Assembly (NCBI GenBank): GCA_037189525.1 | Contig: JBBCJC010000005.1 | Coordinates: 672,001-736,000, forward strand | DNA: 64,000 bases | Direction: 5' to 3' | From: Gemmatimonadales bacterium | GTDB taxonomy: Bacteria; Gemmatimonadota; Gemmatimonadetes; Gemmatimonadales; GWC2-71-9 | Shown here: piece by piece, positions 1 through 64,000 of the stretch | How positions within the stretch are numbered: position 1 is the first letter of the stretch | How the letters are laid out: each line of letters starts with the position of its first letter | Translations under genes and position numbers: made by a program | Notes under the pieces: model-generated | Database searches by the model: none | Told to the model about the DNA's origin: nothing | Seen by the model: only the letters and a program-made list of their open reading frames with translations

Positions 1-519
1 CTGGCGCGGGACGGCTACGTCGAGCGGATCGCGCGACGAGGCTATCGTGTCCCGGCCGAGTCGGTCGATCGGTTGCTGGAGCTGTATCCGATCGTGGCGG
101 CGCTCGAAGTGCTGGCCGGCGAGCTCGCCTTCCCCCGGATCGACGCGGCGACGATTGCCTTACTGCGCGAAGCGAATCGCGAATGCATCGAGGCACTCGC
201 CGCCAAGGACATCCGCGCCTCGATCCATCTGAACCACCGATTCCATCACCTGCTGTCGGAACCGTGCGGCAACCGGCAACTCTGCGACCTGCTGGATCAG
301 CTCCGCGCCCAGGTCGTGCGCCTCGAGCTCTGGTCCGCTTCGCAACTCGAGCATGCCATCGAGGCGACGCATCAGCATGACGGCATCATTGCCGCCATCG
401 AGCAGGGGGACTTCCCCACCGCGCTGGCGCTCCTCAAGACCAACCGGCTGCAGACCTACACCGCGTTCATGCAGGTGACCGGACGCGCCCCCACCCCTGC
501 TCAAGTCCCCGGACGATAA
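1..519 (+). CDS. GntR/FadR-family transcriptional regulator (5' truncated by window edge)
   Basis: Frame +1 is open from base 1: LARDGYVERIARRGYRV (end of wHTH), then FCD-type motifs 'NHRFHHLL...GNRQL' and 'HQHDGIIAAIEQGD'. Confidence 0.85.
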   Translation: MARDGYVERIARRGYRVPAESVDRLLELYPIVAALEVLAGELAFPRIDAATIALLREANRECIEALAAKDIRASIHLNHRFHHLLSEPCGNRQLCDLLDQLRAQVVRLELWSASQLEHAIEATHQHDGIIAAIEQGDFPTALALLKTNRLQTYTAFMQVTGRAPTPAQVPGR

Positions 520-2627
520 GCCCGCGAGAGATTGGCCTTGATCTCGTCCAGCGTGAACCAGATCGGTTTGAACTTCCCCGCGGCAAATAGCGGCGCCTGA
601 TCGAAGAAATGCGGCGAGGCAGGATCGCCGCTCTGTCCGAAAGGTGTAATAGAGAGAGAGCGGATCGTCGGCCCGAACTCGATCACGGCCACGTATCCCG
701 AACCGCTCCCCGCATACCTGCGCTTGGTGCCGGTGTTGGGCGCCATGCCGAGGGCAAAGATGGTCCCGACTCCGCTGCCATCCGCCGACGGCAACGGCAG
801 GCTGGGACGATCATCGCGATAGGCGCTCTCGCCGTTGCGCTCGCGAGGGCGCTGAAGCCGGTGATGCTCACCGAGCGGGACGCGCTCGGTCCCGAAGGCC
901 GCGCGAAGCGAGTCGCGCACCTGCTCGAGCGCCGTCATCCTGAACCAGGTCGTCGTATCCGCCCTGGCCGATCGGGCGCCTGCCAGCCACTGGTAACGCG
1001 TAAACCAGAGCGCCGGCACCGACGACACCGATCCTCTGCGATCCCACGCGACCAGTTCCTTCACCATTGGCGACAGCGCCGCGGCGCGATCCGCATCGAA
1101 AGCGCCAAGATGACGCCATTCGTCTTCGATGAGGGGAATCTCCCGATCCGCTGCGTAGAAGCGGGTGTCGAACGCCATCGCCGCCCAGCGCTCGAACGTG
1201 AACTTCTCCGGGCCGGCCAGGAGCTGCCGCGAAGCTCGGGCACGCCAGTTGTCGGAATGCAGCGCGATGTACGGCGGATAGTCCTTCCGATCGGGGTTGG
1301 CGCCGGCCGCGGTGGTGAGGAACGGCGTGGAATTGGTGTTCTGCATCCAGCCGGCCGGCGGATTGAGCACCTGCGGCATGTCATCCGGCGTGTGGTACCC
1401 CTGCCAGTCGGTGCGCGGGTCGGTTCCGTCCACCGGCTTCGACCAGTCGAATGAGGGATCGCGCCGAGGCACCGCACCGGAGTGGATGAAGAAGATGTTT
1501 CCCGCCTGGTCCGCATATATCACGTTGTGGTGGACCAGGCCGTTGATCGCGAACGCTTCACGAAACTCGGCCAGGTTGCGCGCCTTGCCCATCGCATACC
1601 ACTGCTGCAGCGCGCCGCCCCGATCGAGCCCGCCCATGTTGACGGCGAGCCGCTTACCGTTCCGCTCGCCTACGAGCGGACCATGGTGGGTCTTGCGCAG
1701 CGTGACGTGGCGGGTCTCGAACCCGCTCGCGGTCTTGACGCGCAGCGAGTCCCGCCATTCGACGGCGAGCCGGTGACCGTTGCCGTACCGGTAGGCGAGC
1801 GGGCGGGCCGGATCGTCGAAGACTTCCTCCCAGACGTCCGACATATCGGAGCTGTTAACGGTGAGCGCCCAGCCGAGATGCGCATTGTGGCCCTTCACCG
1901 GCACGGCCGTCATGGCGTACGCAGTGAGGCCCGTCATGTTCCAGCCCTCGTCGCTGATCCAGTGACTCTCATAGAGCGGCAAGAGCGGTGTGTGCGGGTT
2001 GACGAAGAGCATCGGATAGCCGGACGCGCTCTTGGCGGCGCTCACAGCCCACATGTTCGACCCCTCGTCCTCACCTCTCGGCGCCGGCTCGACGATTTTG
2101 GCCAGCGCGCGGATGTCGACGTCATCGGTCTGCAGGTTCAAGCCCCGATACATCGCGAACAGCATCCAGCCCTCGTACCGGATCGCGATCCTGGGCTTCA
2201 CAGCGGGGTTCTTATGGAGAAAGAAGTTGGTACCGTCGGCCCAGGCATCGACCAGTGCCTTGATTTGGGTGCTGCTGGCGGCGTACTCCTCCCGGCTCCG
2301 CCGCTCCACTTCGAAGGCACGAACGAAGATGTCCCAGCCAACCCCGTCCTCACCCTGGAGTTCGGCGAGACGGCCCAGCGCCTGGATGTACGCCGGCTCG
2401 GTTTCCTGGAAACGATCCTCCGCCCTGGCGTAGGCCATGCCGAACATGGCGTCGGCATCGGTCTTCCCGTGGACGTGCGGCACACCGTAGGTATCGCGAT
2501 AGATGGTGACTCGGCGGGCCAGACGATCCCATCGAGCCACGTCCGCTCGCGAGGGACGTTCCTGACCTGATGCCGTCCCGGAAACCCCGACCAGCACCAG
2601 TAAGGCAAGACGAGCGGCCAGAGGCAT
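501..2627 (-). CDS. Penicillin acylase family Ntn-hydrolase, secreted
   Basis: 'RDTYGVPHV', 'GMAYARAEDR', beta-chain start 'GSNMWAV', 'NPH', 'GQSGDPASPHFFDQA'; signal peptide; GGAGGA SD before the ATG at 2627. Confidence 0.92.
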   Translation of the reverse strand: MPLAARLALLVLVGVSGTASGQERPSRADVARWDRLARRVTIYRDTYGVPHVHGKTDADAMFGMAYARAEDRFQETEPAYIQALGRLAELQGEDGVGWDIFVRAFEVERRSREEYAASSTQIKALVDAWADGTNFFLHKNPAVKPRIAIRYEGWMLFAMYRGLNLQTDDVDIRALAKIVEPAPRGEDEGSNMWAVSAAKSASGYPMLFVNPHTPLLPLYESHWISDEGWNMTGLTAYAMTAVPVKGHNAHLGWALTVNSSDMSDVWEEVFDDPARPLAYRYGNGHRLAVEWRDSLRVKTASGFETRHVTLRKTHHGPLVGERNGKRLAVNMGGLDRGGALQQWYAMGKARNLAEFREAFAINGLVHHNVIYADQAGNIFFIHSGAVPRRDPSFDWSKPVDGTDPRTDWQGYHTPDDMPQVLNPPAGWMQNTNSTPFLTTAAGANPDRKDYPPYIALHSDNWRARASRQLLAGPEKFTFERWAAMAFDTRFYAADREIPLIEDEWRHLGAFDADRAAALSPMVKELVAWDRRGSVSSVPALWFTRYQWLAGARSARADTTTWFRMTALEQVRDSLRAAFGTERVPLGEHHRLQRPRERNGESAYRDDRPSLPLPSADGSGVGTIFALGMAPNTGTKRRYAGSGSGYVAVIEFGPTIRSLSITPFGQSGDPASPHFFDQAPLFAAGKFKPIWFTLDEIKANLSRAYRPGT

Positions 2628-2664
2628 CGATCCTCCGCGAATCGTTAGACCACGATCAAATTGT

Positions 2665-2680
2665 ATATTGTCGACAATAT
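2665..2680. promoter_or_regulatory. Perfect 16-bp palindrome ATATTGTCGACAATAT, likely GntR/FadR-type operator
   Basis: Exact inverted repeat in AT-rich DNA ~40 bp upstream of the acylase start; GT-N2-AC core typical of GntR-family sites. Confidence 0.65.
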
Positions 2681-2767
2681 CACTTGTGGAAAGTCTACGC
2701 AAGACCAATCCATACGGGAGCAAACCGCAGCACGTCGCGACCGAGCAAGTTCTTAATGGCCTCGAGC

Positions 2768-4585
2768 CTACATCGCGTCCCCGGGAACAGCGAGACCAAC
2801 GGCCTTCATCAACGCCAGCGCATTGCTCCGGCGCACCACCCCGGGCTTGAGTCGATAGTCGAACTCGAGCTGGCCATCCACCAGGATGTCCTCGAGGTGC
2901 CAGTTCTGCGCCCGGGTCCCCAAACGGTCCGCACTTTCGGTCAGGGCCAGATCGTGGGTCGTCACCACTCCCACCGCCCCGAGATCCACCAGGCCATGGA
3001 GGATGCCGCGCGCGCCGATGGCCCGGTCGTGGGAGTTGGTTCCGCTCAGCAGTTCATCGAGGAGAAACAGAACCCGCTGTCCCGACTCCGCCGCCGCGAC
3101 GATATCCCGCAGTCGCAGAATTTCCGCATAGAATCGCGAGCGACCCTCCAGCAACGATTCCCGGAGGACCAGCGACGCGCCGAGCGACCACTGCCCGGCG
3201 CGGAGCCCATGAGCCCGCACGGGCGCGCCGGCGTAGGCCAGCACGAGGTTGGTGCCGATCGCCTTGAGCAGAGTGCTCTTGCCCGACATGTTGGAGCCGC
3301 TCACCATCAGCAGGCGGCACTCCCCGCCGAGCGTCAGATCATTGCGAATCGCTCGCTCGGTGGGCAAGAGCGGGTGTGCCAGGCCGGTCGCTTCGATCGG
3401 CTCGCCGACGCCGAGTATGTCCGGGAAGTGGTCGCCGGGGCACTCGAAAGCGAACGTGGCCAGCGACACCAGCGCTTCCAGTTCGCCGACGCCGTCGCGC
3501 CAGTCGGCCGCGCCGGTGCCGATCCGTTGCCGCCAGCGTTCCACGCCAACCGCCAGCTGCGTACCGAGCATCAGCAGCGCCGCCAGCGGCGCGAACAGTT
3601 GGTTACGACGCGCGTCGGCCAGATCGGTCAGCCGCTCGAGCCGGCGAATCTGGAGCGCGGCAGACCCTTCCCCGCCGTACCAGGACGCTGCCAGCGACGC
3701 CAGCCGCGCGCTGGTAAAGGATTCCGCCCGCGCCCGATCGACCAGCGTCGCCAGCACCCGAAGCTCACGCACCGGGCGATCGACCGATTGCAACACCCGG
3801 CGCACCCGCTCGCGAACGGCCAGGCCGAGCGCAATGCCGATCGCGTAGGACAGCGCCGGCACGAGGCCAGGCACGACACCCATCAACGCCAGGATCGTCG
3901 TGACCACGTTGGCGAGGGCCACGACCATGGCGACCGGACCGATCCATCCGGCAAACGGCACCGGTGGCGCCGCTAGCCAGGGCCGCAACACCGAGGCATC
4001 GAGGACGTCGCGTACCTCCGGCGCAGCAACAGCGAGGTCGTGACGCAGCGCATCCTTGCCCGCCAGTTCGCGAACCGCCTCCTGTCGCTCGCGCACCACC
4101 GCCGCGGGCGCCGGCGTCAGTAACCAGGCAGCCAGCGTACTCGCCCCGCCTTCCGTGCCCGCGGTCGACAGGTACTGGAACAATGAGCCCGGGCCGAACA
4201 GCTCGAGATCGTCGGCATAGAGGTGGGACTCACTCCGGAACCGGGCGCCATCGTCGCCCCCCTCGCGCCAGCGGTGCTCCAGGCGGGCCACTCCGCGTTC
4301 ATAGTAGGCGACCGATCGCGCCAGGCGCTCCCGCCGGCGCGCAATCCGTTCGTGCCAGACCACGAGCCCTATGAACAGCACCGCGAGCCCCGCCACGATC
4401 CAGATGGCCACCCCGCCGCGCGCGATTACGGTCGCTACGGAGGCCACGATGCCGGCGAGAAAGACGCCGAGACGCACCAGCCCGACGCGCTCGAAACGGG
4501 CGCTCTCTTCCGCAAGCTCCGCACTGACCTGGCTCAGCCGCTGGTCATAGATTCGGCGCGGATCGTTCTCCATTGCACTCATCAC
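2768..4585 (-). CDS. Membrane-anchored MutS domain V ATPase protein
   Basis: Walker A 'SGSNMSGKST', 'SRFYAE', Walker B 'FLLDELLSGTNS', 'TTHD'; TM helices; no mismatch-binding domain. Confidence 0.88.
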   Translation of the reverse strand: MMSAMENDPRRIYDQRLSQVSAELAEESARFERVGLVRLGVFLAGIVASVATVIARGGVAIWIVAGLAVLFIGLVVWHERIARRRERLARSVAYYERGVARLEHRWREGGDDGARFRSESHLYADDLELFGPGSLFQYLSTAGTEGGASTLAAWLLTPAPAAVVRERQEAVRELAGKDALRHDLAVAAPEVRDVLDASVLRPWLAAPPVPFAGWIGPVAMVVALANVVTTILALMGVVPGLVPALSYAIGIALGLAVRERVRRVLQSVDRPVRELRVLATLVDRARAESFTSARLASLAASWYGGEGSAALQIRRLERLTDLADARRNQLFAPLAALLMLGTQLAVGVERWRQRIGTGAADWRDGVGELEALVSLATFAFECPGDHFPDILGVGEPIEATGLAHPLLPTERAIRNDLTLGGECRLLMVSGSNMSGKSTLLKAIGTNLVLAYAGAPVRAHGLRAGQWSLGASLVLRESLLEGRSRFYAEILRLRDIVAAAESGQRVLFLLDELLSGTNSHDRAIGARGILHGLVDLGAVGVVTTHDLALTESADRLGTRAQNWHLEDILVDGQLEFDYRLKPGVVRRSNALALMKAVGLAVPGDAM

Positions 4586-6075
4586 GGCGCCGGCGGTACC
4601 GTCCGGCGGACCGGCCTGCCCGGCAGCACACCCTCGACCAGTTGCCCGTCGCGCACCACGAAGACGCCGTTCACCATCACGTGCGGAATCCCCTCCGACG
4701 CCTGGGTCGGATTGTCGAACGTCGCCCGATCGATCACCCGCGCCGGGTCGAACATGGTCAGGTCGGCGTCGGCGCCGACCTTGATCCGGCCCTTGCGCTC
4801 CATCTCGGGCACCGCGGGGCGCAGCCGCTCGGCGGGCAGATATGACATCTTGCGGAGCGCCTCCATCAGTGTGAGCGCCTGCCGCTCGCGCACGTAGCGG
4901 CCCAGCACCCGTGCGTAGGTACCGACGCCGCGAGGATGCCCGCGCCCGTCGATCAGCGGGACCGCATCGCTCGCGATCATGATACCGGGATGCGCGATCA
5001 GCGAGTCGACCGCGGCCTCGGGGATGACATAGGCGATGATCCGACCACCCTGCCGGCGATACCGGGCAAAGCTGGCCTCGGTGAGCCGCTCACCGGTGGC
5101 GGCCCACTCGATCGCGTCGTAGTCAACGCCCAGCCGTTCCCGCCAACCGGGATCGAAGATCGCCGCCTCGAGGTTGGTGGAGGCAGCTGCGTACGGATAC
5201 ACCTCCGTGGTCACGTCGACCCCACGCGCGCGCGCCGCATCGATCATCGTGGCCAACTTGGGCGCCTGGCTCAGTCCGCTGCTGCCCAGGTGGACGATGT
5301 GCAGCGACGCGCCGCTGGTGAGCGCGTCGGAGAGCATCTCCTGAATCGCGCCAAAGCTTCCGGCAGGCTCGATCAGCCCCATCCCGCGCACATGGACGTA
5401 AATGGGTATCCCGTTGGCCGCCGCGAGTTCGAAGAGCCGGTAGATCTCCTGCGGACTGGCTGCGGGCGTATAGTTGATGCCCATCCCGATGCCCAGCCCG
5501 CCCTCCCGAATCCCCTGCTCGACCAGCGCGACGAGGTCGGGAAAGGCCTCCGGCTCGATCGGTTGATGCGACCACGCCGGAGATCCAGCCGGGGTGAGCC
5601 GTCCGATGGCCGGATCGTCCTCCGACGTGGCCCCGGTGATGTGCCTGATCCGGGCCTGGACGTGGCTGACCGTCGCCCCGTAATTGATCAACCCCGTCTT
5701 CGCTCGCTCCGCATACCACTCGGCCACCGGCCAGACCCCGCCCTCCATCTCGAGCGCGGTGGTGACGCCGTCGCGCACCTGCCAGCGGTTGCCCTCCAGA
5801 TCCTGCATGTGGGCGTGGAGATCGATGAAGCCGGGCGCTACGACGAGGCCCGACACATCGACCTCTACGGCCCCGCGGAGCGGATCGGTCGATACCGCGG
5901 CAATCCGGTCGCCGCGGATCCCGACGTGCCGAACCGCATCGAGCCCCGACTCCGGGTCCATGACGCGACCGCCGGAGAGCACGATGTCATAGGGTTCGCT
6001 CGAACCGCCGCCGCACCCCGCCATGCCGAGCCAGGCGCACACGCCCAGCATCGCCAGTCGTTTCCTCAAGGCCAT
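4582..6075 (-). CDS. D-aminoacylase-like amidohydrolase, lipoprotein
   Basis: 'APGFIDLHAH', 'ASDA...HPRGVGTYARVLG', 'GADADLTMFDP'; lipobox LGMAGC; SD before ATG 6075. Confidence 0.88.
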   Translation of the reverse strand: MALRKRLAMLGVCAWLGMAGCGGGSSEPYDIVLSGGRVMDPESGLDAVRHVGIRGDRIAAVSTDPLRGAVEVDVSGLVVAPGFIDLHAHMQDLEGNRWQVRDGVTTALEMEGGVWPVAEWYAERAKTGLINYGATVSHVQARIRHITGATSEDDPAIGRLTPAGSPAWSHQPIEPEAFPDLVALVEQGIREGGLGIGMGINYTPAASPQEIYRLFELAAANGIPIYVHVRGMGLIEPAGSFGAIQEMLSDALTSGASLHIVHLGSSGLSQAPKLATMIDAARARGVDVTTEVYPYAAASTNLEAAIFDPGWRERLGVDYDAIEWAATGERLTEASFARYRRQGGRIIAYVIPEAAVDSLIAHPGIMIASDAVPLIDGRGHPRGVGTYARVLGRYVRERQALTLMEALRKMSYLPAERLRPAVPEMERKGRIKVGADADLTMFDPARVIDRATFDNPTQASEGIPHVMVNGVFVVRDGQLVEGVLPGRPVRRTVPPAP

Positions 6076-6184
6076 GACACACTCCAGAAGAGGCTTGGCA
6101 CTGCCGCCAACGACATGCGACCGATCCGGGGGGATCGTCCCCGTCACGGTCGCACCGATTTCGAAGAGAAACGCCGCAGGGAGA

Positions 6185-6850
6185 TCAGGTCGGATTGTCG
6201 ATCGGTTCGCTGGCCGTCAAATCCGGCAACCCGGCCAGGAGGGAGCCCAACGCCCGCTCCCAGAACCGCCCCAAATCCCGCAGCATCTCGACCCACTGGC
6301 TCTCGACCAGCGCCCGCGAGCCGAGTTCCATCGCGCTGATCGGACGGGCCGCGAGCAGCGGCTGGAAGATAAACGACGTTAGGCGACTGCGGATTTCGCG
6401 GGGATCGGTGGCCTCGCCGATGATGGGCCGAGCCGGGTCGGCAGGCTGATCCCGGAGGCGCAGCTCCAGCTGCACCAGTACGCGGATCAGCGGCCAGGCC
6501 GCCATGGGAATCGTGATCCGTCGCGCGGCCGAGGTCCGCGGGTCTTCGATATAGCCGGTCCATCCGACCAGCGGAACGGTCCCGTCGTCGGCCGCCGTCC
6601 CCTCGAAAAACCAGTCGATCGGCAGGTGATAGGTCCGAGCCAATCGCGCCAGTGTTCCCCCGTTTGGCTCCTTGGCCCGACCGGCGTGGATCTCACGCAG
6701 CGACTTGTACGGCACCCCGGCATGGACCGAGGCGGCAAGGAGATCACCGTCGTGGACATCGTCGACCAGCCGGCGAACCCGGGCAGTGACTTTCATCCAC
6801 ACTGCGCGGTCCGACCGGGACGCGCGCGTGAAGCATCGCTCTTTCAGCAT
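6185..6850 (-). CDS. XRE-like HTH domain protein
   Basis: 'AASVHAGVPYKSLREIHAGRAKEPNGGTLARLARTYHLPIDWF' resembles an XRE HTH; C-terminal half unrecognised; start could be 6796. Confidence 0.6.
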   Translation of the reverse strand: MLKERCFTRASRSDRAVWMKVTARVRRLVDDVHDGDLLAASVHAGVPYKSLREIHAGRAKEPNGGTLARLARTYHLPIDWFFEGTAADDGTVPLVGWTGYIEDPRTSAARRITIPMAAWPLIRVLVQLELRLRDQPADPARPIIGEATDPREIRSRLTSFIFQPLLAARPISAMELGSRALVESQWVEMLRDLGRFWERALGSLLAGLPDLTASEPIDNPT

Positions 6851-6981
6851 GGGGATGTCGTCGTTGGAGCTTCCTAAGATTATTCCATGCGTGCGAGAGC
6901 GCTAGAGGGCGCTCGCAAGTCGTTATACGTCGCAGTGTTGCATTTCGTTGAACTCTGGTTGATCCGGCCCCGCTATCCTGG

Positions 6982-7254
6982 ATGACCCTTGTCCTGCGAC
7001 GGCCGATGGTCGACTACATCGCATTCTCGATGCACTGCGCCACCTGTCACCATTGGACCGGACAGCGCCGCCCCGAAATGATGGGCGGGCGGATCTACAC
7101 GCCGCGCCACGCCACGGTCGGGACCTGCGATTGTCCGACCGGCCATTGGCGCGGGCGCCTCAAGCCGGGTGAATCGAATTGCCCCCACTGGGCCCAGTGG
7201 AACGTGATGCGCGAATTCACCGGCCCTCCACCCGTCCGGCCGCCGGCGACCTGA
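6982..7254 (+). CDS. Small Cys/His/Trp-rich hypothetical protein (possible metal binder)
   Basis: CxxC...CxC...C pattern, host-like codon usage, fills the intergenic gap. Confidence 0.55.
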   Translation: MTLVLRRPMVDYIAFSMHCATCHHWTGQRRPEMMGGRIYTPRHATVGTCDCPTGHWRGRLKPGESNCPHWAQWNVMREFTGPPPVRPPAT

Positions 7255-7326
7255 TCAGCGAGGGGATGGCCTCGACTCTCGGTCGCTCCCGGTCTACCCT
7301 TCTCTGATGCACCCACTTGCTTCCCG

Positions 7327-8283
7327 ATGGCGCGCCGGAGCGACGCCATGACCGAGCGCGTTGCCTCCCACGTCCTGATGGTGGCGCCCTATCAGTATCG
7401 GTCGAACGCCGAAACCGCTGAGTCCAACGTCTTTCAGCACGACGTCGACGCTCACCGCGCTGCGCAGCTTGCAAAGCTGGCCGTGACGCAGCACGCCGAG
7501 TTTCGCAATCGCCTGATCGACCATGGCGTGATGGTCACCTGCATCCGGAGCCTGGACGCCACGCCCGACGCTCCGTTCTGTAACAACTGGTTCTCGACCC
7601 ATCCGTCCACCGACTTCGGCCGGGAGAGCACCCTGGTGCTCTATCCGATGATGGCCCCGAGCCGGCGCCTGGAGCGCCGCGCCGAGCTGATTTCGCTGCT
7701 CAGGCAGCGGTATCCCCGAATGGTCGACCTCTCGCCGCACGAGCAGGAGCAGCTCTACCTGGAGAGCACCGGAAGTTTGTGCCTCGACTCTCGGGCGGGC
7801 GTGGCCTACGCCGCCGTGTCGGCGCGCACCGACCTGGGCCTCGCGCGTATCTGGGCCGCGGAAATGGGATATCGCCTGGTCGCCTTCGAATCGACCGACG
7901 CGACCGGAACGCCCTACTATCACACCAATGTGATGATGTTCCTCGGTCACGGCCTGGCCGGTATTTGCCTCGAATCGATTGCCGAGCACGCCGGTGATGG
8001 TCTGGCCAACCGGGAAACCGTGGAGGCCAGCCTTCGCGAGGGAGGCTACGAGGTCATGCCCATTACACGGGACCAGGTGCTGGCCTACTGCGGCAACTGC
8101 CTCGCGCTCGTCAGCGACAACGACGACCGTCTCTTCGCGATGTCGAGCACGGCGTACCGCGGGTTCACCGAGATCGAACGGCATCGGATCCATCGGCACG
8201 GTACTATCGTCCACGCCGAACTCGACGCCTTCGAAACCCTCGGCGGCGGTTCGGCCCGATGCCTCCTCGGCGAACTGTACTAG
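7327..8283 (+). CDS. Amidinotransferase/arginine deiminase-related protein (CtlX-like)
   Basis: 'FCNNWFSTH', 'YLESTGSL', 'YHTNVMM', C-terminal 'GGGSARC' with catalytic Cys; start may be 7348. Confidence 0.88.
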   Translation: MARRSDAMTERVASHVLMVAPYQYRSNAETAESNVFQHDVDAHRAAQLAKLAVTQHAEFRNRLIDHGVMVTCIRSLDATPDAPFCNNWFSTHPSTDFGRESTLVLYPMMAPSRRLERRAELISLLRQRYPRMVDLSPHEQEQLYLESTGSLCLDSRAGVAYAAVSARTDLGLARIWAAEMGYRLVAFESTDATGTPYYHTNVMMFLGHGLAGICLESIAEHAGDGLANRETVEASLREGGYEVMPITRDQVLAYCGNCLALVSDNDDRLFAMSSTAYRGFTEIERHRIHRHGTIVHAELDAFETLGGGSARCLLGELY

Positions 8284-8324
8284 TCGATCTTCGTACTACC
8301 ATCACTCATGCAACGGGCAACGCC

Positions 8325-9755
8325 ATGATCAACCGTACGGCATCGGTGCTCTCACTCGCAGCAGCCGGTGCCCTTGCCGCGCAGGCGCCGCGCCAGCTCC
8401 AACCCATGGTCGCGCGCTACGTCAGCGTCAACGAGCCGGTCGTGGCGCTGACCAACGTCCGGCTGATCGACGGCACGGGCACGCCGGCTCGCACCGGCCA
8501 AACCATCGTCATCAGCGGCGACAAAATCACCGCCGTGGGTCCGGCCGCCAGCACGGCCATTCCGAACGGCGCCCGGCGAATCGACCTGGCGGGCCATACC
8601 GTCATGCCGGGCATCATCGGGCTCCACGATCACATGTACTACAGCTCGGCCGCCGGCGGCTCGATGAAGCCGATGCTGCAGAGCTATCCGCGCCTCTTCC
8701 TGAGCGCCGGCGTGACCACCATCCGGACGACCGGCAGCGTCGACTCCTATCAGGAACTCAACCTCAAGCGCTCGATCGGACAGGGCGAACAGCCCGGACC
8801 CGACATCTTCGTGACCGGTCCGTATCTGCAAGGCCCCGGTCCCGGCCCCGGCGCAATGCACCCGCTGGCCGGCCCCGAAGATGCCGCCCGGTTGGTGCGC
8901 TACTGGTCCGAAGAGGGCGTCTCCTGGTTCAAGGCCTATACCCAGATCTCACGGGCCGAGTTGGGCGCGGCCATCAAGGAGGCGCACAAGCACGGCGTCA
9001 AAGTGACCGGCCACCTCTGCTCGGTCGGCTTCCGCGAGGCGGTTGCACTCGGCATCGACAACCTGGAGCACGGCTTCCTCGACAATCTCGAATACTTCCC
9101 CGGCAAGCAGCCCGACAACTGCCCGTCGGATTTTGTCACCCAGCGGAAGGTGTACGGCGATCTGGACATCAACAGCGCCGATGTTCAACGCACCATCCGG
9201 GAAATGGTGACGCGCGGCGTCAGCATGACCTCGACCCTCTCGGTCATCGAGCTGGGGTCGGGCCGTCCGGTACCCCGCGACCCGCGGGTGCTCGCGGCGC
9301 TCTTCCCGGCTGCCGCGGCCTCGGTCGATTCGTTCTACACCCGCACGGCAACCCAGACCGATCCGGTCGCCACCAAGGCGTTCAAGAACGGGATGGCCTT
9401 CGAGCGGGCGTTCGTGGCGGCGGGCGGACTGCTCGGCGCGGGCTCGGACCCGTGCTGCCTCTCGGCGATTGCCGGGTATGCCGATCAGCGGAACTATGAG
9501 CTTCTGGTGGAAGCCGGCTTTTCGCCGGAACAGACCGTCCAGATCATGACGCAGAACGGCGCGAAGATCCTCGGCGTCGCCGATCGCGTCGGCGCGGTTC
9601 TGCCGGGCCAGGAAGCCGACCTCATCGTGCTCGAGGGCGACCTGAGCACGAATCCGGGAGTGATCCGCAACGTGGTGACGGTGTATAAACGGGGGTTGGG
9701 CTACGATGCCGCCAAGCTCACCGCCGCCATCAAGGGTTTGATCGGCCTCCGCTGA
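8325..9755 (+). CDS. Secreted amidohydrolase
   Basis: 'MPGIIGLHDH', 'GVTTIRT', 'LEHG', 'GQEADLIVL'; signal peptide. Confidence 0.88.
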   Translation: MINRTASVLSLAAAGALAAQAPRQLQPMVARYVSVNEPVVALTNVRLIDGTGTPARTGQTIVISGDKITAVGPAASTAIPNGARRIDLAGHTVMPGIIGLHDHMYYSSAAGGSMKPMLQSYPRLFLSAGVTTIRTTGSVDSYQELNLKRSIGQGEQPGPDIFVTGPYLQGPGPGPGAMHPLAGPEDAARLVRYWSEEGVSWFKAYTQISRAELGAAIKEAHKHGVKVTGHLCSVGFREAVALGIDNLEHGFLDNLEYFPGKQPDNCPSDFVTQRKVYGDLDINSADVQRTIREMVTRGVSMTSTLSVIELGSGRPVPRDPRVLAALFPAAAASVDSFYTRTATQTDPVATKAFKNGMAFERAFVAAGGLLGAGSDPCCLSAIAGYADQRNYELLVEAGFSPEQTVQIMTQNGAKILGVADRVGAVLPGQEADLIVLEGDLSTNPGVIRNVVTVYKRGLGYDAAKLTAAIKGLIGLR

Positions 9756-9765
9756 CGATTTCGAA

Positions 9766-9797
9766 ACGGGCGCCGGGTTTCCTGATCCGGCGCCTGT
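9766..9797. terminator. Stem-loop between convergent genes
   Basis: ACGGGCGCCGG...CCGGCGCCTGT inverted repeat. Confidence 0.55.
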
Positions 9798-9801
9798 CGC
9801 A

Positions 9802-10629
9802 TCATCGCGTCCAGTAGGCCACGGCGCCCGCCAGTTCCCTCCCGGCCCGCCGCCAACTGCCTTTCCAGGTCAACCGAAGCCAGGTGCGCAGATACACCGG
9901 ACGCAGCCGCGGATCGGCCAGGCATTTGGCGTAGTAGGCGCCCCGACCGTGGTCGTAGAGCCGGCGAAGTCTATCGACCTCCTGATCCGATCGGCGATCA
10001 TGGTGATGATAGATCACCGGTCCGGGATCGAAGGCGCCGGCAAATCCGTTGGCCGCCAGCCGCGCAATCAGCTCCACGTCCTCGGCCGGAAACGGTGTCC
10101 CTGCGCCGAACTCCGGATCGAACCCGCCGACCGCCTCGAGCGCCGACCGGCTAACCGTCAGATTCGCGCCGGGCAGGAGACCGGCCGGAACGAAGCTCCG
10201 GGGCGGCACCGGGACCCGGTCGGTCCGCATCACGACGGCAACCGCCGCATCATCCGGTGTAAACGGCAGGAGGCGCCCCCCGATGAAGTGGACGCCCGGC
10301 ACGGCGAGACAACGCCGGACCTGATCGAGCAGGTCCGGCGTCGGATAACAATCGTCGTCGGTGAACAGGATGAGCGGACCGGTTGCTGCGCGCCAACCGA
10401 TATTGCGAGCGGCGCCGAGCCCGACGCCCTCGGTGGTCAGGACGGTCAGGCGCTCGTCCTGTCGGAGCCGCCGGGTGAGCAGCTCGGCGGTCCCGTCCTG
10501 GGACCCGTCGTCGACCACGACCAGGTCCCAATCCGGATCGTGCTGCAGCACCTGGTATCGCTCGAACGTGCCCGCCAACCCCTCTGCGCGATTGCGGGTG
10601 CAGATCACGATCGAGACCCGCTCTACCAT
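9802..10629 (-). CDS. GT2 family glycosyltransferase
   Basis: 'SIVICTRNR', 'VVDDGSQD', 'AARNIG', 'FTDDD', 'VGGFD', 'ED'. Confidence 0.92.
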   Translation of the reverse strand: MVERVSIVICTRNRAEGLAGTFERYQVLQHDPDWDLVVVDDGSQDGTAELLTRRLRQDERLTVLTTEGVGLGAARNIGWRAATGPLILFTDDDCYPTPDLLDQVRRCLAVPGVHFIGGRLLPFTPDDAAVAVVMRTDRVPVPPRSFVPAGLLPGANLTVSRSALEAVGGFDPEFGAGTPFPAEDVELIARLAANGFAGAFDPGPVIYHHHDRRSDQEVDRLRRLYDHGRGAYYAKCLADPRLRPVYLRTWLRLTWKGSWRRAGRELAGAVAYWTR

Positions 10630-10638
10630 CGACCCGAC

Positions 10639-11952
10639 TCAGCCCGCGAGCGGCCTGGAACGACGGGTCAACTGCCACACGGCCGTTGCCAGCACTACGA
10701 CGATCGAAAGGATCAGACCTTCCCGCATCGTCATCCGAGTGGCCAGCAACAGGGTCACGCCCACGCCGAGCGCGGCAAACAGGCCGCCGGCGGGCAGACG
10801 GAAGGACGCTTCGCCGATGGCCGGGTCCGATCCTTCCCGTCGCCGGAACACCGGCAGCGCCAGACAGATCAATCCGTAGGTCGCCAGGCGCGACACCGCG
10901 GACAGCGTCAGGTTCTGGAGGAAACTTCCGCTCAGCGCGAGCATGAGCGAGAAGGCGGCGTAGGCCACGATCGAGATGCCGGGAGTGCGATACTTCGGAT
11001 CGATCTTGGCAAAGATCCGGGGAATGTCACCCTGATCGGCCATGGCGTAACTCAGCCGAGGCACGTTGATCATGCTGGCGGCGAAATAGCCATAGAGCGA
11101 CAGCAGTGCACCAATCGCCATGAAACTGGCCCCTGCCGGTCCGACCAGAACCCGGGCAGCCTCGGCCAGCGGCCGGCTGTGCTGCGCAGGATCACTGAGC
11201 GCGAGACTGGTGACGAGTTGCACCGAGGTATACAGGAGAGCGCAGGCGCCCAGCGCCATCAGCAGCGCGAAGGGCGCATCGCGGCGCGGATTCCGGGCTT
11301 CACCGAGCGGCACCAGCGACGCCTCGAACCCGCCGTATGCGAAGATCAGCAACAGCAGCACTTCGATCCAGGTGCCCGTGGTCGGAGTCGCAACGGCCAC
11401 CGACTCGACCGCGCCACGCCCCGCCACCAGCGCCAGCCCCACCGCGCCGAACAGCACCAGCGGAATGATCTTCGCGAGGATGAGCACGTTGCTCATCACG
11501 GCGCCCTGGCGGACACCGATGTAATTGACCGCAGCGAGCGTCCCGAACAGCAGCACCAGCACGGCCGTTCCCACGCCTGGTGAACTGACCGCCGGAACGA
11601 ACTCCGCCAGATAGATTACGAACAGGTTGGCATTGGTGGCGGTGGCCGTGACTCGCACCAGATACGAGAGCCACCCCATCTGCACGCCCACGAATGGGCC
11701 AAACGCCGCCCGCGCGTAGAGATACGGCCCCCCCGCGCCCGTGAACCGCGACGCCACCTCGGCGGCGCACAACATGATCACGCCGATGGCGACCGCCGCG
11801 ATCACCCATGCCCACCAGGCGGCTCCCCCGACTTTGCCCGCGATCACGGACGGAAGGCCATATACCCCGCTGCCCAGAATGCCGTTCAGCATCAGCCCGA
11901 CCAGGGTCCACCGGCCCAGGCTGCGCACCAGCGTGCGATTCGACTCGGTCAT
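10639..11952 (-). CDS. APC-family amino acid permease
   Basis: 'ILGSGVYGLP', 'AGGPYLY', 'FAYGGFE', about 12 TM segments. Confidence 0.92.
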   Translation of the reverse strand: MTESNRTLVRSLGRWTLVGLMLNGILGSGVYGLPSVIAGKVGGAAWWAWVIAAVAIGVIMLCAAEVASRFTGAGGPYLYARAAFGPFVGVQMGWLSYLVRVTATATNANLFVIYLAEFVPAVSSPGVGTAVLVLLFGTLAAVNYIGVRQGAVMSNVLILAKIIPLVLFGAVGLALVAGRGAVESVAVATPTTGTWIEVLLLLIFAYGGFEASLVPLGEARNPRRDAPFALLMALGACALLYTSVQLVTSLALSDPAQHSRPLAEAARVLVGPAGASFMAIGALLSLYGYFAASMINVPRLSYAMADQGDIPRIFAKIDPKYRTPGISIVAYAAFSLMLALSGSFLQNLTLSAVSRLATYGLICLALPVFRRREGSDPAIGEASFRLPAGGLFAALGVGVTLLLATRMTMREGLILSIVVVLATAVWQLTRRSRPLAG

Positions 11953-13268
11953 GGAATCGGCTTACTCCGCAGGAAGTCGAGCGCCAGATTGGCCATCGAG
12001 CGCACGCCGGTGGGCAGCGCGGCCTCATCGGCAAAGAAGTAGGGCGAATGATTCCGCGGCGCGGTGGCCGGATCCTGACCCTCGGGCAGCACCCCCAGGA
12101 AGTAGTACAGGCCGGGAATGTCCTGCGTAAAGGCCGGAAAATCCTCGGCGCCCGTCACGGGAGGCATACTGGGTTGTACTCCGCCCTTGCCCGCGGTTCG
12201 GGCCAGAGTCGGCGCCATCCGCTCGGTCAAGGCAGGATCGTTGTAGGTGAGCAACCCACCGCCGGGGATATCGATCGTCGCGGTGGCGCCCGATGCGGCC
12301 GCGATCGACGTCACCGTCCGGCGGACCCGATCGTGAATGTTTTTTCGGACCCCCTCATCGAAGGTGCGAATGGTTCCGACCATCACGACACTGTCGGGAA
12401 TGATGTTGCCGCGGTTGCCGCCTTGAATACTCCCGATGGTCACGACGGCAGGCAGCGCCGTGATATCGACCTGCCGTGACACGATCGTCTGCAGACCAAG
12501 CACGATCTGCGCCGACACCACGATCGGATCGACCCCGCCCCACGGCAGCGCGCCGTGAGTCTGGCGGCCCTTCACCACGATGGTGATCCCATCGGGCGCC
12601 GCCATGGCGCCACCCGAGCGGTAGCTGAGCGAACCAAGCGGCCCGGGCCAGACGTGCAGTCCGAAAATGGCGTCGGGACGCGGATTCTGAAGCACCCCTT
12701 CCTTGACCATCAGCGGCGCCCCGCCCTCTTCGCCGGCGGGCGGTCCTTCTTCGGCCGGCTGAAAGATGAATTTGACCGTGCCCGGAATCTGCGCCCGCAT
12801 CCCGGCAAAGATTTCGGCCACGCCCATCAGGATGGCGACATGATTGTCATGCCCGCAGGCATGCATGACGCCGACTTCAGCGCCGTTATAGATGGTCCGC
12901 ACCGTACTCTTGAACGGCAGATCGACCTGTTCGGTCACCGGAAGCGCATCCATGTCGGCGCGCAACGCAACGACCGGACCGGTCCGCCCGCCGCGCAGAA
13001 CCCCGACGACGCCGGTCACACCGACTTCGGTCTGCACCTCGATCCCGAGACTGCGGAGATGCTCGGCGACCAGCTTGGCCGTCCGCACTTCCCGATTGCC
13101 GAGTTCCGGGTGCTGGTGGATGTCGCGACGCCAGGCAATGACCTTGGGCATGACGGCCGCGAGCCGCGTCTCGACCTCACGCGCCAGAGGATCCGTACTG
13201 CTTGATTGCGCCAGGACCGGCTGGCCGGCGGCCAACAGCGCCAAGCCGACAAAGGTTGACCGAACCAC
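11949..13268 (-). CDS. M20D amidohydrolase/peptidase, secreted
   Basis: 'HQHPELG', 'LRADMDALP', 'MHACGHD', 'FQPAEEG', 'AEDF', 'NHSP'; GTG start at 13268 with GGAGGT SD. Confidence 0.92.
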   Translation of the reverse strand: MVRSTFVGLALLAAGQPVLAQSSSTDPLAREVETRLAAVMPKVIAWRRDIHQHPELGNREVRTAKLVAEHLRSLGIEVQTEVGVTGVVGVLRGGRTGPVVALRADMDALPVTEQVDLPFKSTVRTIYNGAEVGVMHACGHDNHVAILMGVAEIFAGMRAQIPGTVKFIFQPAEEGPPAGEEGGAPLMVKEGVLQNPRPDAIFGLHVWPGPLGSLSYRSGGAMAAPDGITIVVKGRQTHGALPWGGVDPIVVSAQIVLGLQTIVSRQVDITALPAVVTIGSIQGGNRGNIIPDSVVMVGTIRTFDEGVRKNIHDRVRRTVTSIAAASGATATIDIPGGGLLTYNDPALTERMAPTLARTAGKGGVQPSMPPVTGAEDFPAFTQDIPGLYYFLGVLPEGQDPATAPRNHSPYFFADEAALPTGVRSMANLALDFLRSKPIP

Positions 13269-13394
13269 GGAACCTCCCTGGAGAGGGGGAGTCAGGATGC
13301 CGAACAGGAAGACCCAGAAAGTACGGCCGGACCGGGCCGATCCCAACCCCGGACACCGTTCTCGCCGGACCCGAAATCCGACTAGATTGCCGGG

Positions 13395-14705
13395 ATGACG
13401 ACGACCGCTCCTGCACCGCTCAATTTCGGCACCGCTGCCGACCTCGACCGATCTCTGTCCAGCATGGTCCATCGGCTGCGCGGATCGGTGATCCTCAAGA
13501 TTGCCGCCGAAGTACGCGCCATGATCGCGGCCGGCAAACCGCTCTGCAACCTGACCGTGGGCGACTTCGACCCGAAGCAGTTCCCCGTCCCCGAGCGACT
13601 ACTCGAAGGGGTCCGGAGCGCGCTGGCCCGGGGCGAGACGAATTATCCCCCGTCCGACGGGATGCTCTCGCTCCGCCAGGCCGTGCTCGACTATGTGGCC
13701 CGCGACCAGGGTGTTCGGTATCCGCTCGAATCGGTGGCCATTACCAGCGGAGGCCGGCCGGTGCTCTACGCCGCCTTCCGGGCCATCGTCAACGAGGGCG
13801 ACACCGTGGTCTTCCCGGTGCCGTCCTGGAACAACGATTTCTACGTCGACATCCTGAACGGAAAAAGCGCCGCCGTTCCGACCACCCGGGCCAGCGGTTT
13901 CCAGCCCACGCTGGAGCAGCTGGCGCCGCACCTGGGCACCGCGTCGCTCCTCTGTCTCTGCTCGCCGGGCAATCCGACCGGGACGGTCATGAAGGCGGAG
14001 ACCATCCGCGAAATCTTCGAGGCCGTGGTCGCCGAAAACGAGCGCCGTACGCGCGAGGGCCGGCGGCTCCTTTTCGTGATCTGGGATCAGATGTACGGCA
14101 CCCTGATCTACCCGCCCGCCGTCCATCACAATCCGCTGGCGCTGGTGCCGGAAGCGGCGCCCTACGTGATTGCCCTCGACGGCATTTCCAAGTCGTTCGC
14201 AGCAACCGGATTGCGACTGGGCTGGATTCTGGCAGCGCCCGCCATCACCGCCCGGGTCAAAGATCTGCTGGGCCACGTCGGCGCCTGGGCGCCACGGCCC
14301 GAACAGATCGCCACGGCCGAGCTGCTCAATGATCCGGCGGCCATTGCGAGCTATCGGGAGACCATTCTGGCGGCGCTGCAGGCTCGTCTCGATGCGCTGT
14401 ACACCGGCTTTACCGCCCTCAAGGACGCCGGACAGCCGGTCGACTGCATCGAGCCGCAGGGCGCCATGTACCTCTCGCTCCAGCTCGATCTGGTCGGCCG
14501 GTCGTTCGGAGACAAGGTGATCCGCTCGAACGAAGACATTCGCCAGCTGCTGCTCGAACACGCCGGACTCGGTGTGGTCCCGTTCCAGGCGTTCGGCCTG
14601 GCGGAAGACTCGGGCTGGTTCCGACTCTCGGTCGGCGCGGTTTCCCTCCGCGACATCGAGGATGCCTTCCCGCGGATCCGGACCATGCTGGCGCAGGTTC
14701 GTTAG
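13395..14705 (+). CDS. PLP-dependent aminotransferase class I/II (aspartate aminotransferase-like)
   Basis: 'CSPGNPTG', 'DQMY', 'GISKSFAATGLRLGW', 'PQGAMY', 'WFRLS'. Confidence 0.92.
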   Translation: MTTTAPAPLNFGTAADLDRSLSSMVHRLRGSVILKIAAEVRAMIAAGKPLCNLTVGDFDPKQFPVPERLLEGVRSALARGETNYPPSDGMLSLRQAVLDYVARDQGVRYPLESVAITSGGRPVLYAAFRAIVNEGDTVVFPVPSWNNDFYVDILNGKSAAVPTTRASGFQPTLEQLAPHLGTASLLCLCSPGNPTGTVMKAETIREIFEAVVAENERRTREGRRLLFVIWDQMYGTLIYPPAVHHNPLALVPEAAPYVIALDGISKSFAATGLRLGWILAAPAITARVKDLLGHVGAWAPRPEQIATAELLNDPAAIASYRETILAALQARLDALYTGFTALKDAGQPVDCIEPQGAMYLSLQLDLVGRSFGDKVIRSNEDIRQLLLEHAGLGVVPFQAFGLAEDSGWFRLSVGAVSLRDIEDAFPRIRTMLAQVR

Positions 14706-14717
14706 GCACGCGAAGCC

Positions 14718-16091
14718 ATGCGGCTGCTCCGCATCATGACCGCCGCCGTGGTGCTCTCCGCACCCGGCGGCGTCGCTGCACAGAGCCCCGCGGGCCTGGG
14801 CGTGGTACGCGGCCGGGTGCTCGACAGCCTGGTGACGGGCAATCCACTCGGCGGCGCGACGGTGGAACTGGTCGAGTTGGCAAGGCAAACCATCACCGAT
14901 ACGCGCGGCATCTTCCGCTTCGACAGCGTTCCGGCGGGCACCTATCTGCTGACTTTCAGTCATCCCGACCTGGCGGCCTTCGGTTTCACGCCCCCGGAAC
15001 GCACCGTTCGGATCGAGCCCGGCATGGGGACGCCGATCCTGCTCGCCACGCCGGCACCGGCCACCGTGTACCACCGCCTCTGTCCCGCCCCGCGAGACAA
15101 GGATACCGGCGTCCTGCTCGGCACCATCCATGAGGCGAGTACCCGCCGGCCACTCGCGGCCGCGATTCGGGGCGAGTGGGTCGTCAACAACCTGAGTCCG
15201 GATGGCAGCATGACCCGCCAGCCACGCGGTGTGCGCGCCGAGTCCGACTCTGCCGGACGCTTTCAGCTGTGCGGCATCCCGACCGATGTCGCGGTGGCCG
15301 TGTGGACCACCGCTGACAGTCGCGACGGCGGGCCGATCGAGGTCCGGCTCGACGGTAAGGAAGTGGGAGTCCGACACCTGACCCACGGTCTGGCTGCCAC
15401 GACCGCTGCCGGACAAGGGCGAGTCCAAGGGACGATCACCGGCGGCGGGCGGCCGGTCGCGCTGGCACACGTCCGGATTCTGGGCCGCGACGGGCACGCG
15501 GAATCCGATGCCGCAGGTCAGTTCGTCCTGGATGGCCTACCCGCCGGATCCCATACGCTGGAAGCGCGCGCGCTGGGCTTCACGCCTTTCCGGCGTCAGA
15601 TCGACCTGGCCTCCGGTGGTCATCTGTCGGTCGAGATGACCTTGGCTCCGGTCGCCCCCGAGCTCCCCGAACTCAACGTCACCGTTTCGGATGCTGCCAG
15701 CGCCCGGAACGGATTCGACCAGCGCCGTCAACGCGGCCTGGGCGGGCACTTCATTACCCGGGACGAGATCACCCGCCGGGGCGCCGTCCGCGTCGAGGAC
15801 ATGCTGCGCACGGCGCCTGGGATCCGGCTCGAGCCGGTCGGGTCGAGCGAGTACCGGATCATCTCGCAGCGCGGCGGACCTGGCGGTGGCGACTCATGCC
15901 AGCCTACCGTTTTCGTCGACGCGTTCAAAGTGCCGCTCGATCCGCAGTTCGGACTTTCGCTTCCGGTATCTCCCGATGAAGTCGAAGGCATCGAAGTCCA
16001 CAACAATACGACGAGCGTGCCGCCGCAGTATCGGCTCGCGAGCGGGAGTTGCGGCGTGATCCTCATCTGGACCCGCCGAGGCCGCTCGTGA
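14718..16091 (+). CDS. Carboxypeptidase regulatory-like domains plus TonB plug-like domain protein
   Basis: Repeated 'G.V.D...G.P..GA.V / TD..G.F' modules; C-terminal 'EVEGIEV...CGVILIWTR'; signal peptide. Confidence 0.75.
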   Translation: MRLLRIMTAAVVLSAPGGVAAQSPAGLGVVRGRVLDSLVTGNPLGGATVELVELARQTITDTRGIFRFDSVPAGTYLLTFSHPDLAAFGFTPPERTVRIEPGMGTPILLATPAPATVYHRLCPAPRDKDTGVLLGTIHEASTRRPLAAAIRGEWVVNNLSPDGSMTRQPRGVRAESDSAGRFQLCGIPTDVAVAVWTTADSRDGGPIEVRLDGKEVGVRHLTHGLAATTAAGQGRVQGTITGGGRPVALAHVRILGRDGHAESDAAGQFVLDGLPAGSHTLEARALGFTPFRRQIDLASGGHLSVEMTLAPVAPELPELNVTVSDAASARNGFDQRRQRGLGGHFITRDEITRRGAVRVEDMLRTAPGIRLEPVGSSEYRIISQRGGPGGGDSCQPTVFVDAFKVPLDPQFGLSLPVSPDEVEGIEVHNNTTSVPPQYRLASGSCGVILIWTRRGRS

Positions 16092-17362
16092 TCGGTCGAC
16101 TTCGGCTGCTGGTAGCTGCGCTCACCCTGCTCTGCGTGGCTCCCATCGAAGCGCAGCAAGACGACGTCTCGGCCGCGGTATTTCAACGTTATGCCCATCG
16201 GACTGCCAAGATCCAGGTCGTCGAGCGCGGATCGGGGGCCAAGGCGTCGATGGGCTCCGCCTTCTTCGTAGCCGCCGACGGGCGGTTGATGACCAACTAT
16301 CACGTGGTCGCCGAGGCGGTCGGTAATCCGCGCTACCGGGTCGAATGGATCGACCAGTCCGGCACTCCGTCCACGGGGCGAATCCTGGCCATCGACGTGG
16401 TTCGCGATCTCGCGGTGGTCGGGACCGATCGTCCTCGCGACGACTTCTTTACGCTGTCGGTGCCCTCCATCGCGCGCGGTACCCGCCTCTACTCGCTGGG
16501 GCACCCGGAGGATCTCGGTCTCAGTATCGTTGAAGGAGTGTACAACGGGCACCTGCAGCACACGCTCTACCCCAAGATCCACTACACCGGTCCGCTCAAC
16601 TCCGGCATGAGTGGCGGACCGGCGCTGACGGCAGGTGGGCATGTCGTGGGAGTCAATGTCGCCACCGCGGGCAACTCGCTCAGCTTCCTGGTCCCGATCG
16701 AAGCAGCCCTTCCGCTGCTGGCGCAGAGCGCGCAGGCCGCGCGCTCATCGGCGCCGCACGATTTCGTCGCGGAAGTCGGTCGCCAGGTGCTGGCGAATCA
16801 GGGAGCGTATCTCGGCGCGCTGTTCCAGGGCAACGACTCCACCATCGTGATCGGCCCGTTCGTGCTGCCGACACAGCCGGCCTCGTTCTTCCGGTGCTGG
16901 GCAGACGCCGAACGTGATCCGGACGCCCTGTACGAAGTCGTCGACCACCAGTGTTCGACCGACGACTACATCTATCTCTCGGGGCGCCAGTCCTCGGGAA
17001 TCGTGTCGCTGTCCCACCGCGTCTTACTGAGCCGAGGACTCAACCCGCTCCGGTTCTACTCGCTCTACACCGCGGAGTTTCAGAGTTCGTACGCCGAGCT
17101 TGGTTTCGGCAGCTCGGCCGACCTGACGACATACCAGTGTTCGGCCGGGAACATTCGCCAGGAAGGCGGCGTGATCCGCACCCGGTTCTGCCTGCGCGGG
17201 TACACCAAGTATCCGGGGCTATATGACGCCGTCATCAAGGCCGCCATGTTGGGCGCCCGCGACGCCGGTGTGGTGAGCCAGCTCACGCTTTCCGGCGTGA
17301 GTTTCGAGAACGCCCAGCGACTCGGGCGGCAGTACCTCGAGCATATCCGATGGTCCCGCTGA
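16088..17362 (+). CDS. Trypsin-like (S1C) serine protease with Cys-containing C-terminal domain
   Basis: Triad motifs 'TNYHV', 'DLA', 'NSGMSGGP'; GTG start overlaps the upstream TGA; signal peptide. Confidence 0.85.
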   Translation: MIGRLRLLVAALTLLCVAPIEAQQDDVSAAVFQRYAHRTAKIQVVERGSGAKASMGSAFFVAADGRLMTNYHVVAEAVGNPRYRVEWIDQSGTPSTGRILAIDVVRDLAVVGTDRPRDDFFTLSVPSIARGTRLYSLGHPEDLGLSIVEGVYNGHLQHTLYPKIHYTGPLNSGMSGGPALTAGGHVVGVNVATAGNSLSFLVPIEAALPLLAQSAQAARSSAPHDFVAEVGRQVLANQGAYLGALFQGNDSTIVIGPFVLPTQPASFFRCWADAERDPDALYEVVDHQCSTDDYIYLSGRQSSGIVSLSHRVLLSRGLNPLRFYSLYTAEFQSSYAELGFGSSADLTTYQCSAGNIRQEGGVIRTRFCLRGYTKYPGLYDAVIKAAMLGARDAGVVSQLTLSGVSFENAQRLGRQYLEHIRWSR

Positions 17363-18333
17363 TCCTCGAAATTACCGACGCGCGGGGCCGGCTCCGGGAA
17401 CGGATCCGGCTCGGCGCCGAGCGCGTCACCTTGGGGCGGGCCTATGACGGGACGGTCGTGCTCGACGATCCGTATGTCGACCCGATCCACCTCGAACTGG
17501 TCTCGCGCGAGGACGGCAGCATCGAGTTTGCCGACCCCGGTTCCCTCAACGGCACCTGGGATACCCGATCCGGCCGCCGCCTCACCGTCGGGCAGATCGT
17601 GCCCGGCCTGGAACTCCGAATCGGGCGGTCCTACCTTCGCGTCATCAGTGCGGACCAACCGGTTCCTCCGGCCATTCCCGATGTGGCCGGCAGAAGCAGC
17701 CCGCGCCATTTGCTGGCGACCCGACGCAGCATCGGCGTCCTGGCGCTGACGGGCTTTCTCGCCGTTCTGGCCCAGTACTTTGCCAGCACCGAACCGATCA
17801 GCCTGATCGACCTGATCACCCCGGCGCTGGCAACGCTGCTGATGGCCGCGATCTGGGCTGCGGGATGGGCCTTCACGAGCCGGGTCGTGTCGCACCGGTT
17901 CCGGTTCCTTGCGCACCTCGCGTGGGTGGCCTTCATCGCCGCGCTCTTTTCGATTGCGGGCTTGGTGTTCGATTGGATCGGATTCTTTGTGCCGAGCGGC
18001 CTGACGGGCTATCTCGAGGCGGCCATCTGGTTCGGGCTGGGTACCTGGCTCCTGGTGGGCCATCTGGAGCTCACGTCGGACCGACCCGCGCGGCATCGCT
18101 GGAGTGTCGCGGCCGGCGTCACGGCCGTCATCGTGGTGGTCGGAACCTTACTGAGTCGGGCAGAAGGCATCGACGACGCCGACTGGACCAGCCGGGACGG
18201 CATGCTCAAACCGGTCTCGGCCCGCCTGATTCCGACCCAAAGCCTCGATCGTTTCTTCGAGCGGACCGAGCGGCTCAAGCACGCGGTGGACGAGCTATCG
18301 GGCTCCCCGTCAGACGCCGCGACCGACCCCTGA
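17350..18333 (+). CDS. FHA-domain membrane protein
   Basis: 'LGRAYD...DDPYVDPIH...DPGSLNGT' FHA motifs followed by about 5 TM helices. Confidence 0.82.
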   Translation: MVPLILEITDARGRLRERIRLGAERVTLGRAYDGTVVLDDPYVDPIHLELVSREDGSIEFADPGSLNGTWDTRSGRRLTVGQIVPGLELRIGRSYLRVISADQPVPPAIPDVAGRSSPRHLLATRRSIGVLALTGFLAVLAQYFASTEPISLIDLITPALATLLMAAIWAAGWAFTSRVVSHRFRFLAHLAWVAFIAALFSIAGLVFDWIGFFVPSGLTGYLEAAIWFGLGTWLLVGHLELTSDRPARHRWSVAAGVTAVIVVVGTLLSRAEGIDDADWTSRDGMLKPVSARLIPTQSLDRFFERTERLKHAVDELSGSPSDAATDP

Positions 18334-18337
18334 CCGA

Positions 18338-19348
18338 TCAGGCGTAGCCGTTGGGGTTGCCCGACTGCCAGCGCCACACGTCGCGGCACATATCGTCGAG
18401 GGTCCGCACCGCTTCCCATCCCAATTCCCGCTGGGCCCGGCTCGGATCGGCCCAGCATTCCGCCGCGTCACCCGGGCGGCGAGCCGCAATCCGGTACGGA
18501 ACCGGGCGATCGGCCGCCCGGGCAAAGGCCTCGACCATTTCGAGCACGCTGTACCCACGACCGGTGCCGAGGTTATAGGTCACGATACCAGGACGAGCCG
18601 CCAGCTTCTCCAGCGCCTTCAGGTGACCCAGCGCCAGATCGACCACATGGATGTAATCGCGAACGCCGGTGCCGTCGCGGGTGGGATAGTCGCCGCCGAA
18701 CACTGCAAGCTCCGCAAGGCGCCCAACCGCTACCTGCGCAATATAGGGTACCAGATTGTTGGGGATGCCGTTGGGATCCTCGCCGATCCGTCCACTGGGA
18801 TCGGCGCCGCTCGGGTTGAAGTACCGCAACAGCGCGATCTGCCAATCCGGCTCGGCGCGATGGAGATCGCGCAGCATGTCCTCGATGAACAGCTTCGAAC
18901 GCCCGTACGGATTGACGGCCGAGAGCGGAAATTCCTCGGTGATCGGAACGCTGGCGGGGTCGCCGTACACCGTAGCCGACGAACTGAAGACGAGCGTCTT
19001 GACCCGGGCGGCGCGCATCGCTTCGAGCAGCACCAGGGTACCGTTGATGTTGTTGTCGTAGTACCGGAGCGGCTGGGCCACCGACTCGCCGACGGCTTTG
19101 AGACCGGCAAAGTGGATCACCGACTCGACCGGGCCGGCCGCGAAGACCCGATCGAGCCCCGCCCGGTCGCGAATATCCACGCGATGGAACGGGATCGGGC
19201 GGCCAGCCAACTCTTCGACCCGGCGCAGCGCCGTTTCGCTGCTGTTGCTCAGGTTGTCGACGACGACGACCTCCTGCCCTGATCGGATCAGTTCGAGTAC
19301 GGTATGACTGCCGATGTATCCCGCCCCGCCCGTCACCAGGATCGCCAT
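18338..19348 (-). CDS. galE: UDP-glucose 4-epimerase
   Basis: 'TGGAGYIGSH', 'HFAGLKAVGES', 'SSSATVYG', 'YGRSK', 'LRYFNP', 'PNNL', 'RDYIHV'. Confidence 0.97.
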   Translation of the reverse strand: MAILVTGGAGYIGSHTVLELIRSGQEVVVVDNLSNSSETALRRVEELAGRPIPFHRVDIRDRAGLDRVFAAGPVESVIHFAGLKAVGESVAQPLRYYDNNINGTLVLLEAMRAARVKTLVFSSSATVYGDPASVPITEEFPLSAVNPYGRSKLFIEDMLRDLHRAEPDWQIALLRYFNPSGADPSGRIGEDPNGIPNNLVPYIAQVAVGRLAELAVFGGDYPTRDGTGVRDYIHVVDLALGHLKALEKLAARPGIVTYNLGTGRGYSVLEMVEAFARAADRPVPYRIAARRPGDAAECWADPSRAQRELGWEAVRTLDDMCRDVWRWQSGNPNGYA

Positions 19349-19504
19349 CTTTTTTCTCCTCGTTGAATACGCCGTTCGGGCCCTGCTGCCGCCCCTCTGG
19401 CGTCAGAAAGGTGCAACGACTGTGCCTGAAAACAACACCGCACGGGCTGGTAGGCGACCCGTGCGGTTTGAAGTTTGGCCAGGTGTTGGAACAACCGGAA
19501 GGAA

Positions 19505-19927
19505 CTACCTGAAATGGGGACAGCCCAACGCCCGCCGCAACACCTCGGGCGCTCGACCTTGGACACGGAACCTACCAACCAGCATTCCGCGGGAGGGACC
19601 TGCAACACACGCAGCGGAAACCGCCGCCGTCGGCAACGCAACGGGCGGGACGAGGGCCCAAACGCCCTCCTCCTCGGCCGCCGGTTCCCAGGCGAGGTCG
19701 TCCGCGGGACCGACTTCGACTAACCGCACTTCGCCGTCCGCACCGACCGGCACCGAAATGACGAACCAGGTCCGGCGCGCCGTAACCGGACAACGACCGA
19801 AGAACCCATGCAGCGCACCGTCCGCCACGGCGATATCGCCGCTGACGGAAATCCGAAACTGGTGTATCGCACCACAGTCGTTGCAGGGAATCGCGGCCAC
19901 GTTCATCATTTCCAGTGGAGCCAGCAT
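19505..19927 (-). CDS. Hypothetical protein with CxxC..H...C (Zn-ribbon-like) motif
   Basis: 'IPCNDCGAIH...GRCPVT'; GAGGA SD before ATG 19927 (alternative start 19978). Confidence 0.5.
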   Translation of the reverse strand: MLAPLEMMNVAAIPCNDCGAIHQFRISVSGDIAVADGALHGFFGRCPVTARRTWFVISVPVGADGEVRLVEVGPADDLAWEPAAEEEGVWALVPPVALPTAAVSAACVAGPSRGMLVGRFRVQGRAPEVLRRALGCPHFR

Positions 19928-19991
19928 ACCATCCTCACTTGGTCGGTGCGCACCGTCGTGATGCGCGCGGACATACATTAGGAATTCTTCG

Positions 19992-20021
19992 CGCAAACAA
20001 CAAGTTGGGAAAAAACCTTGC
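19992..20021. repeat. 30-bp motif, copy 1 (CGCAAACAACAAGTTGGGAAAAAACCTTGC)
   Basis: 29/30 identical to 22704-22733, same orientation. Confidence 0.85.
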
Positions 20022-20040
20022 CGTTCATGCAAGGAAAAAC

Positions 20041-20724
20041 CTAGGTCCGCGTCAATACGTCCTCGAGACTTGGCGCACCGGGTTGGCGCATCCGTTCCAG
20101 ACTCAGTTGCTGCAATGCACGAACATTGGTCACGCCGAGTGCTTTTTCGACCTTGACGCGATGGAACTCCACCGTCTTGGTCTCGACCCCGAGCAACTCG
20201 GCAATTTCCTGCGTCGTCTTGCCCAGGCCCAGCAGCGCAAACACCTGGCGCTGGCGGCGGGACAGGACTTCCAGCGGGTCGGTCAATCGACTGGTCGCCG
20301 ACTGGCGATCGTCTTCGACCGCGGGACGGGTCCGCGCTTCGAACTTCGGATTCCGATAGGTCCGGCCGGCCATCACGGTTTCGACGGCCGACAGCAAATC
20401 GGTATCGGAGGAGAGCTTGACCACGAAGCCCGCAGCTCCGGCGCGGAAGGCTTCGTCGACGTAGATCCGCTCCGTCTGCATCGACACCACCAGCACCTTG
20501 GTGTTCGGCGCCTCACGGCGAATGTCGCGGCAAATATCGAGGCCCAGACGATTGGGCATCAGGAGATCGAGCAGCACCAGATCGGGCGCGAGCGCATGGA
20601 CCTGCTCGAGCACCGCCGCACCGTCGTGCACCATCCCGATCACCTCGTACGTCGGTTCGAGCATGGCCTTGAGCCCCTGGCACACCAGGGCGTGATCGTC
20701 GGCCAGGAGGACACGGGCTCGCAT
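20041..20724 (-). CDS. NarL/FixJ-family response regulator (REC + LuxR HTH)
   Basis: 'LLADDH', 'LLDLLMP', 'GFVVK', 'LSRRQRQV...GKTTQEIAELLGVETKTVEFHR'. Confidence 0.95.
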   Translation of the reverse strand: MRARVLLADDHALVCQGLKAMLEPTYEVIGMVHDGAAVLEQVHALAPDLVLLDLLMPNRLGLDICRDIRREAPNTKVLVVSMQTERIYVDEAFRAGAAGFVVKLSSDTDLLSAVETVMAGRTYRNPKFEARTRPAVEDDRQSATSRLTDPLEVLSRRQRQVFALLGLGKTTQEIAELLGVETKTVEFHRVKVEKALGVTNVRALQQLSLERMRQPGAPSLEDVLTRT

Positions 20725-21500
20725 CAGATCGCTTCCCGTTCCGGAACCCAGGCAATGATCCGCGTACCGCGACCGGGCTTACTCACGATCGACAATTCGC
20801 CCTGAACGGCGCGAAGCCGCTCCGACATGCCTAACAGGCCGAGCCCCGCGCCGACACCTTCCGTCACGTTCATCCCGCGTCCTTTGTCCTCGATCTCGAG
20901 CACGATTCCGTCATCCTGCGACGTCAACCTGACTACAGCGGTGCGAATCTCGGCATGGCGCGTCACGTTGCGCAGGCCCTCCTGCGCAATCCGATAGAGC
21001 GCGAGCGATGCGGCATCGCCGACCCGGTCGAGCACCAGCATCGAGTCGGCGTAGACCTCGACGTTCAGGTCGTCCGACACCTTCATGTCGACCGCCAGTC
21101 CTCGGAGCGCCTGCACCAGCCCCAGGTGGTCGAGAATGGCCGGGTGCGCCCGCCGCGCCATGCTGCGCACCTCATCGGCCAAATCATTGAGCTCCTCACG
21201 CAATCCGTCGATCCGCTGGGTCACGGCCGATGTCGGGCTGGGAATCGCGCGTCCGAGCGCGCTCAATTCGCCTCCGATCAATGCCACCCGCTGAATCACG
21301 TCGTCGTGCAAGTCGCGCGCGATCCGCGACCGCTCCGCTTCCTGCGCTTCGACCATACCCTGGCTGAACCGCCGGCTCTGCTCTACCTGGCGCCGCTGGG
21401 CCACGACGATCACGCCGATGACGGTGCCAGCAAAAATCACCGTGACCATCGCGGTCAGGACGTAGACCCAGAAGATCGTCTCCGGACGCAGCGACGGCAT
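20724..21500 (-). CDS. HisKA_3 histidine kinase with a single N-terminal TM and no sensor domain
   Basis: 'QEAERSRIARDLHDDVIQ', 'RIAQEGLRNV', 'EDKGRG', 'GLGLLGMSER'; TGATG overlap with the regulator. Confidence 0.95.
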   Translation of the reverse strand: MPSLRPETIFWVYVLTAMVTVIFAGTVIGVIVVAQRRQVEQSRRFSQGMVEAQEAERSRIARDLHDDVIQRVALIGGELSALGRAIPSPTSAVTQRIDGLREELNDLADEVRSMARRAHPAILDHLGLVQALRGLAVDMKVSDDLNVEVYADSMLVLDRVGDAASLALYRIAQEGLRNVTRHAEIRTAVVRLTSQDDGIVLEIEDKGRGMNVTEGVGAGLGLLGMSERLRAVQGELSIVSKPGRGTRIIAWVPEREAI

Positions 21501-21506
21501 GGCGTC

Positions 21507-22202
21507 TCACCCCCCGGGTACGACGGATCGGCGTCCGCTTCGCCGACCGGCGGCTACCGGGCGGTCGATGTGCCAGACACCCCACGCAATCATCAGATAT
21601 CCCGCAATGGCCAGCACCAGGCGAGCGTGGTACGCCAGGTTGACCAAGTCGTTCCGATCGCCGAACAGGTTGGCCAGGAGCGGCTCGAACACGACGGTTG
21701 CTCCGTAGATCACCATCATGCCGGTACACAGCCAGAACCAGAACTCCGAGGTCCACCGCTCATAGGTGACCTGCACCCGGGTGACCAGGGTAAAGCCCGA
21801 CGCCGCCGTGACGAACAGGATCTGCACCGGCCCCGAGATCAGACTGAAGTCGGCCGCGATGCCCTGCAGATACTGGGCAACACTCCACGCCAGGACGTAC
21901 GCACCAATCGCTCCCAGCATGACCTGCCGCTGCCATCGTTTCGGCTGCCACGCGGCAAAGCCGGCCAACGCCAGCACCGTGGCTACCAGCTGCGGACCCT
22001 CCTGCAGCAAACGGGTTCGCACGCCCCGGAGGGACAGGGGTGCGGCGACCATGGCATAGGCGAGATAGACGGCGATCGACACGATGTGAAACCGGCCGCC
22101 TCGATCGAGGACCGACCATCGTCGCACACCCCAGAGGACCACCACGGCCATCATGGCCGTTTCGATCGCCGCGAGCCAGAAGTACGCCGCCGCCCCTTCC
22201 AT
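21507..22202 (-). CDS. Hypothetical multi-pass (about 7 TM) membrane protein
   Basis: Successive hydrophobic segments, 'FWFWLCTGMMVIY' motif; 6-8 bp gaps to both neighbours. Confidence 0.8.
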   Translation of the reverse strand: MEGAAAYFWLAAIETAMMAVVVLWGVRRWSVLDRGGRFHIVSIAVYLAYAMVAAPLSLRGVRTRLLQEGPQLVATVLALAGFAAWQPKRWQRQVMLGAIGAYVLAWSVAQYLQGIAADFSLISGPVQILFVTAASGFTLVTRVQVTYERWTSEFWFWLCTGMMVIYGATVVFEPLLANLFGDRNDLVNLAYHARLVLAIAGYLMIAWGVWHIDRPVAAGRRSGRRSVVPGG

Positions 22203-22210
22203 AGCGCCGA

Positions 22211-22615
22211 TTAGAAGTTGAAGACGCCGTTGATGTCCCCGCAGTACGGCGGGCACTTCCACGGCGTATCCCCAATAATGCCCTTCAGGATGTCATTGCC
22301 CTCGACGTCGACGCCGCAGAACATCAGCGTCACCGTGCCTTTGGCATCGACACCGGGATAGAAGCGCAGCCCCACACAGCCCTTCTGGGCCAGGATGTCC
22401 TTGAAAATGTTGGCCCCATAGGCCGAGGGCGCGAGTTCCCCGGTTCGGCCGGCGAATTTCTTGAGGTAGACCTCACGCATACGGCGAGCCTGGGCATGCG
22501 TCAGGCGATGCTTGCGAGTGCCGAACGGCGGCACCCGACGCTTGGGTTGCTTGGCCGGTGTTTGGGCCGCCGGCAGCTTCGATGCCGCAGTGCGCTTCGA
22601 GGGTTTGCGAACCAT
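22211..22615 (-). CDS. Small hypothetical protein with 'CVGLRFY' and C-terminal 'CPPYC' motifs
   Basis: GAGGAG SD 8 nt upstream, strong host codon bias, first gene of the four-gene cassette. Confidence 0.82.
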   Translation of the reverse strand: MVRKPSKRTAASKLPAAQTPAKQPKRRVPPFGTRKHRLTHAQARRMREVYLKKFAGRTGELAPSAYGANIFKDILAQKGCVGLRFYPGVDAKGTVTLMFCGVDVEGNDILKGIIGDTPWKCPPYCGDINGVFNF

Positions 22616-22703
22616 CGTCCATACTCCTCACACGAGTCGATTCAGTCTTGCGCGATGAACTCCGTCGAACCTGGCCCCACAGCACAAAGCTCCCAAGCTG
22701 CCA

Positions 22704-22733
22704 CGCAAAGAACAAGTTGGGAAAAAACCTTGC
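22704..22733. repeat. 30-bp motif, copy 2 (CGCAAAGAACAAGTTGGGAAAAAACCTTGC)
   Basis: 29/30 identical to 19992-20021. Confidence 0.85.
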
Positions 22734-22797
22734 TTTTTCCGAATAAAACCCGAAGATTTTCTTGAAGATTCGGATGCGCAACAGGCTGGACTGATCA

Positions 22798-22823
22798 AAT
22801 AATTGAGTATATATTCAATTATT
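22798..22823. promoter_or_regulatory. 26-bp palindrome, probable TetR operator
   Basis: AATAATTGAGTAT|ATATTCAATTATT (one mismatch), ~60 bp upstream of the TetR-RND operon. Confidence 0.7.
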
Positions 22824-22882
22824 GCGTATCACTAAGTTGTTAATCAGCAACTGTTTGAGAAATCTGAATTGAGTTACAGCAA

Positions 22883-23548
22883 TTGAGTAAAGACACCGAA
22901 CAGCCGGTGGAAGCCTCCGATCGGCAACCGCGCTGGCGACGCCGACCCGCCGAGCGACGCAGTGAAATCGTCGATGCGGCGGCGGGGGTATTCGGAGAGC
23001 GCGGCTACGACCACGCCACGCTGACCGATATCGCCAAGCGCGCCGGTGTCTGCGTCGGCACCGTGGCGCACTACTTCGGCAGCAAGGAAGACCTCTTCCG
23101 CGCGGCCCTGTTCGACCGGGTTCACGAGGAGTTCGCCAGGGAAGAGGCCATCCTGGCCGGACATCAGGGTTCCTATCGGAGCCTGATCGAAGGCTTGCTG
23201 CAGCGCATGGCCGACCGGGTCCGGCGATTCGGAACCGGCGACCTGCTGTTCACCGGCCTGGCGAAGGCCAGCACATTTCCGCAAGCCGGCCACTTGCTCT
23301 GTACCGAGGTCGGCGACCGCTGGCGCCGACTCTTCTCCGGGGCAATCGAGGCCGGCATCCAGCAAGGTGAGTTCCGCCGCCTCGACCCCGATCGAACCGC
23401 CCGCGTCCTGGCGAGCGCGCTGATGGGCATGCTCGTCGCTCATGCGCGCCTGTCACGATTCGATCCGCGCAGCCCGACCGCCGATCAAATGATCGAGACC
23501 TATCTCGACCTGGTAAGCCACGCTCTTCTCGAGCCCAGAACACCCTGA
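22883..23548 (+). CDS. TetR/AcrR-family regulator
   Basis: 'EIVDAAAGVFGERGYDHATLTDIAKRAGVCVGTVAHYFGSKEDLF'; start uncertain (TTG). Confidence 0.92.
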   Translation: MSKDTEQPVEASDRQPRWRRRPAERRSEIVDAAAGVFGERGYDHATLTDIAKRAGVCVGTVAHYFGSKEDLFRAALFDRVHEEFAREEAILAGHQGSYRSLIEGLLQRMADRVRRFGTGDLLFTGLAKASTFPQAGHLLCTEVGDRWRRLFSGAIEAGIQQGEFRRLDPDRTARVLASALMGMLVAHARLSRFDPRSPTADQMIETYLDLVSHALLEPRTP

Positions 23549-23551
23549 ACC

Positions 23552-24679
23552 ATGTTACCCACTCATCGCTACCCGCTTGCTGCGCTTGTCCTCGCTTTAC
23601 CGCTGACGGCCTGCCAGTCACCGCCGCCGCCCGTCATGCCGCCCACCGAAGTGACCGTGGTCGACGTCGCCCCCCAAACGCTCGGCGAATCCATCGAGTT
23701 CATGGGCGCCGTCGAGGCGTACCGGAACGTCGAGATCCGGTCGCAGGTCGCCGGGATCGTACTCGAGCGGCCTTTCACAGAAGGCGCCGCCGTGCAGGCG
23801 GGTCAGGTCCTCTATCGGATCGATCCGCTCCAGTACGACGCCGCCTGGCGAAGCGCTCGGAGCCGTCTCGCCGAGTCTGAAGCACGGCTGGCCAACGCCG
23901 AGCGGAACCTGGCGCGACTCAAGCCGCTCCTGGCCGACAACGCCGTCGCCCGGCGCGACGTCGACGACGCCGATGCCGAGCTGGCGCGCGCCCGCGCTTC
24001 GGCGGACGACATGCGCGCTGCGGTCGACCGCGCCAAGAAAGATCTGGACGAAGCCACCGTCCGGGCGCCGATTGCCGGCCGCGTCGGACGCGCCCATCTC
24101 CAGATCGGAGCGCGCGTCACCGGCCCCGGCGACCTCCTGACCACGATCGACGTGATCGATCCGGTCTATGTCTCGTTCCGGCCGAGCGCGGCGCAGACAC
24201 TGGCCTGGCGGCGCGACCCCGTAGCGGGCAAAGCCCTCCTGCCCGGAGGCACAGCCCGGATCGAGCTGACCCTGCCCGATGGCTCCGCCTTTCCGCGGCA
24301 GGGCCGGATCGATTTCGTCGACCCGGTCGTCGATCCGGCCACCGGAACGCAGCAGTATCGGGCAACCTTTGCCAACGGCGAGCGCCTCCTGGTGCCGGGA
24401 CAGTTCGTCCGGGCGTCGCTGCGCGGCTTGCAGCGCGTCAACACCCTGGCCGTCCCGCAGCGAGCGGTCCAACAGGTGCTCAACCGGCAGTTCATCTATG
24501 TGGTGGGCGCCGGTGACACGGTGCGCGCCCATGATGTTCGCACCGGCGCGCTGCTCGACAGCCTGTGGATCATCGAGGAGGGGATTACCGCCGGAGACCG
24601 CGTCGTGGTCGACGGGGTGCAGAAGATCGGTCCCGGTGCGGTGGTCAAGCCCGTAACGGCGGCACGGCCGGGCACATGA
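23552..24679 (+). CDS. RND efflux periplasmic adaptor (AcrA/MexA-like), lipoprotein
   Basis: Lipobox LTAC; 'EIRSQVAG', 'VRAPIAGRVG', 'VDPATGT', 'VPQRAV'. Confidence 0.95.
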   Translation: MLPTHRYPLAALVLALPLTACQSPPPPVMPPTEVTVVDVAPQTLGESIEFMGAVEAYRNVEIRSQVAGIVLERPFTEGAAVQAGQVLYRIDPLQYDAAWRSARSRLAESEARLANAERNLARLKPLLADNAVARRDVDDADAELARARASADDMRAAVDRAKKDLDEATVRAPIAGRVGRAHLQIGARVTGPGDLLTTIDVIDPVYVSFRPSAAQTLAWRRDPVAGKALLPGGTARIELTLPDGSAFPRQGRIDFVDPVVDPATGTQQYRATFANGERLLVPGQFVRASLRGLQRVNTLAVPQRAVQQVLNRQFIYVVGAGDTVRAHDVRTGALLDSLWIIEEGITAGDRVVVDGVQKIGPGAVVKPVTAARPGT

Positions 24680-27600
24680 GTACTCCCAACGTCCTCCCGC
24701 CTACCGAGCGGGAATACCTATTCATCCGGCGCCCCGTCACGGCCGCCGTGATTTCGATCGTGATCGTGCTGCTCGGCCTGTTCGCCATGCGGAGCCTGCC
24801 GATCGCCCGTTTTCCCCAGATCACCCCGCCAGCGATTCAGGTCACGGCTGTCTTTCCGGGCGCCACTGCCGAAGACGTGGCCCAGGCGGTTGCGGCCCCG
24901 ATCGAGCAGCAATTGTCGGGACTCAACGGCCTGCTCTACTTCAAGTCGGCCAATTCGTCCGACGGCGTGATGAATCTCGAAATCGTGTTCGACATCTCGC
25001 GCGACCAGGACCTGGCCGCCGTCGACGTCCAGAACGCGGTCAAGCTGGCCGAGCCGCAGTTGCCGGAAGAGGTGCGGCGGAACGGCATCGTGATTCAGAA
25101 GTCGCAGAGCGACATCCTGATGGTCGGGTCGCTCACCTCGGACGATCCGAATCACAGCATCGAGTTCATTACGAACTACGCCAAGCTCTACGTCGAGGAC
25201 GAACTCAAGCGGATTCCCGGCGTCGGCAACGCCCAGGCGTTCGGCGGCCGCGAGTTTGCCATGCAGATCAGCCTCGACCCGGATCGGATGGCGCGGCTGG
25301 GCGTCACGGTCCAGGAAGTGGCCGCTGCCATTCGCGACCAGAACGCCACCAACCCCGCCGGTCGGCTCGGCCGGCAACCGTCGCCCGAATCGACCGAGCT
25401 GACCTTTGCCGTGACCACCCGCGGACGGCTCGCGACTGCTGCGCAGTTCGACAGCGTGGTGGTGCGCGCGCGGACCGACGGCTCCCTGATCCGGGTCGGC
25501 GACGTCGGCAGCGCCAATCTCGGGGCCCGGAGCTACGATGCTACCGGTCGCCTGAACGGCAAACCGACCACCAACTTCCTGGTCAATCAGCGTCCGGGCG
25601 CCAACGCGCTCGACGTCAAGCAGGCCATCGACGACCGGATGGCCGAGTTGAGCCGGACCTTCCCGCCCGGCTTCCAATGGCAGGCCGCGTTCGACACCAC
25701 GCCGTTCATCCGTGAGTCGATCACGGAAGTCGTCAAGACACTGCTCGAAGCAATGGTGCTGGTGACGCTGGTCGTCTTCATCTTCCTGCAGAGCTGGCGC
25801 GCAACCCTGATCCCGCTCCTGGCCGTCCCGGTCAGCATCATCGGCACCTTCCTGGGCCTCCAGGCCATGGGCATGTCGATCAACACGCTGACGCTCTTCG
25901 GCCTGGTGCTCGCGATCGGTATCGTCGTCGACGACGCCATTGTGGTCATCGAAAACGTCGAACGGATCATGGCCGAAGAGCACGTGCCTCCTCGAGAAGC
26001 GGCCAATCGGGCCATGAAACAGGTCTCGGGCGCGCTGATCGCCATCGTCCTGGTGCTCTGCGCCGTGTTCGTGCCGGTTGCCTTCATCGGCGGCGTGACG
26101 GGCGAGTTCTACAAGCAGTTTGCCGTGACCATCGTGATCTCGGTGGTGCTGTCCGGCATCGTCGCGCTGACCCTGACGCCGGCGTTGTGCGCCGTCCTGT
26201 TGACGCATTCGAACGAGGACAGCACCAACAAGTACGCCCGGAAGTTCAACACCTGGTTCCATCGGGTCACCGATCGCTACCTGGGCGGCGTCGGCCGTCT
26301 GGTGGGTCGGCCGCGGCGCTGGCTGGCCATCTTCGGTGTGATGACGGTGCTCACCGTCGTGCTGGCCCGCCGGGTACCGACCGGGTTCCTGCCGACCGAA
26401 GACAAGGGCTTCTTCGTGGTCTCGATCCAGCTGCCGGACGCCGCGTCCCTGCCCCGGACCGAGGCCTTCGTCGAGCAGGTCGAAGCCATGCTCGCCAAGG
26501 AACCGGCCGTGACCAACATCACGGCCATGGTCGGACTCGACATCCTGACCCGGGCGACCCAGACCAACAGCGCCACCATGTTCGTGCGACTGGCCCCCTG
26601 GGAGGAGCGCAACGCGAATCAGAGCGTCGATGCCATCCTGGCCCGTACCAACGGCGCGCTCTGGGGCATGAAGGAAGCGATTGCCTTCGGCTTCAACTTC
26701 CCCGAGGTCCCGGGGCTCGGTACCTCCGCAGGACTCGAGCTCAATCTGCAGGCGCGTAGCGGCAGTGACATCCGCCACTTCGCGCAGCAGGCCCGTTCCT
26801 TCGTCGCGGACGCCAATCAGCTTCCGGAAATCCAGGGCGCCAACACCACGATCCGCGCCGATGTGCCCCAGGTGTATGTCGATATCGACCGGGATGCTGC
26901 CGCGGCCAAGGGTGTCAGCATCGGCTCCATTTCATCGACCATGCAGGCGCTCCTGTCGACCCTGTATGTCAACGACTTCAACCTCTATGGCCGGACCTGG
27001 CGGGTGCAGGCCGACGCGGGAGCGGCGTTCCGGCAGCATCCGGAAGACATTGCCCGCCTCTACGTCCGGGGACACGGCGGCGAGATGGTGCCGCTTGGTT
27101 CGCTGATCCGCACCGAAATGCGCACCGGGCCGAGTATGGTCACCCGGTTCAATGGATTTCCTTCGGCCATGGTGACGGCCACGCCCAAGCCGGGTAAGAG
27201 TTCGGGCGAAATGCTCGATGCGGTCGAGAACCTGGTGGCCGAGAAGTACGCGGCCGACGGGATCGGCTCGGCGTTCAGCGGCCAGTCGTTTCAGGAACGC
27301 CGCACCAGCGGTGAAGCCGGCCTGGTCTTCGTACTCGGCCTGATCCTGGTCTTCCTGGTGCTTGCCGCGCTGTACGAAAGCTGGGCAATTCCCTTTGCGG
27401 TCGTGCTGGGCGTACCGTTCGGCGTTGCAGGCGCGTATTTGGGGGTCTGGCTGCGCGGTATCCCGAGCGACATCTACTTCACGGTCGGCCTCATCACCGT
27501 CGTCGGCCTGGCCGCCAAGAACGCGATTCTGATCGTCGAGTTCGCGACGGAACTCAGGCGCAAAGGCCTTGCCGTTCGTGAAGCGGCCATGGAAGCGGCC

Positions 27601-27843
27601 CGGGAACGTTTCCGCCCCATCCTGATGACCTCGTTCGCCTTCATTCTGGGCGTGCTGCCGCTGGTGATCTCGGGCGGCGCGGGCGCGGCCGGCCGGCACT
27701 CGCTCGGCACCGGCGTGTTCTTCGGAATGCTGGCGGCCACGATCATCGGTGTCTTCTTCATTCCGCTCTTCTTCTTCGTGATCCAGCGGCTGACCGAGCG
27801 GAAACAGTCCGTGCCGGCCGGCGCCGTGGAGGAACGATCATGA
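24676..27843 (+). CDS. RND multidrug efflux permease (AcrB/MexB-like)
   Basis: 'FIRRPV', 'AIGIVVDDAIVVIENVER', 'GLAAKNAILIVEFA', 'RFRPILMTS'; ATGA overlap. Confidence 0.97.
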   Translation: MSTPNVLPPTEREYLFIRRPVTAAVISIVIVLLGLFAMRSLPIARFPQITPPAIQVTAVFPGATAEDVAQAVAAPIEQQLSGLNGLLYFKSANSSDGVMNLEIVFDISRDQDLAAVDVQNAVKLAEPQLPEEVRRNGIVIQKSQSDILMVGSLTSDDPNHSIEFITNYAKLYVEDELKRIPGVGNAQAFGGREFAMQISLDPDRMARLGVTVQEVAAAIRDQNATNPAGRLGRQPSPESTELTFAVTTRGRLATAAQFDSVVVRARTDGSLIRVGDVGSANLGARSYDATGRLNGKPTTNFLVNQRPGANALDVKQAIDDRMAELSRTFPPGFQWQAAFDTTPFIRESITEVVKTLLEAMVLVTLVVFIFLQSWRATLIPLLAVPVSIIGTFLGLQAMGMSINTLTLFGLVLAIGIVVDDAIVVIENVERIMAEEHVPPREAANRAMKQVSGALIAIVLVLCAVFVPVAFIGGVTGEFYKQFAVTIVISVVLSGIVALTLTPALCAVLLTHSNEDSTNKYARKFNTWFHRVTDRYLGGVGRLVGRPRRWLAIFGVMTVLTVVLARRVPTGFLPTEDKGFFVVSIQLPDAASLPRTEAFVEQVEAMLAKEPAVTNITAMVGLDILTRATQTNSATMFVRLAPWEERNANQSVDAILARTNGALWGMKEAIAFGFNFPEVPGLGTSAGLELNLQARSGSDIRHFAQQARSFVADANQLPEIQGANTTIRADVPQVYVDIDRDAAAAKGVSIGSISSTMQALLSTLYVNDFNLYGRTWRVQADAGAAFRQHPEDIARLYVRGHGGEMVPLGSLIRTEMRTGPSMVTRFNGFPSAMVTATPKPGKSSGEMLDAVENLVAEKYAADGIGSAFSGQSFQERRTSGEAGLVFVLGLILVFLVLAALYESWAIPFAVVLGVPFGVAGAYLGVWLRGIPSDIYFTVGLITVVGLAAKNAILIVEFATELRRKGLAVREAAMEAARERFRPILMTSFAFILGVLPLVISGGAGAAGRHSLGTGVFFGMLAATIIGVFFIPLFFFVIQRLTERKQSVPAGAVEERS

Positions 27844-29282
27844 TCCGCTCGCTCCGCATTCTCATTCCGGTCGCCCTGGCGGCCGGCTGCGCCGTGGGTC
27901 CGTCGCCGCGCGTGCGGCCGGAACCGATTGCGCCGCTCCGAACCGCAGCCGGGGATGATGCTCCCCGGCCGCTGCTCGACTCACTCGTCACGGCCAACCT
28001 GCCCGCCACCGGCCCGCTCGTGCTGGCCGACGATCCGGCGGCGGTCGCGCTCCAGTGGCTCGATGTCGTCAACGATCCGGCGCTCGCAACCTTGGTACGT
28101 ACGGCGGTCGAACGGAATCTCGACCTGCAGGCCGCCGCAGCCCGAGTGCGCGAGTATCGCGCTCTCTTCGGCGCCGCCCGGGGCGAACTGCTGCCCCGGC
28201 TCGATGCCAACGGGTCCTATAGTACCAACCAGGCCGTCTTCGGCTCGCTCGGTGCGATGCAGTACGACGCCGTGCGGATCTCGGCCGACCTGCAATGGGA
28301 GCTCGATTTCTGGGGCAAGCTGCGGCGGCAGACCCAGGCCGCGCGCTTCGACTGGGGCGCCCGGGAGGACGACCGTCAGGCGATCCTGCTCAGCCTGGTG
28401 AGCGATGTGGTCACCGCGTACCTCGAGTTGCGCGAACTGGACGAAAACGTCCGCGTCACCGAGCAGACGTTGGCGAGTCGCGAAGCAACCCTGCGCCTGG
28501 CTCGTCAGCGCTTTGCGCAGGGGGTCATTTCCGAGCTCGACGTCCGGCAGTTCGAAGCCGAACTGGCCGGTCCCGCGGCGCGAGTGGCCGAGTTCATTCG
28601 GTTGCGGACGCAGAAGGAGAACCAGCTCTCGGTGCTGCTGGGCCAGGCGCCTCAGCCCATCGTGCGCGGATTACCGCTCGATTCGACCGTCCGGAAGATC
28701 ACGCCGCCCGATTCGATCTCGTCGAGCCTCCTGGCCCGTCGGCCCGATGTGATGCGGGCCACCAAGTCCTGGTCGGCCGCGGCAGCACGGGTCGGCGTCG
28801 CGGTCGGAAACCGGTTGCCGCGCATTGCGCTGACCGGATCGTACGGCACCCAGCAGCCCGATTTCAGCGGCCTGTTTGCCACCAACGGCGAGGTCTATGC
28901 CGCCGGTGTCAACGTCTCGCTGCCGCTGTTTACCGGCGGACGCCTGCTCAACCAGCAGCGGGCGGCGGCGGCACGCGCCGATCAGGCGCGGATCGACTAC
29001 GAGCGCACGGTGCTGACCGCGCTGCGCGAAGCCAACGACGCGCTCTCGTCGGTCCGTCTCTCACGCCAGCAGTTGGCCGCGCAGCTGACTCAGACCCAGG
29101 CGCTCCGGCGCGCCGTTACGCTGGCTGAGCAGCGCTATGAAGCGGGGATTTCGAGTTACCTCGAGGTGCTCGATGCCCAGCGCGGCCTCTATGCAGCCGA
29201 ACTGGGCTTAGTCCAGACGCAGCGTCAGACGCTGACCACGACGGTCCAGTTGTACAAGGCGTTCGGCGGCAACTGGCAGTAG
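27840..29282 (+). CDS. Efflux outer membrane factor lipoprotein (OprM/NodT-like)
   Basis: Lipobox LAAGC; 'WELDFWG', 'LLARRPDV', 'SYLEVLDAQR', 'LYKAFGGNW'. Confidence 0.95.
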   Translation: MIRSLRILIPVALAAGCAVGPSPRVRPEPIAPLRTAAGDDAPRPLLDSLVTANLPATGPLVLADDPAAVALQWLDVVNDPALATLVRTAVERNLDLQAAAARVREYRALFGAARGELLPRLDANGSYSTNQAVFGSLGAMQYDAVRISADLQWELDFWGKLRRQTQAARFDWGAREDDRQAILLSLVSDVVTAYLELRELDENVRVTEQTLASREATLRLARQRFAQGVISELDVRQFEAELAGPAARVAEFIRLRTQKENQLSVLLGQAPQPIVRGLPLDSTVRKITPPDSISSSLLARRPDVMRATKSWSAAAARVGVAVGNRLPRIALTGSYGTQQPDFSGLFATNGEVYAAGVNVSLPLFTGGRLLNQQRAAAARADQARIDYERTVLTALREANDALSSVRLSRQQLAAQLTQTQALRRAVTLAEQRYEAGISSYLEVLDAQRGLYAAELGLVQTQRQTLTTTVQLYKAFGGNWQ

Positions 29283-29299
29283 CCGAGCGTCGGCGCGGT

Positions 29300-29340
29300 G
29301 CCCCGGTCGCCCATCGACCGGGGGGCCCGCCTCTTTCTTT
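29300..29340 (+). terminator. Rho-independent terminator
   Basis: CCCCGGTCG-cccat-CGACCGGGG followed by a pyrimidine/T-rich tail. Confidence 0.6.
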
Positions 29341-29411
29341 ACCATCAGCGACCGCCGGCCGGCTCGATGGCCGCGACGAACGGCCCAGTGCATCGGGAGA
29401 CGGCTCCGCGA

Positions 29412-29720
29412 CTATGCGGCGACCAACGGCTCGATCTTCTTGATTGCTTTGGCAGCCGGCGCGCGCATGGCATGCCACAGATCCCAGTCTTGCTGCAAGC
29501 CAAGCCAGAAATCAGCCGGCATACCCGTCGCCTGAGCAAAGCGCAGAGCGGTGTCCGGTGTCACACCTCGCTTTCCCCGAACAATCTCATGGAGGCGCAC
29601 AAATGAGACGCCAATTCGGCGCGCAAAGGCGCTCTGGCTTTCGTTGTACTCCTCCAGGAACTCCTTGAGCAGCATCTCCCCAGGATGGGTCGGGGGGCGA
29701 TTCGTTGGCAAGCGCGGCAT
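29412..29720 (-). CDS. higA: HigA-family antitoxin (HTH)
   Basis: 'PTHPGEMLLKEFL', 'GKRGVTPDTALR', 'FWLGLQ..WDLW'; AGGAGG SD. Confidence 0.93.
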   Translation of the reverse strand: MPRLPTNRPPTHPGEMLLKEFLEEYNESQSAFARRIGVSFVRLHEIVRGKRGVTPDTALRFAQATGMPADFWLGLQQDWDLWHAMRAPAAKAIKKIEPLVAA

Positions 29721-29750
29721 GAGAACACAGCCTCCTGCAATGTGTATCTA

Positions 29751-29765
29751 TAACGCATGTCGTTA
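29751..29765. promoter_or_regulatory. TAAC-N7-GTTA box 1 (candidate HigA operator)
   Basis: TAACGCATGTCGTTA, just downstream of a minus-strand TTGTAT-N16-TATAAT (29804-29777). Confidence 0.6.
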
Positions 29766-29841
29766 TTACGACTTGTATTATACACCGTTCTCGGCGCCAT
29801 ACAACGGCAAGAGAACGTAGCGCCCCCAACTAGACCGAACC

Positions 29842-29870
29842 TTGAGCGCTATAACATATAGCGTTACACT
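29842..29870 (+). promoter_or_regulatory. Sigma70-like promoter TTGAGC-N17-TACACT containing TAAC-N7-GTTA box 2 (29852-29866)
   Basis: Read directly from sequence; ATG of higB lies 7 nt after the -10 hexamer. Confidence 0.6.
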
Positions 29871-29877
29871 GCCGCCA

Positions 29878-30167
29878 ATGATCCAGTCCTTCTTGAATGA
29901 GGGTACTGCCGACATCTTCGACGGCAAGGATACGGCCGCCGCCCGAAAGGTGTGCCCGTCCAACCTCGTAGACGTCGCCCGCCGCAAGCTGGATCTCGTC
30001 AACCGTGCAGTACACGTTTCCGACCTTCGCATCCCACCAGGAAATCGTCTCGAGAAGCTGAAACGGAACCGCGAAGGAGCATGGAGCATTCGAATCAACG
30101 ATCAGTACCGAGTCTGCTTCCGATGGGACAAAGGCGCCCATGATGTCGAATCACCGACTATCACTAG
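29878..30167 (+). pseudogene. higB: HigB/RelE-family toxin with a 1-nt frameshift near the C-terminus (reads on to 30204 as written)
   Basis: 'MIQSF', 'ARRKLD', 'DLRIPPGNRLEKL', 'SIRINDQYRVCFRW'; restoring one base at ~30150 gives 'DVEITDYH*'. Confidence 0.8.
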
Positions 30168-30238
30168 GATGCGACCCGAAGGAGGGCCGACAGCGGATGG
30201 ATGAGCACAGAACTGCCAAGAGAGTGGCAATTAGAACG

Positions 30239-30261
30239 AAAACGCGCCCCGATGGGGCGCG
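30239..30261 (-). terminator. Terminator of the tRNA cluster
   Basis: CGCGCCCC-gat-GGGGCGCG hairpin with an A-run on its left side (U-tail on the minus strand). Confidence 0.65.
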
Positions 30262-30316
30262 CGATGTCGTTTTCGATGTCGTTGAGAATAAAGGACTTAT
30301 GCTTGCGACTGCTGAA

Positions 30317-30389
<73 letters not shown>

Positions 30390-30406
30390 GTCGTTCCTCG
30401 TATCGA

Positions 30407-30478
30407 TGACCCCAACGGGAATCGAACCCGTATTACCACCTTGAAAGAGTGGTGTCCTAACCGTTAGACGATGGGGCC
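30407..30478 (-). tRNA. tRNA-Glu(TTC)
   Basis: GGCCCCA.../TGGGGTC-A; arm CCACT-CTTTCAA-GGTGG; GTTCGAT. Confidence 0.95.
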
Positions 30479-30495
30479 GGGGTCGCTCGGTCGAG

Positions 30496-30568
<73 letters not shown>

Positions 30569-30597
30569 ATATATGTCGTACCCACTGCCTTACTCCA

Positions 30598-30670
30598 CAG
30601 GCCCGGAGGGAATCGAACCCCCAACCCCCGGTTTTGGAGACCGGTGCTCTACCAGTTGAGCTACGGACCT
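30598..30670 (-). tRNA. tRNA-Trp(CCA)
   Basis: AGGTCCG.../CGGGCCT-G; arm CCGGT-CTCCAAA-ACCGG. Confidence 0.95.
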
Positions 30671-30708
30671 AAGCCCACCTTATCCTCGCCCCACCAACTT
30701 CCTGCGAG

Positions 30709-30783
30709 GGTGGCTGACGGGAATCGAACCCGCAACCTCCGGAACCACAATCCGGCGCTCTAACCGATTGAGCTACAACCACC
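30709..30783 (-). tRNA. tRNA-His(GTG)
   Basis: G-1 plus GTGGTTG.../CAGCCAC-C; arm CCGGA-TTGTGGT-TCCGG. Confidence 0.95.
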
Positions 30784-31111
30784 ACGTTGTGGAGCCCGAA
30801 AAACTACGCGCGTAACCGCCTCATGGTCAACCCCTTAGCCGCCTAGGGCACCACCCGGCATCCCAACGCCCGACCACGGGCCTGGAACTTGCCAACCCAC
30901 TCAGGTGTGGAAAGTTATTTGACGGTCGCATACGGCAGCGGCTCGGCCGGTTTCCGGCCCGGAAATGCGCCAGATTCGACTGCGACAAAAGAACATAACT
31001 AGCTGTAAAAACAAATAGATACGCAGTGGAAGATCACCCGGATTCTCGCAAGAGGACCGGCGCAGGACGACGGAAGTAACTCACAAGAAGTCGTACACTT
31101 GGAGGACGCAT

Positions 31112-33253
31112 ATGCAGTGGCGTTCAGCCCGTGTTTGGGGTCGCGCAGTTCCTTTGCTTGCCGCGATGGTCGTGGCAGGCTGCAGCCAGGATGGGCCCAC
31201 CGGGCCACGGATTGCGAATCTCTCGATCGCATCCCCGAACCCGCAGTCCGGCCCGATCGGCGGCCTGCTCCCCCAACCGCTTACGGTACGGGTCCTGGAC
31301 CAGCGCCAGGAGCCGATCTCCGGCGCGGTAGTCTCCTTCTCCGTGACCGCCGGTAACGGCACCATCGGGGCAGCCAGCGACACCAGCGACGCCGACGGCT
31401 ACGCACAGGTGACCTTCCGGGTCGGCTCCTCGGTGGGCGCCCAGACTGTTGCCGCGTCCCTGCCCGGCCAATCCCCGGTCTCCTTCCTCATCAACGCCAC
31501 CTCGGCGCCGGCCAGTCTGGTCCAGATCGTCGAGGGCGATGCGCAAAGTGCCCAGGTCGGCAGCGAGCTCGAGAAAGAGCTGGTCGCCCGGGTAACCGAC
31601 GCCTTCGGCAACCCCAAGGTCGGTGTGCCGCTGTCGTTCGCGGTCACCAGCGGCGGCGGCACCGTCTCGGCGGCAACCGTGCTGACCGACCAGGAGGGCC
31701 TGGGTAAGATCCGCTGGACCCTCGGCATCATCGCCGGGACCCAGCTCGTCAGCGCCTCGACGGGGGCCATTCCCCCGGTCACGTTCAGCGCGACAGGTAT
31801 CGCCGATTCGCCCGCCCAGGTCCTCGTCGTGAGCGGCGGAAACCAGGTGGGTACCCCCGGCGCTGCCCTCCCAGACTCGATCGTCGTCCGCGTGGTCGAC
31901 CGCTTCGGCAACGGCGTGGGTGGCGTCACCGTGAACTGGACGCCTACAGAGGGAGCCGGTACGGTCAGTCCGAGCAGTTCCGTCACCAACGCCACCGGTC
32001 GGGCCGCCACACGGTGGGTCCTGGGCGGCGCGGGTGGACCGAAGACGGTGCAGGTATCCGTGAGCGCCGGCGTGAGCGGCACGGTCACGGCCAGCGGGTA
32101 CATCGAGTTCGCCACCATCTCGGGCGGCGGCCGCAGCACCTGCGCAATCGACGAGGGCGGGGTGCTCTACTGCTGGGGCTTCAACGGCGATGGCCAGCTG
32201 GGCATCGGTACCGGACCTGCCGGCGCCGGACCCACGTACTCGGTGCCACAATCCGTGGCCCCGGTCACCAACCAGACCTTCATCTCGCTCAACGGCGGCC
32301 GCTTCCACAACTGCGCCGTGACGTTCTCCCACATCGGCTATTGCTGGGGCGACAACGCCAACAGCCAGGCGGGCCTCCCGCCCACCCGATCGGTCTTCAC
32401 GCCGACCCAGGTGAGCATCACCGTCCCCTTCGTCACGATCTCGGCCGGCCGCGTCCACAGCTGCGGCATCTCGATCGGCGGACGCGCCTACTGCTGGGGC
32501 GATAACGAGCGGGGCCAGCTGGGCGGCAACGTCGCCATCGACACGACCAAAGGCAGCGTCACCTTCCTCTCGGCCAGCGGCCCCGTCGAGGTCGGTACCC
32601 AGGACAACGGCGACTACTACCCCGGCTATCCAGGGCAAACGGCCCTCGACTTCAAGTCGATCGCCGCGGGCGGCGTCCACACCTGCGCGGTCAACCGCGG
32701 CGGGATCGCCTACTGCTGGGGCTTGGGCCGCGAGGGCCAGTGGGGTAACGGCGGCAACGGCCTCAACCGCTATATCCCGGGGCCGGTGATCGCGAGCGCT
32801 GAGTTCGATTCCATTACCGCCGGCTACGCACATACCTGCGCCCGGTCGACCTCCGGCGCCGTCCACTGCTGGGGCGATAACAGCGCCGGCCAGCTGGGCA
32901 ACGGCGGCAACGCCAACAGCAGCCTGCCTGTGGTTGCCGGAGGAGGGCTGCAGTTCAGCGCCGTCAGCGCGGGCTATAGCCATACCTGCGCCCTCGCGGC
33001 CGGCGGCACTGCCTTCTGCTGGGGCAACAATAGTCGGGGCCAGCTGGGCAACGGCTCGACCGTCAGCCAGAATCTCCCCGTCGCAGTCGAAGGCGGCCTG
33101 TCGTTCGTCAATATCTCCGCGGGTGACTTCCATACCTGCGGCGTCACGGTCGAAGGCACCGCCTATTGCTGGGGAGATAACGAGTACGGCGCACTGGGCG
33201 ACGGAACACTGGCCCATCGCGCAGTACCCACGCGGGTTCGTTTCCAACGCTAG
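31112..33253 (+). CDS. Lipoprotein with Ig-like (Big_1) domains and an RCC1/BLIP-II repeat propeller
   Basis: Lipobox VVAGC; three 'V.V.D..GN...G..V.F/W' modules; about 7 'AG..H.C......AYCWG.N..GQLG' repeats. Confidence 0.9.
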   Translation: MQWRSARVWGRAVPLLAAMVVAGCSQDGPTGPRIANLSIASPNPQSGPIGGLLPQPLTVRVLDQRQEPISGAVVSFSVTAGNGTIGAASDTSDADGYAQVTFRVGSSVGAQTVAASLPGQSPVSFLINATSAPASLVQIVEGDAQSAQVGSELEKELVARVTDAFGNPKVGVPLSFAVTSGGGTVSAATVLTDQEGLGKIRWTLGIIAGTQLVSASTGAIPPVTFSATGIADSPAQVLVVSGGNQVGTPGAALPDSIVVRVVDRFGNGVGGVTVNWTPTEGAGTVSPSSSVTNATGRAATRWVLGGAGGPKTVQVSVSAGVSGTVTASGYIEFATISGGGRSTCAIDEGGVLYCWGFNGDGQLGIGTGPAGAGPTYSVPQSVAPVTNQTFISLNGGRFHNCAVTFSHIGYCWGDNANSQAGLPPTRSVFTPTQVSITVPFVTISAGRVHSCGISIGGRAYCWGDNERGQLGGNVAIDTTKGSVTFLSASGPVEVGTQDNGDYYPGYPGQTALDFKSIAAGGVHTCAVNRGGIAYCWGLGREGQWGNGGNGLNRYIPGPVIASAEFDSITAGYAHTCARSTSGAVHCWGDNSAGQLGNGGNANSSLPVVAGGGLQFSAVSAGYSHTCALAAGGTAFCWGNNSRGQLGNGSTVSQNLPVAVEGGLSFVNISAGDFHTCGVTVEGTAYCWGDNEYGALGDGTLAHRAVPTRVRFQR

Positions 33254-33283
33254 AAGGCCAACGGAACTGACGCGAGGCCGGGA

Positions 33284-35716
<2,433 letters not shown>

Positions 35717-35810
35717 CGGCCGGCGGTGTGCAAGCCGCCGCCCCTGACGCATCTCCCCTTCCGTCCACGTCGGCATTAGCCTCTCTCCGATCAGGAGCCG
35801 CCCCGATCGC

Positions 35811-36311
35811 ATGACGGAATACGTCGCCGAACTCTACCTCCAATACCACGCCTCCCTGGTGCGGATGCTCCATCGCCGCACGGGAGACCGGGAACGCGCC
35901 GAAGAACTGGCGCAGGAGGTGTTCGCCCGGGCCGTTGCCGCGCCGCCCCGCAATCCGCGGCCGTGGCTCTTTGCGGTGGCGCTCAATCTGGTGCGGGAGG
36001 AAGGCCGCCGCGCCGTGCGCCAGGGGCGCCGCCTCGAGTTGTATCGCGATGAGCAACCAACCAGCGCGCCGATGCCGGACGAAGAGTTGCTCCGCGAGGA
36101 GAAGGTGAGCAAAGTCCGCGAGGCGCTTGCTACTCTATCCGAGCGCGATCGCGAAGCGCTGTTGCTGCAGGCCGAAGGATTCAGCTACGACGAAATCGCC
36201 GAGGCGACGGGATTGGCTCGCGGCGCGGTGGGTACGACGCTCTCGCGCGCCCGGCGCCGCCTGGTCGAGAGTTATCGGGAACGGGAAGGACGGCACGATG
36301 TCGCATCTTGA
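35811..36311 (+). CDS. ECF RNA polymerase sigma factor
   Basis: 'AEELAQEVF', 'WLFAVALN', 'GFSYDEIAEATG...VGTTLSRARRRL'; AGGAG SD. Confidence 0.93.
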   Translation: MTEYVAELYLQYHASLVRMLHRRTGDRERAEELAQEVFARAVAAPPRNPRPWLFAVALNLVREEGRRAVRQGRRLELYRDEQPTSAPMPDEELLREEKVSKVREALATLSERDREALLLQAEGFSYDEIAEATGLARGAVGTTLSRARRRLVESYREREGRHDVAS

Positions 36312-37389
36312 TGAGGGAACCCTCCACGCCCTGCTCGACGGCGAGGTGCCCTCGGCCGACCTGTCCGCGGTCGAACGACACCTGGCCAATTGCCGCGAGT
36401 GTCAGGTGCGACTGGAAGAGGCGCGCGCCTTTCGGAATGAGGCCTTCGGGCTGATCGAGACCCTCGACGAAGCGGTGCACCGGGAACCGGTCGGCGCCTC
36501 GGCGAATCGTGACATGTTCTTCGAGTCTCCCGACCCCGCATCGTCGCTGCGGGAGACGGCTCCCGTGAGTCCCGCTCCGGCTCCGGCTGCGAAGCGAGCG
36601 GCCTCCGGGTCCGAGCAGACGGGTGGCCGGACCATCCCGCCGGTTCGCCCATGGGTGCGCTGGGGACGACCGCTCTCCTGGGCGGCGACGATCGTCGTAG
36701 CAGTGGGTTTGGGCTACACCTGGCGCGGTCGCAGTGGTCCGGACCAGACAAGTCCGGCGGCGGTCTCCGAGCGGGTAGCGGCAGACACTCGTTCATTCGC
36801 CGACTCGGCTCCACGGGACGCGGCCGGCGTCGCCAATCCGGTGGAGCCACAGGCGCAGCTTCGCGCTACGCCCTCTGAGCCGGCAGCGCCGCCACCCGCT
36901 CGGCCCGAAGCACGTGCGGTGCCGCGGCAGGAATCCGCCCAGCCGCCGGTAGCAACGTCGTCAGCTGCGGACCGGGACGTGGCCAAAGCAGCGGCTGCAC
37001 CTGCGCCGGCGCCTCGCGCTGCGGAATCGCCCGCCCTCAATCGGATGGCGGCGGCCCGCGCACGCACCGGTGATACGACCCGGTTGCTCCCGATCGAGCG
37101 GCCCATTGCCCTGTCGGAAGTGATCACCACCGGGGTTACCTCGCGGCCGCCCTCGATCTCGGCCGACTCGGCCATCCGCCTGCTGGGCGGGTCTCTCCGC
37201 CTGATCGAAGGATGGAACCCGGACCGGTATGAGTTGGTGGACTCGACCGTACGTGTCGTCTATCGGACGCCCTATGGAGAGGTTGCCCTGGAGCAGTGGC
37301 AGACCGACCGCGCCGTCGGCCATCAGCTGGTCACGCCGCCGTCGGCGCCGAGCGATTCGGTTGCTGCGTGGCGGAGCCGGATCAGATAA
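36298..37389 (+). CDS. zf-HC2 anti-sigma factor
   Basis: 'LHALLDGE...HLANCREC', one TM, Ala/Pro-rich periplasmic region; overlaps the sigma gene. Confidence 0.85.
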   Translation: MSHLDEGTLHALLDGEVPSADLSAVERHLANCRECQVRLEEARAFRNEAFGLIETLDEAVHREPVGASANRDMFFESPDPASSLRETAPVSPAPAPAAKRAASGSEQTGGRTIPPVRPWVRWGRPLSWAATIVVAVGLGYTWRGRSGPDQTSPAAVSERVAADTRSFADSAPRDAAGVANPVEPQAQLRATPSEPAAPPPARPEARAVPRQESAQPPVATSSAADRDVAKAAAAPAPAPRAAESPALNRMAAARARTGDTTRLLPIERPIALSEVITTGVTSRPPSISADSAIRLLGGSLRLIEGWNPDRYELVDSTVRVVYRTPYGEVALEQWQTDRAVGHQLVTPPSAPSDSVAAWRSRIR

Positions 37390-37534
37390 TCGAGGGCATC
37401 GATTCCGGGGAAATCCCGGTAGCTGCGTGGCGAATCGCCCTAGATAGCCTGCCTCCCCGGCCCCGAGCGAGTCGGCCGCCGTCTGGCGGAATAGGATCGG
37501 GCAGCCCGAGCACACCCGGCTCCCCAAAAATCGA

Positions 37535-37576
37535 ACGGCCCGGGTTCCGAGCAAAGCGCTCCGGACCCCGGGCCGT
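37535..37576 (-). terminator. Stem-loop downstream of icd
   Basis: ACGGCCCGGG...CCCGGGCCGT inverted repeat with a nearby A-run. Confidence 0.6.
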
Positions 37577-37592
37577 CGACGTTACGAATGGC

Positions 37593-38810
37593 TCAGAGGT
37601 TGTCGACCATAGCCTGCGCAAACTCGCTGGTCTTGAGCAGCGTGGCGCCCTCCATCAGGCGATGGAAGTCATAGGTCACCCGCTTTTGCGCAATCGTCTT
37701 GTCGAGCGACGCGATGATGAGATCCGCGACCTCGGTCCAGCCCAGGTACCGGAACATCATTTCACCCGACAGGATCACCGAGCCGGGATTGACCTTGTCC
37801 TGGTTGGCGTACTTGGGCGCCGTGCCGTGGGTCGCCTCGAAAATGGCGTGCCCGGTCACGTAGTTGATGTTGGCGCCCGGAGCGATCCCGATGCCCCCGA
37901 CCTGCGCGGCAAGCGCATCGGAGATGTAATCGCCGTTCAGGTTCAACGTGGCGATCACGTCGTACTCCGCCGGCCGGGTCAGGATCTGCTGCAGGAAGGC
38001 GTCGGCAATCACGTCCTTGATCACGATGCCGCCGGGCAGTTCGAGCCACGGGCCGCCATCGATCTCCTTGCCGCCGTACTCCTGGCGGGCAAGTTCATAG
38101 CCCCAGTCCCGGAAGCCACCCTCGGTGAACTTCATGATGTTCCCCTTGTGCACCAGGGTCACACTCTTCCGGCCGTTGGCAATGGCGTAGTCGATCGCCG
38201 CGCGCACCAGGCGCTTGGTGCCCTCTTCTGACACCGGCTTGATGCCGAGCGAACTGGTTTCGGGAAAGCGGATACTCTTGACACCCAAGTCTTTGATCAG
38301 GAAATCCCGCAGCTTGGCCGCCTCGGGCGTCCCCGCCCGATACTCGATCCCGGCGTAGATGTCCTCCGTGTTCTCGCGGAAGATCACCATGTCGACATCC
38401 TGCGGCCGCTTGACCGGCGACGGTACCCCGTCGAACCAGCGCACCGGGCGAAGGCAGGCATAGAGGTCGAGTTGCTGGCGGAGTGCGACGTTGAGCGAAC
38501 GAATCCCGCCGCCCACCGGGGTCGTCAGCGGGCCCTTGATGGCCACCAGCCGCTCCCGAATGACTGAAAGCGTCTCATCCGGTAGCCAATTGTCGACCTG
38601 GTTCTTGGCCTTTTCGCCCGCGAGGACCTCGACCCAGGCAATCCGCCGCTTGGTGCCGTACGCCTTGCTCACCGCCTGATCGAACAGGTACTGCGAAGCT
38701 TTCCAGATATCGGGACCGGTTCCGTCGCCCTCGATGAACGGAATGATCGGATCGTTGGGAACGACGAGGCGGCCATCGGCCCCCATCGTGATCGAAGTAC
38801 CGGCGCTCAT
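37593..38810 (-). CDS. icd: NADP-dependent isocitrate dehydrogenase
   Basis: '[13 protein letters not shown]', '[17 protein letters not shown]', '[12 protein letters not shown]', 'NLNGDYISD', '[10 protein letters not shown]'. Confidence 0.97.
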
Positions 38811-39400
38811 TGGCGCACCGCCGCAACGTTGATGGTGATCTCGACGTCGTCGCCCAGCACGTTGCTGCCTTCCGCCAGGCGATTCCAACGCACGCCGTAG
38901 TCCAGGCGATTGATCGTGGTCGAAACGGAGAAGCCGATCCGCTGCTTCTGGGGCTCGGCCGGGCCGGTGATTCCGTTGTAGCTACCCTTGAGCACGACGG
39001 GCTTGGTCACCCCCCGCATGGTCAGATCACCGGTAACGGTCAGATTCTCTCCGGAGACCTCGACCTTGGTGCTCTTGAACGTAATGGCCGGGAAGCTATC
39101 CGCAGCAAAGAAATCCGGCGACCGAAGGTGCTTGTCCCGGTTCTCGTTTTTGGTGTCGATGCTGGCCGTCTGGATCGTCACTTCGACCGACCCGCCCGAA
39201 AGCTGAGCAGGATCGACGGTCAGGCCGCCGTTCCAGGAGCCGAAAGTGCCCGAAACGCGGGAGAGAATGTGACGAACCCGAAAGGTGAGTTCCGAGTGGC
39301 TGACGTCGATCTTCCAACTGACCGCCGCAGGGCGCGCAGGCGCAGGAACCGGGGGCGCACCACTCGCCACCGCGGCGACCAACAGCGCTGACAACATCAT
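38807..39400 (-). CDS. YceI-family protein
   Basis: 'WKIDVSHS...F.VRH', '[16 protein letters not shown]', '[10 protein letters not shown]'; signal peptide. Confidence 0.92.
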
Positions 39401-39422
39401 ACTTCGCTTCTCCGGGAAGGTT

Positions 39423-40310
39423 TTAAGGACGTTCGATCGGGACCCGCACCGAGTTACCCCACTCGGTCCAGGAGCCGTCATAGTTACGTACTACGGGGTA
39501 ACCCAGTAAGTAAGTCAGGACGAACCAAGTATGCGAGGACCGTTCACCGATCCGGCAGTAGACGATGATGTCGTCATCCGGTACAAAGCCATGCTCCCCT
39601 TCGTAGACGGCTCGGAGCGCCTCGGCCGACTTGAAGGTGAAGGTCTCGGCATCGACCGCGCGGGCCCACGGCACGTTGGCTGCTCCGGGAATGTGACCGC
39701 CCCGCAAGGCGCCCTCGTTCGGGTAGTCGGGCATGTGCATCCGCTCGCCCCGGAACTCTTCCGGGCTTCGCACGTCGATCAGGCGGCGGCCCGCCTGCAG
39801 GTGCACCAGCACGTCGTCGCGAAAGGCGCGAATCACCGGATCACGGCGGTCGCCGATCTGGATATCACCGGCGGGGCGGACCGGCCGAGCCGTGTCGAGC
39901 GGCCGTCCCTCGGCCACCCACAGCTGTCGTCCGCCATCCATGATCCGGACATTCTCGAGCCCGAACAGACGAAAGACCCAGAAGGTGTACGTCGCCCACC
40001 AGTTGTTGCGATCGCCGTAGACGACGATCGTGTCGTCGGCGCGAATCCCCTTCCCCTGCAACAGCTGCTGCAGCCCCACGGAATCGAGATAATCCCGCAT
40101 CACACTGTCGTTGAGCTCGCTGATCCAGTCGATCTTGACGGCCCCGGGAATGTGGCCGGTCTCATAGAGCAGCAGGTCTTCGTTCGACTCCAGCAGCACC
40201 ACACGGGGGTCATCGAGATGGTCGGCCACCCACTCGGTACTGACGAGTACCTCGGGATGAGCATAGCCCCGGCTCTGGATCGCAGATTTCGTTGCCATTC
40301 CTTCTCCCAT
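39423..40310 (-). CDS. Tandem-rhodanese thiosulfate sulfurtransferase
   Basis: 'GHIPGA' twice, 'NWWA', active loop 'YCRIGERS', 'YDGSWTEWG'; start may be 40298. Confidence 0.93.
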
Positions 40311-40371
40311 CGTCGCAGCGGAAATACGACTTTTTTTGTCGGAGTGTCAAGGGAGCCGACGCGTCGGTAGG

Positions 40372-40926
40372 TCAGCTCCCGCCAAGCAGGTCATCGAGTA
40401 CCCGGTCGACCACCTCCTTGGCTTTGCCCTCGACCACGGTCCGGAGCACGTCTGCCGCCTCCAGACCCAGATTATCCGGGTGCTGGCGATCTCGTTCGAA
40501 CCGGACGATCTGGCCGAGAAAGACCATGCCCTGGGCGCCGGAGACGCCCTCCAAGCCCTCGAATGCCTCGTCCTCGGGCTGGGGCTCGGATTCGGCCACG
40601 GCGTCCTCGAAACGGGGTACCGAGGCCGCCCATGGTTCAGCCGGTTCGGCCGCCTCCGTCTCGGGCACCGGAACCACCGCAAAGAGGCGGCATTGGAGGC
40701 CCGGCGACTCCTCCTTGGCTGCCAGAACCAAGGGCACCGGCTCGACCAGCAAAGCCTTCTCCTCGATGAAATCCGCCACCTCGGGCGGCACGGCACACCG
40801 GGCCACCATCCGATCGTTGAGGAACGTGCCGAGTCCAACCAGGCCCTCGGGAACGCGCTCGTCTTCGATACGCCGGACCGCAATCGGAATCGGCCGGTCG
40901 GTCGTCGCCAGTACCAGGTCGGTCAT
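40372..40926 (-). CDS. Acidic hypothetical protein
   Basis: Plausible globular composition and codon bias; no motif recognised. Confidence 0.65.
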   Translation of the reverse strand: MTDLVLATTDRPIPIAVRRIEDERVPEGLVGLGTFLNDRMVARCAVPPEVADFIEEKALLVEPVPLVLAAKEESPGLQCRLFAVVPVPETEAAEPAEPWAASVPRFEDAVAESEPQPEDEAFEGLEGVSGAQGMVFLGQIVRFERDRQHPDNLGLEAADVLRTVVEGKAKEVVDRVLDDLLGGS

Positions 40927-40990
40927 ACTTGGCAATGTAAACAGGTCCTGAACAGGTTGACGCGCCTCCATCCTCGTCTACAATGGGGCC

Positions 40991-42604
40991 ATGCCACTCG
41001 GCTCAATCCAGGAATCCTTCCATCGTCCCGCCACCGGGGCGATCGAGCATCGTGTTGCCGCGACCGCGGTGGCGCTGGTGCTGGGGATCGGGACGATGGC
41101 GGCGGCCCTCGCCGTGGTGGCGTCTCCCCTGTTCGATCTGGACCGTTTCACCGTTCCCAAGGAAACCGCCCTGCTCGGATCGGCCCTGCTGGCAGGGTGC
41201 CTGATCCTCGCCCGGGTCTCGCACATTCGGCTCGGGGTCGTCGATCTGAGCCTGGCGGCAGTGGTCGCCACCAGTGCGGTCTCGGCGCTATTGGCGACCA
41301 ATCACTGGATCTCGGCTCGGAGTTTCGGGGTCATCGCCGCGGGCGCCACGGTCTTCTGGGCCAGCCGGTTCGTCGCGCAGCAGATCGGGCGGCGCTTTCT
41401 CCTGGGCCTGGTCGTCCTCGCCATCGTGGCCACCGCGTCGACCGGGCTGGCGCAGGCTTACGGCTGGTCCTCGCCGCTCTGGGCCGGTACCCGCGCACCG
41501 GGCGGCACCCTCGGTAACCGCAACTTCCTTGCGCACCTTGCGGTCATCGGGGTGCCGCTGGCCGGGTGGCTGCTGATCCGCGCGCGCCGCTGGCCCGGGG
41601 TGACCGTGGCAATGCTGGGCCTGGCCGTGTTGCCGGCCGTGATCGTGATGTCCCGCTCGCGGGCGGCCTGGGTAGGTTTGGCGGCCGTCGCTCTCTCCGC
41701 AGGCCTGACGCGCTTGATTGCCGGGCGCCAGGCGCCTGCCGTACCGCGCGGACGACGCAACCTGAGTCTGGCGGCGGTCGGGATCGGCGTCGTGGCCGCG
41801 CTGGTGCTGCCGAACCGGCTCGACTGGCGGAGCGAATCGCCCTATCGCGACTCGCTGCGGGGCGTGCTCAACTACCGGGAAGGGTCCGGCCGAGGCCGCC
41901 TGATCCAGTACCAGAACTCGCTTGGTCTGTTGCGGGCGGACCCGATACTGGGCGTAGGTCCCGGCAACTGGATGGTCGACTACCCGCTGGTCACGACCCC
42001 CGGCGACCCATCCTTTGCCGGCAACGACCCGATCCCGACCAACCCATGGCCCTCGAGCGACTGGATCGCTCTGCTCACCGAGCGCGGCATTCTTGGCGCG
42101 GTGGCCTGGCTGGCCTTCCTGGGGACGGCGCTGATCGTCCTGCTGCGGCGGGCTCGCGAAACCGATCAGACGACCGCGAGCGTGGCCGCGGTCGGTGTGA
42201 TGGCCGCTGCCGCCAGCCAGGGAGCCTTCGACGCGGTCCTCTTACTGGCCGTGCCCACCCTGGTGACCATGATCGCGCTTGGCGCGCTCACACCCTCCAC
42301 CCGCGACATCAAGATCGTGGCACTCGTCGGACGTCGTGCGCGGGTGCTGGTGGCGTTTCTGGTTGTGATGGGCGCGCTGACCGCCAAGAGTGTCGGCCAG
42401 ATCATGGCCATCGAAACCGCGGGTACAGGGTATCCGGTCTCGGTAATGCGCGACGCGCTCCGGTACGACCCCGGCAACTATCGGCTCCACCTGTTCGTCG
42501 CCGGCCGGACCCGCTGCGACATCGCGCTCCCGCATGCGCAGCGAGCCGCAGCACTCCTTCCCCACCACGCTCGCCCGAAGCAACTCCTCGGCCGCTGCGG
42601 ATAG
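40991..42604 (+). CDS. O-antigen ligase (Wzy_C) family membrane protein
   Basis: 'GTLGNRN', 'SRSRAAW', 'PILGVGPGN', 'ERGILG'; many TM segments. Confidence 0.82.
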   Translation: MPLGSIQESFHRPATGAIEHRVAATAVALVLGIGTMAAALAVVASPLFDLDRFTVPKETALLGSALLAGCLILARVSHIRLGVVDLSLAAVVATSAVSALLATNHWISARSFGVIAAGATVFWASRFVAQQIGRRFLLGLVVLAIVATASTGLAQAYGWSSPLWAGTRAPGGTLGNRNFLAHLAVIGVPLAGWLLIRARRWPGVTVAMLGLAVLPAVIVMSRSRAAWVGLAAVALSAGLTRLIAGRQAPAVPRGRRNLSLAAVGIGVVAALVLPNRLDWRSESPYRDSLRGVLNYREGSGRGRLIQYQNSLGLLRADPILGVGPGNWMVDYPLVTTPGDPSFAGNDPIPTNPWPSSDWIALLTERGILGAVAWLAFLGTALIVLLRRARETDQTTASVAAVGVMAAAASQGAFDAVLLLAVPTLVTMIALGALTPSTRDIKIVALVGRRARVLVAFLVVMGALTAKSVGQIMAIETAGTGYPVSVMRDALRYDPGNYRLHLFVAGRTRCDIALPHAQRAAALLPHHARPKQLLGRCG

Positions 42605-42612
42605 TCCGCGGC

Positions 42613-42858
42613 TCAGTGTCGTCGCTTGCCGGGCGACTCGCCGCCCCGCTCCGCCTGAGCCCGCTGACGCCGCCAGGCGCGCCGCTCGGTCGCCCCCTTG
42701 CCTTGCTCCGACGCCGGGCGCTCCGCTTCGAGTGCGCGGCTGTCGCCATCGGCTTGCGGTGACGGGCGCGGTTGCCGCGCTTCTCCACTCTGGGTACGAC
42801 GAACCTTGGCGGGCGTGCGGCGTGTCTGACGGCTCGGCATGATGTCCTCCTGGTACAC
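42613..42858 (-). CDS. Small basic low-complexity hypothetical protein
   Basis: AGGAGG SD before MPSRQ (42840); no motif. Confidence 0.35.
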   Translation of the reverse strand: MYQEDIMPSRQTRRTPAKVRRTQSGEARQPRPSPQADGDSRALEAERPASEQGKGATERRAWRRQRAQAERGGESPGKRRH

Positions 42859-43023
42859 GGGTTCGTAAAATGCAAAGCGGGCGACACCGCCACGATCCTA
42901 TCGTGACGCCATCGCCCGCATTCTCTGGCCGCGACTTCCGACCATCAACCGGACAATTTCAGCTTACCCCGTCGAGACGACCTCGCGCAAGCGCGAATAT
43001 CGACCATTCGAGCGGAGAGCTCG

Positions 43024-43884
43024 TCAGGCCGGTCCCGTTTCGATCGGGGTATCGCTCCGGCCGCCCCATTCGGTCCATGATCCGTCATAGACGGCATAGT
43101 CCCGATGTCCGGCAACCTCGAGCCCCAAGGCGAGCGCCGCCGCCGACACACCCGATCCGCAGGTCGCGATGACCGGCTTGGTGAGATCGATGCCGATCGC
43201 TTCGAAGCGGGCCTTGAGCTCGTCCGGCGGAAGGACCTTTCCGGACGCGTCCACCACCTGCGCAAAGGGAAAGTTCTTGGCGCCGGGAATGTGCCCGCCG
43301 GCCAGCCCGGCGCGAGGCTCGGGTTCGCGCCCTTCGAACCTGCCTGCGGACCTGGCGTCGACCAGACCGAGTGAGGTGTTTCCGACGGCGGAACGAACCT
43401 GATCGAGCGAACGCACCAGATCCGGCCGCAAGGTGGCCCGGAACGAGGCGGGCGCCCGCTCGACGTCACCGGACTCCTCTGCCCGTCCTTCGGCGCGCCA
43501 GCGAGCCATTCCGCCGTCGAGCACGGCGACCCGTTCATGACCGAGCACCCGGAAATGCCACCAGGCTCGGGGGGCGCTCAGATTGACCCCGGAGCCGTCG
43601 TAAACCACCACAGCGTCGGCATTGCTCACGCCGAGCGCGGCGATCCGTTCTCCCGCCTCCTCGGGCGCCGGAAGCATGTGCGGCAACGGCGATGACGTGT
43701 CGGACATCGCTTCGAGGTCCCAGAACAGTGCGCCCGGGATGTGACCGGCCCGGTACTCACGCAGCGGATCCCGGTTCATCTGTGGCAGGTACCACGAGGC
43801 ATCGAGCACGACCAGGCCCGGCCGGCCAAGGTGCTCAGCCAACCAGTCGGTGCCAACCAGGGGAACGGGAAGAATGATGGTCAT
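43024..43884 (-). CDS. sseA: 3-mercaptopyruvate sulfurtransferase
   Basis: 'LDASWYLP', 'LPHMLP', 'PRAWW', 'RFEGREPEPR', active loop 'TCGSGVSA', 'YDGSWTEWG'. Confidence 0.92.
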   Translation of the reverse strand: MTIILPVPLVGTDWLAEHLGRPGLVVLDASWYLPQMNRDPLREYRAGHIPGALFWDLEAMSDTSSPLPHMLPAPEEAGERIAALGVSNADAVVVYDGSGVNLSAPRAWWHFRVLGHERVAVLDGGMARWRAEGRAEESGDVERAPASFRATLRPDLVRSLDQVRSAVGNTSLGLVDARSAGRFEGREPEPRAGLAGGHIPGAKNFPFAQVVDASGKVLPPDELKARFEAIGIDLTKPVIATCGSGVSAAALALGLEVAGHRDYAVYDGSWTEWGGRSDTPIETGPA

Positions 43885-43934
43885 CGAAGGCCTTCCGGAT
43901 AGATTGCGGGAATGACTGAATCTGCCGAACCGCC

Positions 43935-44348
43935 ATGCCGATCGACAAGCTGATCCGACGCTTTCAGGCCGCCGACCGCGACACCCGCCTCGAAGCGCTG
44001 CTCGACGCGTCGCGCAAATTGCCGCCGGTGCCGGACCACCTGAACGCGGCGGCCGACCGGGAGGCACATCGGGTCACCGAATGCCAGACGCCCGTGTTTC
44101 TCTGGCTCGAACGGGAGGGCGACACCCTTCAGATCCATGCCGACGTTCCTCGGGAATCGCCCACGGTCCGCGGCTTCGTTGCCCTGCTGCTCCGGGAGCT
44201 CCACGGCGCCCCTCTAGCCGACGCGCGCGACCTGCCGCCCGACCTGCTGCACCGGCTCGGGCTGGACGAAGCGCTGGGTATGCTGCGGAGCCAGGGACTC
44301 ACCGCCGTGGTGCAGCGGATCCGCCGGGGAGCCGCCCAGCTCGAGTAA
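43935..44348 (+). CDS. sufE: SufE-family sulfur acceptor
   Basis: 'RVTECQTPVFL', 'ESPTVRGF', 'LGMLRSQGL'. Confidence 0.88.
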   Translation: MPIDKLIRRFQAADRDTRLEALLDASRKLPPVPDHLNAAADREAHRVTECQTPVFLWLEREGDTLQIHADVPRESPTVRGFVALLLRELHGAPLADARDLPPDLLHRLGLDEALGMLRSQGLTAVVQRIRRGAAQLE

Positions 44349-44382
44349 CCCCGCGCGGCCGATCAAAGCGTCGCCAACCTGC

Positions 44383-45474
44383 CTAACGATTCTCCCGCTC
44401 GAACCGCTTCATGAAATCGACCAGGGCCACGACGCTCGCTCTCGGGCAGGCGTTATAAAGGCTGGCCCGCATTCCGCCGGCCAGACGGTGTCCCTTGAGC
44501 CCGATCAGGCCATTCCGTTCCGCTTCGGCACAGAACGCGGCCTCCTCCGCTTCGGTGCGAGCCCGGAAGCAGACGTTCATGGGCGACCGATCCGCAGCTG
44601 ACGCCGTGCCCCGGAAAATCACGCTCTGATCCAGAAAGTCGTAAAGCAAGCTCGCCTTTTCGAGATTCCGCTCCTGCATCGCCGCCAATCCGCCCGTTTC
44701 GCGAATCCAGGCGAGCACCTGCCCGACCAGGTAGATCGCCATGGTCGGCGGCGTGTTGTAGAGCGAGTTCGCTTTGACATAGGTCCGATACTGCAACATC
44801 GTCGGCAGCGTTTCCGGGGCCCACTCGGCCAGATCTTCCCGGATGATCACCATCACGATGCCGGACGGGCCTAGATTCTTCTGCGCACCGGCGTAGACCA
44901 GTCCATAGCTGCGCAGATCGATCGGCCGGCTGAACATGTCGCTCGACGTATCTGCCACCAGCACGGCGCCGGCGGGCACCGGCGGCTCCGACGCCCATTG
45001 GGTTCCGTAGATCGTGTTATTGGTCGTCAAATGCACATACACCGGGTCCGGTGAGTATCGGATACTGTTTACCGGCGGGATGGCGGCGTACCCGGTGGCC
45101 TCACCGGACGCCGCGACGTGCACTGCACCGAACTTGCGCGCCTCATCCAGCGCCTTGTCGGCCCAGACGCCGGTGACGAGAAAGTCGGCCGTCCGACCGG
45201 CGCGAAGCAGATTCATCGGCACCATCGCGAACTGCTGCGATGCGCCGCCCTGGATGAATAGGATCCGATAGTTATCCGGGATGCCCGCCAACCGGCGCGC
45301 TTGGGCGTCCGCATCGGCCAGGATCTTCTCGAACAGTTTGCCCCGGTGGCTGTGCTCCATGATCCCGACGCCGGAACCACCGATGTTCCAGAGATCCTGC
45401 TGTGCCTTGCGCAGCACGGGCTCGGGCAACACCCCGGGCCCGGCGTTGAAGTTGGGAATCCGATCCGACGGCAT
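44383..45474 (-). CDS. serC: Phosphoserine aminotransferase
   Basis: 'NFNAGPGVLP', 'EHSHR', 'QGGASQQF', 'GAQKNLGPSG', 'NTPP', 'KGHR..GGMRASLYNA'. Confidence 0.97.
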   Translation of the reverse strand: MPSDRIPNFNAGPGVLPEPVLRKAQQDLWNIGGSGVGIMEHSHRGKLFEKILADADAQARRLAGIPDNYRILFIQGGASQQFAMVPMNLLRAGRTADFLVTGVWADKALDEARKFGAVHVAASGEATGYAAIPPVNSIRYSPDPVYVHLTTNNTIYGTQWASEPPVPAGAVLVADTSSDMFSRPIDLRSYGLVYAGAQKNLGPSGIVMVIIREDLAEWAPETLPTMLQYRTYVKANSLYNTPPTMAIYLVGQVLAWIRETGGLAAMQERNLEKASLLYDFLDQSVIFRGTASAADRSPMNVCFRARTEAEEAAFCAEAERNGLIGLKGHRLAGGMRASLYNACPRASVVALVDFMKRFERENR

Positions 45475-45485
45475 ACGGTGGGAAC

Positions 45486-46712
45486 TCAGTCGAGGCTGTG
45501 GATGAAGAGACCGCTCTTGAGCTTGGGTTCGAACCAGGTCGTCTTTGGCGGCATGATGCCGCCTCCGTCCGCGACGGTCATGACCTGGTCGATGCGCACC
45601 GGATGGAGCAGAAAGGCAATCGCGGCCCGTCCGCCGTCGACCAGGCGCTCGAGTTCGCGTGCTCCGCGAATCCCCCCGACGAATTCGATCCGCGGGTCGG
45701 CCCGGATGTCGCCGATGCCCAGGATCGGCGCCAGCACCCGATCATACAGCAGCTCGGCATCCAGCGATTTGATCGGATCACGCGCATTGATCGTCTCGGG
45801 ATCAATGGCCAGGCGATACCACTGTCCCGGCAGATAGACCCCGAACACGCCGGAACTCGTCTCCGGCGCCGCCGCGACCGCGTCGAACGAACCGAGTTGG
45901 GCCAGTTCGGCCCGGACGTCATCGACCGGCTTGCCGCCCAGATCGCGCACCGCCCGATTGTACGGCATGATCGACAGCTGCGCAGCCGGGAACAGCACGG
46001 CGAGAAACCAGTTGTACTCTTCGAGCCCGCTGTGACGGGGGTTGGCGGCCCGACGTTCCGTGCCGGCGCGCCAGGCCCCGGCTGACCGATGATGTCCATC
46101 GGCGACATAAGCCGCTGGAATACGGCGAAAGGCGTCGAGATACGGGTCGGCATTACGAATCGTCCAGACCCGGTGGCGCACTCCGTCGTCCGAGGTGAAG
46201 TCATAAGCCGGCAAGCCGCGCATCACGTCCGCGTTGAGCCGGTCGAGATAGGGCTGTCCCTCATAGGTCAGGAACACCGGCTCCGCATGGGTATTGGTCA
46301 CCAGCACGTGGCGGGTCCGGTCGTCTTCCTTGTCGCGCCGAGTCCGCTCGTGCTTCCTGATGACATCCTGCTCGTAGTCGTCGATGTGGACGCAGCCGAC
46401 CACGCCGACCTGGGAGCGGCCGTCCATCACCTGCTCATACACATAGAGCGACGGGTCCCGATCCTGGATCAGGGTCCCGTCGCTCATGAAGGCCTTGAGA
46501 TTGTCGCGCGCCTTGAGATAGACACGCTCATCGTACGACGACACCTCTGCCGGCACATCGATATCCGACCGGCAGATATGCAGAAAGCTGAACGGATTGC
46601 CTTTGGCTAACTGGGCCGCCTCCGCGCGATCGACGACATCGTACGGCGGAGCAGCGACCCGAGCGGCGATCGCGGGGTCAGGCCGCCACGCACGGAACGG
46701 TTTGAGACGAAT
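45486..46712 (-). CDS. DUF1015-like protein, probable ATT start
   Basis: Frame is open upstream of the tracked start: IRLKPFRAWRP...APPYDV...GNPFSFLH; also 'KHERT', 'YVADGHHR', 'MPPKTTWFEPK'. Confidence 0.88.
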   Translation of the reverse strand: MRLKPFRAWRPDPAIAARVAAPPYDVVDRAEAAQLAKGNPFSFLHICRSDIDVPAEVSSYDERVYLKARDNLKAFMSDGTLIQDRDPSLYVYEQVMDGRSQVGVVGCVHIDDYEQDVIRKHERTRRDKEDDRTRHVLVTNTHAEPVFLTYEGQPYLDRLNADVMRGLPAYDFTSDDGVRHRVWTIRNADPYLDAFRRIPAAYVADGHHRSAGAWRAGTERRAANPRHSGLEEYNWFLAVLFPAAQLSIMPYNRAVRDLGGKPVDDVRAELAQLGSFDAVAAAPETSSGVFGVYLPGQWYRLAIDPETINARDPIKSLDAELLYDRVLAPILGIGDIRADPRIEFVGGIRGARELERLVDGGRAAIAFLLHPVRIDQVMTVADGGGIMPPKTTWFEPKLKSGLFIHSLD

Positions 46713-46795
46713 CGGTCACTCCCGGACCCAAGGTCCCTGGATCAAGCGAAAACTGTCCTCGAACCGTGCATCCTAGCGGGCGGCCTTTTCCTCCG

Positions 46796-48448
46796 TCAAG
46801 GGCGAGCGCCGCGGGTAAATACGACGTTCCGAACCCGCCCGCCAGACACCCGAAATCCGGTCACTCGACCACCGGTCTTGAGAAACCGCATGGTGCCGGC
46901 GCGCTGCGCCTGGAAGGCGTCGGGATAGAGCGGCCGCATCGGGAAGGTGCCGTGTTTGAAGGTCTTGACGACCAGGCCGCTGTCGCCCTGTTCGATCCGA
47001 TAACTCACCCGAAGCTCATCGCTCCAGTAGTCACCGACGTACTGGGCCAGCGCCGCGCGATTCGGCTCGAAGGGCGGCATTTTGACCAGCGAGTCGGCCA
47101 GTTTGCCACCGTCCAGAACACGGATTGCGACAGGCGCGCCGCCGGACGGTCCGACCAGAACCCCTTCGGAACCGCCCATCCGGATCCGGGAATCGTCGAT
47201 CGCATCCACCGGAAAACCGGGGCCGAACGCACCACCCACGAGCTTGCCGTCGTTCACCCGGTAAATGGTGGCCAGGTCGGAGCGCGAGGAGCGATAGACA
47301 CCGGCAATCGCCTGGGCGCGCGCGCCGGTCAACGCGTTCGGCTTGCGATCCGGAACCGGGGTGAGCTTATCGCCCAGGACGATGTCCGCTACCCCGCGCG
47401 AGTAGTTACCCGGCGTGGCCGCCGCGAAGTTGCACGCCACCGCGACATCCAACCCGTGCTCCGGGAACCGCACCACATCGGCCCGGTAACCGGCATCGGC
47501 GCCACCATGCCCGAAGACCGGCGTGCCACGATAGGTCCCCACCGAAATACCATAGCCGTAGTTGATCGAACGGCCGTCGTTCAGCACACCCGACGTCTCA
47601 GCTTCACGCAGCAGCGGCTTACCGAACACGGTTCCGGTCTCGAAGTTGTGCTGCCACTTGAGCAGATCCTCGACCGTGGTAAAGAGGCTGGTAGCCCCGT
47701 GCGTATCGAACTGGGGAATGCTCGACTTCCACACTCCGTTGACCTCCTGGTACGCCGCAGTGCGCCCGGGAACGACGAAGGTATGGTCATCGTGGACGTG
47801 GGTCCGGGTCATGCCGAGCGGCTTGAAGATGCGCTCGTCGGAAAGCTCACGAAGCGACTTGCCCGAGATCCGCTGCGCAATCACGGCGAGCAGCGTGTAG
47901 CCGCCGTTGCTGTAGCTGTACTCGTCGCCCGGGTTGAAGTTGAGCGCCTTCTGACGGACCAGGATGTCCATCACGTCGTCGTTGGTAAAGAGATCGGAGG
48001 GATAGCGCCATCCGGCGTAGCCCAACAATTCCCAGTGATCGCGCACCCCGGCGGTGTGATACATCAGCTGGCGCACCGTGTAGCGCGGATGCTCAGCCGG
48101 CAGCTCCGGAATGTGCTTCCGGACGTCGTCGTCGAGCGAGAGCTTCCCCTCCTGCGCCAGCCCAGCTACCGCGAGCGCGGCAAACTGCTTCGAGACCGAC
48201 GCCACGTGGAAGATCGATTGTGGCGTAATCGGGGTGCCCTGCTGCAGGTCGGACATCCCGTAGCCGCGGAGGTAGACCGGCTTGCCGGCCAGGCCGACAC
48301 CGACCGCACACCCCGGCCGGTTGGTGCCGTCGAAACGGGCAAAGACGCTGTCGATCTGACGGATCTGCGTGGGCGTGAGCGATTGCGCCACCAGCGGGGC
48401 CGCGCCCAGCACCGCCGGAAGAAGGAACGACACGAGTCGTCTGGTCAT
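46796..48448 (-). CDS. Serine hydrolase (beta-lactamase class C-like), secreted
   Basis: 'ASVSKQF' (SxxK), 'YSYSNGGY', 'GHGGA'. Confidence 0.9.
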   Translation of the reverse strand: MTRRLVSFLLPAVLGAAPLVAQSLTPTQIRQIDSVFARFDGTNRPGCAVGVGLAGKPVYLRGYGMSDLQQGTPITPQSIFHVASVSKQFAALAVAGLAQEGKLSLDDDVRKHIPELPAEHPRYTVRQLMYHTAGVRDHWELLGYAGWRYPSDLFTNDDVMDILVRQKALNFNPGDEYSYSNGGYTLLAVIAQRISGKSLRELSDERIFKPLGMTRTHVHDDHTFVVPGRTAAYQEVNGVWKSSIPQFDTHGATSLFTTVEDLLKWQHNFETGTVFGKPLLREAETSGVLNDGRSINYGYGISVGTYRGTPVFGHGGADAGYRADVVRFPEHGLDVAVACNFAAATPGNYSRGVADIVLGDKLTPVPDRKPNALTGARAQAIAGVYRSSRSDLATIYRVNDGKLVGGAFGPGFPVDAIDDSRIRMGGSEGVLVGPSGGAPVAIRVLDGGKLADSLVKMPPFEPNRAALAQYVGDYWSDELRVSYRIEQGDSGLVVKTFKHGTFPMRPLYPDAFQAQRAGTMRFLKTGGRVTGFRVSGGRVRNVVFTRGARP

Positions 48449-48464
48449 GAGATACCTGAGGTTG

Positions 48465-49769
48465 TTAACGGGAATCGTGGCGCAGGACCGCGCCGTGCTT
48501 CATCACGAATTGGACACCGCGGAGCGCCGAGACGTTGGTCAGGGGGTCGCCACCGACGGCGATCAAGTCCGCCAGCAGCCCCGGCCTGATTCGTCCTCGA
48601 TCCGCCAGATCGAGAATGTCCGCATTGCCACTGGTCGCCGCCTGTACGGCTGCCAGCGGCGACAAGCCATACTCCACCAGCATCTCCAGCTCACGGACGT
48701 TGTCGCCGTGCCGGAAGACACCCACATCACTGCCATTGCAGATCCGTACACCCGCATCGATCGCGGCGCGCACACTGGCCCGCTTCCGCGTAATGACCTC
48801 GGGCTCCGGATCGACACCCTTGCGCCATCCGCGGTATTGCTGGATCGCGTCACCCGCCGAGATCGTCGGGCACAGGGCGACCCCACGCTCGACCATCAGA
48901 CGGAACACCTCGGCCGTGCCGCCGTCGCCGTGCTCGATGGTTCGCGCGCCGGCGAGCGTGGCCCGGCGCATCCCTTCCGGGGTCGAGGTATGCACCACCA
49001 CATGACGGCCGCTGCTCGCCGCGGTTTCGACGATCCGGGTCAACTCCGCCAGCGAATAGGTCGGACGGGCTTCTCCGTTCGGGCCCCAGCGGTAGTCGCC
49101 ATAGACCTTGATCCAGTCGGCCCCGTTGCCGATCTGACGTCGGACCACCCGAGTCAGTTCCTCTTCGCCGTCCGCTTCCTCCGCACCTTGCGGCACCCGC
49201 CAGCGTGGATCGAAGCCCTTGGGAGCATAGCTCCCGGTGGCGATCAGAGCGCGCGTGGTCGCGAGGATACGCGGGCCGACGATGATCCCCTCGTCGACCG
49301 CCTGCCGAAGCCCGACATCCGCCTCATCTGCGCCCTCGGTGCCCAGGTCGCGCACCGTGGTCCAACCGGCCAGCACGGTGCTCCGCGCGTGATTGGTGGC
49401 CCGGGCCACCCGCAACGCCAGCGACTCTTTGAGCACCTGGTCGTTCCAGGGCGCTTCATCGTACGGATGAAGCAGCAGATGCGAATGCCCTTCGATCAAC
49501 CCCGGGAGCAACGTCAGACCCGGCAGCCTGATGACCGCGGCACCCGCCGGAATCTGACCGACCGGCCGAACCCAACTGATCCGAGCCCCCGTGACCCCGA
49601 CCGCATACCCGGTTCGTAGCGAGTCGCCGTCGAAGACCGCTCGCGGGGCGATGACCACGAGCGAGTCGCCGGGAGAACGCGACGGCTCGGCGGCGGCCGC
49701 CTGACCCGCCAGCAATACTGGCCACGCCGCTTTGACCAGTCCGCCCAACACGGCTGCCCACACGCGCAT
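48465..49769 (-). CDS. Amidohydrolase (Xaa-Pro dipeptidase-like)
   Basis: 'LPGLIEGHSH', 'TTVRDLG', 'GADWIKV', 'IEHG', 'GSDVG'. Confidence 0.88.
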   Translation of the reverse strand: MRVWAAVLGGLVKAAWPVLLAGQAAAAEPSRSPGDSLVVIAPRAVFDGDSLRTGYAVGVTGARISWVRPVGQIPAGAAVIRLPGLTLLPGLIEGHSHLLLHPYDEAPWNDQVLKESLALRVARATNHARSTVLAGWTTVRDLGTEGADEADVGLRQAVDEGIIVGPRILATTRALIATGSYAPKGFDPRWRVPQGAEEADGEEELTRVVRRQIGNGADWIKVYGDYRWGPNGEARPTYSLAELTRIVETAASSGRHVVVHTSTPEGMRRATLAGARTIEHGDGGTAEVFRLMVERGVALCPTISAGDAIQQYRGWRKGVDPEPEVITRKRASVRAAIDAGVRICNGSDVGVFRHGDNVRELEMLVEYGLSPLAAVQAATSGNADILDLADRGRIRPGLLADLIAVGGDPLTNVSALRGVQFVMKHGAVLRHDSR

Positions 49770-49842
49770 CGTTGCTCAAGTCTCGGGGAAGAGGTAACGT
49801 TAGCCCGGTTTGCCCTGCCACCCAAGACCACCGCGTTCATAT

Positions 49843-50118
49843 ATGTCAGATTCGCTCCGGGCCCTGGCCCGAACCCGCTGGCGTGTTGCAATCGGGCTCA
49901 CCCTGCTGATGATGCTGATCTACTTCGGCTTCATCCTGCTGGTGGCCTTCGATCCCTCGCTGATGGCCCGCCTGCTGGCGCCGGGACTGAGCCTGGGCAT
50001 CGCGATCGGCGCCTTCGTCATCGTCGCCGCCTGGATTCTGACTCTCGGGTACGTGCGGTGGGCCAACCGCCGCTATGACCCCGAGCTGGCTCGGCTCCGA
50101 AAGGACGCCAAGCCATGA
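49843..50118 (+). CDS. DUF485/YjcH-like membrane protein
   Basis: Two TM helices, 'YFGFILL', 'YVRWAN..YD'; ATGA overlap with actP. Confidence 0.88.
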   Translation: MSDSLRALARTRWRVAIGLTLLMMLIYFGFILLVAFDPSLMARLLAPGLSLGIAIGAFVIVAAWILTLGYVRWANRRYDPELARLRKDAKP

Positions 50119-51671
50119 CCCAGGAACCCGTGACCACCGCCATCGGCAATACCAATCCGGTCGCCATCGGCTTCTTCCTGGCGTTCATCTCGCTCACGTT
50201 GGGCATTACGTATTGGGCCGCCCGTCGAACCAAGACAACCGAGGAGTTCTTCGCCGCCGGACGCTCGATCAGCGCGGGCCAGAACGGCTGGGCCCTGGCC
50301 GGCGACTACATGAGCGCCGCGTCGTTTCTCGGCATCGCCGGCCTGGTCGCGACCACCGGCTTCGACGGCCTGATCTATTCGACCGGCTGGCTGGTCGGCT
50401 GGCCGGTGGTGCTGTTTCTGATTGCCGAGCCGCTCAGAAACTTGGGCAAATACACCTTCACCGACGTGGTCGCCCTGCACCGTCGGTCCAAGCCGATTCG
50501 TGTCGCGGCTGCAATCGGGACGCTGGCGACCGTGACGCTCTATCTGATCGCGCAGATGGTCGGCGCCGGCGGTCTGATCCGCCTGATGTTCGGGATCAAC
50601 TACGAAGCGGCCATCGTGCTGGTCGGCGCGGTAATGATCCTCTACGTGCTTGCCGGCGGGATGATCGCGACGACCTGGGTCCAGATCGTCAAAGCGGTGC
50701 TGCTCATTTCGGGCGCCACCATCCTGGTCGGGCTCGTACTGTTCCGCTTCGGGATGAGCCCCACCGCGCTCTTTGCCGCGGCGGCCGACCGGTTCGGCCA
50801 GGGTGTCCTGGCTCCGGGCCGATTGGTCACCAATCCCTGGGATGCGGTCTCGCTCGGCATGGCGCTGATGTTCGGCACTGCCGGGCTGCCCCATATTCTG
50901 ATGCGATTCTTCACAGTGCCGGATGCGCAGGCAGCGCGGAAGTCGGTTTTCTATGCGACTGGACTGATCGGGGCGTTTTACCTGCTCACGTTCGTGATCG
51001 GTTTCGGCGCCATGGTGCTGGTCGGACCCGACACCATTCGCGGCGTGGACGCCGGCGGCAACATGGCCGCGCCCCTGTTAGCCGAGGCGCTCGGCGGTAC
51101 GGCGTTTCTCGGCTTCATTGCCGCGGTGGCGTTTGCGACTATTCTGGCGGTGGTGGCCGGATTGACGCTGTCGGGCGCGGCGGCCCTCTCGCACGATCTC
51201 TGGGTCAATGTGGTGCGAGACGGCCATGCCACCAATCGCGAACAACTGGGTGTGGCGCGGGTGGCGACCATCCTGCTGGGGATCGTCGCCGTCTTGCTGG
51301 GCATCGTGTTCAAGGGGCAGAACGTCGCCTTCATGGTTTCGCTGGCCTTTGCCATCGCAGCAAGCGGCAACTTCCCGGCGTTGTGCCTGGCCGTCTTCTG
51401 GCGCCGTGCGACCACGACCGGCCTGCTCGCCAGCATGATCATCGGGACGATCACGACGCTGGCGCTGATCTACCTCTCGCCCACGATCCAGGTCGACATT
51501 CTGGGCAACACGTCCGCGCCGTTTCCACTCAAGAACCCGGCTGTCATCACGATTCCGCTTTCGTTCCTGGTCGGCGTCCTGGCATCGCTTGCCACGCAGC
51601 AACGGAGCGCGGACGAGATCCTTCGGTTCGAGGAGCGGGAGCGCCAGATGCACTGGGGCGACGGCGCCTGA
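50115..51671 (+). CDS. actP: Cation/acetate symporter (SSS family)
   Basis: 'QNGWALAGDYMSAASFLG', 'AEPLRNLGKYT', 'GTAGLPHILMRF', 'VAFATILAVVAGL'. Confidence 0.92.
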   Translation: MTQEPVTTAIGNTNPVAIGFFLAFISLTLGITYWAARRTKTTEEFFAAGRSISAGQNGWALAGDYMSAASFLGIAGLVATTGFDGLIYSTGWLVGWPVVLFLIAEPLRNLGKYTFTDVVALHRRSKPIRVAAAIGTLATVTLYLIAQMVGAGGLIRLMFGINYEAAIVLVGAVMILYVLAGGMIATTWVQIVKAVLLISGATILVGLVLFRFGMSPTALFAAAADRFGQGVLAPGRLVTNPWDAVSLGMALMFGTAGLPHILMRFFTVPDAQAARKSVFYATGLIGAFYLLTFVIGFGAMVLVGPDTIRGVDAGGNMAAPLLAEALGGTAFLGFIAAVAFATILAVVAGLTLSGAAALSHDLWVNVVRDGHATNREQLGVARVATILLGIVAVLLGIVFKGQNVAFMVSLAFAIAASGNFPALCLAVFWRRATTTGLLASMIIGTITTLALIYLSPTIQVDILGNTSAPFPLKNPAVITIPLSFLVGVLASLATQQRSADEILRFEERERQMHWGDGA

Positions 51672-51734
51672 GGTAGCGCTGGCACCACTCGTTCCATTCG
51701 GGCATCTTTGGAGACTCTTCTACCGGGATGCCCG

Positions 51735-53354
51735 ATGTCTCACCTCACCAAGGTCGCCGTGCTCGCGGCCGTGGCCACCGGGGCGGCAGCGCCCCTCGCT
51801 GCTCAGACCGCAGCCCTGCTCGATTCGACCTTTCGGGAATGGAACAGCACCACCGGACCGGGGTGCACCGTCGGCGTCGATTTCAACGGGCAGCGCACCA
51901 CCCGCGCGTATGGTATGGCCAATCTCGAGTACGGGATTGCGCTCCGGCCCAATTCCATCGTCGAGTCCGGATCGGTGGCCAAACAGTTCGCCACTGCGGC
52001 GGCCGCCCTGCTCCATATTCGCGGCCGGCTGAACCTCGACGACGATATCCGTAAGTACCTGCCGGAGCTCAAGGACTTTGGCACACCTATCACGATCCGG
52101 CAGCTCTTCAGCCACACCAGCGGGCTGCGCGACCAGTGGGCGCTGCTAGGCCTTCAGGGCATCGGACCGGGTCAGGCGGTCCACACCCTGCCCTGGATCC
52201 TCGATCTGGCATCACACCAGGAGGATCTCAACTTCACCCCTGGCAGCCATCACCTCTACAGCAACATGGGGTACGTCCTGGCCGCCATCATCATGGAGCG
52301 GGTCCTGGGCGAACCCTTTGCCCGGTTTTCCGAGCGGGAGTTCTTCGTGCCGCTCGGAATGACGCGGACCCAGTGGCGTGACGACTACCGAAGGATCGTT
52401 ACAGATCGGGCCACGGCCTACGCGCGCGAAGGGAACGCCTGGGTGCAGGACATGCCGTTCACCATGGTGCACGGCAATGGCGGCCTCCTCTCCACGGTGG
52501 ACGACATGCTTCGCTGGAACGAAGCGCTGACCAAGGGCACCATCCCCGGTGGCGCCGAGTTGGTTCGGCTGCTCGAAACGCCCCCGACCCTGACCGACGG
52601 TACCACGATTCGCTACGCGCTCGGCTTGAGCGTCGACGATTTCCGGGGCACCCGAATGGTGAGCCATGGCGGCGCCACCGCCGGCTATCGTACCTATCTG
52701 GCCCGCTGGCCGGATCGTCAGCTGTCGATTGCAGTCCTGTGTAATGCCGCTCAAGCCAATCCGACGGCATACACCACGCAGATCGCCAGCCGGCTCCTGA
52801 ACGTCCCTGCCGGGCGCGAGGCCCCGTCGGCGCCGGTTGCCATCAGCCGCGCCGAGTTGGAACCATTGGTGGGAGTCTATCGGGATTCGACCAATGATCA
52901 GATCGTCCGTGTGACGATGTCGGGCGATCAGCTGACGGCTGCTCCTGGCGGCCTGCTGGTGCATCTGGGCGATCGGCGCTTCTGGAACGCCAACGCGGGC
53001 GAGTTGCGGTTCATTGCCTCGGGGTCGACCTGGAAGCTCGAACGGCCGCAAGACGGGTGGGGCCACTTCTCGCGTGACGAGGCGCCGCCTACGGTCCGCT
53101 CCAGCGACTATGTGGGTCGGTACCGGAGCCCGGAGCTCGAGGTCACGTATGAGGTCGTCTCGGATTCAGCCGGGGGACTCACGCTCAAGGTCCGACGTGC
53201 GGGCAACCTACCGCTCCGTCCCGCCTACACGGATGGCTTTGCGGCGGGTGGAGGACGAACCATTCGTTTCACCCGGGATCGCCGCGGTACAGTCACCGGC
53301 TTCCGCGTATTTGCCGGCCGAGCACTCGGCGTTCAATTCGCCATCATCCAATAA
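51735..53354 (+). CDS. Serine hydrolase (beta-lactamase class C-like), secreted
   Basis: 'GSVAKQF', 'YSNMGY', 'SHGGATAGY'; paralogue of 46796-48448. Confidence 0.9.
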   Translation: MSHLTKVAVLAAVATGAAAPLAAQTAALLDSTFREWNSTTGPGCTVGVDFNGQRTTRAYGMANLEYGIALRPNSIVESGSVAKQFATAAAALLHIRGRLNLDDDIRKYLPELKDFGTPITIRQLFSHTSGLRDQWALLGLQGIGPGQAVHTLPWILDLASHQEDLNFTPGSHHLYSNMGYVLAAIIMERVLGEPFARFSEREFFVPLGMTRTQWRDDYRRIVTDRATAYAREGNAWVQDMPFTMVHGNGGLLSTVDDMLRWNEALTKGTIPGGAELVRLLETPPTLTDGTTIRYALGLSVDDFRGTRMVSHGGATAGYRTYLARWPDRQLSIAVLCNAAQANPTAYTTQIASRLLNVPAGREAPSAPVAISRAELEPLVGVYRDSTNDQIVRVTMSGDQLTAAPGGLLVHLGDRRFWNANAGELRFIASGSTWKLERPQDGWGHFSRDEAPPTVRSSDYVGRYRSPELEVTYEVVSDSAGGLTLKVRRAGNLPLRPAYTDGFAAGGGRTIRFTRDRRGTVTGFRVFAGRALGVQFAIIQ

Positions 53355-53363
53355 AGAAACGTT

Positions 53364-53389
53364 AGGCCCCTCGGGAAAGCGAGGGGCCT
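53364..53389. terminator. Hairpin at the junction with the low-GC island
   Basis: AGGCCCCTCG-ggaaag-CGAGGGGCCT. Confidence 0.65.
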
Positions 53390-53427
53390 CATGAAAGGTT
53401 AGCTCCAGCAGCGGGAAAGGGACTCTG

Positions 53428-54111
53428 TCACCTGAGCAGACGCTCTACATGAGTGCCAAGAGGGTTCTCTAAAATGCGCCGAGCGAGTATCCCGGACATC
53501 CTAGCGGCCGCGAAACTTACACCACTATAGACCTGCTGACCTCCGCCCAAGGATCTAGCCAACAATTGGTGTCCTTTACACGACAACTCAATATCGTCTT
53601 CCGGTGAATAGACGAAATTTTCCGTTTGGCTTGGGCCTGCAAGACGGACCCCAAACACGTTGTCAAAATACGCGGGATAACACTCATTACCACCTCCCCC
53701 AGCGGCAGCGATCAATATTACCCCGGCACTCCTTGCCATTGAACACGCCCGGTACAAGTGACCAATAGCCACTTGCGACGTCGACCCAAGACTGAGATTA
53801 ATTATGTCTGCTCCATACCGTACCGCATAGTCGATTGCCTCAGCAACCACGACCATCGATGTTCTGAGTTTGCGGCCGAACACCTTAAGTGGAACAATCG
53901 TTGTATGGGGACACTCGCGGAGGATGATGTCAATACAGGCAGTTCCATGTCCATGGAAATCAGGCGCACCCAGTTGAACACGAGCCAGCCGTCTCCCATA
54001 CTCATCAACAAACGACGCACCAGGCAAGACACCGGGCTCACTGACGTAAGGATCCCAGCCGCTATCAACCACTGCGATCAACACTTTCCCCTGAGCGCCT
54101 GGGAAAGTCAT
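53428..54111 (-). CDS. Minimal S8 subtilisin-like peptidase (candidate leader peptidase)
   Basis: 'IAVVDSG' (Asp), 'HGHGTAC' (His), 'INLSLG', 'SGVSFAAA' (Ser); no signal peptide or prodomain. Confidence 0.85.
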   Translation of the reverse strand: MTFPGAQGKVLIAVVDSGWDPYVSEPGVLPGASFVDEYGRRLARVQLGAPDFHGHGTACIDIILRECPHTTIVPLKVFGRKLRTSMVVVAEAIDYAVRYGADIINLSLGSTSQVAIGHLYRACSMARSAGVILIAAAGGGGNECYPAYFDNVFGVRLAGPSQTENFVYSPEDDIELSCKGHQLLARSLGGGQQVYSGVSFAAARMSGILARRILENPLGTHVERLLR

Positions 54112-55308
54112 TCAACCAGCCTTGTCCGCCGCGTCCAAGGACAGGGCTGGCCGAGCCACATACCTCCGGACGCGGCGTGCGATAATTGCTCCTATACGCC
54201 CTGACTCCGTAACAACATTCGCACGAACGGACAAGCCGTTCCGAAGCCAATCTAACGAATCTGCTACGCGGTCTACATCGACCTCAACACGAAACACCCC
54301 AGCCTCCGCGACCCGGTATTGAGCAGTTGTACGATCCGCTGGCTGAAATCCAACGTAGCGAACGTGCCCGTCCAACCTTAGATTCGCCCCTCCCCGATTA
54401 GGAAGAACATCGATACGAACACGAGCACCGAGTGGAATCTCCGCGATATCCCGCTCCTTGAAGAACGCGGTTACCGACCATTTCCCACTCTCGCCAATCT
54501 GCGCAATAGCTTCACCTTCAGCAACAACTCGGCCTACCGCGTGCCTAAGTCCGTCGGAAAGAATAACTCCGTCAACTGGCGCAACAACCAGACTCCTGCG
54601 GAGCGAGGACTCGACTAGACGTCTACGCGCACGAGCCGCATCAACCGCAGACAATCCGCGAGATATCCGAAGGCTATCTGCCCTTAACGCAACCAGCGAT
54701 GCCCTAGCTGCCGAAATAGCGGCCAATGCAGCACGTAAATCTGCAACTGCAATATCCAACGCAACATGCTGGCCCTCCGAATACGTTGCCAGAACCGAGT
54801 CGACATCAGCAACGACGTTATGGTCCGTTAGGACAGACCTTAACCGAGCACGATGGGCAACGGCTATTGCCTCCGCACGAGCGACTTCGAATTCCTGACG
54901 ACTGATCTCTTGGGGGATCGACAGTCGCACGCCATCTAGCGACAATCCCGCATCGCGCAAGTCTGCATCAGCAAGAGAGCCTTCGAGCAACAGCATTTCA
55001 CTATCTAGTGAGAACAATGAATCCCCGGCTTCCACTACCTCGCCGCCATCGGCATACACCGCCACGATACGCCCGCTTCTCTGAGCCCGAACATCAACCA
55101 CCTGATGGTGCTCGATAAAACCTGATCCTGCTGACACTAAGTCGATCGGCAACAAAAAAAGGCACGCCGCAATCGCCAAAAACGAAATCACAATCCAACG
55201 GCGAATTGCCCGTACGATTCGCTCCACCATACGGACGACAGGCCCATTGAGGGTGATTTCCTGACCTACCCCCCTCTCGCCATCTCGGATCAATCGGCCT
55301 GAAGACAT
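54112..55308 (-). CDS. HlyD-family secretion adaptor
   Basis: N-terminal TM, 'SGRIVAVYA..GEVVEAGD.L', coiled coil, 'VVAPVDGVI', 'LRNGLS'. Confidence 0.85.
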   Translation of the reverse strand: MSSGRLIRDGERGVGQEITLNGPVVRMVERIVRAIRRWIVISFLAIAACLFLLPIDLVSAGSGFIEHHQVVDVRAQRSGRIVAVYADGGEVVEAGDSLFSLDSEMLLLEGSLADADLRDAGLSLDGVRLSIPQEISRQEFEVARAEAIAVAHRARLRSVLTDHNVVADVDSVLATYSEGQHVALDIAVADLRAALAAISAARASLVALRADSLRISRGLSAVDAARARRRLVESSLRRSLVVAPVDGVILSDGLRHAVGRVVAEGEAIAQIGESGKWSVTAFFKERDIAEIPLGARVRIDVLPNRGGANLRLDGHVRYVGFQPADRTTAQYRVAEAGVFRVEVDVDRVADSLDWLRNGLSVRANVVTESGRIGAIIARRVRRYVARPALSLDAADKAG

Positions 55309-55310
55309 AA

Positions 55311-57023
55311 CTATGATCCGTTCTCGACCAGGTTCGCGGCAATCCTGCGACGCGGGTCGCGGGTCTCTGACGTCCCTTCAAACGTGTATACTCTGTCAGC
55401 AAACTGAGCTATTGGAATCCGATGGGTAACCATGACAACGGTGGTTCCACTCAACCAACTTCTCATTCGCGACAACACCTCAGCCTCTGTCTTTGTGTCA
55501 AGCTGCGACGTCGGCTCATCGAGAAGCACAAGAGGCGCTCGTCGCGCCAAGGTCCGGGCTAACGCAATACGCTGCCTTTCTCCACCAGACAATGCCACAC
55601 CTCCCTCTCCGACGCGCGTATTCAAACCGTTTGGAAGGCGTTGACAGAGGTCATGAAGCCCACAGACTTCAACAACGTCAGAAACAACATTTCTCGAGAT
55701 TGGAAAGGGCGCGAAAGTGATGTTGTCCACAATCGACCCCCGAATGAGCCCATACTCCTGCCACATAACAGCGATTGAATGGCGCCAATCTGTCAGATCC
55801 ATATCGTTAAGCGACATTCCATCCACATAGACGCCCCCTGACCCCGCCTCAGCAAACCTTGCAGCAAGCCGAATGAGCGTCGTCTTGCCTACTCCAGTCG
55901 TACCCATGACGACGGAAACAGTACCGGATGGAAACGCCAAATCAGGGAATACCAATACCGACTCCGGTGACTCCAATACCACTTCAACACCCGAAAAAGA
56001 TAGACTCGGAGCCGTTGAGCGCGCCGGACGACCTCGCTCAACTCGTCGAACGTCTTCAGGCACGCTGTCGATGTATTCAAATACCCGAGATGCAGCAACC
56101 GCCGTATGCTGAAGGTTCTGAACCAATCCGACCCACTGTCCGACAGGACCTACAAGAAGCCCGAGATATGCGGAGAACGACAGAAACTCCCCCAACGAGA
56201 TTACATCAGCAAGAATCATGTTCCATGCTACCCACGACAAGTACAGCATTGAGACAGCCCGAATAAGGCCATGAGCAAAGCCAAACCCGGCACCAAGTGC
56301 AGACGCACTTACGGAAGTCGATGCAGTAGCAGTATGTAACGCAATCGATTCCTTCACCAATGCCGCCTCAACACCGAGCGCCTTCGTAGTAGCTACTTGG
56401 GCAAGAACGCTTACCTGATGAGATGTCAACTCGGCCGAGGCTTCGATCGCTCGTCGATGCGCCGCGCGAAGTACCCGTGCAGACGCAATCGTCAAAGCAA
56501 CAGTGGCGACAACAGACACGAACGCGATTGACGCGAGGCGCCCGTCAATTGCGAAGAGCAATGGCGGAATAATGAGGAGAAACGGCGTTGTTCCAACGAT
56601 TGTATCTAACACGCCAACCAGGGAGCCGAGGGAAGCACGAACATCCCCGAACCGACTCGCAATCTGCCCTACTTGATTACCATCGTGAAATCGAATCGGC
56701 AGATCATGAACGTGAGCGAGGAGCCGTGCCCCAATCTCCGCGTTCAATCGCGCCATCAGCACGGCACTGAGATAAGATCGAACAAACGTCACTAGGGATG
56801 CAAACATTGTGACAACAAATGACGCCGCAAGCACAACAGCAAGCAGCCCAGTACTCCCAGCTGGGTACACGCTATCCACTAGAAGTTTTGTGAAGTAGGG
56901 TGCCGGCAGCGCCAAAAGCGATATCGATACGGTCAGACCAGCAACCCGTGCCATCGCACGCCAATGGCTCTTGGCCAACCGCGCAAGCCTAAACAATAGC
57001 CCGAGCGGAGAACTAGCATCCAT
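55311..57023 (-). CDS. ABC exporter (TMD + NBD), no C39 peptidase domain
   Basis: 'GTTGVGKTT', 'LSGGERQRIALAR', 'LLDEPTSQLD', 'VTHR'; N-terminal TM domain. Confidence 0.93.
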   Translation of the reverse strand: MDASSPLGLLFRLARLAKSHWRAMARVAGLTVSISLLALPAPYFTKLLVDSVYPAGSTGLLAVVLAASFVVTMFASLVTFVRSYLSAVLMARLNAEIGARLLAHVHDLPIRFHDGNQVGQIASRFGDVRASLGSLVGVLDTIVGTTPFLLIIPPLLFAIDGRLASIAFVSVVATVALTIASARVLRAAHRRAIEASAELTSHQVSVLAQVATTKALGVEAALVKESIALHTATASTSVSASALGAGFGFAHGLIRAVSMLYLSWVAWNMILADVISLGEFLSFSAYLGLLVGPVGQWVGLVQNLQHTAVAASRVFEYIDSVPEDVRRVERGRPARSTAPSLSFSGVEVVLESPESVLVFPDLAFPSGTVSVVMGTTGVGKTTLIRLAARFAEAGSGGVYVDGMSLNDMDLTDWRHSIAVMWQEYGLIRGSIVDNITFAPFPISRNVVSDVVEVCGLHDLCQRLPNGLNTRVGEGGVALSGGERQRIALARTLARRAPLVLLDEPTSQLDTKTEAEVLSRMRSWLSGTTVVMVTHRIPIAQFADRVYTFEGTSETRDPRRRIAANLVENGS

Positions 57024-57144
57024 GATGTATCATATGTGTACGTAGCGTATGCCAAGGCGATCGGCTAGGAAGAGTATCCCCAGGGGGGTGTAAGCCAGAC
57101 TCGATCCACAGCGGCAGGAGGTTAGTCACTAACCGCGGCATCGG

Positions 57145-58005
57145 CTAGGCATCCCGAAGACGAACGTCGGCTCCCACCTCGGACAACATAAAAGCACAGA
57201 AAGCCTCATCTGCAACTGTCAGCCCAATCCGATTGCTGGTCATATGAAGCAGCGACGCGGCCGTCCAATCACACACTTTCTCAGCTTGTACCCCTCCCAG
57301 TAGTTCTGTGAGCCCAAGCCGGTATTGCTCGCAGGAAGTTCTATAAGAATCGAGCGCGTCCGACATTGACTGATTCGCAATCAGGCAGTCTGTAGTCGCG
57401 CCAACGATCTCCTCTATCCGACCGCGCTGCTCTGGAAAGCTAGCTTCAAAACGACTGCGAAGTTGTGCAGCCCGCTCTGAAAGCGCACGCCCCCCGAGAC
57501 AACCCTCAAAGTATCGTTGAAAGAAAGCCTTACGCCCCTTCTGCAGTGCGTAAGCAATTACCAGCATTGCAAGCAACCCCTGACCAATCACGTTTGCTCT
57601 GGTTCGCTCGGGCCGTTCCAAGTATATGCAAGCGAACCGAGTCGATGCCACAAAATGCCGCTCAGCAAACTCCAGTGCCGCTACCCCCCCGTAACGCACC
57701 ACTTCAGGCTCATAAGCAACCCACGAAGGCTGCGGTGCAGCCGCGTTCGGTGCCACACTTGCGCGAACTCTGCCGACCTGCAACAATAGCTGCTCGATAT
57801 CCCGTCGGCTAGTTTCCTGTTCGACCATACAAAAACGATATCGAACATGGGGGCCAGTTTCATCGAAATATCTAACAAAAAACCAGTGCGCCGTCGCCAT
57901 GGTCGACAAGGCAAGTGCATTAGCTACGGCCGCGACTTGACCATCCACATCGGTCCCATATATGTCCCGTGAACAGGGCAAATGTATACTCAGCCATTGT
58001 TGCAT
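57145..58005 (-). CDS. Stand-alone lanthipeptide dehydratase elimination domain (Lant_dehydr_C)
   Basis: 'WFFVRY...GPHVRYR', 'YEPEVVRYGG', 'SLLHMTSNRIG'; ATG lies 1 nt after the lanB stop. Confidence 0.88.
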   Translation of the reverse strand: MQQWLSIHLPCSRDIYGTDVDGQVAAVANALALSTMATAHWFFVRYFDETGPHVRYRFCMVEQETSRRDIEQLLLQVGRVRASVAPNAAAPQPSWVAYEPEVVRYGGVAALEFAERHFVASTRFACIYLERPERTRANVIGQGLLAMLVIAYALQKGRKAFFQRYFEGCLGGRALSERAAQLRSRFEASFPEQRGRIEEIVGATTDCLIANQSMSDALDSYRTSCEQYRLGLTELLGGVQAEKVCDWTAASLLHMTSNRIGLTVADEAFCAFMLSEVGADVRLRDA

Positions 58006-58006
58006 C

Positions 58007-60775
58007 TTACCCCAACGTAGTTCGGACCGGCAGCGGAGACCCCGGAATAGTAAGGTGCACCACCAACTCAGTCGCCAAATGCCCTTCCGCACACTCAGCG
58101 GACTCCTCGCACCTTGGCCAACGCTCTTCAACGTGCAACACACTAATCCCTGCGGATGCAATCATCCGACAGAACAGACGGACAAACAGGGGATTCACAA
58201 AGTCAATGTACTGGGGTTTCCAGCGCTCGGCCCATGCTGCGGCCTGTCGACGTGCTTCATAATCGTCACCGCGACCAGGGGCTTCAGCCTCTTCTTTTGG
58301 CGTGGTAGCTTCGCCCTTGTCCACCTTCGGCATCGGCCTAATCCTAACAAAGCAGTCAAGCGGCAGACTTGAGTCCACTAGCCACCGATGAAATCGCTCA
58401 AAGAACTCCGCATTACCTTCGCCCGATCTCTGAGCTGGAACGATCGACGAGGAAAACATCCACACCTGTCTCGATAGAACAAGGGCACCATCAAACGTAA
58501 AACGCGGCCGATGCACGATGCCGTCAGGCACCGGAGCAGCGACCGAGACTTCGTTGGGGATTGGAACTGAAACCGTGGACGCTGGTACGAACCGCGCCAA
58601 CAGCTGGTAGAGCGGCGGCTGCCGCTGAATATTCAGAAACCCAAGATCCACCGGAACAACGCGACGACCAGTTGCCTTGTGGCGGAGTATTAAAGAGTTC
58701 TGATCTACTGGATGCCGCCACACCTCGAGGTCATGACACTGAACGCTTCCCTCCGAACACGAGGTCTCTGTCGAGGGATGGAGAATTTCGTAAGGCAAAA
58801 CCTTCTCCCGCAGATTGCCATTAAAGAAAGCCCCTCCCGATATCTCAGCATAGATGGTATCATCGTCATCGTCTTCGATAAAAGCATCACCGACGAGACG
58901 ACGACGGATCTTTTCCTCAAAAAGGTATAGAAAACGTGAGTAGTACTTTCCGAACCCGACAACAAGTCGTCCATCTTGTACGATCGCCTGAGCCGGAAGT
59001 CCTTCTGGCTGAACAAGCTGAACGAATGCTCCGAGAGACACCCTGTCTTGCGGTCTCTCCATAACTGCCCCGCCTTGGTTCAGCGCGGCGACTAACTCGT
59101 TCGTCGTTATGTCAGCCGCTTCGCACCCGTTCGCGCCGACCCACTTATCTACAAATAGCTTCCGGAGGTTATCCCTCGCAGCAGCTGTCGCCATCGTATA
59201 ATCACGCATCGAAGTAGTATGTGCATCGGGACGCTGTCGCTGAGGCCCCGATGCCTTATCACCACGAAGCCTCTCCAATCGTGGCTTCATTACCTCACGC
59301 GCATAGTCCTCGTAGTAAGTGAGCAAGGGTACAGGAGTAGCTCCTTGGTAGTAGAAATCATAGAACGACCTCATACTCGCCTGCTCATCACGTGGCCATC
59401 CTGTTGTAAGTAGCAGAGTAGCGAAACGCCTGAGTGTCCCCTGCCATGAGCGCTCGGGATCCTGATCTACCACGCGCGCACTGGCAGCGGCTGTAGCATC
59501 CTCGAAGAAAAGCTCCGGGAGCCCCTGGAGAGGTGCTTTTAGCGCTGCAAGGACGTCCGCCACTAGGCTGCGAACTCTACCGGCTAAAAGCTGACGGTCG
59601 GTGCCATTCGCCACCTCCATCGCCCGGTGTAGCTCCATCTGACTCCGAATAAACGTAGCAACAATACCTCCAGCCGGAGTTCCACTTGCCTCCGCCCAAC
59701 GAAGAGTTCGCACATCCCAATCAGACGACGTAGTGCGCGCAATCGGACGGAACCGAATCAACCCAACTCCGATCAGCTTTCTTACGTAGGCATCTGCCTC
59801 TTCGACTGACGCATCGATGGATTTACAATCTGATATATCGCGGACCACTTGATCGTAGGTCCTCTCAGCTGTTGCCGACAGCACTCTTAACACCTCGTCA
59901 AGAGCAGCATTCGGTGCCACTCGTTGGAAGACTTCGCGTCCGCCAATATCAGCCAAGAAGACTGGGCCGTTACCGGACATCTGAAGGGTTGGATTGAGCT
60001 CAACCGTAAGCCCACCAAAGATGGTGGGCGTTGTAGTCATCATTGACCACAGCACACCCAGCAAAGCCGCATTCGGACGAACCTGTGACTGCAATTCATG
60101 TGGCGTTCCGCACAATCGTAGGCGCATATCGCCGTCATCAGCAGCAGATAGAACTGATCCTGGTACTACGACACACAAGCGACCAAAGGGAGTCGCCTTC
60201 ATTCCCATGCGTGAGACATACTTCAGAAGCCCTTGCTCCGTCTTCTCATCACGGCGTTTTGGCCTGTCAGGCTCGTAACGAAGGATAGCTTCCATTAAAG
60301 ACTGACTTGTCAAGGCAACAGTCGCAAGCAGGTTCTTGTCCCGAGCAAGAACGCTGAGCTTAGCTCGGACTTCCTTCATAGAATCTGGAAATGACGACAC
60401 CATCTGCGCGTAAAGTCGGTCACGGTCTTTCAGTCGACCCAGATAGGTGTTGACCAGATCCCTTGTATCACTTGGCAACTCCCCAAGGATGAGCTGCAGG
60501 CCACCATCGGGTGGCTGAATACGCTTAAATAGCTGACGGCGTACGTTAATCATATTCCGACGAGCCGACGCGATCGAACTAGCCCCGACGGCTTTGTGGA
60601 TACCGTCTGAAACCGCCTGAGCAGTACCCTTCAACTGTAGCTCGATCGCGCGAATGCCTTCCAAGGTACTGACGAGCGACGAGGCTCGTAGTCGCTCAAC
60701 AGCCTCAATCGTCAGCGCACCGGCCCGGCATATGTAGGTAGAGGAGATCATATCGAAATTCTCAAACATAGACAT
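58007..60775 (-). CDS. lanB: Lanthipeptide dehydratase glutamylation domain (LanB N-terminal part)
   Basis: 'LLKYVSRMGMKATPFG', 'LNPTL', 'SRFLYLF', 'NGNLR', 'PRFTFDGALVLSRQVW', 'KPQYIDF'. Confidence 0.9.
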   Translation of the reverse strand: MSMFENFDMISSTYICRAGALTIEAVERLRASSLVSTLEGIRAIELQLKGTAQAVSDGIHKAVGASSIASARRNMINVRRQLFKRIQPPDGGLQLILGELPSDTRDLVNTYLGRLKDRDRLYAQMVSSFPDSMKEVRAKLSVLARDKNLLATVALTSQSLMEAILRYEPDRPKRRDEKTEQGLLKYVSRMGMKATPFGRLCVVVPGSVLSAADDGDMRLRLCGTPHELQSQVRPNAALLGVLWSMMTTTPTIFGGLTVELNPTLQMSGNGPVFLADIGGREVFQRVAPNAALDEVLRVLSATAERTYDQVVRDISDCKSIDASVEEADAYVRKLIGVGLIRFRPIARTTSSDWDVRTLRWAEASGTPAGGIVATFIRSQMELHRAMEVANGTDRQLLAGRVRSLVADVLAALKAPLQGLPELFFEDATAAASARVVDQDPERSWQGTLRRFATLLLTTGWPRDEQASMRSFYDFYYQGATPVPLLTYYEDYAREVMKPRLERLRGDKASGPQRQRPDAHTTSMRDYTMATAAARDNLRKLFVDKWVGANGCEAADITTNELVAALNQGGAVMERPQDRVSLGAFVQLVQPEGLPAQAIVQDGRLVVGFGKYYSRFLYLFEEKIRRRLVGDAFIEDDDDDTIYAEISGGAFFNGNLREKVLPYEILHPSTETSCSEGSVQCHDLEVWRHPVDQNSLILRHKATGRRVVPVDLGFLNIQRQPPLYQLLARFVPASTVSVPIPNEVSVAAPVPDGIVHRPRFTFDGALVLSRQVWMFSSSIVPAQRSGEGNAEFFERFHRWLVDSSLPLDCFVRIRPMPKVDKGEATTPKEEAEAPGRGDDYEARRQAAAWAERWKPQYIDFVNPLFVRLFCRMIASAGISVLHVEERWPRCEESAECAEGHLATELVVHLTIPGSPLPVRTTLG

Positions 60776-61270
60776 TTCACGAAGTCGACCGAGCCTTGTA
60801 ACGAGCGTAGCTGTAGGAGCACTGAACTCGCCTAGTCTACCTGAACGTGCCCGATCTACAACGAATCGACAGACTCATGGGAATCAATGCCATCACCTGA
60901 AGCACCATTCGCGGTTTCACCTTGATGGACGGTTCAAGTTACTGGGCCCAATACAGCACATACAGAGCGGCCTGCAATATCTCTATGATTTGCATCACCG
61001 CCCACCTCACGCCACCGGCTGCATAAAACCACCCTTCGATCCCACCAGCGGTGGGCGTCACCACTCCTTTACCGGTGGCAACCTTGGATCGCAATGGCTT
61101 TGCCGAATTTTAGGTAGCTCGCCTCGCGGAAACATTAGATCAAGAACGATGTCGCAGTCCATTGCCGACAAGTATCGCGAGAGGTCGCTACGACCATAAG
61201 AACACCACGCATCAAGACCTGCTGAAGCCAGGCGAGGCGCAGCAGACAATCCGCCTATGAGGCTAAGGAA

Positions 61271-61612
61271 CTAGCACGGGGATATGTCGCTACAACCGCA
61301 ACTACATTGCGTAAACTCGCCTGCACCGACGGTGGTTTGGCACCCACAAGCCGTAGTACACGATATTTCCGTACAAAAGTGCCCTTGACTACACCGCCAA
61401 TCCATACTCTCGGTGCCCGTCCCAGTACACGGATTGCACGTATTCATTCCACAGCTGTTCGTTCCGCAGGTGTCGCCACATGTACCGCAGGTCTGAAGAC
61501 AGGTGCTGCCGACGTGCGACGCACCGCTGTAACCCTCTACCGTTAAATCAGCAGGCGACGTATCGAATGACTCGACTTCGAGGTCATCCAGGTTCAGCTT
61601 GAGCTTTGCCAT
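61271..61612 (-). CDS. lanA: Lanthipeptide precursor with pinensin-type leader and very Cys/Ser/Thr-rich core
   Basis: Leader 'MAKLKLNLDDLEVESFDT...TVEG'; the following 86 aa contain 16 Cys, 15 Thr and 10 Ser; lies between lanB and lanC. Confidence 0.9.
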   Translation of the reverse strand: MAKLKLNLDDLEVESFDTSPADLTVEGYSGASHVGSTCLQTCGTCGDTCGTNSCGMNTCNPCTGTGTESMDWRCSQGHFCTEISCTTACGCQTTVGAGEFTQCSCGCSDISPC

Positions 61613-61910
61613 TGCTCTACCCTCAAGTTATAAGATTATTAGACTGTGTATTGCTGACCTCGCCTGACAATCCAGTGAACCCGACGACCCTTTCGTACCG
61701 CCAGTCGCCATCATGTGTATGTTTAGCGTACCGAAGCGTACCAATTAGGAGAGGACGCTTACACGGCTAGCGCCAACCAAGACACCGAACACAGTACCCC
61801 CTAATCGGACACCGCTGAGCCTACTGCGATCCGTCGTACGTACTTGCGTACCTTAAGAAGTAATCTTAGAATTGCGAAATCGACTAACCTGAGAATGGAA
61901 CTTACCCGCC

Positions 61911-63881
61911 ATGTTAGTGCTGTCAAGTAGTGAGGCAACCTGGGCATTGCCAGCCGCGCTAGACATTGCGCACCGTATTGGTTCGCAGGCGATTTGGGAC
62001 TCTACCTCAAAATCATGTACGTGGAATATTCGTTCGGTTGATTGGAAGCGGCCGTCATCAAGAGTCAGCGTAGTCTCGCCCGCAGGCATCGACTTATACC
62101 AGGGCGTATCTGGAATAGTCGTATTCCTCGCCGCTGCCTACCCCTACGCCCCTTCTGCACATATGCTCCGAGTAATTCGTGGTGCATGCAGATTTCTCTC
62201 GACAGGGGCCCAATCTCTTCCACCGGGCGCGTGCAGCTTTTTCGTTGGGAGAGTAGGAGTTGCTTGGGCACTCCTGTCGGCTGGTAGGTCACTCGGCGAT
62301 GAGAGGTGGAACGCGCCTGCGAAGAAAATTCTAGAGTCATTGGCCGGCCACGAGAAAAGTGACACAGCACTTGATGTTGTTGGGGGCGCTGCCGGCGCTA
62401 TTCCGCCACTGATTCGCATGGGACAAGATCTCCGAAGCGACCGCCTACAGGATACAGCATTACGCTATGCCGACCGGTTAATATCCACAGCAAGACGGGG
62501 ACCTTCTGGATGGTCAATCCCTTCAACGAGAATCTCGCACGTTCGTGACCTTACTGGACTTGCCCACGGCGCCGCCGGAATGACACGTGCTCTCCTTGAA
62601 GCCTATCTCCTGTCAGGACGCACCAAGTACCTTTACGGATCCGAGGAGAGCGCTGCGTTCGAGAATAGCTACTATAGTGACCACGAACAGAATTGGTTCG
62701 ATTTCCGCCATGACTCTCTCGGAGAGCTCGAAGCCGAAGGGCGCCTCAGCCAGCTCCGAACGAATCCTTCTCTTCGGAGTGCCATTCAGCCATACAGAGG
62801 GCGTTTCATGGCCGCATGGTGTCACGGAGCGCCTGGAATCTTGATGGTTCGCCTTCGTACGGCACAAGTTCAGAATACGTCAACGGCTATTGCTGCCGCT
62901 TGGAGGGCAGTCCCTGCAACTCTCAGATCCGTTGAACGGATTACCTCGGGATTCAGTCTCTGTCACGGGGTTTGTGGAAATGCTGACGCCCTAATTTTTT
63001 CGGCCGAAGTCCTTTCAGCGCCTGAAGTCCGTCAAAAGGCAATGAACGCACTCCTCCACGGCGTCAAGGAGTACGTTGGTACCGGACGGTCATGGCCCTG
63101 CGGCACGGTTGACGGATTGGTTGACCCGAGCCTAATGCTAGGTGAGGCGGGAATAGGGCTTTCTCTGCTACGAGCCGTGGACCGTAACCTCGAATCGCCG
63201 CTTTTGCCATCAGGGGTTAATGTCGTCAAACCCCATTCATCCATGGCAGTCGATGACGACCTATTAGCCGAAGATCGGAGCCTTTTCTTTAGTCAAAGCC
63301 TGATGCAATCACCTGACCTGATTGCAACGGCCAATCGGTTGCGAGACCCGGCGTCGGGCATTAGCGCTGCCCGCTCGTTACTCTTGGCAGTACACGAAAG
63401 TGTACCGCCGACTGATGCACATGTAGCTTACGTTCGGTCGACAGAAATTGCGCGGTATGAAGTTGCACGAGACCATAGCCGTGTTGCTATTTTTCTCAGC
63501 TCGGTTGATCAACCTCCCGATATCGATTGGCTCTCGGCTCGTATCGTTTTCGCAGAAACGACTAAAGTTATTCCCTCCCCTGAGTCTGATAGTCATCAAG
63601 CCCCACCAGAGGATGGAACGCTAATCTTTGCCGACCTAAACCAGATATATGTACGCCCGATCGGTCGCTTTCCCCTGCTTGTACTTCAGGCTATTGAGGG
63701 ACACGATGGACTAGCAGATATCTGTTCATTCGTGGCGTCAAATCTTCCGAACGGGGATCCGAGCGACCCACGCCTTGTACAGAAAGTCATAGATCAGTTG
63801 ATGTCTTTTCATAGGGCGGCGATTGTTTCGTGCGCTCCACTTATGACTCGACTTGATCGCAGCAACGCGCAGTTCCCTTGA
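61911..63881 (+). CDS. lanC: LanC-type lanthionine cyclase with ~200-aa C-terminal extension
   Basis: 'LYQGVSG', 'DVVGGAAG', 'GLAHGAAG', 'WCHGAPG', 'LCHGVCG', 'LMLGEAG'. Confidence 0.9.
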   Translation: MLVLSSSEATWALPAALDIAHRIGSQAIWDSTSKSCTWNIRSVDWKRPSSRVSVVSPAGIDLYQGVSGIVVFLAAAYPYAPSAHMLRVIRGACRFLSTGAQSLPPGACSFFVGRVGVAWALLSAGRSLGDERWNAPAKKILESLAGHEKSDTALDVVGGAAGAIPPLIRMGQDLRSDRLQDTALRYADRLISTARRGPSGWSIPSTRISHVRDLTGLAHGAAGMTRALLEAYLLSGRTKYLYGSEESAAFENSYYSDHEQNWFDFRHDSLGELEAEGRLSQLRTNPSLRSAIQPYRGRFMAAWCHGAPGILMVRLRTAQVQNTSTAIAAAWRAVPATLRSVERITSGFSLCHGVCGNADALIFSAEVLSAPEVRQKAMNALLHGVKEYVGTGRSWPCGTVDGLVDPSLMLGEAGIGLSLLRAVDRNLESPLLPSGVNVVKPHSSMAVDDDLLAEDRSLFFSQSLMQSPDLIATANRLRDPASGISAARSLLLAVHESVPPTDAHVAYVRSTEIARYEVARDHSRVAIFLSSVDQPPDIDWLSARIVFAETTKVIPSPESDSHQAPPEDGTLIFADLNQIYVRPIGRFPLLVLQAIEGHDGLADICSFVASNLPNGDPSDPRLVQKVIDQLMSFHRAAIVSCAPLMTRLDRSNAQFP

Positions 63882-64000
63882 GGAATGACGCAGCCTGATC
63901 CACGTTTGCGGTGTTCCGTCACCTTAAGGGGCTAAGATTATCCAATGACGTCGGCCACAGTCGATCCGTGTTCCGACGCGGGCGCGGAAGGATGCCTAGC

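Follow-up and report, generated by a model that had tools for sequence, protein, structure and literature searches.

How does a histidine kinase that has no sensory domain of its own receive a signal? The question is raised by a four-gene cassette at positions 20041–22615 of the window, the whole 64,000-nucleotide stretch of DNA analyzed here, which comes from a Gemmatimonadales-type genome. Two large uncatalogued protein families appear in it as a portable histidine-kinase input present in at least two phyla, and a regulator box with predicted targets, a cas operon among them, is described here as new. Little has been described of cell-to-cell signaling in Gemmatimonadota and Bacteroidota, the literature searched having yielded nothing on the subject, and the openly accessible main texts searched contained no description of the cassette. 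The locus opens such signaling to experiment, since it offers a reporter promoter (box, -35 and -10), the cognate regulator and named targets, among which is a complete type I-E CRISPR-Cas operon.

The cassette consists of four intact, closely spaced ORFs on the minus strand, as had been stated in a preliminary description, which took the unit to comprise four genes and overlooked a fifth co-oriented one (19505–19927). The first gene (22211–22615) encodes the CPPxC protein, of 134 amino acids, with a basic tail and an alpha/beta domain of about 100 residues; the second (21507–22202), a stand-alone 7TM protein of 231 amino acids, predicted to be N-out/C-in; the third (20724–21500), a single-pass HisKA_3 histidine kinase of 258 amino acids; and the fourth (20041–20724), a NarL/LuxR-family response regulator of 227 amino acids with the recognition helix KTVEFH. 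Gaps of 8 nt and 6 nt separate the first three genes, and start and stop overlap at the last junction. A 30-nt repeat, 97% identical, occurs once 5' of the cassette and once 5' of the fifth gene. The neighboring galE, TetR and RND genes were discarded as parts of the module, genes behind the regulator being conserved only within the genus.

Kinase and regulator, whose genes adjoin, constitute a HisKA_3/NarL two-component system. The kinase contains HisKA_3 and HATPase_c domains, an intact H-box and one N-terminal TM segment with about 8 residues outside the membrane before it; the single TM and the lack of a sensory domain had been recognized correctly. The regulator contains Response_reg and GerE domains, the receiver Asp and a LuxR HTH. 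With no extracytoplasmic sensor domain and a conserved, co-encoded membrane partner, the kinase would be of the intramembrane-sensing type, with an accessory protein that may bind and control it. LiaFSR, SaePQRS and UhpABC are intramembrane-sensing kinase systems with accessory proteins; the cassette shares with such systems a kinase without an outside sensor, a co-encoded membrane partner and, by prediction, autoregulation. LiaS and UhpB likewise belong to the HisKA_3 class and work with regulators of the NarL type, and both models gave hits below cut-off. The cassette differs in its one N-terminal TM segment, where theirs have two or more, in its partner, an uncatalogued stand-alone 7TM protein instead of a transporter or LiaF, in the addition of a folded CPPxC protein without fold match, and in its interchangeable kinase class. 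BceS-BceAB is also presented, in excerpts of PMC8534201, as an intramembrane-sensing kinase with an accessory protein.

A degenerate CTAGG-N6-CCTAG palindrome is the predicted box of the regulator, to which it is tied only by position and by covariation of recognition helix and palindrome across cassettes. The copy upstream of the cassette (22713–22730, minus strand) runs into the -35 hexamer TTGTTC (22710–22715), followed by a -10-like GAGCTT (22687–22692). A second copy (20001–20018, minus strand) abuts the -35 TTGTTG (19998–20003) of a predicted fifth-gene promoter with a 17-nt spacer and the -10 TAATGT (19975–19980). The window genome holds 4 strong boxes, compared with 0–1 for each shuffled matrix, and four same-genus genomes hold 4–5 each (control, 0). 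A matching box lies 5' of the cassette in all 4 of these, and with 2 mismatches in G504; of 121 genomes of the family only 4 have the box, and G504, the sole one outside the genus, turned out to hold the cassette. The element xAxxxT follows the -35 by 16–18 nt at 23 of 25 boxes, against 0–7 of 25 in six control windows. The cassette operon thus has a predicted autoregulatory promoter, at which box and spacing would fit an activator site. Symmetric palindromes in other genera are leads only, because target direction is ambiguous.

The linkage of the cassette genes is far beyond chance. The CPPxC gene has a 7TM gene as its neighbor in 36/36 Gemmatimonadota loci and in 43/43 loci on the Bacteroidota side (40 called by HMM and 3 by hydropathy), in line with the earlier statement that similar cassettes occur in Bacteroidota. 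A single-pass kinase comes next in 32/36 and 36/43 loci, respectively, kinases and regulators being counted with phmmer and Pfam; a motif-based tally, which undercounts, was set aside. The reciprocal 7TM search returned the same 30 of 201 phylum genomes together with two of borderline significance (E about 3e-4), and a scan of the genome collection with a single protein query gave 4 loci. In Gemmatimonadota and Bacteroidota alike, the two unassigned genes have been kept alongside single-pass kinases and regulators, and neither matched a characterized family. Kinase bodies vary across loci (HisKA_3, PAS-HisKA or hybrid, PAS-HisKA replacing HisKA_3 in 11 loci) whereas the one N-terminal TM segment is constant, so the CPPxC/7TM pair behaves as a portable input. 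Some genomes carry extra 7TM copies, and two cassettes read 7TM-7TM-kinase-regulator with the CPPxC gene elsewhere in the genome, an arrangement that a trans-acting ligand would permit. The input pair diverges faster than its partners in three of four genus relatives, with identities of 39–51% (CPPxC) and 30–48% (7TM) against 61–66% (kinase) and 70–75% (regulator). CPPxC distances showed a partial r of 0.37 with those of the 7TM protein, 0.18 with the kinase and -0.14 with the regulator, the pairs being non-independent. Faster evolution than kinases is general for small and membrane proteins, a caveat for the pairing argument. No relatives were found on the viral contigs searched.

The 7TM protein was modeled as seven helices (pLDDT 92.3) in a GPCR/rhodopsin-like arrangement. 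All 50 matches listed in the fold search were GPCR-fold or rhodopsin chains, the best having Z 13.3, rmsd 4.3 and 214 aligned residues, a score range that unrelated helical bundles can also reach (Z 13); with Foldseek, no structure reached E ≤ 0.001 (best E 0.011). The gene had been called unannotatable, and indeed the protein matches no Pfam or NCBIfam family; none of 32 family members matched Pfam, nor the 7TMR-DISM or HisKA_7TM profiles at E ≤ 0.1. According to the model, a seven-helix N-out/C-in bundle would be common to the cassette protein, 7TMR-DISM/HisKA_7TM proteins, microbial rhodopsins and GPCRs. Unlike 7TMR-DISM proteins and rhodopsins, it has no Pfam match, no retinal-type TM7 lysine (absent in the window copy, with any TM7 Lys in only 9/32 members) and no fusion to signaling or other domains among 8,000 longer candidate proteins, a weak test.

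The CPPxC protein carries the motifs ILAQKGCVGLRFY, GVDVEGND and CPPYC. It has no hydrophobic signal peptide, as had been noted, and its N-terminal tail is basic; CPPYC, previously placed at the very end, is followed by nine further residues. The family amounts to 2,644 clusters at 50% identity, with conserved positions H36, R84, Y86, D108 and C121-P-P-x-C125, and matches no Pfam or NCBIfam family. Its model, a folded domain, found no fold match among 48,161 chains (best Z 2.7) and nothing at E ≤ 0.001 with Foldseek against PDB and BFVD, and a profile search of PDB sequences reached at best E 0.34; the thioredoxin fold was neither among the matches listed in the fold searches nor indicated by Pfam. 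Such missing matches do not prove a new fold.

Starting from gene content, linkage in two phyla, fold predictions, a box set at promoter distance and the genes that follow it, we propose, with a probability of about 45%, that the 7TM protein and the kinase helix form a split receptor, that the folded CPPxC protein is its ligand and that the regulator switches on the cassette along with the fifth gene and the cas operon. To reach the outer face, CPPxC would pass through Sec in homologues that carry a signal peptide; signal-less copies, including that of the window, would be freed by lysis or take another route. Its cysteine-looped C-terminal tail would then contact the 7TM protein, which would shift the single helix of the kinase, packed on it as an eighth helix; the phosphorylated regulator would bind the box beside the -35 and activate transcription, with positive feedback and induction of secreted, competition and anti-phage genes. 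If the ligand model is true, bacteria would possess a GPCR-shaped receptor that reads a folded protein, signals to a kinase by way of a single helix and has a connection to anti-phage immunity.

Linkage, portability of the input, receptor shape, promoter data and joint divergence of CPPxC and 7TM argue for the split-receptor proposal. Action at the outer face is favored by signal-peptide-like N-termini in 22/44 Bacteroidota-side CPPxC genes, and a role of the tail by tandem two-domain proteins, whose last domain has CPxxC in 65/76 cases and whose first has it in 36/76. Among 125 CPPxC proteins with signal-peptide-like N-termini, 116 have a net-positive start, a junction of a small residue with Gln occurs in 55 and a lipobox-like motif in 19; a tree count of signal-peptide gains was left out, since it came from a quick tree with several wrong automatic row labels (L045, L046, L101, L102, L106, L109, L113, L114 and L127). 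Against the proposal, a signal peptide is absent in 37/38 Gemmatimonadota CPPxC genes, the window copy included, and the cassette encodes no exporter or protease, which leaves the export route unexplained. The conserved polar residues (H36 in 318/384 domains, R84 in 403/427, Y86 in 387/427, D108 in 346/424) would suit a binding or catalytic site better than a protein that is a ligand and nothing else. The overlap of Z 13 with unrelated bundles, the negative Foldseek result, the few defense targets, a possibly relic cas3 promoter and a box linked to the regulator only by position and covariation also count against it. Prediction of a complex between CPPxC 25–134 and 7TM 1–215 from 32-row alignments is uninformative, its score of 0.00 in both runs being accompanied by controls that did not fold. 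The earlier interpretation, with the 7TM protein as the kinase's split receptor, is supported in part, by co-conservation, the lack of a characterized family for either gene, receptor shape and the predicted autoregulatory promoter.

The parallel with agr and comQXPA drawn in the preliminary description applies to the layout, built from unrelated parts; the cassette is neither system. In ComQXPA of Bacillus subtilis, kinase (HisKA_3) and regulator (NarL-type) are the last of four genes, the input half evolves fast and activator sites are palindromic; the cassette has the same features, its activator sites by prediction. By contrast, no family match points to a ComQ prenyltransferase, the small protein is a folded domain of about 100 amino acids whereas ComX is a short peptide precursor, and the receptor helices lie on a separate protein, the kinase lacking the polytopic sensor of ComP. 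The agr operon of staphylococci is autoregulated and encodes a small Cys-containing product, the AgrB peptidase and a LytTR regulator. Shared with it are such a product, a membrane protein, a kinase and a regulator in one operon, together with predicted autoregulation and secreted-protein outputs; an AgrB peptidase was not recognized in the 7TM protein (neither Pfam nor NCBIfam matches it, and its family lacks an invariant residue), and the regulator is NarL-type (GerE/LuxR HTH), not LytTR. The cassette kinase has one TM segment against six in AgrC, which bind the peptide according to excerpts of PMC8534201.

Rather than a ligand from outside, CPPxC may be a cell-autonomous co-sensor, a reading that we hold possible but doubtful: it would bind metal or report thiol redox through C121, C125, H36 and perhaps C80, and dock on the 7TM protein of the same cell, at the cytoplasmic face for signal-less copies and in the periplasm for exported ones. 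The module would then be an accessory-sensor system like LiaFSR or SaePQRS, free of cell-to-cell signaling. Sco-type copper chaperones use CxxxC and a distal His as their ligands; residues of this kind are conserved in CPPxC and could form such a set. Domains without CxxxC have lost H36 (18/59 vs 47/323) and C80 (29/59 vs 76/323) more often than those with it, many 7TM proteins have a Cys at the inner TM7 end (92%, 70% and 40% in three groups, whose labels are noisy), and the window CPPxC has no export signal. However, H36 is retained in 41/59 domains lacking CxxxC, the window 7TM protein has no TM7-end Cys, none of the 14 boxes found outside the cassette is followed by a gene for metal or redox homeostasis, and this reading requires a single domain to bind related receptors now on one face, now on the other.

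The same conserved H, R, Y and D could instead serve an enzyme, the domain either synthesizing a small diffusible signal or cleaving away the cysteine-looped tail that it carries, and the product would bind the 7TM protein. The location of the protein would then be irrelevant, and a short tail after CPxxC (median 9 residues; ≤15 in 200/258), with the motif preferentially kept in the last tandem domain, fits a precursor. We nevertheless regard this as unlikely: C80, the sole spare candidate nucleophile, occurs in only 303/427 domains, the tail is modeled as packed on the domain (pLDDT about 83), and the neighborhood shows no conserved modifying enzyme or transporter. The earlier view of the small protein as the signal was not established: it is a folded domain with a tail modeled as packed, unlike the unstructured precursors of the AgrD/ComX type, and the cassette has no processing enzyme or exporter.

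That CPPxC and/or the 7TM protein keep the kinase off until envelope stress releases it (CpxP/LiaF/SaePQ logic) is very improbable, for although autoregulation is predicted, two cassettes lack the CPPxC gene and accessory proteins commonly repress their kinase (excerpts of PMC8534201), the fast, in-step divergence of the input pair and the extra 7TM copies fit recognition better than a fixed brake, and the predicted targets are not envelope-repair genes.

Under the split-receptor proposal, the outputs would be the genes behind the box. In the window genome it adjoins a sigma-70 -35 element 5' of the cassette, of the fifth gene and of a type I-E cas operon that is complete; among relatives, a WYL/HmaA defense locus, an RHS protein and secreted proteins have it upstream. 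An extended version of the proposal, which we consider rather unlikely, is a protein pheromone or kin-lysis alarm: a cysteine-tailed protein of new fold would act on a GPCR-shaped receptor and through a single-pass kinase, in allele-specific pairs, to turn on, in the lineage of the window, CRISPR-Cas and other defense and competition genes, CPPxC being secreted or spilled by lysing kin in its Gemmatimonadota and Bacteroidota hosts. Acyl-homoserine lactones are the signals in quorum-sensing control of CRISPR in Serratia and Pseudomonas. Such control of CRISPR-Cas in both genera is described in excerpts of PMC8450108; a signaling regulator upstream of a type I-E cas operon is the shared feature, predicted here at one promoter. 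Outside the cassette there are 14 boxes, and defense genes follow just 2 of them. Along 42 nt the cas3 promoter is similar to that of the cassette, and it may be no more than a relic of copying.

The fifth gene (19505–19927, minus strand) is a predicted direct target of the regulator and encodes about 140 amino acids, its start being placed from the promoter position; the ATG at 19978 was rejected because it lies within the -10 element. It was found in 5/201 phylum genomes, all of the same genus and directly behind the cassette, and also behind the G504 cassette. Its product has an invariant, putatively zinc-finger-like CxxCxxxH...C and a C-terminal LRRALGCP.

The four minus-strand genes at 20041–22615 very probably form one signalling unit with the seven-helix membrane protein (7TM) as its input. 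Their layout, proposed in the preliminary description, was borne out when the ORFs in the window were re-read. The genes for the 134-aa CPPxC protein and the 231-aa 7TM protein occur once each in the host genome (4.65 Mb, 98% complete). The window lies on contig C5 of this genome, and Gemmatimonadales supply the closest named homologues. Both proteins, the second of them previously called unannotatable, lack Pfam and NCBIfam matches at E ≤ 1, and family searches with the 32-member sets of CPPxC and of 7TM proteins gave no match at a useful level. CPPYC, described as terminal, is followed by nine residues. By Pfam, the kinase contains HisKA_3 and HATPase_c domains, with a single N-terminal transmembrane helix, and the regulator contains receiver and GerE domains.

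CPPxC profile matches were found in 30 of 201 Gemmatimonadota genomes (16 of 98 genera), and every one of the 39 matching places was fetched, as 36 loci. The expected co-conservation was observed: the 7TM gene was next in 36/36 loci, four times broken or truncated, and kinase and regulator were present in 32, the others being L042, L055, L060 (insertion sequence) and L051 (contig end). A reciprocal 7TM profile search returned the same 30 genomes and two marginal ones; because this profile was built from the genomes it matched, only its absences are informative. The suggestion of similar cassettes in Bacteroidota was also borne out, with CPPxC matches in 31 of 301 genomes from the phylum of a Bacteroidota-titled record. 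There, the best 43 of 52 places (nine weakest left out) gave 41 loci, and a separate scan added two. All 43 contained a 7TM or 5–7-TM gene and 36 a kinase (26 of HisKA_3 type, 10 of PAS/HisKA type), with one more probable; the single N-terminal helix was kept in the kinases examined. The constant 7TM neighbour, together with the change of kinase type, indicates from gene order that CPPxC and 7TM are a portable input pair. The cassette is real and widespread, and is built from two uncatalogued families. Cassettes L037, L038, L046 and L070 adjoin tRNA-like sequences (read by eye) in unrelated gene surroundings, which suggests mobility. Two or three 7TM genes stand in tandem in L048, L108, L123, L128, L196 and L197. 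Bacteroidota-style cassettes in Akkermansia-titled records (L094, L095), from a genome with six CPPxC matches, possibly reflect mis-binning or transfer.

The 7TM model has seven helices (pLDDT 92.3), with charge bias placing loops 1, 3, 5 and the C-terminus inside. GPCR-fold or rhodopsin chains made up 50/50 of the structural matches listed, at Z 10–13, a range that unrelated helical bundles can also reach; the best Foldseek E was 0.011. The protein lacks the TM7 lysine, no residue is invariant among 32 members, and mean pairwise identity is 22% among the 29 cassettes compared. These features make a rhodopsin or AgrB-like enzyme less likely and fit a variable receptor. The cassette would work like accessory-protein two-component systems, with predicted quorum-sensing-style autoregulation in addition. 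It belongs to neither agr nor ComQXPA, as expected from its supposedly unrelated parts, nor to the 7TMR-DISM group, and its 7TM falls outside the rhodopsins.

The CPPxC family comprised 2,644 clusters at E ≤ 0.001 when 1.84 billion representatives were searched with its profile. Across 427 distinct domains H36, A43, L75, G82, R84, Y86, D108, C121, P122, P123 and C125 are conserved, and 303 of the domains have C80. The predicted structure (pLDDT 82.8) shows the cysteine tail packed against a compact alpha/beta domain, indicating a folded domain and not a short pheromone precursor; fold searches with this model gave no match. Homologue P0080 bears a precomputed Pfam tag, PF28057, that did not reappear with the local copy of Pfam; a related family may exist in a newer release.

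Our preferred reading of the cassette, at a probability a little under one half, is a split receptor whose ligand is a protein, the role of the small protein being the weaker step. The CPPxC protein would act from outside as ligand of the 7TM, a reading favoured by exported homologues, a last-domain preference for CPxxC, paired fast divergence and cassettes without a CPPxC gene. Among 145 new top hits, 69 were single-domain, 37 with a signal-peptide-like start and 67 with CPxxC; in the 76 tandem two-domain proteins, CPxxC was found in 65 last versus 36 first domains. The signal peptides were identified from hydropathy by a simple rule and not with a dedicated predictor, and they look genuine because, of 125, 116 have a net-positive start, 55 a small-residue–Gln junction and 19 a lipobox-like site. 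Such a junction is the Bacteroidota +1 Gln rule. Signal-less proteins begin where the mature part of exported forms begins, and at L110 the 7TM gene is flanked by one CPPxC gene of each type. Two cassettes (L196 of G064, L197 of G160) read 7TM-7TM-kinase-regulator, the CPPxC gene lying elsewhere in both genomes. An export signal is missing in 37/38 Gemmatimonadota copies and polar residues are conserved in the domain, which favours a co-sensor, on balance unlikely, or an enzyme or self-processing precursor, unlikelier again. An inhibitor, left in place by a passage of PMC8534201 stating that accessory proteins often repress their own kinase, is the least credible role. For an outside ligand, lysis of kin is a conceivable route of release; it would square copies lacking a signal peptide with binding at the outer face and with defence genes as output.

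A 30-nt repeat stands 5' of the cassette and 5' of a fifth co-oriented gene behind the regulator (19505–19927); its copies of the box, a degenerate CTAGG-N6-CCTAG palindrome, lie at 22713–22730 and 20001–20018. With a matrix trained on relatives, four strong sites emerged in the host genome, before the cassette, the fifth gene, cas3 (contig C13) and a secreted-type 311-aa gene (C3), versus 0–1 at equal score per column-shuffled matrix (n=10). Four same-genus genomes had 4–5 sites each (control 0). The pattern occurred in only 4/121 family genomes; G504, its sole bearer outside the genus, proved on later search to contain the cassette with the fifth gene, and two motif-less control genomes did not. 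The TTG starting the -35 at the box end was built into the search pattern. The -10 had no part in that pattern; xAxxxT followed 16–18 nt away in 23/25 sites versus 0–7/25 in six control windows, orthologous sites not being independent. Lux-box-type activator sites have this placement next to the -35. Strong palindromes preceded 10/30 cassettes versus 1/150 shuffles, the host window scoring best for another, AT-rich palindrome. Recognition helix and palindrome vary in step across cassettes (KT/AVE(F/Y)H with CTAGG-N6-CCTAG, EATITFH with CTATAAGATCCTATAG, NTVAFH with CTACCA-N4-TGGTAG), from which we infer that the box belongs to the cassette's own regulator. The cassette supplies a ready reporter. 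An AT-rich palindrome (22798–22823, also in G125), between the cassette and a divergent TetR gene (22883–23548), is likely the operator through which TetR acts on the RND efflux operon (23552–29282). In G023, whose cassette is frameshifted, near-identical ~295-nt units, each with CTAGG-N6-CCTAG, are in tandem at a contig end (L170 1751–3057), with another copy elsewhere (L172 1902) and 16 palindromic sites in the genome.

Cassette or fifth gene lies behind 11 of the 25 sites. Defence loci account for only 2 of the 14 other predicted targets. One host box lies ~50 nt ahead of the probable cas3 start in a complete type I-E operon (C13, 1–12243: cas3, cas8e, cas11, cas7, cas5, cas6e, cas1, cas2, then an array of 55 repeats), with a further array at the end of C1; profile matches confirmed Cas3, Cas8e and Cas7e, and the other genes were read from order and sequence. 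GC is 57–61% over most of the operon and upstream flank versus ~66% genome-wide. The cas3 promoter may be a copy, since it resembles the relatives' cassette promoter over 42 nt. In a relative, G195, a box precedes a WYL gene, to which a second WYL-like ORF (by eye), a gene with a sacsin domain and a match to the HmaA helicase over its full length are presumably co-transcribed; together they likely form a defence island (L089 266–10007). Passages of PMC8450108 report that quorum sensing raises CRISPR-Cas defence at high density. The Rcs stress response is likewise reported to control it; the predicted CRISPR link alone is therefore no proof of cell-to-cell signalling.

Other predicted targets are an RHS-repeat protein, a TonB-dependent receptor, a Ser/Thr kinase, a metallo-beta-lactamase-fold protein, three secreted-type proteins without assigned family and three small ORFs with membrane anchors, of which one has a TAP-like peptidase behind it; one site is interrupted by an insertion sequence. 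A G504 target (L180 1543–2418), a 292-aa protein without Pfam match, has NNCYNY, FHWYR and WSHKPG motifs whose pattern suggests a Cys-His-Asp enzyme. Small secreted-type cysteine-rich peptides of 91 and 74 aa, without Pfam match, are encoded at L147 1592–1867 and L097 3289–3513; one of these genes follows a palindrome close to a cassette, and the other comes immediately after a CPPxC-7TM pair.

Follow-up and report, generated by a model that had tools for sequence, protein, structure and literature searches.

The window, by which we mean the whole 64,000-nucleotide stretch of DNA that was analysed, was checked for open reading frames, and seven intact ones were found where the original prediction had placed them and on the same strands, with lanC divergent from the rest, and the Pfam matches agree. 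These genes encode LanA, a split LanB, LanC, an ABC exporter, an HlyD protein and an S8 protease, and all of the catalytic motifs in the set are kept. The features are as follows, and every Pfam match quoted is above the cut-off, including those to the LanB halves, LanC and Peptidase_S8, for which an HMM check had been proposed:

53335..64000: low-GC insertion, which runs about 420 nt past the window to a SusD/SusC pair
53364..53389: GC-rich hairpin terminator, the left edge of the insertion, between the S8 gene and a host hydrolase gene that converges on it
53428..54111, minus strand: minimal QhpE-like S8 protease, 227 aa (PF00082, E = 2e-12)
54112..55308, minus strand: HlyD-type periplasmic adaptor, 398 aa (PF13437, E = 2e-17)
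55311..57023, minus strand: ABC exporter, 570 aa, lacking a C39 peptidase domain (PF00664 and PF00005)
57145..58005, minus strand: LanB glutamyl lyase (elimination half) of 286 aa, probably of the canonical NisB/MibB type (PF14028, E = 5e-32)
58007..60775, minus strand: LanB glutamylation half, 922 aa (PF04738, E = 1e-28)
61271..61612, minus strand: LanA precursor, 113 aa, with a predicted leader of about residues 1–27 and an 86-aa core
61911..63215, plus strand: LanC cyclase barrel of the LanM-like branch, residues 1–435 of a 656-aa protein (PF05147, E = 1e-49)
63228..63881, plus strand: LanC C-terminal module, about residues 440–647, with a DUF2063-like helical domain and an RRE winged helix

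Three things are absent from the original prediction: the fusion of LanC to DUF2063/RRE, the core with its 16 Cys, and the QhpE-like nature of the protease.

Layout and insertion of the gene block

The tight spacing pointed out earlier at 58007/58005, 55311/55308 and 54112/54111 is real (1, 2 and 0 nt), and the remaining intergenic gaps are 121, 495 and 298 nt. The lanC gene is inverted here in comparison with the usual co-linear cassette of relatives. A good to strong Shine-Dalgarno site precedes lanA, and those of lanB and lanC are weak. It was found that the island contains no regulator, metal-uptake gene, qhp gene or strong or clear operator palindrome, and that sigma-70 promoter and terminator counts in the region show no excess over shuffled sequences. 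The Pfam and NCBIfam models gave no YcaO, dehydrogenase or MNIO match to any of the seven genes. The claim of a "complete" maturation and type I export pathway holds for the seven intact genes but not for TolC, which is absent from the cluster; 25 OEP-domain matches lie elsewhere in the genome.

The GC content of the island is 0.543, compared to a genome mean of 0.656 (standard deviation of 0.018 over 456 genome windows of 10 kb), and GC3 is 0.50 to 0.59 in the seven island genes, compared to 0.78 to 0.84 in four flanking genes. The same-genus genome G005 has an empty site, at which the two flanks (both 80–85% identical between the window and G005) are about 130 nt apart as opposed to 11.1 kb here, and the SusC/D pair that adjoins the island also stands at this empty site. 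Because of the low GC and GC3 and the empty site, it is confirmed that the gene block is an 11.1-kb insertion acquired horizontally, as had been proposed. There is no integrase-sized ORF in the island, no tRNA target at its borders and no significant flanking repeat, a 7-nt word common to both edges being within chance. One assembled contig covers positions 51000 to 64000 with zero differences, although it may be the source of the same DNA and hence is not independent. The assignment of the host to Gemmatimonadota was borne out by a genome of the same class (G307), the LanB N-terminus of which matches a named Longimicrobium record. Three lanthipeptide regions called by antiSMASH are on record for Longimicrobium terrae (PMC7291104).

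Enzymes, exporter and precursor

The class I assignment with a split LanB also stood up, as PF04738, PF14028 and PF05147 are all matched and the catalytic residues are intact. In the glutamylation half, R17, Y186, R189, K193, T195, D426 and R614 are kept in 29–30 of 30 relatives, and R45, H53, R55, R57, Y98, E101, R104, H254, N258 and R259 of the lyase are invariant in 39 of 39. The lyase aligns to the MibB structure 5EHK and passes TIGR03891, a thiopeptide-type model. The SapT cluster (SptA, SptBa, SptBb and SptC) is likewise class I with a split LanB and a LanC, but in SptBb the catalytic His and one Arg are missing, Lys replaces Tyr, and (E)-Dhb is formed (PMC9011353, PMC9890492). By a position mapping that is itself inferred, His254, Tyr98 and the Arg residues are all retained in the window lyase, from which we predict (Z)-Dhb, and the active site appears to be of the NisB/MibB anti-elimination type rather than the SapT syn type. 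The split LanB, already present in pinensin and SapT, is the least novel part of the cluster. With this LanB as the query, 0 of 21 same-genus genomes were matched, yet the Pfam model found full-length LanBs in G006, G023 and G036; therefore, the null result covers only this LanB clade.

The LanC residues D155, H219, C304, C351 and H352 (zinc ligands Cys-Cys-His and catalytic His/Asp) are kept in 51–53 of 53 sequences, and the best NCBIfam match is the LanM model TIGR03897. The barrel was modelled by AF2 with a pLDDT of 92, and Foldseek matched it to CuvL, LanCL, LicM2 and NisC. The tail of about 210 residues has the two-domain fold of the MNIO partner proteins NGO1945 and TglI, as found by VIA-align (Z 12.2, 186 aligned residues and rmsd 4.8 to NGO1945 3DEE; Z 11.9, 184 and 5.1 to TglI 8HCI), with Z 9.4, 84 and 2.1 to the RRE of TbiB1. 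Foldseek gave no match to the tail at E <= 0.001, the best being 3DEE with E = 8e-3. Although the HvfC model NF050145 matched 25 of 55 relatives, the window tail is divergent (12–23% identity to relatives, Atlas matches below 0.9); alone, it had zero Pfam or NCBIfam matches, and a search of PDB sequences with the profile of the tail returned nothing relevant. Across relatives, the mean column identity of the tail is 33% with zero invariant columns, and the RRE region of the LanB N-half matches the tail profile with a probability of only 1.5.

A predicted complex between the tail and the leader scored 0.50, compared to 0.01 for the best control, which is a weak pass in that scores of up to 0.60 at the mark came from just 18 solved pairs and both of the mismatched pairs that reached it (overall, 116 of the 157 solved pairs and 2 of the 215 mismatched ones reached the mark). 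The runs agreed in at least 75% of contacts, with a partner pLDDT of at least 48, and the model may recall solved RRE-leader complexes. No MNIO (PF05114) was found in the genome, which is 98.1% complete and gave a positive control, or among 74 neighbour ORFs scanned at related loci. The whole fold of NGO1945, TglI, HvfC and BufC (DUF2063 plus RRE, "PME type 1/2" in the accessible part of PMC12452194) is shared with the LanC tail, but here it is fused to a lanthionine cyclase in a genome without MNIO. That part of PMC12452194 treats stand-alone MNIO partners, and the word "LanC" does not occur in it.

The S8 protease has no signal peptide and no prodomain, and it scored 129.6 bits against the QhpE model NF049966, under the cut-off of 165. 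D16, H55 and S199 are invariant in 17 of 17 relatives, and the oxyanion Asn position is Gly in the window protein. It is likely a leader peptidase, by analogy with two leader-cutting S8 proteases, ElxP and QhpE, the latter a subtilisin-like enzyme that removes leaders in the cytoplasm in a single turnover: the window protein is small, lacks a signal peptide, is coupled to an ABC exporter and has a substrate that is predicted here to be thioether-cross-linked. It differs from QhpE in falling under the model cut-off and in standing in an island that lacks the qhp operon context. Cytoplasmic leader removal by S8 proteases has precedent (QhpE and ElxP; see passages of PMC7876137 and PMC10885120).

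The LanA core of 86 residues has 16 Cys and 25 Ser/Thr (15 Thr and 10 Ser), closely spaced CxC motifs and a net charge of −5. The pinensin-type leader that had been proposed was upheld for its first half, which resembles NF038180 over model positions 1–13 of 28, but the score of 21.3 bits is below the cut-off of 24, and neither a GG leader end nor the Gly of the family GTVxG motif is present. A LanA homologue search found nothing, and relatives were reached by way of LanC neighbourhoods; 21 of 21 aligned family precursors match NF038180 at E <= 0.1, and the leader motif is their best-conserved part. The family has long cores that are rich in Cys, acidic and hypervariable. Net charge is negative in 50 of 51 and positive in none, 23 of the 51 have 9–19 Cys, and Ser plus Thr at least equals Cys in 49. 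A Ser or Thr immediately precedes 204 of 424 Cys residues, compared to a shuffle mean of 101, a value equalled in 0 of 500 shuffles. In a ring-direction test, Ser/Thr at −5 of Cys with no Cys at −4 was enriched over all 51 cores (reached by 0 of 500 shuffles), but the enrichment was lost with one core per locus (58 of 500).

Related loci and the pinensin lineage

Besides the window, 61 loci with a long LanC were found, many of them cut by contig ends, and of these, 40 have the lyase, 36 the LanB N-half, 30 the ABC exporter, 22 the S8 protease, 21 HlyD and 28 a precursor found by regular expression, with all five partner proteins in 14 of 61. At all 17 loci that have space past HlyD, the S8 gene is present. 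The window enzymes are about 33% identical to these relatives, and none above about 41% was found. The branch to which the cluster belongs is large, conserved, widespread and apparently unstudied, and the earlier idea of an undescribed product in a poorly characterised lineage has to be amended in that the locus is not a one-off.

The pinensin cluster of Chitinophaga pinensis (PinA, PinB1/B2 and PinC, the last being WP_012792925.1; family I 17) shares the split LanB and the LanM-related LanC, as far as the accessible text of PMC7268733 describes it, and the first half of the PinA leader is shared with the window LanA (PinA supplement row; NF038180). However, PinA has a GG site, a core of about 26 aa and 2 Cys, whereas LanA has no GG, 86 core residues and 16 Cys. 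The pinensin-like Chitinophagaceae clusters L233, which has a PinA-like precursor and serves as a proxy for the true C. pinensis cluster, and L231 have a C39-ABC transporter, in contrast to the C39-less ABC, HlyD and separate S8 protease of the window. C39 is absent from the ABC protein in 5 of 5 branch relatives tested. Where pinensin has a GG leader and a C39 transporter, the branch has a leader end of the TVxG type, an ABC/HlyD pair lacking C39 and a QhpE-like protease in the cytoplasm. The action of PinB/PinC on PinA is described as unconfirmed in a portion of a 2022 paper (PMC9680876).

A first idea, that only this branch has the LanC-RRE fusion, did not hold. The 605-aa LanC of L233 has the same DUF2063/RRE-like tail as the window, and the L233 and L231 tails gave hhalign probabilities of 90 and 92 (E about 1e-6) and Atlas structure matches to HvfC/DUF2063 clusters. 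Because a pinensin-like Chitinophagaceae LanC also has it, the tail is taken to mark the whole pinensin-type lineage; the LanC tree, with low supports and a midpoint root, neither supports nor rejects a single clade of all tailed LanCs. A literature search outside the original pinensin paper and MIBiG entry found no paper on the fusion, and it seems that the tail of pinensin-type LanCs has so far gone unremarked.

Proposed pathway and alternatives

We consider it probable (about 0.75) that the island encodes a class I lanthipeptide pathway that belongs to the pinensin-type lineage. The genes and residues are those described above, the chemistry is taken from family knowledge, and we infer that the LanC tail binds the leader, as well as where the leader is cut, how many rings there are and what the product does. 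In this pathway, the LanB N-half would glutamylate Ser/Thr of the LanA core using host Glu-tRNA(Glu), the separate lyase would remove glutamate to give Dha and (Z)-Dhb, and the Zn-dependent LanC would add Cys thiols to form (methyl)lanthionines while gripping the LxLxLxxLxVxSF leader by its own fused DUF2063/RRE module. The QhpE-like protease would then cut off the leader in the cytoplasm near the TVxG motif, at a predicted site close to Gly27, and ABC-HlyD with a host TolC would export a long, acidic, heavily cross-linked peptide. The acidic cores and lack of immunity genes suggest a product other than a nisin-like membrane-active antibiotic. Pathways of this kind are known; the unusual parts are the joining of LanC to DUF2063/RRE, the number of Cys in the core (16) and the QhpE-like protease.

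The passing of TIGR03891 by the lyase and the likeness of the LanC tail to MNIO partners might indicate a thiopeptide- or MNIO-type RiPP cluster instead, but we regard this as very improbable, given the intact zinc ligands of LanC, the seven genes without YcaO, dehydrogenase or MNIO, and the absence of PF05114 from the genome and neighbour ORFs. It is also improbable, though less so, that the window copy was recently acquired, is silent or decaying and makes nothing in this host. Its codon bias is unadapted to the host, its gene order is rearranged, it has no regulator and no close relative, and Gram-negative lanthipeptide operons are often cryptic, according to the part of PMC9680876 consulted; however, it has seven open frames with full-length domains, catalytic residues intact despite the low identity to relatives, and a strong lanA Shine-Dalgarno site.

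Two further alternatives, both possible but rather unlikely, accept the lanthipeptide pathway and concern its product and the LanC tail. Only part of the Cys might be cyclised, with free thiols or disulfides remaining in an acidic Zn/Cu-binding peptide on a lanthionine scaffold. The negative cores and the CxC motifs are consistent with this, as are the Cys-rich copper-binding RiPPs served by the fold family of the tail (an available section of PMC12452194), a DUF3526 ABC-2 gene that neighbours one pinensin-like cluster and TonB-receptor-type genes adjoining at least 6 of 26 loci examined. This adjacency was uncontrolled, though, with about 27 SusC-like loci in G000 and the SusC/D pair also at the empty site; moreover, 49 of 51 cores have enough Ser/Thr to bridge every Cys, and the island lacks a metal-uptake gene or clear operator palindrome. 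As for the tail, it might be structural, might dock the split LanB halves or might be vestigial, with the RRE of LanB recognising the substrate. Its poor conservation and weak complex score are in line with this, as are the reports, in the excerpts consulted, that DUF2063-associated RREs have no clear recognition motif (PMC12710340) and that thiopeptide LanB RREs may be vestigial (PMC7470986). Yet 61 loci retain the tail, as do Bacteroidota clusters of the same leader type, and the precursors are most conserved in the leader motif.

If we return to the pathway with leader binding by LanC, it is a tentative proposal that the RRE-guided LanC processively installs up to 16 thioether rings in the 86-residue acidic core, whereas the known maximum is seven. 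For class I lanthipeptides, RRE leader recognition is linked to LanB, and a cyclase with a whole MNIO-partner-type DUF2063/RRE module is a case of this module being put to use by another enzyme. Among characterised lanthipeptides, those with the most cross-links have seven rings, and eight are predicted in one survey, as given in the accessible text of PMC11251773. If the proposal is true, a substrate-tolerant class I synthetase would be making thioether-stapled mini-proteins, and these would form a family that is widespread in Gemmatimonadota, Acidobacteriota and further groups with few cultured members. The cores with 9–19 Cys go beyond both of these ring counts and would let the upper limit of class I cyclisation be tested by heterologous expression, and one enzyme set for up to 11 unrelated cores would, if true, be a useful tool for macrocycle engineering. 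The count of 11 precursors per enzyme set is that of locus L154, and with their conserved leader, hypervariable cores and more than one precursor for each set of enzymes, members of the branch resemble the prochlorosins, which differ in being class II with 2–3 Cys (same portion of PMC11251773). LanA is the sole leader match in the window genome, which has a single precursor.

The lanthipeptide island in the window

The seven-gene set that had been predicted, with its layout (LanA, a split LanB consisting of a glutamylation half and a separate lyase, LanC, ABC, HlyD and S8), was confirmed in the window, and six of the genes have Pfam matches above the cut-off. The tight junctions were also confirmed, at 1 nt (58007/58005), 2 nt (55311/55308) and 0 nt (54112/54111). 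PF04738 has a single match in the whole genome carrying the window (G000), which also contains one precursor with this leader type. It was found that G000 encodes two LanC-type proteins, the island LanC and an unrelated LanC-like protein (L003, G000:C2:574556-575656) of about 460 aa with a twin-arginine-like N terminus, which lacks a LanB nearby and probably has no RiPP connection. The island is thus genuine, and its class I lanthipeptide gene set, which represents a variant of the pinensin type, is intact.

The GC content of the island is 54.3%, whereas that of 456 10-kb windows is 65.6 ± 1.8%, and the GC3 values are 0.50 to 0.59 in the seven island genes compared to 0.78 to 0.84 in four neighbors. 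In the same-genus genome G005, the syntenic serine-hydrolase and SusD flanks (80 to 85% identity) are about 130 nt apart, in contrast to 11.1 kb in the window. A LanB query yielded zero matches across 21 same-genus genomes, although the same query also missed other LanB clades. Because of the GC and GC3 contrast, the G005 site without the insertion and this lack of LanB matches, the original prediction that the island was horizontally acquired is well supported. No tRNA, integrase or repeat was found at the island edges. Full-length LanBs of another clade are present in same-genus and same-family genomes (G006, G023 and G036; loci L011, L009 and L008). The assignment of the host to the Gemmatimonadota was borne out by kinship with G307, the LanB start of which resembles that of a named Longimicrobium record. 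Five host tRNA genes, including both isoacceptors of tRNA-Glu, the LanB co-substrate, are clustered at 30317-30782, away from the island border.

Precursors, enzymes and the proposed pathway

The window precursor (61271-61612, 113 aa) scored 21.3 bits with the pinensin leader model, relative to a cut-off of 24. A leader-pattern search gave 58 precursors across 28 loci, 51 of which have a GTVxG/A-type motif, and the 51 cores downstream of this motif consist of 19 to 95 aa with 2 to 19 Cys (median 8; nine or more in 23 cores). The net charge is negative in 50 of these cores and positive in none. Ser/Thr was found immediately before Cys at twice the shuffle frequency, a pattern that reflects a Thr-Cys-x-x repeat. 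The window core, with an inferred start at Tyr28, is 86 aa long and contains 25 Ser/Thr along with 16 Cys; known lanthipeptides have up to seven bridges (PMC11251773, PMC6165006), and eight were predicted in a survey limited to 100 aa (PMC11251773). At L154:12392-16879, eleven tandem precursors with a common leader and unrelated cores are present in one cassette.

Residue conservation was scored in alignments with relatives from long-LanC loci. In the lyase, ten residues were invariant in 39/39 relatives, among them the Arg/Arg/His set. The motif residues of the glutamylation half were conserved in 29 to 30 of 30, those that form the zinc site and the acid pair of LanC in 51 to 53 of 53, and the S8 catalytic triad was invariant in 17/17. 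Judged by sequence, the island enzymes look intact. The lyase aligns with MibB and, by an inferred mapping of positions, retains a His and a Tyr that are missing from SptBb (PMC9011353); these two features predict (Z)-Dhb as its product. In the S8 protein 15 residues precede the catalytic Asp, and so there is no signal peptide or prodomain. The top NCBIfam model is QhpE, with a score under the cut-off, and cytoplasmic leader removal by QhpE and ElxP is described in PMC7876137 and PMC10885120.

The best joint reading, which we consider about 75% probable, is that the split LanB would dehydrate the precursor in a tRNA-dependent manner, LanC would cyclize it guided by the leader, the leader would be cut off in the cytoplasm, and the product would be exported in one step with a host TolC, for which 25 OEP-domain matches in the genome are candidates. 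Because the cores are acidic and no immunity gene is present, the product is probably not an antibiotic of the nisin kind; the main alternative is that it binds metal.

The C-terminal tail of LanC

The island LanC has 656 aa, of which PF05147 spans residues 57-426, followed by a tail (residues ~440-647) with a DUF2063-like domain and an RRE winged helix. Among the best 120 of 281 LanC homologues, lengths of about 640 to 780 aa predominate. The pLDDT was 92 for the AF2 model of LanC and 85 for the tail folded by itself. The modeled tail resembles, over its whole length, the MNIO partner proteins NGO1945 (3DEE; Z 12.2, rmsd 4.8, 186 aligned) and TglI (Z 11.9, rmsd 5.1, 184 aligned), and its second half resembles lasso-peptide RREs (Z 9.4, rmsd 2.1, 84 aligned). 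Foldseek ranked 3DEE first and TglI second, with none at E ≤ 0.001. The HvfC model matches 25/55 relatives, and among 62 full proteins at E ≤ 0.1 NGO1945_C matches 15 and PqqD 11, neither of which matches the window's own tail. A tail-profile search gave 687 clusters at E ≤ 0.001, a number that fell to 142 at 1e-30; LanC sequence is present in 130 of the best 150 matches, and the remaining 20 (124 to 323 aa) are probably fragments. No MNIO genes were found in G000.

The predicted complex of tail and leader scored 0.50 (best control 0.01), with contact agreement of at least 75% and partner pLDDT of at least 48. This mark was reached by 116/157 solved and 2/215 mismatched pairs, of which 18 solved and both mismatched pairs lay at ≤ 0.60, and the score is to be read with caution because structures of similar complexes have already been solved. 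The model lends weak support to docking of the leader by the tail.

LanC, tail and S8 are fused in a single 906-aa ORF (P0143) at L120:9116-11836 (G250:C1), which supports functional coupling of the protease; G250 holds at least three clusters of this kind. At L176, LanC and tail are split over separate ORFs and several extra pieces of the tail are present; this copy has probably been broken or rearranged. A 673-aa LanC-like protein at L230:7182-9203 (G474:C57) matches the tail weakly and is flanked by two huge, apparently NRPS-like ORFs (2092+ and 2176 aa); no LanB or leader match was found in this 17-kb region.

Distribution of the cassette and of the fusion

Among 213 loci scanned, LanC and tail were in one ORF at 61, a number obtained after removal of 11 own-genome or duplicate loci and possibly still redundant. 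The usual cassette order is LanB-N (the glutamylation half), lyase, LanC, precursor(s), ABC, HlyD and S8, from which the window differs by the inversion of lanC. All five partner proteins were seen at 14 loci, and S8 was found in 17/17 loci with room past HlyD. The C39 domain was absent from 5/5 ABCs tested of this tailed-LanC branch, whereas it was present in 2/2 Bacteroidota ABCs. Named carriers of the branch are Gemmatimonadales, Longimicrobium and Thermoanaerobaculia records. In the phylum sample, the LanC alignment at 1e-40 matches 11/401 genomes, and five besides G000 show the tail (G149, G250, G282, G307 and G400); identity did not exceed about 41% in any relative found.

We rejected the idea that the fusion is unique to this branch, since the pinensin-like LanC of L233 (Chitinophagaceae) also carries a tail. 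The L233 precursor is close to the PinA row in the Walker supplement (PMC7268733), and the 605-aa LanC of this locus has a tail that matches the branch tail profile (probability 90, E 2e-6) and, by structure, HvfC/DUF2063 models (TM 0.61 to 0.68). Therefore, the fusion appears to be a property of the pinensin-type lineage, probably shared by PinC itself. No report of a LanC-RRE fusion was found in a literature search that was thin on subscription papers, the original pinensin report included, nor was a LanC fusion found by term search in the main texts of two RRE surveys and an MNIO-partner survey. A Bacteroidota cluster at L231:9460-10719 (G474:C65), with a tailed LanC, a C39 transporter and three precursors of 103 to 113 aa, two of them seen to be Tyr/Cys-rich, is intermediate between pinensin and the window branch.

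In 3/26 loci examined, the cassette includes a nucleotidyltransferase gene (PF01909) that separates LanC from the precursor (L136:6698-7417, L184:12280-12672 and L140:2552-3256), and L140 additionally carries a methyltransferase; both are possible tailoring enzymes. Sigma-54 activator genes adjoin the cassette in 3/26 loci (L026, L146 and L149), and TonB-receptor-type genes are beside it in at least 6/26, a figure without a control.
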